A DNA stretch of 18,440 nucleotides from a virus (Duplodnaviria; Heunggongvirae; Uroviricota; Caudoviricetes). The DNA lies in IMG/VR virus record IMGVR_UViG_2671180755_000028; one strand, given 5' to 3'. Positions within the stretch are counted from its first letter, which is position 1, and every line of letters starts with the position of its first letter. A model generated the notes under the pieces. The model was not told the DNA's origin, did no database searches, and was given only the letters and a program-made list of their open reading frames with translations. This document shows positions 1-18,440 of the stretch, piece after piece. Both the position numbers and the translations under genes were made by a program.

Positions 1-7530: not shown

Positions 7531-8052
7531 TTATTGAGGCCGAACGTAAACCTTCAGAATTGAAGAGATGCGTTCGGCTTCTTCGTTTGTGATATCGTTA
7601 GGAATGCCTTTAATCGTTACTGTAACCCCTGATTCAGGTCGAAGAACTACTGGAAGATCATAGGTATGAAGTGCATTAGCCTTGCCTTCGACTTTTGTTG
7701 GTTCGCCAGTCAAATCTTTTTCCTCACTGGATTCTTTGTCAATCGGAGTGTATGGGATTTCTTCACCAGACTGGAAAGCTACAAACTTTTTGATTGCACT
7801 TTCCATGCGGCTTTTATATGCAGTAATGCTGCTGTCGCTAGGCTTCGGCTCAGTTGCGTTGATGTATCGCTCGGCAAGCTCATTCACATCAAGCTGAGTA
7901 ACATCACCCATTTCCTCTTCTTGGACTACCGTTAAGAGGCGAGCGGATGAGTTTTTTAAATTTCGAGCGGTGGCCTCCTTCATTATGTTCAGCGACATAA
8001 GCTCTTCAAGGAAGTCCTTGAATGCCTGCACGCTAACGTTTGACTTTGCCAT
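7531..8052 (-). CDS. Hypothetical acidic protein, 173 aa, in the slot where lambda carries rexAB (between cI and pL)
   Basis: ATG at 8050-8052 preceded by a purine-rich Shine-Dalgarno run (GAGAGAGAG). No domain is recognisable by eye. Protein begins MAKSNVSVQAFKDFLEELMSLNIMKEATARNLKNSSARLLTVVQEEEMGD. It has its own candidate promoter and is flanked by terminators. Confidence 0.65.
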   Translation of the reverse strand: MAKSNVSVQAFKDFLEELMSLNIMKEATARNLKNSSARLLTVVQEEEMGDVTQLDVNELAERYINATEPKPSDSSITAYKSRMESAIKKFVAFQSGEEIPYTPIDKESSEEKDLTGEPTKVEGKANALHTYDLPVVLRPESGVTVTIKGIPNDITNEEAERISSILKVYVRPQ

Positions 8053-8084
8053 TTGCTCTCTCTCTAAGTTATTGACTCAGATCG

Positions 8085-8126
8085 AGTTTATCCAGGAATT
8101 GATTTGCATGCAAGACTCAAGTCTTG
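8085..8126 (-). promoter_or_regulatory. Candidate promoter for the 173-aa gene with an adjacent 16-bp perfect palindrome
   Basis: Minus strand: -35 TTGCAT (plus 8108-8113), a 17-nt spacer, -10 TAAACT (plus 8085-8090). The palindrome CAAGAC-TCAA-GTCTTG at 8111-8126 overlaps the -35. Confidence 0.4.
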
Positions 8127-8154
8127 AGAATTTCCGTTCAAGATCCACTCTCAA

Positions 8155-8179
8155 TAAAAAAGGCCGCACCTCTGCGACC
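8155..8179 (-). terminator. Strand-specific intrinsic terminator ending the cI transcript
   Basis: The minus-strand RNA folds as GGUCGCA-GAGG-UGCGGCC (7 bp with one G-U pair) followed by UUUUUUAUUGAG. On the plus strand the same pairing has a C-A mismatch, so it should work in one direction only. Confidence 0.5.
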
Positions 8180-8553
8180 TTTCATCTCCTAAATCTCTTT
8201 TCTCTTACCTAAAGAAACAGCAGGCTGGGTCAGCCCTAACAACTTCAAGTGCATCGGTCAGAGAAAGCTCCGTGCTATACAGGTGTTATTTCATATCTTT
8301 TTGCATCCAATAAATTTTCCATCTGTCCAGAGAGCGGATGCACTTGATTCTTGTTGATGGCAGGACGTTTTTTCACCTGCCTCACCCTGCCATACAGGAC
8401 GCTGCTCACCGATATCTATCGTCCGGTCATTGATGTTATAGACAATATCCAGATCATTACGGATATACTCAGATGGCCTTATGCTTTCAATGAATAGATG
8501 AACTTCTTTTTGACCGCTTGATACTCATGGCCATTAAACTCCATCTATCCTCT

Positions 8554-9207
8554 TTACCCAAACGTCTCTTCAGGCCATTGGCTGGCGATAACTTTCCCCA
8601 CAACGGAACAACTCTCATTGCATGGGATCATTGGATATTGCGGGTTTAGTGGTTGTAGAAACACCTGACCGCTATCCCTGATCAGTTTCTTGAAGGTAAA
8701 TTCATCACCACCAAGTCTGGCTATGCAGAAATCGCCGGGCTCAACAGCTTGCTCAGGGTCAACCAGAATTAACATCCCGTCAGGAAAACTAGGTTTGGAA
8801 CCTGTTGGTGCGGTCATTGAGTTACCTTCAACCTCAAGCCAGAATGCAGAGTCACTGGCTTTTTTGGTTGTGCTTACCAATCTCTCCGCATCACCTTTGG
8901 TAAAGGTTCTGAGTTCTGGAGAGAACATCCCAGCCTGAACATGAGAAAAAACAGGGTACTCATATTGTTTTTTAACTGGGGCCGATGAGTATTCGCCAAC
9001 AGGTGAAAATGTCCCGTCGTGGTTGAATGATATGTTATCAATACCAAGGTATTTAAACACCACACCAATATCACTAAGAGATGGATGACGAGATCCGCGC
9101 AACCAGTGTCCAATTCCACCCTGCGTCATACCTAGCTCTTCGGCTAACTTCTCTTGAGTTATGCCGAGCTCTTTCATTCTGGATCTAGCCAGTTCATACC
9201 ATTTCAT
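8554..9207 (-). CDS. cI: CI-type prophage repressor: XRE-type HTH N-terminal domain plus lambda-like S24 autocleavage C-terminal domain
   Basis: The C-terminal part from about [29 protein letters not shown] to ...[12 protein letters not shown] matches lambda CI as recalled. The N-terminal domain ([38 protein letters not shown]...) is unlike lambda. The start is set at the ATG at 9205-9207, which has AAGGA about 8 nt upstream; alternatives are 9213 and 9255. Confidence 0.85.
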
Positions 9208-9249
9208 TTTCATGTCCTTATTATTACGCTCTGTACTGGAACCATCCAT

Positions 9250-9324
9250 GCACAATGTGTATTTTTACTTGTATTTGAGAAGTACATATTGTATTTTTTT
9301 ATTCGTGGTTACTATGGAGGGCAT
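9250..9324. promoter_or_regulatory. oR/pR/pRM divergent control region
   Basis: AT-rich 70-bp spacer between divergent cI and cro. It contains AAGTACATATTGTATT (9280-9295) and CACAATGTGTATT (9252-9264), both related to the oL sites. A TACAAT -10 is available on the minus strand for pRM. Confidence 0.5.
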
Positions 9325-9540
9325 ATGAGCAACCTACGAAAATATCGAGAGTCACTGAATATCTCTCAAACAACACTTGCTAAGGCAGTTGGATGCACAC
9401 AGGGAGCTATCGGACATTGGGAATCTGGTCGTCGCTTCCCAGACCTTAAAACATGCCGTGCTCTTGTTGCGTGTCTAAACAAGTTAGGCGCAAAAGTAAG
9501 TCTTGATGACGTGTTCCCGCCGGAGCACAAAGCCGCTTAA
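9325..9540 (+). CDS. cro: Cro-type repressor, XRE-family HTH, 71 aa
   Basis: GGAGGG Shine-Dalgarno then ATG at 9325. Protein: MSNLRKYRESLNISQTTLAKAVGCTQGAIGHWESGRRFPDLKTCRALVACLNKLGAKVSLDDVFPPEHKAA. It is divergent from cI. The track ORF is an upstream over-extension. Confidence 0.8.
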   Translation: MSNLRKYRESLNISQTTLAKAVGCTQGAIGHWESGRRFPDLKTCRALVACLNKLGAKVSLDDVFPPEHKAA

Positions 9541-9549
9541 TAAGCGGAG

Positions 9550-9596
9550 CCGCTCTTTGTAACAACGGACATTCGTCCTACGTCGCTGAAAAGCGA
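9550..9596 (+). promoter_or_regulatory. nutR: boxA-like element followed by two hairpins
   Basis: Order on the plus strand: GCTCTTTGTAACAACG (boxA-like), hairpin GGAC-ATTC-GTCC, TACGT, then hairpin UCGC-UGAAAA-GCGA. Parallel to nutL. Confidence 0.5.
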
Positions 9597-9681
9597 GTCC
9601 CAAGATATCTGACCAACTAAGGCCATATGCGTTTCCACGCATACCTTTCAACTAACTATTCACTATTGGAAATCTTAAGAA

Positions 9682-9978
9682 ATGGAACGAACAAGTTACA
9701 GCAAACTATCACAGCGCGACGTTGATCGCGCAGAAACAGATTTACTCATCAACCTGTCAACGCTTACACAGCGCGGTCTGGCAAAGATGATTGGCTGTCA
9801 TGAATCGAAGATAAGCAGAACGGACTGGCGGTTTATTGCTTCGGTCTTGTGTGCTTTCGGAATGGCATCAGACATCAGTCCGATTAGCAGGGCTTTTAAG
9901 TATGCGCTTGATGAAATCACAAAGAAAAAATCCCCGGCTGCCACCGAGGATTTTAAGCAAATTGATATGCAATTCTGA
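9682..9978 (+). CDS. cII: CII-like transcriptional activator, 98 aa
   Basis: The C-terminus ...KKKSPAATEDFKQIDMQF parallels lambda CII ...KKRPAATERSEQIQMEF as recalled, and the central part carries an HTH. Position after cro and nutR. Confidence 0.7.
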   Translation: MERTSYSKLSQRDVDRAETDLLINLSTLTQRGLAKMIGCHESKISRTDWRFIASVLCAFGMASDISPISRAFKYALDEITKKKSPAATEDFKQIDMQF

Positions 9979-10010
9979 GGGAATTACTGGATCAATCCAC
10001 AGGAGTAATT

Positions 10011-10172
10011 ATGACAAAACGTCGTAAGAAATACCAGGAAAAAGAAGAGATTCGACACCCTGATTCACCTGAGGGATTAGTGGTAGCCGCAGCAAATAAC
10101 AGGGCGTTCGCAGAGCGCCTTGTTGGTGTTTACAGACTAGCCAAAGCAGGAGTGAAACATGGGCGTCGTTAA
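10011..10172 (+). CDS. Candidate small basic protein, 53 aa, between cII and O (below the ORF-track size cutoff)
   Basis: AGGAG lies 6 nt upstream of the ATG at 10011. Protein: [53 protein letters not shown]. The 3' end overlaps the O start. Confidence 0.35.
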   Translation: MTKRRKKYQEKEEIRHPDSPEGLVVAAANNRAFAERLVGVYRLAKAGVKHGRR

Positions 10173-10980
10173 GTTAGCTGATTACAGGCCTCAACTGGAG
10201 GTCGTGGAGCATCGCGTGGCAGATACCGAAGATGGTTTCATGCGCGTTGCTAACGAGATTACCGACAGTCTGCTGATGGCTGATTTAACCGTCCGGCAGT
10301 TGAAGGTGATGCTCGCTATCATGCGCAAGACATACGGATTCAATAAGCCGATGGATCGACTCACAAACACGCAGATAGCAGCCATGACAGGTATTCATCA
10401 CACTCATGTTTGCGCTGCCAAGCGCCAGCTTATTGAGCGTAAATTCCTCATTGCTGATGGCGTGAAAATCGGAGTGAACAAGGTGGTTTCTCAGTGGATT
10501 AGCCAGGACAGCTTAACATTAGCTAAAACAGCTAATAAAACATTAGCCAAGTCGGCTAATGGGTATAAGCCAAGTCAGCTAAACACAAAAGACAATATAC
10601 AAAAGACAATAAATACAAATACCCCCTTACCCCCTAACGGGGATGGCGATGGGCAGGTTAAACCTGAACGTCGCAAGGCAGAACGAATCGACTACGAATC
10701 CTTCCTGAACGCCTACAACACCGAAGTCGGTGACAGACTTCCACACGCTGTTGCGGTCAACGAGAAACGAAAACGCCGCCTGAAGAAAATTATCCCGCAA
10801 CTGAAAACGCCAAACGTGGACGGTTTCAGAGCGTATGTCAGGGCGTTTGTGCATCAGGCCAAGCCGTTTTACTTCGGAGACAACGACACGGGCTGGACGG
10901 CAGATTTTGATTACCTGCTGAGGGAAGATTCGTTAACGGGAGTTCGGGAAGGGAAGTTTGCAGACAGGGGGATTGCATGA
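10159..10980 (+). CDS. O: Replication initiator, lambda O-like, 273 aa
   Basis: The N-terminal domain ...[38 protein letters not shown]... parallels lambda O ...ADLTKRQFKVLLAILRKTYGWNKPMDRITDSQL... as recalled. Iterons lie inside the gene, and AGGAG precedes the ATG. Confidence 0.85.
10512..10622 (+). repeat. Replication origin: iterons plus an AT-rich tract inside the O gene
   Basis: Three or more spaced dyad repeats: TTAGCTAAAACAGCTAA, TTAGCCAAGTCGGCTAA and TAAGCCAAGTCAGCTAA. These are followed by the A-rich stretch AAAAGACAATATACAAAAGACAATAAATACAAATA. Confidence 0.55.
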
Positions 10981-12353
10981 GACAGGATATCGAAGCTAGC
11001 GTTATCGGTGGCCTGCTGATTGGTGGATTAACTCCAACCGCCAGTGACGTTCTGGCAACGCTGGAGCCGGAAGCGTTTTCAATTCCGCTCTACCGGAAAG
11101 CCTTCGAGGTTATTCGCAAGCAGGCGAGAAACAGAAACCTAATCGATGCGCTGATGGTTGCCGAGGCGTGCGGAGAGGAGCATTTCACGTCAATCCTGAT
11201 GACCAGCAAAAACTGCCCGAGTGCCGCAAACCTGAAGGGATATGCCGGAATGGTCGCGGATAACTATCACCGCCGTCTGGTGCTGGAAATCATGGATGAA
11301 ATGCGTGAACCAATCCAAAGCGGAACCATCGACGCATCGAGTCAGGCGATGGATGAACTTGTAAAGCGTCTTTCAGCCATCAGAAAGCCCCGTGACGAGG
11401 TTAAACCTGTACGGTTAGGGGAAATCATCACTGACTACACTGACACGCTTGACAGGCGTCTGAGGAACGGAGAAGAGTCAGATACCCTGAAGACCGGAAT
11501 CGAAGAGCTTGACGCTATCACTGGAGGGATGAACGCAGAAGACCTGGTGATTATCGCCGCTCGTCCTGGTATGGGGAAAACCGAACTGGCGCTGAAGATT
11601 GCCGAAGGTGTGGCAAGCCGCGTTATTCCTGGTTCTGACGTCCGGCGCGGGGTATTGATTTTCTCAATGGAAATGAGCGCATTGCAGATTGCAGAGCGAA
11701 GCATTGCCAACGCCGGGAGGATGTCGGTTAGCGTACTGCGAAATCCTGCATCGATGGATGACGAGGGCTGGGCACGTGTTGCTAACGGCATGAGTCAGCT
11801 TGCAGATTTGGATGTATGGGTAGTCGATGCTTCGCGGTTATCGGTCGAAGAAATACGCTCAATCGCAGAACGGCATAAGCAGGAAAATCCAAACCTGTCA
11901 CTCATCATGGCGGATTATCTTGGCCTGATTGAGAAGCCGAAAGCAGACCGCAACGACCTCGCAATTGCTCACATCTCCGGAAGCCTGAAGGCGATGGCGA
12001 AAGACCTGAAAACACCGGTTATCTCCCTGAGTCAGCTTTCGCGCGATGTTGAGAAGCGACCAAACAAACGCCCGACAAACGCAGATTTGCGTGATTCAGG
12101 AAGCATTGAACAGGACGCAGACTCAATCATCATGCTCTATCGGGAAGCGGTATATGATGAGAACAGTAGCGCCGCGCCATTTGCTGAAATCATCGTGACG
12201 AAAAACCGTTTTGGCTCGCTTGGTACAGTTTACCAGCGGTTCTGTAACGGACACTTTGTTGCATGTGACCAGGATGAAGCCAGACAGATTTGCACAGCAT
12301 CAAATGCACCTGCTGCGCGTGGCAGACGATATGCACAAGGGGCTGACGTATGA
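10977..12353 (+). CDS. DnaB-family replicative helicase, 458 aa, in the position of lambda P
   Basis: DnaB-like N-terminus ([13 protein letters not shown]), Walker A ([14 protein letters not shown]), and helicase C-terminal motifs ([41 protein letters not shown]). The start overlaps the O stop. Confidence 0.9.
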
Positions 12354-12378
12354 CCATCTACATCACTGAGTTAATAAC

Positions 12379-12410
12379 AGGCCTGCTGGTAATCGCAGGC
12401 CTTTTTATTT
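12379..12410 (+). terminator. Intrinsic terminator after the helicase gene, analogous to lambda tR2
   Basis: Perfect 8-bp stem AGGCCTGC / GCAGGCCT with an 8-nt loop, followed by TTTTTATTT. Confidence 0.6.
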
Positions 12411-12423
12411 GGGGGAGAGGGAA

Positions 12424-12702
12424 GTGAACGATAGCTACCGACAGTTTGAAAACTGGTGGTCAAAAGACAAAAGCCAGTTCACGGGAGACGATGAATTAAA
12501 AGAGTTTGCCTGGGTGATATGGCAGGCATCGCGCTCTGCTATTGAACTGGATATCGACTGGCCCGAATCGAATGACGACCTTTGGAAAGATGGTGAAGAA
12601 GGTGCTTATGCGATGGGTTATGAGGATGGGCGTGACAAAACGGTAATTGCAGTAATGAAAGCCATCAGGGCCGCAGGAATCAAAGAAAAGAATTTCGATT
12701 AA
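12424..12702 (+). CDS. Hypothetical acidic protein, about 92 aa, at the start of the nin region
   Basis: The ORF has no ATG. The likely start is GTG at 12424, directly after GGGGAGAGGG. Protein: VNDSYRQFENWWSKDKSQFTGDDELKEFAWVIWQASRSAIELDIDWPESNDDLWKDGEEG... Confidence 0.45.
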   Translation: MNDSYRQFENWWSKDKSQFTGDDELKEFAWVIWQASRSAIELDIDWPESNDDLWKDGEEGAYAMGYEDGRDKTVIAVMKAIRAAGIKEKNFD

Positions 12703-12834
12703 GCAAATATCACTTCAATAAATCGCTTTTAAGGCATCACAATCGCTCTGTGGTGAGGTAAGCACGTGCAAGGTATACCGATAAGCAGCGAGAATGAAAA
12801 ATGCGTCAGAATGCGTTTGAGGAGGTTTTAAGAA

Positions 12835-13050
12835 ATGAGTACGATAGCTGAGCTTGTCAGGGCTAATTTTCGTGAAGAGTTGGTGCGTTGGTATCGGTAT
12901 CGTTCATCGTCCAGTTTGCCGCTTGATGAGTTGTATGAGCATTCACCTGCCGCACGACGCTATCCGCGTGACCGTGTTCTTCGACGGTTGTTCAAACTCA
13001 ACAATGAGTTTCAGCGCAACAGAATTATCCGGAGTCTGGATTTTAAGTGA
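12835..13050 (+). CDS. Hypothetical protein, 71 aa
   Basis: Strong Shine-Dalgarno GAGGAGG about 9 nt before the ATG. Protein: MSTIAELVRANFREELVRWYRYRSSSSLPLDELYEHSPAARRYPRDRVLRRLFKLNNEFQRNRIIRSLDFK. Confidence 0.5.
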   Translation: MSTIAELVRANFREELVRWYRYRSSSSLPLDELYEHSPAARRYPRDRVLRRLFKLNNEFQRNRIIRSLDFK

Positions 13051-13060
13051 AGGAGTGAGC

Positions 13061-13297
13061 ATGAGCGACCTATCATTAACCCAGCCAAAGCTAAAAGAAT
13101 GTCCGTTTTGCGGCGGTAATGCTCGTCTGTGGGTTGAGGCCGGAATAAATATTGATGTGTGGGGCTATGCAGAATGTGACCTCTGTGAAGCCAGGGTGGC
13201 ATGGGCACCATCAGTTGCTGCGGCTACTGAAAAATGGAACCGGAGAGCAGGAGATGAAGCAAACCTTTCTGCTTCGCAACGAAGCAATCAGAAATAA
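13061..13297 (+). CDS. Lar-family restriction-alleviation-like zinc-finger protein, 78 aa
   Basis: GGAG Shine-Dalgarno then ATG at 13061. Cysteine pairs CPFCGG and CDLC sit in a small protein (MSDLSLTQPKLKECPFCGGNARLWVEAGINIDVWGYAECDLCEARVAWAPSVAAATEKWNRR...), a pattern I associate with the Lar restriction-alleviation family. The track ORF is over-extended upstream. Confidence 0.55.
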   Translation: MSDLSLTQPKLKECPFCGGNARLWVEAGINIDVWGYAECDLCEARVAWAPSVAAATEKWNRRAGDEANLSASQRSNQK

Positions 13298-13700
13298 CGC
13301 CATAGACGCCATTCTCTCACTACCCATCGACGACAAGTCACCCCACGAAGTCCACGTTAAAGAACCCAAGCGCAGCAAAGCGCAGAATGACCGCATGTGG
13401 CCGATGCTGAACGATGTTTCGCGTCAGGTGCTATGGCATGGTCAACGGCTGGCGCCGGAAGACTGGAAAGACCTGTTCACTGCCCTGTGGCTTAAGACCA
13501 AAAAACTGGAGCAAAGAAGTGCGCCTGGTATCGACGGTGGCGTTGTCATGCTTGGCGTGCGTACCAGCAAAATGCGAAAGGCCAGCATGACTGAGCTTAT
13601 CGAAATCATGTTCTGGTTCGGCTCAGAGCGCAACGTGCGGTGGAGTGATGACTCCCGGCGAGAGTATGAATGGTCACAACGAAAAGGGAAGGCTGCATGA
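13254..13700 (+). CDS. ninB: NinB recombination protein, about 148 aa
   Basis: From MKQTFLLRNEAIRNNAIDAILSLP... it parallels lambda NinB (MKKLTFEIRSPAHQQNAIHAVQQILP...) as recalled. AGGAG precedes the ATG at 13254. Confidence 0.75.
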   Translation: MKQTFLLRNEAIRNNAIDAILSLPIDDKSPHEVHVKEPKRSKAQNDRMWPMLNDVSRQVLWHGQRLAPEDWKDLFTALWLKTKKLEQRSAPGIDGGVVMLGVRTSKMRKASMTELIEIMFWFGSERNVRWSDDSRREYEWSQRKGKAA

Positions 13701-14224
13701 CTATCAAATCAAATACGCCAGCACACGACAAGGACTGCTGGCAAACGCCGCTCTGGCTTTTTGATGCGCTGGATATTGAGTTTGGATTCTGGCTGGATTC
13801 AGCTGCGAGCGACAAAAACGCTCTGTGCGCTCACTGGCTAACTGAGGCTGACGACGCGCTAAATTCTGAGTGGATAAGCCACGGTGCAATCTGGAATAAC
13901 CCACCGTACAGCAATATCAGGCCGTGGGTGGAAAAAGCCGCTGAGCAGTGCATACAACAGCGACAGACGGTAGTGATGCTTGTGCCAGAGGATATGTCTG
14001 TCGGATGGTTCAGCAAGGCTCTGGAGAGTGTTGACGAAGTTCGCATCATCACTGATGGACGGATTAATTTTATCGAACCATCGACAGGGCTGGAGAAGAA
14101 GGGAAACAGCAAAGGCTCAATGTTGCTGATTTGGCGACCGTTCATCAGTCCTCGACGGATGTTTACTACCGTATCCAAAGCGGCATTGATGGCGATCGGG
14201 CTGGGCGTCAGGAGGGCTGCATGA
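13697..14224 (+). CDS. Phage Dam-type DNA N6-adenine methyltransferase, 175 aa
   Basis: From [44 protein letters not shown]..., with the catalytic NPPY motif (WNNPPYSN). The start overlaps the ninB stop (GCATGA). Confidence 0.85.
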
Positions 14225-14403
14225 GGCGACAGCGACGAAGTATCACCGACATCATCTGCGAAAACTGCAAATACCTTCCAACGAAACGCTCCAGAAATAA
14301 ACGCAAGCCAATCCCAAAAGAATCTGACGTAAAAACCTTCAATTACACGGCTCACCTGTGGGATATCCGGTGGCTAAGACATCGTGCGAGGAAAACAAGG
14401 TGA
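14221..14403 (+). CDS. ninE: NinE-like protein, 60 aa
   Basis: [60 protein letters not shown]. The start overlaps the methyltransferase stop. Resembles lambda NinE as recalled. Confidence 0.65.
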
Positions 14404-14494
14404 TTGACGTGATGATTTATTCGGGGCTATATTCCTCAAACGCCAGCAAAATCTGGCGTCGGGATTGGCGTCCTGGATAGAGACCGCGACAGAT

Positions 14495-14519
14495 ACACGC
14501 CGCGAGCGTGTTTTTTATT
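14495..14519 (+). terminator. Intrinsic terminator after ninE
   Basis: Stem ACACGC / GCGTGT with loop CGCGA, followed by TTTTTTATT. Confidence 0.6.
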
Positions 14520-14677
14520 GTCGTATGCACGCGCACATCTGAATTATGGTGGGCTGTGTGGGGGCGGAGAGATCCGCGCCGGTCGGTTTCCCGGTTACGC
14601 CAACCCTGCACAGTTCACCACCAGACGATTGGCGTCGTCGGTGGTGAGTTATTAAGAAACCACCAGAGGGCGTCATT

Positions 14678-15271
14678 ATGACAACTAAAATTTCTGTTGA
14701 AACTCTCTCCCCGATCACCCATAACCAGATTCCTGTTATTACCACCGAACTTTTGNNNNNNNNNNNNNNNNNNNNNNNNNNNNNNNNNNNNNNNNNNNNN
14801 NNNNNNNNNNNNNNNNNNNNNNNNNNNNNNNNNNNNNNNNNNNNNNNNNNNNNNNNNNNNNNNNNNNNNNNNNNNNNNNNNNNNNNNNNNNNNNNNNNNN
14901 NNNNNNNNNNNNNNNTCGAAAAACTGGAAGACTGCTATTTCAGTCAAAAAATCCCAGAACAACTTCAGCTTCCAGAATCAACACTATCTATCAACTACCC
15001 TCTCTCGTGGTTTTCAGAGCATCACCCCTACTCCATGATGAGCTATGTTGATCGAAAAACTCTTAACCTGGACGTTTCTGTGCTCTTCGATATGCCAAGC
15101 CCAACTATGCGCATCCTCAACGAGCTACACAGCAAGGGCTATAACGTCGATGCAGCTGTCGCCGAATTTAACGCCTTCAAGCATCTGACGGAAGAAATGC
15201 GCCGTACTCTACAGGATATTTCAAGATTGTCAGATCGAAATTCCCGAAAAGGCTTCTCGTTAAGTCTTTAA
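14678..15271 (+). CDS. ORF6N-domain antirepressor-like protein, copy A, interrupted by an assembly gap
   Basis: N-terminus [26 protein letters not shown], then 160 N, then ...[15 protein letters not shown]... with a distinct C-terminal domain. Reading-frame continuity across the gap is not meaningful. Confidence 0.5.
   Translation: MTTKISVETLSPITHNQIPVITTELLXXXXXXXXXXXXXXXXXXXXXXXXXXXXXXXXXXXXXXXXXXXXXXXXXXXXXXEKLEDCYFSQKIPEQLQLPESTLSINYPLSWFSEHHPYSMMSYVDRKTLNLDVSVLFDMPSPTMRILNELHSKGYNVDAAVAEFNAFKHLTEEMRRTLQDISRLSDRNSRKGFSLSL
14756..14915. other. Assembly gap: 160 N, plus a 2-N join at 15795-15796
   Basis: Literal N runs. Sequence on both sides of each gap is duplicated elsewhere in 15767-16146, so the gaps sit at repeat boundaries. 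Confidence 0.95.
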
Positions 15272-15526
15272 AGAACAGATCGTTTGACAATGCTGCATTA
15301 ACGGGGATATATTCCGCCTCATGGTGCTCAAAACACCTTAGCAAGTAGCGGTTACCGCGCCCGACAGACATGCGGTTTTTTTGTGTCCAGTCTTCTTGGT
15401 TTATGACCGGGCGTGCGGCTAATACAACACCAGCAATGGGAATATGCCCGCCGACTACTTGCGGTTTTGAGCGCCCGGTCACCCTCTCAAAAGGGGTAAA
15501 TCAAAATATCAAGTAGGACATAAAGC

Positions 15527-15794
15527 ATGAAAACCATCTCCGTGGAGTCCCTCTCCATAATTTCATTTAGTAATATACCTGTGGTGACTACAGAGCTTCT
15601 TGCCAGCTTATATGGCACAGAACCAGATTACATCCGAAAAAATTTCAATCGGAATTCTGGACGATTTGTTATCGGTAAGCACTACTTTTTACTTGAGAAT
15701 GAGGAGTTGCGCGAATTTAAGCACAGCATGTCTTTAAGACCTTCTGTGAAAATCGCCCGTAACGTTCGCTCCCTCATCCTCTGGACAGAACGCG
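15527..15794 (+). CDS. ORF6N-domain antirepressor-like protein, copy B, 3' end truncated at the NN join
   Basis: MKTISVESLSIISFSNIPVVTTELLASLYGTEPDYIRKNFNRNSGRFVIGKHYFLLENEELREFKH..., parallel to copies A and C. Confidence 0.55.
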
Positions 15795-15796
15795 NN

Positions 15797-16481
15797 GATT
15801 CCTGTTATTACCACCGAACTTTTGGCGCAGCTTTACGGCACTGAGCCGGTGCGTATTCGCCAGAATCATCATGAGAACAAAGTACGCTTCGTTGAAGGGA
15901 AACACTTTTTCAAAGTTGTTGGTAATGACCTTAAAGAATTGCGGGTAGCTTTAAACTACTCACAAAATTTGCGGGTTACTTTAAGTAACTCACAAAATTT
16001 GCAACCATCTTTAAGAGGGTTACAAATTTCCCCGAAAGCCCGCTCCCTCATCCTCTGGACAGAACGCGGCGCAGCCCGTCACGCAAAAATGCTCGAAACC
16101 GATCGGGCGTGGGAAGTGTTCGAAAAACTGGAAGACTGCTATTTCAGCCAGTGCGAGAAAAATACTGGCAAACAAGAGAAGAAGCTCAACGGGCTTTCCG
16201 CAAAAGAAACAGACAGCCTTGTATGGCTGTGGGATTATGCCAACCGCTCACAGGCATTGTTCCGTGAGTTGTATCCCGCATTAAAACTGATTCAGTCTGG
16301 CTATTCCGGCATATGCCACGACTACGGCTATGAGTTCTCGTATATCATCGGGAGGGCGAGGGGCGTTTTAATTAATCACACGCGGGATATAGATATTTAT
16401 GAGCCTGACGGGCCGACGAACCTTCTGGCATGGGAAAGGCTTAAGAACAAAGAGTTGCCGCCTTCACTGCATCGCTACTGA
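15797..16481 (+). CDS. ORF6N-domain antirepressor-like protein, copy C, 5' end missing at the NN join
   Basis: ...[48 protein letters not shown]..., then a 10-aa tandem repeat, the shared [10 protein letters not shown] block, and a C-terminal domain different from copy A. The track ORF at 15822 starts at TTG. Confidence 0.55.
15941..16030 (+). repeat. Three tandem 30-bp direct repeats inside copy C
   Basis: The units are GCGGGTAGCTTTAAACTACTCACAAAATTT, GCGGGTTACTTTAAGTAACTCACAAAATTT and GCAACCATCTTTAAGAGGGTTACAAATTTC. They encode [20 protein letters not shown] and [10 protein letters not shown]. Confidence 0.6.
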
Positions 16482-16500
16482 CAATTGACAACTTAACAAA

Positions 16501-16525
16501 CCCAGCTTCGGCTGGGTTTTTTATT
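16501..16525 (+). terminator. Intrinsic terminator after ORF6N copy C
   Basis: Stem CCCAGC / GCTGGG with loop TTCG, followed by TTTTTTATT. Confidence 0.6.
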
Positions 16526-16549
16526 GCTGAATTTTCAATGTGAGAGGAC

Positions 16550-17278
16550 ATGACAATGAATGAGCTGATAAATAGCAATGCCATCAAAATGACAAGCATT
16601 GAAATCGCTGAGTTGGTGGGAAGCCAACACGGTAATGTCAGAATATCAATAGAACGTCTGGCAAAGCGTGGGGTGATTCAACTTCCTTCAATGCAAAAAG
16701 TTGAAAATAAACAAACAATTAGCCCTAACAAATTCACAAGCGTGTATATATTCGAAGGCGAACAAGGTAAGCGAGACAGCATTATTGTCGTCGCTCAGTT
16801 GTCGCCGGAATTCACCGCTCGCCTTGTTGACCGCTGGCGAGAACTCGAAGGGGCAACCGCGAAAATACCACAAACCTTTTCTGAGGCATTGCGCCTTGCG
16901 GCCGACCTTGAAGACCAGAAGGCTGAACTGGAGAAACAGCTTGCTCTCGCAGCACCTAAAGTTGAGTTTGCCGATCGAGTTGGCGAGGCCAGCGGAATTT
17001 TGATTGGAAACTTTGCAAAGGTTGTTGGTATTGGTCCAAACAAACGGTTTGCGTGGATGCGCGATCACAAAATCCTTATTGCTTCAGGTGCCCGGCGCAA
17101 TGTGCCAATGCAGGAATATATGGATCGCGGCTATTTCACAGTGAAAGAAACAGCGGTCAATACAAATCACGGAATACAGATATCGTTCACCACAAAAATC
17201 ACCGGGCGTGGTCAACAGTGGCTGACAAGAAAGCTGCTAGATAACGGAATGCTTAAAGTAACAGGGGAGGCTGCTTAA
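16550..17278 (+). CDS. Phage antirepressor with Rha-like N-terminal and KilAC-like C-terminal domains, 242 aa
   Basis: N-terminal [28 protein letters not shown] and C-terminal ...[10 protein letters not shown]...[23 protein letters not shown]...[32 protein letters not shown], a pattern typical of the Rha/Ant family. The true start may be the second ATG at 16556, which has better spacing to GAGAGGA. Confidence 0.75.
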
Positions 17279-17883
17279 TGGCTAAACCAGCGCGAAGGAA
17301 ATGCAAAATCTGTAAGGAATGGTTTCACCCGGCATTCTCAAATCAGTGGTGGTGCAGCCCGGAACACGGAACTAAATTAGCACTCGAACGACGAAATAAA
17401 GAACGCGAAAAGGCGGAAAAAACAGCAGAGAAGAAACGACGACGAGAGGAGCAGAAACAGAAAGATAAAATTAAGATTCGAAAACTCGCCTTAAAGCCCC
17501 GCAGTTACTGGATTAAACAAGCCCAACAAGCCGTACACGCCTTCATCAGAGAAAGAGACCGCGACTTACCATGTATCTCGTGCGGAACGCTCACGTCTGC
17601 TCAGTGGGATGCCGGACATTACCGGACAACTGCTGCGGCGCCTCAACTCCGATTTGATGAACGCAATATTCACAAGCAATGCGTGGTGTGCAACCAACAT
17701 AAAAGCGGAAATCTCGTTCCGTATCGCGTCGAACTGATTAACCGCATCGGGCAGGAAGCAGTAGACGAAATCGAATCAAACCATAACCGCCATCGCTGGA
17801 CTGTCGAAGAGTGCAGGGCCATCAAGGCGGAGTATCAACAGAAACTTAAAAAACTGCGAAACAGCAGAAGTGAGGTTGCATGA
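17278..17883 (+). CDS. ninG: NinG (Rap) recombination-promoting endonuclease, 201 aa
   Basis: [48 protein letters not shown]...[48 protein letters not shown]... closely matches lambda NinG as recalled. Confidence 0.9.
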
Positions 17884-18440
17884 ATATCTACGAAAGAATT
17901 GATGGCAGCAAATACCGAAATATTTGGGTAGTTGGCGATCTGCACGGATGCTACACGAACCTGATGAAAAAACTGGAGACGATAGGATTCGACACCAAAA
18001 AAGACCTGCTTATCTCGGTGGGCGATTTGGTTGATCGCGGTACAGAGAACGTAGAATGCCTGGAATTAATCACATTCCCCTGGTTCAGAGCTGTACGTGG
18101 AAACCATGAGCAAATGATGATTGATGGCTTATCAGAGCGTGGAAACGTCAATCACTGGCTGCTTAATGGCGGTGGCTGGTTCTTTAATCTCGATTACGAC
18201 AAAGAAATTCTGGCTAAAGCTCTTGCCCATAAAGCAGATGAACTTCCGTTAATCATCGAACTGGTGAGTAAAGGAAAAAAATATGTCATCTGCCACGCCG
18301 ATTATCCTTGTGATAAATACGAGTTTGGAAAGCCAGTTGATCATCAGCAGGTAATCTGGAACCGCGAACGAATCAGCAACTCACAAGACGGGATCGTGAA
18401 AGAAATCAAAGGCGCGGACACGTTCATCTTTGGTCATACG
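17880..18440 (+). CDS. Lambda-type Ser/Thr protein phosphatase, N-terminal 187 aa; continues beyond the window end
   Basis: Hand translation from the ATG at 17880 gives [64 protein letters not shown]...GNHE..., the metallophosphatase motifs of lambda PPase. It is absent from the ORF track because there is no stop in the window. Confidence 0.9.

Follow-up and report, generated by a model that had tools for sequence, protein, structure and literature searches.

An apparent array of three ORF6N antirepressor paralogues in a Shiga-toxin prophage scaffold is most probably a mis-threaded antA-antB locus

Introduction

The stretch of DNA analyzed here (hereafter, the window) is 18,440 nt long, was taken from a short-read scaffold, and belongs to the early-right (nin) region of a phage 2851/1717-like Shiga-toxin (Stx) prophage of Escherichia coli O157:H7. 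An array of three ORF6N-domain paralogues (copies A, B, and C) with exchanged C-terminal domains, tandem repeats, and gaps had been predicted between positions 14678 and 16481 from the letters alone. Does the prophage carry such an array, or have the pieces of fewer genes been put out of order by the scaffold?

Materials and methods

N runs and exact repeats were re-checked on the letters of the window, to which all coordinates refer. The locus was re-threaded in the order 14000-14755, 15825-16147, 14944-15794, and 16069-17300, giving 3162 bp. Pairing of antisense RNAs was assessed by exact complementary words, after whole-length duplex energies failed to discriminate for the regulatory cassette upstream of antA (cassette A; cassette B lies upstream of antB). 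Features are collected in Table 1.

Table 1. Features of the antA-antB-roi region, in window coordinates.
Feature	Position	Strand	Basis or remark
Sigma-70 promoter-like site, TTGACG-18-TATATT	14404..14433	+	Consensus match only (locus 1905-1934, offset +12499)
isrK-type RNA / c4-a1b1 decoy	14427..14516	+	Rfam
C4-type antisense RNA	14542..14625	+	Rfam RF01695, 66.7 bits (gathering score 45)
antA codons 1-26, end of contig 1	14678..14755	+	Final 28 bp overlap 15797-15824 (k-1); WP_000208497.1
160-N scaffold gap	14756..14915	.	Stands for window 15825-16119 (295 bp), which the scaffold carries at another site
End of the 107-bp block (28 bp), antA C-terminal module A, and stop	14916..15271	+	No Pfam family; phrog_1760 'anti-repressor'
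Sigma-70 promoter-like site, TTGACA-18-TATATT	15284..15313	+	11/12 matches (locus 2920-2949, offset +12364)
Candidate decoy targets GCTCAAAAC and GCAAGTAG	15326..15348	+	Complementary words
C4-like RNA (Rfam sRNA-Xcc1)	15405..15488	+	RF02221, 79.3 bits (gathering score 53)
antB codons 1-89, ORF6N N-domain B, end of contig 2	15527..15794	+	Ends with the opening 28 bp of the 107-bp block; WP_000849633.1
NN scaffold join, no real adjacency	15795..15796	.	Closed-genome probe
antA codons 17-121, rest of ORF6N N-domain A	15797..16040	+	Belongs directly after 14755
In-frame 30-bp repeat inside the antA ORF6N domain	15934..16023	+	Variable, 3 or 4 units
107-bp block (36 residues)	16041..16147	+	Once in the scaffold, twice in the re-threaded locus (antA and antB), exact
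antB C-terminal module B (P22_AR_C, PF10548) and stop	16148..16481	+	Pfam
Terminator-like hairpin 3' of antB	16498..16519	+	Signal scan (locus 3860-3881, offset +12638)
roi, third antirepressor-like gene: Rha-like N-terminus and KilAC/ANT domain	16556..17278	+	PF03374

Results

The only N runs in the window are those at 14756-14915 (160 N) and 15795-15796 (2 N). Their edges carry exact 28-bp repeats, much as had been predicted: 14728-14755 recurs at 15797-15824 and 15767-15794 recurs at 16041-16068, while the repeat of 14916-14943 is equally real but lies at 16120-16147, one base away from the 16119-16146 first proposed. All three matches end at 28 bp on the gap side without extension, and together they occupy all four informative gap edges, the pattern of a de Bruijn artefact; the chance expectation of an exact 28-mer repeat in 18.4 kb is ~2e-9 (1.7e8 pairs / 4^28). 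Since the 28-mers sit exactly at the gap edges, they correspond to the k-1 overlaps expected of de Bruijn contigs with k=29. The 10-residue block said to be common to copies A and C was also found, encoded at 14918-14947 and 16122-16151. The claim of three ORF6N N-terminal domains failed: a 28-mer overlap unites 'copy A' (14678-14755) with 'copy C' (15797 onward) as the two halves of a single N-domain.

Re-threading yielded two intact genes in place of the broken copies, and the re-threaded sequence was identical at 3162/3162 nt to positions 2010533-2013694 of NZ_CP066753.1, the closed genome of E. coli O157:H7 ECP19-598 (0 mismatches); seven closed genomes matched at 100% over the 3162-bp span. 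The gene order in the closed locus is ninE, antA, antB, roi, ninG, where RefSeq annotates two ORF6N genes and one KilAC gene, and the names antA, antB, and roi are those of the phage 2851 annotation. A 200-nt probe across the NN join reached at least 80% coverage in 0 of 5426 closed E. coli genomes. O157:H7 genomes had up to six places matching the region. The original prediction, in suspecting that repeats had caused the gaps and that the copy number of the scaffold was unreliable, was supported; its three paralogues were not, closed genomes 100% identical to the window pieces carrying two, antA and antB. The alternative it had named against itself, a single gene in long reads, was half right, since closed genomes show a pair of genes at this locus, and many other strains a single fused gene.

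These results suggest that the three-gene array is, with high probability, an error of short-read scaffolding and that the true locus consists of antA and antB, a path drawn from the identity with closed genomes. An exact 107-bp block is common to antA and antB and would have confused the assembler; the 28-bp overlaps suggest that with k=29 a de Bruijn assembler was unable to thread it. The contig from 15797 onward (contig 3) would then lead from the antA N-domain through the block to the antB C-terminal module, and the loop from the antA C-terminal module to the antB N-domain (14916-15794, contig 2) would be left over as a separate contig, which the scaffolder may have placed in front, 160 N being inserted before it and NN after it, so that the locus looks like three broken paralogues. 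The 107-bp block does not account for the break at 14755/15797 that separates contigs 1 and 3, and this implies another branch in the graph. A second copy of the PA4 type was considered as the cause of the break at 14755 and rejected, since the nearest difference, at 14687, does not fit a k=29 break at 14728.

The two copies of the 107-bp block showed 100% nucleotide identity, as against ~66% in the upstream flank and an immediate break downstream. Such a pattern points to recent recombination or gene conversion at the module boundary, and not, as had been proposed, to diversifying selection. The accompanying proposal that ORF6N N-domains are joined to different C-terminal modules across the conserved block was borne out by closed genomes, in which junction probes detected antA-N with antB-C (324), antA-N with antA-C (92), antB-N with antB-C (90), and antB-N with antA-C (55), i.e., all four combinations, with alleles 97-100% identical within each module. 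These combinations represent ordinary phage mosaicism. Recombination between the two copies of the block would delete 930 bp and leave a fused antA-N::antB-C gene, as in phage 1717 and many closed genomes. Indeed, gp36 of phage 1717 equals contig 1 plus contig 3 of the window, save for one extra 30-bp unit in gp36. Since the path of contig 3 is genuine in 324 closed genomes, the fused gene could be present in the isolate as well, or in place of the pair.

The antA product (242 aa, from 729 bp) consists of an ORF6N domain (PF10543, 68.4 bits; gathering score 27.8), whose match takes up 104 residues against 84 profile positions, and a C-terminal domain with no Pfam match. The antB product (226 aa, from 681 bp) combines an ORF6N domain (69.6 bits; gathering score 27.8) with P22_AR_C, residues 127-198 matching PF10548 at 83.1 bits (gathering score 22.4; E = 1.5e-23), and Roi matched PF03374 at 108.7 bits (gathering score 25.3; E = 2.4e-31). 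Domain searches on the C-terminal modules, as originally recommended, therefore placed PF10548 in antB only and left module A without a Pfam family: PF10548 was not detected in antA even with the C-terminus alone at E up to 10, and the whole of Pfam returned only a chance CobN match under the same conditions. Anti-repressor families of PHROG matched as well, and NCBIfam gave no family for the antA, antB, or roi protein. The sole link from the antA C-terminus to the C-terminal domain of P22 Ant was a weak match to phrog_377 (E = 9.4e-10), and the C-termini of AntA and AntB had no detectable similarity to each other (BLASTP E = 1.4). Homologues of the antA C-terminus comprised 31 close proteins, mostly partial and from E. 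coli/Shigella, too shallow a set for a useful profile; module A likewise follows N-domains of the AntA/AntB, Rha, and Ash types, four N-domain kinds in all. Residues 160-228 of antA aligned to residues 6-72 of chain E of Ant from Salmonella phage SPC32H (PDB 5D50), the antA motif MRILNELHSKGYNVDAAVAEF corresponding to MKLLRELDKDGFNVDGPLAEL, although the match was marginal (phmmer with a single sequence, E = 0.004) and no better with a profile (E = 0.02). An AlphaFold model of the window-encoded antA C-terminus was poor at pLDDT 57.6, residues 58-112 alone being confident, and Foldseek of that model against the PDB gave no match and did not recover 5D50. As for the three tandem 30-bp repeats predicted in copy C, two units were evident, with Tandem Repeats Finder (TRF) reporting 2.1 copies at 85% match (15939-16002) and a second search finding two 30-bp units at 77% identity; the third unit (15994-16023) was weak, being only ~63% identical to the second by manual count.

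Each ant gene is preceded by a candidate regulatory cassette. In cassette A, the promoter-like site ends ~7 nt before the start of the isrK match (RF01394, 14440-14516; 74.7 bits, gathering score 50), the c4-a1b1 match (RF03163, 14427-14479) scored 45.9 bits, just below its gathering score of 46.7, and the signal scan placed an intrinsic terminator with a T run at 14495-14511, within the decoy RNA. ACGCCAA of the C4-type RNA (14597-14603) is complementary to TTGGCGT at both 14465-14471 and 14629-14635, and GGTTTC (14585-14590) to GAAACC (14656-14661); the duplex energy was not significant against shuffles (z ~-1.2). In cassette B, sRNA-Xcc1 has no clan in Rfam and was taken to be C4-like on account of the similarity between its consensus fold and that of C4 in the alignments. 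The duplex of this RNA with 15310-15404 was reached by 0/300 shuffles and the leader duplex had a z-score of -2.5; CTACTTG (15455-15461) is complementary to CAAGTAG (15510-15516), adjoining the antB ribosome-binding site, and TTTTGA to TCAAAA (15501-15506). Short frames precede both genes, at 14508-14681 with a GTG start and at 15370-15516 with an ATG start (48 aa).

Promoter-like and terminator-like sites occur in the order expected of a cassette, and promoter-like sites across the region were no more numerous than in shuffles. Complementary words of 6-9 nt link the C4-type RNA of either cassette to the decoy and leader of that cassette and not to those of the other, with 7-9-mers on the decoy side in both cassettes and 6-7-mers on the leader side, 6-50 nt upstream of the ant start codons. 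Since the two cassettes have different recognition sequences, they should act independently. A promoter would be followed by a short, terminated decoy RNA of the isrK/a1b1 type and then by a C4-type antisense RNA, whose unpaired segments would pair with the decoy and with the leader beside the ant ribosome-binding site, and each ant gene would be kept silent in the lysogen by its own cassette, in a layout like that of P1 immI. Antisense control of the ant genes by C4-type RNAs is a prediction from RNA family membership and from the precedents of P1 and Gifsy-1.

Discussion

That the scaffold's layout is real, with three tandem ORF6N paralogues and sequence missing from the gap, has next to no probability. 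Only the scaffold speaks for it, its 160-N gap leaving copy A in frame by chance (ORF 14678-15271); against this, copy B as scaffolded is out of frame and runs into a stop at 15844, copy C lacks a proper start, every gap edge is an exact k-1 overlap, and the NN adjacency is absent from all 5426 closed genomes. The notion that the 160 N hide real sequence was likewise rejected: the true interval measures 295 bp, and an ORF6N domain cannot be completed in 54 codons. We give a small chance to a different arrangement, in which the isolate has a fused antA-N::antB-C gene, as in phage 1717 or PA4, and contig 2 derives from a second, near-identical lambdoid prophage and was misplaced by the scaffolder. 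Contigs 1 and 3, which overlap by a k-1-mer, do form an intact 244-aa gene that is identical to phage 1717 gp36 save for one repeat unit and 6 nt from the PA4 gene; the fused junction is the commonest form, O157:H7 genomes offer up to six matching places, and the unexplained break at 14755 implies a further copy. However, both ends of contig 2 fall exactly inside the 107-bp block, contig 2 and the other pieces reproduce seven closed genomes base for base, including the 3-unit allele, and read pairs from a two-gene locus would lead a scaffolder to set contig 2 between contigs 1 and 3. The mis-threaded antA-antB pair is the reading that we adopt.

Diversifying selection for antirepressor specificity, as opposed to neutral mosaic recombination, is in our judgment also an unlikely source of the shared block and differing C-terminal modules. 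Several N-by-C combinations do persist in natural genomes, module A is reused behind four kinds of N-domain, and the two C-terminal modules are mutually dissimilar; yet identity over the whole 107 bp, synonymous sites included, beside the ~66% flank indicates recent exchange and not protein-level selection, and alleles within each module hardly differ. Similarly doubtful is the idea that the block is a built-in recombination switch that rewires which antisense RNA gates which antirepressor in Stx prophages. If it were, the deletion would hand control of antB's P22-type effector module to the isrK/C4 cassette of antA, with loss of cassette B and effector module A, and two-gene and fused alleles, perhaps also 3- and 4-unit alleles, might differ in inducibility and Shiga-toxin output.

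Since annotations of the genes already exist for phages 2851 and Nil2 and in RefSeq, and Rfam has families for the RNA elements, the locus holds little new biology. Exact short repeats of fixed length precisely at the edges of N gaps are the mark of a mis-threaded short-read scaffold, not of a gene array, and the sequence 'missing' from the gap was present 1 kb downstream in the same window. The antirepressor alleles of natural O157:H7 and other Shiga toxin-producing E. coli (STEC) include two-gene, fused, and reciprocal forms, all arising at one 107-bp block, and this allele diversity or the separate C4-type cassettes could bear on differences in Stx-prophage induction.

A literature search found no paper on antA-antB-roi in Stx phages and only incidental mentions of ORF6N antirepressors. 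The same locus, in the same gene order, is present in Stx2c phage 2851 (NC_049943 / FM180578) and phage Nil2 (AJ413274), which, together with RefSeq WP_000208497.1 / WP_000208502.1 and WP_000849633.1, are 99.5-100% identical to the window pieces. Phage 2851 differs in having four repeat units and an IS629/IS1203 between antA and antB, where the window has three units and no IS, and the window scaffold has the pieces out of order. The Ant of Stx2 phage 1717 (YP_002274246.1) and that of phage PA4 are each a single fused gene, with the antA N-domain, the same 107-bp block, and the antB C-terminal module but without the 930-bp interval (antA-C, cassette B, and antB-N). AntA and AntB are predicted antirepressors, on the strength of annotation, family, and the examples of P22, phi24B, P1, and Gifsy-1, and would bind and inactivate CI-type repressors via their different C-terminal modules. 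The CI gene of this prophage lies at 8554-9255 on the minus strand.

The immI region of P1/P7 comprises the c4 RNA, its a1b1/a2b2 targets, icd, and ant. Like it, the present locus places a C4-type RNA directly ahead of an antirepressor gene and in the orientation of that gene, with candidate decoy targets upstream and a second candidate set beside the ribosome-binding site, both by complementarity only; over antA residues 18-146, the Ant of the P1-like phage RCS47 is 56% identical. Unlike immI, the present locus belongs to the lambdoid nin region, has two tandem cassettes with different recognition sequences, and has no clear icd homologue. In P22, ant is regulated by Mnt, Arc, and sar, whereas control here appears to be by C4-type RNA. 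AntB shares P22_AR_C (PF10548) with the Ant proteins of P22 and phi24B but has an ORF6N N-domain, and antA lacks P22_AR_C. The phi24B and P22 proteins are reported to be 82% identical over the final 104 residues of phi24B Ant, and a role of Ant in efficient prophage induction was proposed for phi24B (PMC3064807). Gifsy-1 of Salmonella has the layout isrK-orf45-anrP (PMC4825925). The locus described here differs in lying upstream of Q in the nin region and in the GTG-only start of its upstream frame, as opposed to the two AUGs of orf45; it resembles Gifsy-1 in having an isrK-family RNA with its own terminator, then a short upstream frame, and then an antirepressor-like gene, with the stop of that frame overlapping the start of ant (ATGA).

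Results

We re-joined the scaffold pieces through their overlaps (14000-14755, 15825-16147, 14944-15794, then 16069-17300), and the resulting 3162-bp sequence matched E. coli O157:H7 ECP19-598 (NZ_CP066753.1 2010533-2013694) with 0 mismatches. RefSeq annotates this locus as ninE, an ORF6N-domain protein (242 aa, WP_000208497.1), "phage antirepressor Ant" (226 aa, WP_000849633.1), a KilAC-domain antirepressor (240 aa), and ninG; the middle three genes are called antA, antB, and roi in phages 2851 and Nil2. Since the re-joined locus is annotated and free of mismatches, the array of three ORF6N paralogues (copies A, B, and C) described in the original prediction is spurious: copies A and C each represent half of a single N-domain, and there are only two ORF6N genes. 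The scaffold layout breaks all three copies, in that copy B shifts out of frame and terminates at 15844 while copy C lacks a start. None of 5426 closed E. coli genomes covered 80% or more of a 200-nt probe spanning the NN join. Megablast of 14000-17300 against the same genomes showed the region to be covered in 66, seven of them at 100% identity over 3162 bp, vs. 3301 bp in the window.

The window contains two N runs (Table). The 28 bases before each of them recur exactly, as had been noted, and so do those after the longer run, at a position one base from the 16119-16146 originally assigned. All three matches stop at 28 bases. The chance expectation for exact 28-mer repeats in 18.4 kb is ~2e-9, and the exact placement of three equally long repeats on gap edges rules out chance; the repeats look like the k-1 overlaps of a de Bruijn-graph assembler at k=29. 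In the true locus, antA and antB share an exact 107-bp coding block (36 protein letters), 5' of which their N-domains are ~66% identical in nucleotides and 3' of which they diverge from the first base. Contig 3 (15797 onward) follows a path from the antA N-domain through the block to the antB C-terminus, and contig 2 (14916-15794) is the loop from the antA C-terminus to the antB N-domain, with 28 block bases at either end. The assembly splits contig 1 from contig 3 (14755/15797) at a 28-mer outside the block, and the block does not explain this split. Another graph branch is implied, probably an additional, nearly identical copy at another position of the source genome; a PA4-type copy was rejected as the cause, since the closest position at which it differs is 14687.

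Coordinates of features in the window
Feature	Position	Remarks
N runs	14756-14915; 15795-15796	160 N; NN
Recurrence, 28 bases 5' of 160-N gap	15797-15824	
Recurrence, 28 bases 3' of 160-N gap	16120-16147	
Recurrence, 28 bases 5' of NN	16041-16068	
Sequence proper to 160-N gap	15825-16119	295 bases
107-bp block	16041-16147	
30-bp repeat	15934-16023	TRF 2.1 copies, 85% match
Stretch with marginal SPC32H match	15138-15205	residues 160-228, re-threaded antA protein
Cassette A (before antA)	14404-14677	
Promoter-like hexamers, A	14404-14433	end few bases 5' of decoy
c4-a1b1	14427-14479	Rfam, slightly under threshold
isrK	14440-14516	Rfam, above gathering score; closed by terminator
Upstream frame, A	14508-14681	GTG start, 57 aa
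C4 antisense RNA	14542-14625	Rfam, above gathering score
Cassette B (before antB)	15284-15526	
Promoter-like hexamers, B	15284-15313	end few bases 5' of decoy
Upstream frame, B	15370-15516	ATG start, 48 aa; stop lies 10 nt 5' of antB
sRNA-Xcc1	15405-15488	Rfam, above gathering score; consensus fold looks C4-like in alignments
Lambda_thermo (cIII thermoregulator element)	5551-5609, minus strand	Rfam, 88.5 bits
dnaB-like helicase gene	10977-12353	intact

The proposal that C-terminal domains are swapped was borne out. Counting full-length matches of four 264-nt junction probes in closed genomes, we found the antA N-domain joined through the block to the antB C-terminus in 324 and to its own in 92, and the antB N-domain joined to its own C-terminus in 90 and to that of antA in 55. 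The antA C-terminal module (module A) also follows AntA/AntB (PF08346), Rha, and Ash N-domains. With all four junctions and these further partners, the block is a recombination joint between modules, i.e., ordinary lambdoid mosaicism. Its 100% nucleotide identity points to recent exchange and not to the diversifying selection that had been suggested. Phage 1717 gp36, a single fused gene (antA-N::antB-C), equals contig 1 plus contig 3 exactly, with one additional 30-bp unit, and phage PA4 carries the same fusion with three units and six substitutions. As other strains do carry the fused gene, the isolate may itself hold one, in addition to or in place of the two-gene path, although we consider its presence in the isolate unlikely. 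In a 170-aa protein (P0001, annotated "antitermination protein") from a 5.1-Mb E. coli contig, translated sequence of the isrK terminator region (VFFIVVCTRTSEL) runs straight into the block end and module A, which suggests another natural deletion allele that lacks the C4 RNA and ORF6N domain.

In the two-gene locus, both antA and antB matched ORF6N (PF10543), antB matched P22_AR_C (PF10548), and roi matched KilAC/ANT (PF03374), with a sub-threshold match to Rha. The antA C-terminus matched no Pfam or NCBIfam family and showed no similarity to that of antB; it belongs to phrog_1760, "anti-repressor". Its match to the Ant of Salmonella phage SPC32H (86 aa; PDB 5D50 chain E) was marginal (E = 0.004 single sequence, 0.02 profile); the two have an ELxxxGxNVDxxxAE motif in common, and the structure model was poor. 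Three tandem 30-bp repeats had been reported in copy C; the periodicity is present but less marked than reported, and the third unit is degenerate. The repeat is an in-frame expansion within the antA ORF6N domain (Pfam match of 104 residues vs. 84 profile positions). Comparison of the units with those of antA in L002 and L003 (phage 2851), the fused ant gene in L004, and L006 showed that their number varies among strains: the window, ECP19-598, and PA4 carry three, and the alleles of JEONG-1266, phage 2851, and phage 1717 carry four, one unit (10 protein letters) being exactly duplicated.

Before each ant gene lies a cassette made up of promoter-like site, terminated decoy RNA, and C4-type RNA, the last spanned by a short reading frame; the two cassettes are tandem, collinear, and ~64% identical. 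In cassette A, where statistical support for pairing is weak, the ACGCCAA stretch within the C4 RNA complements TTGGCGT, which occurs both in the decoy and in the antA leader, and GGTTTC complements GAAACC immediately 5' of the Shine-Dalgarno sequence. In cassette B, CTACTTG(C) is complementary to GCAAGTAG of the decoy, as well as to the CAAGTAG that adjoins the antB ribosome-binding site, and GTTTTGAGC is complementary to GCTCAAAAC of the decoy, with 6 nt of complementarity to TCAAAA of the leader. The recognition sequences differ (ACGCCAA/GGTTTC vs. CTACTTG/GTTTTGAGC), and no cross-cassette complementarity of such words was found.

Discussion

The original prediction correctly sensed an assembly problem, around a known locus: the two genes, the fused alleles, and the regulatory RNAs have all been annotated or catalogued before. 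Outside this locus, the window holds the early region of a Stx prophage of the phage 2851/1717/YYZ-2008 type (99.1-99.4% identity), with exo, bet, gam, kil, cIII, cI, cro, cII, O, P, and nin genes. The Lambda_thermo match fits the cIII annotated at the equivalent position in the closed genome. Phage 2851 (L003 2974-4187) and strain AUSMDU00002545 (NZ_CP045975.1) carry IS629/IS1203 copies in the antA-antB interval, and in ECP19-598 IS1203 splits the dnaB-like helicase gene (L005 11011-12224).

The ant products would bind repressor. The Ant of Stx phage phi24B has a P22-type C-terminus; knock-out and complemented lysogens were assayed with a late-promoter reporter, and the authors proposed that Ant favours efficient prophage induction (PMC3064807). 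At the present locus, the C4-type RNA would repress ant by antisense pairing, and the decoy would relieve this repression. The same regulatory logic is found in the immI region of P1/P7, a C4 antisense system (Rfam RF01695, RF03163). It is also that of Gifsy-1 isrK-orf45-anrP, in which the short IsrK RNA activates in trans the translation of an upstream frame and antirepressor-like AnrP (PMC4825925), and the ATGA stop/start overlap of orf45 and anrP is likewise seen between the 57-aa frame and antA.
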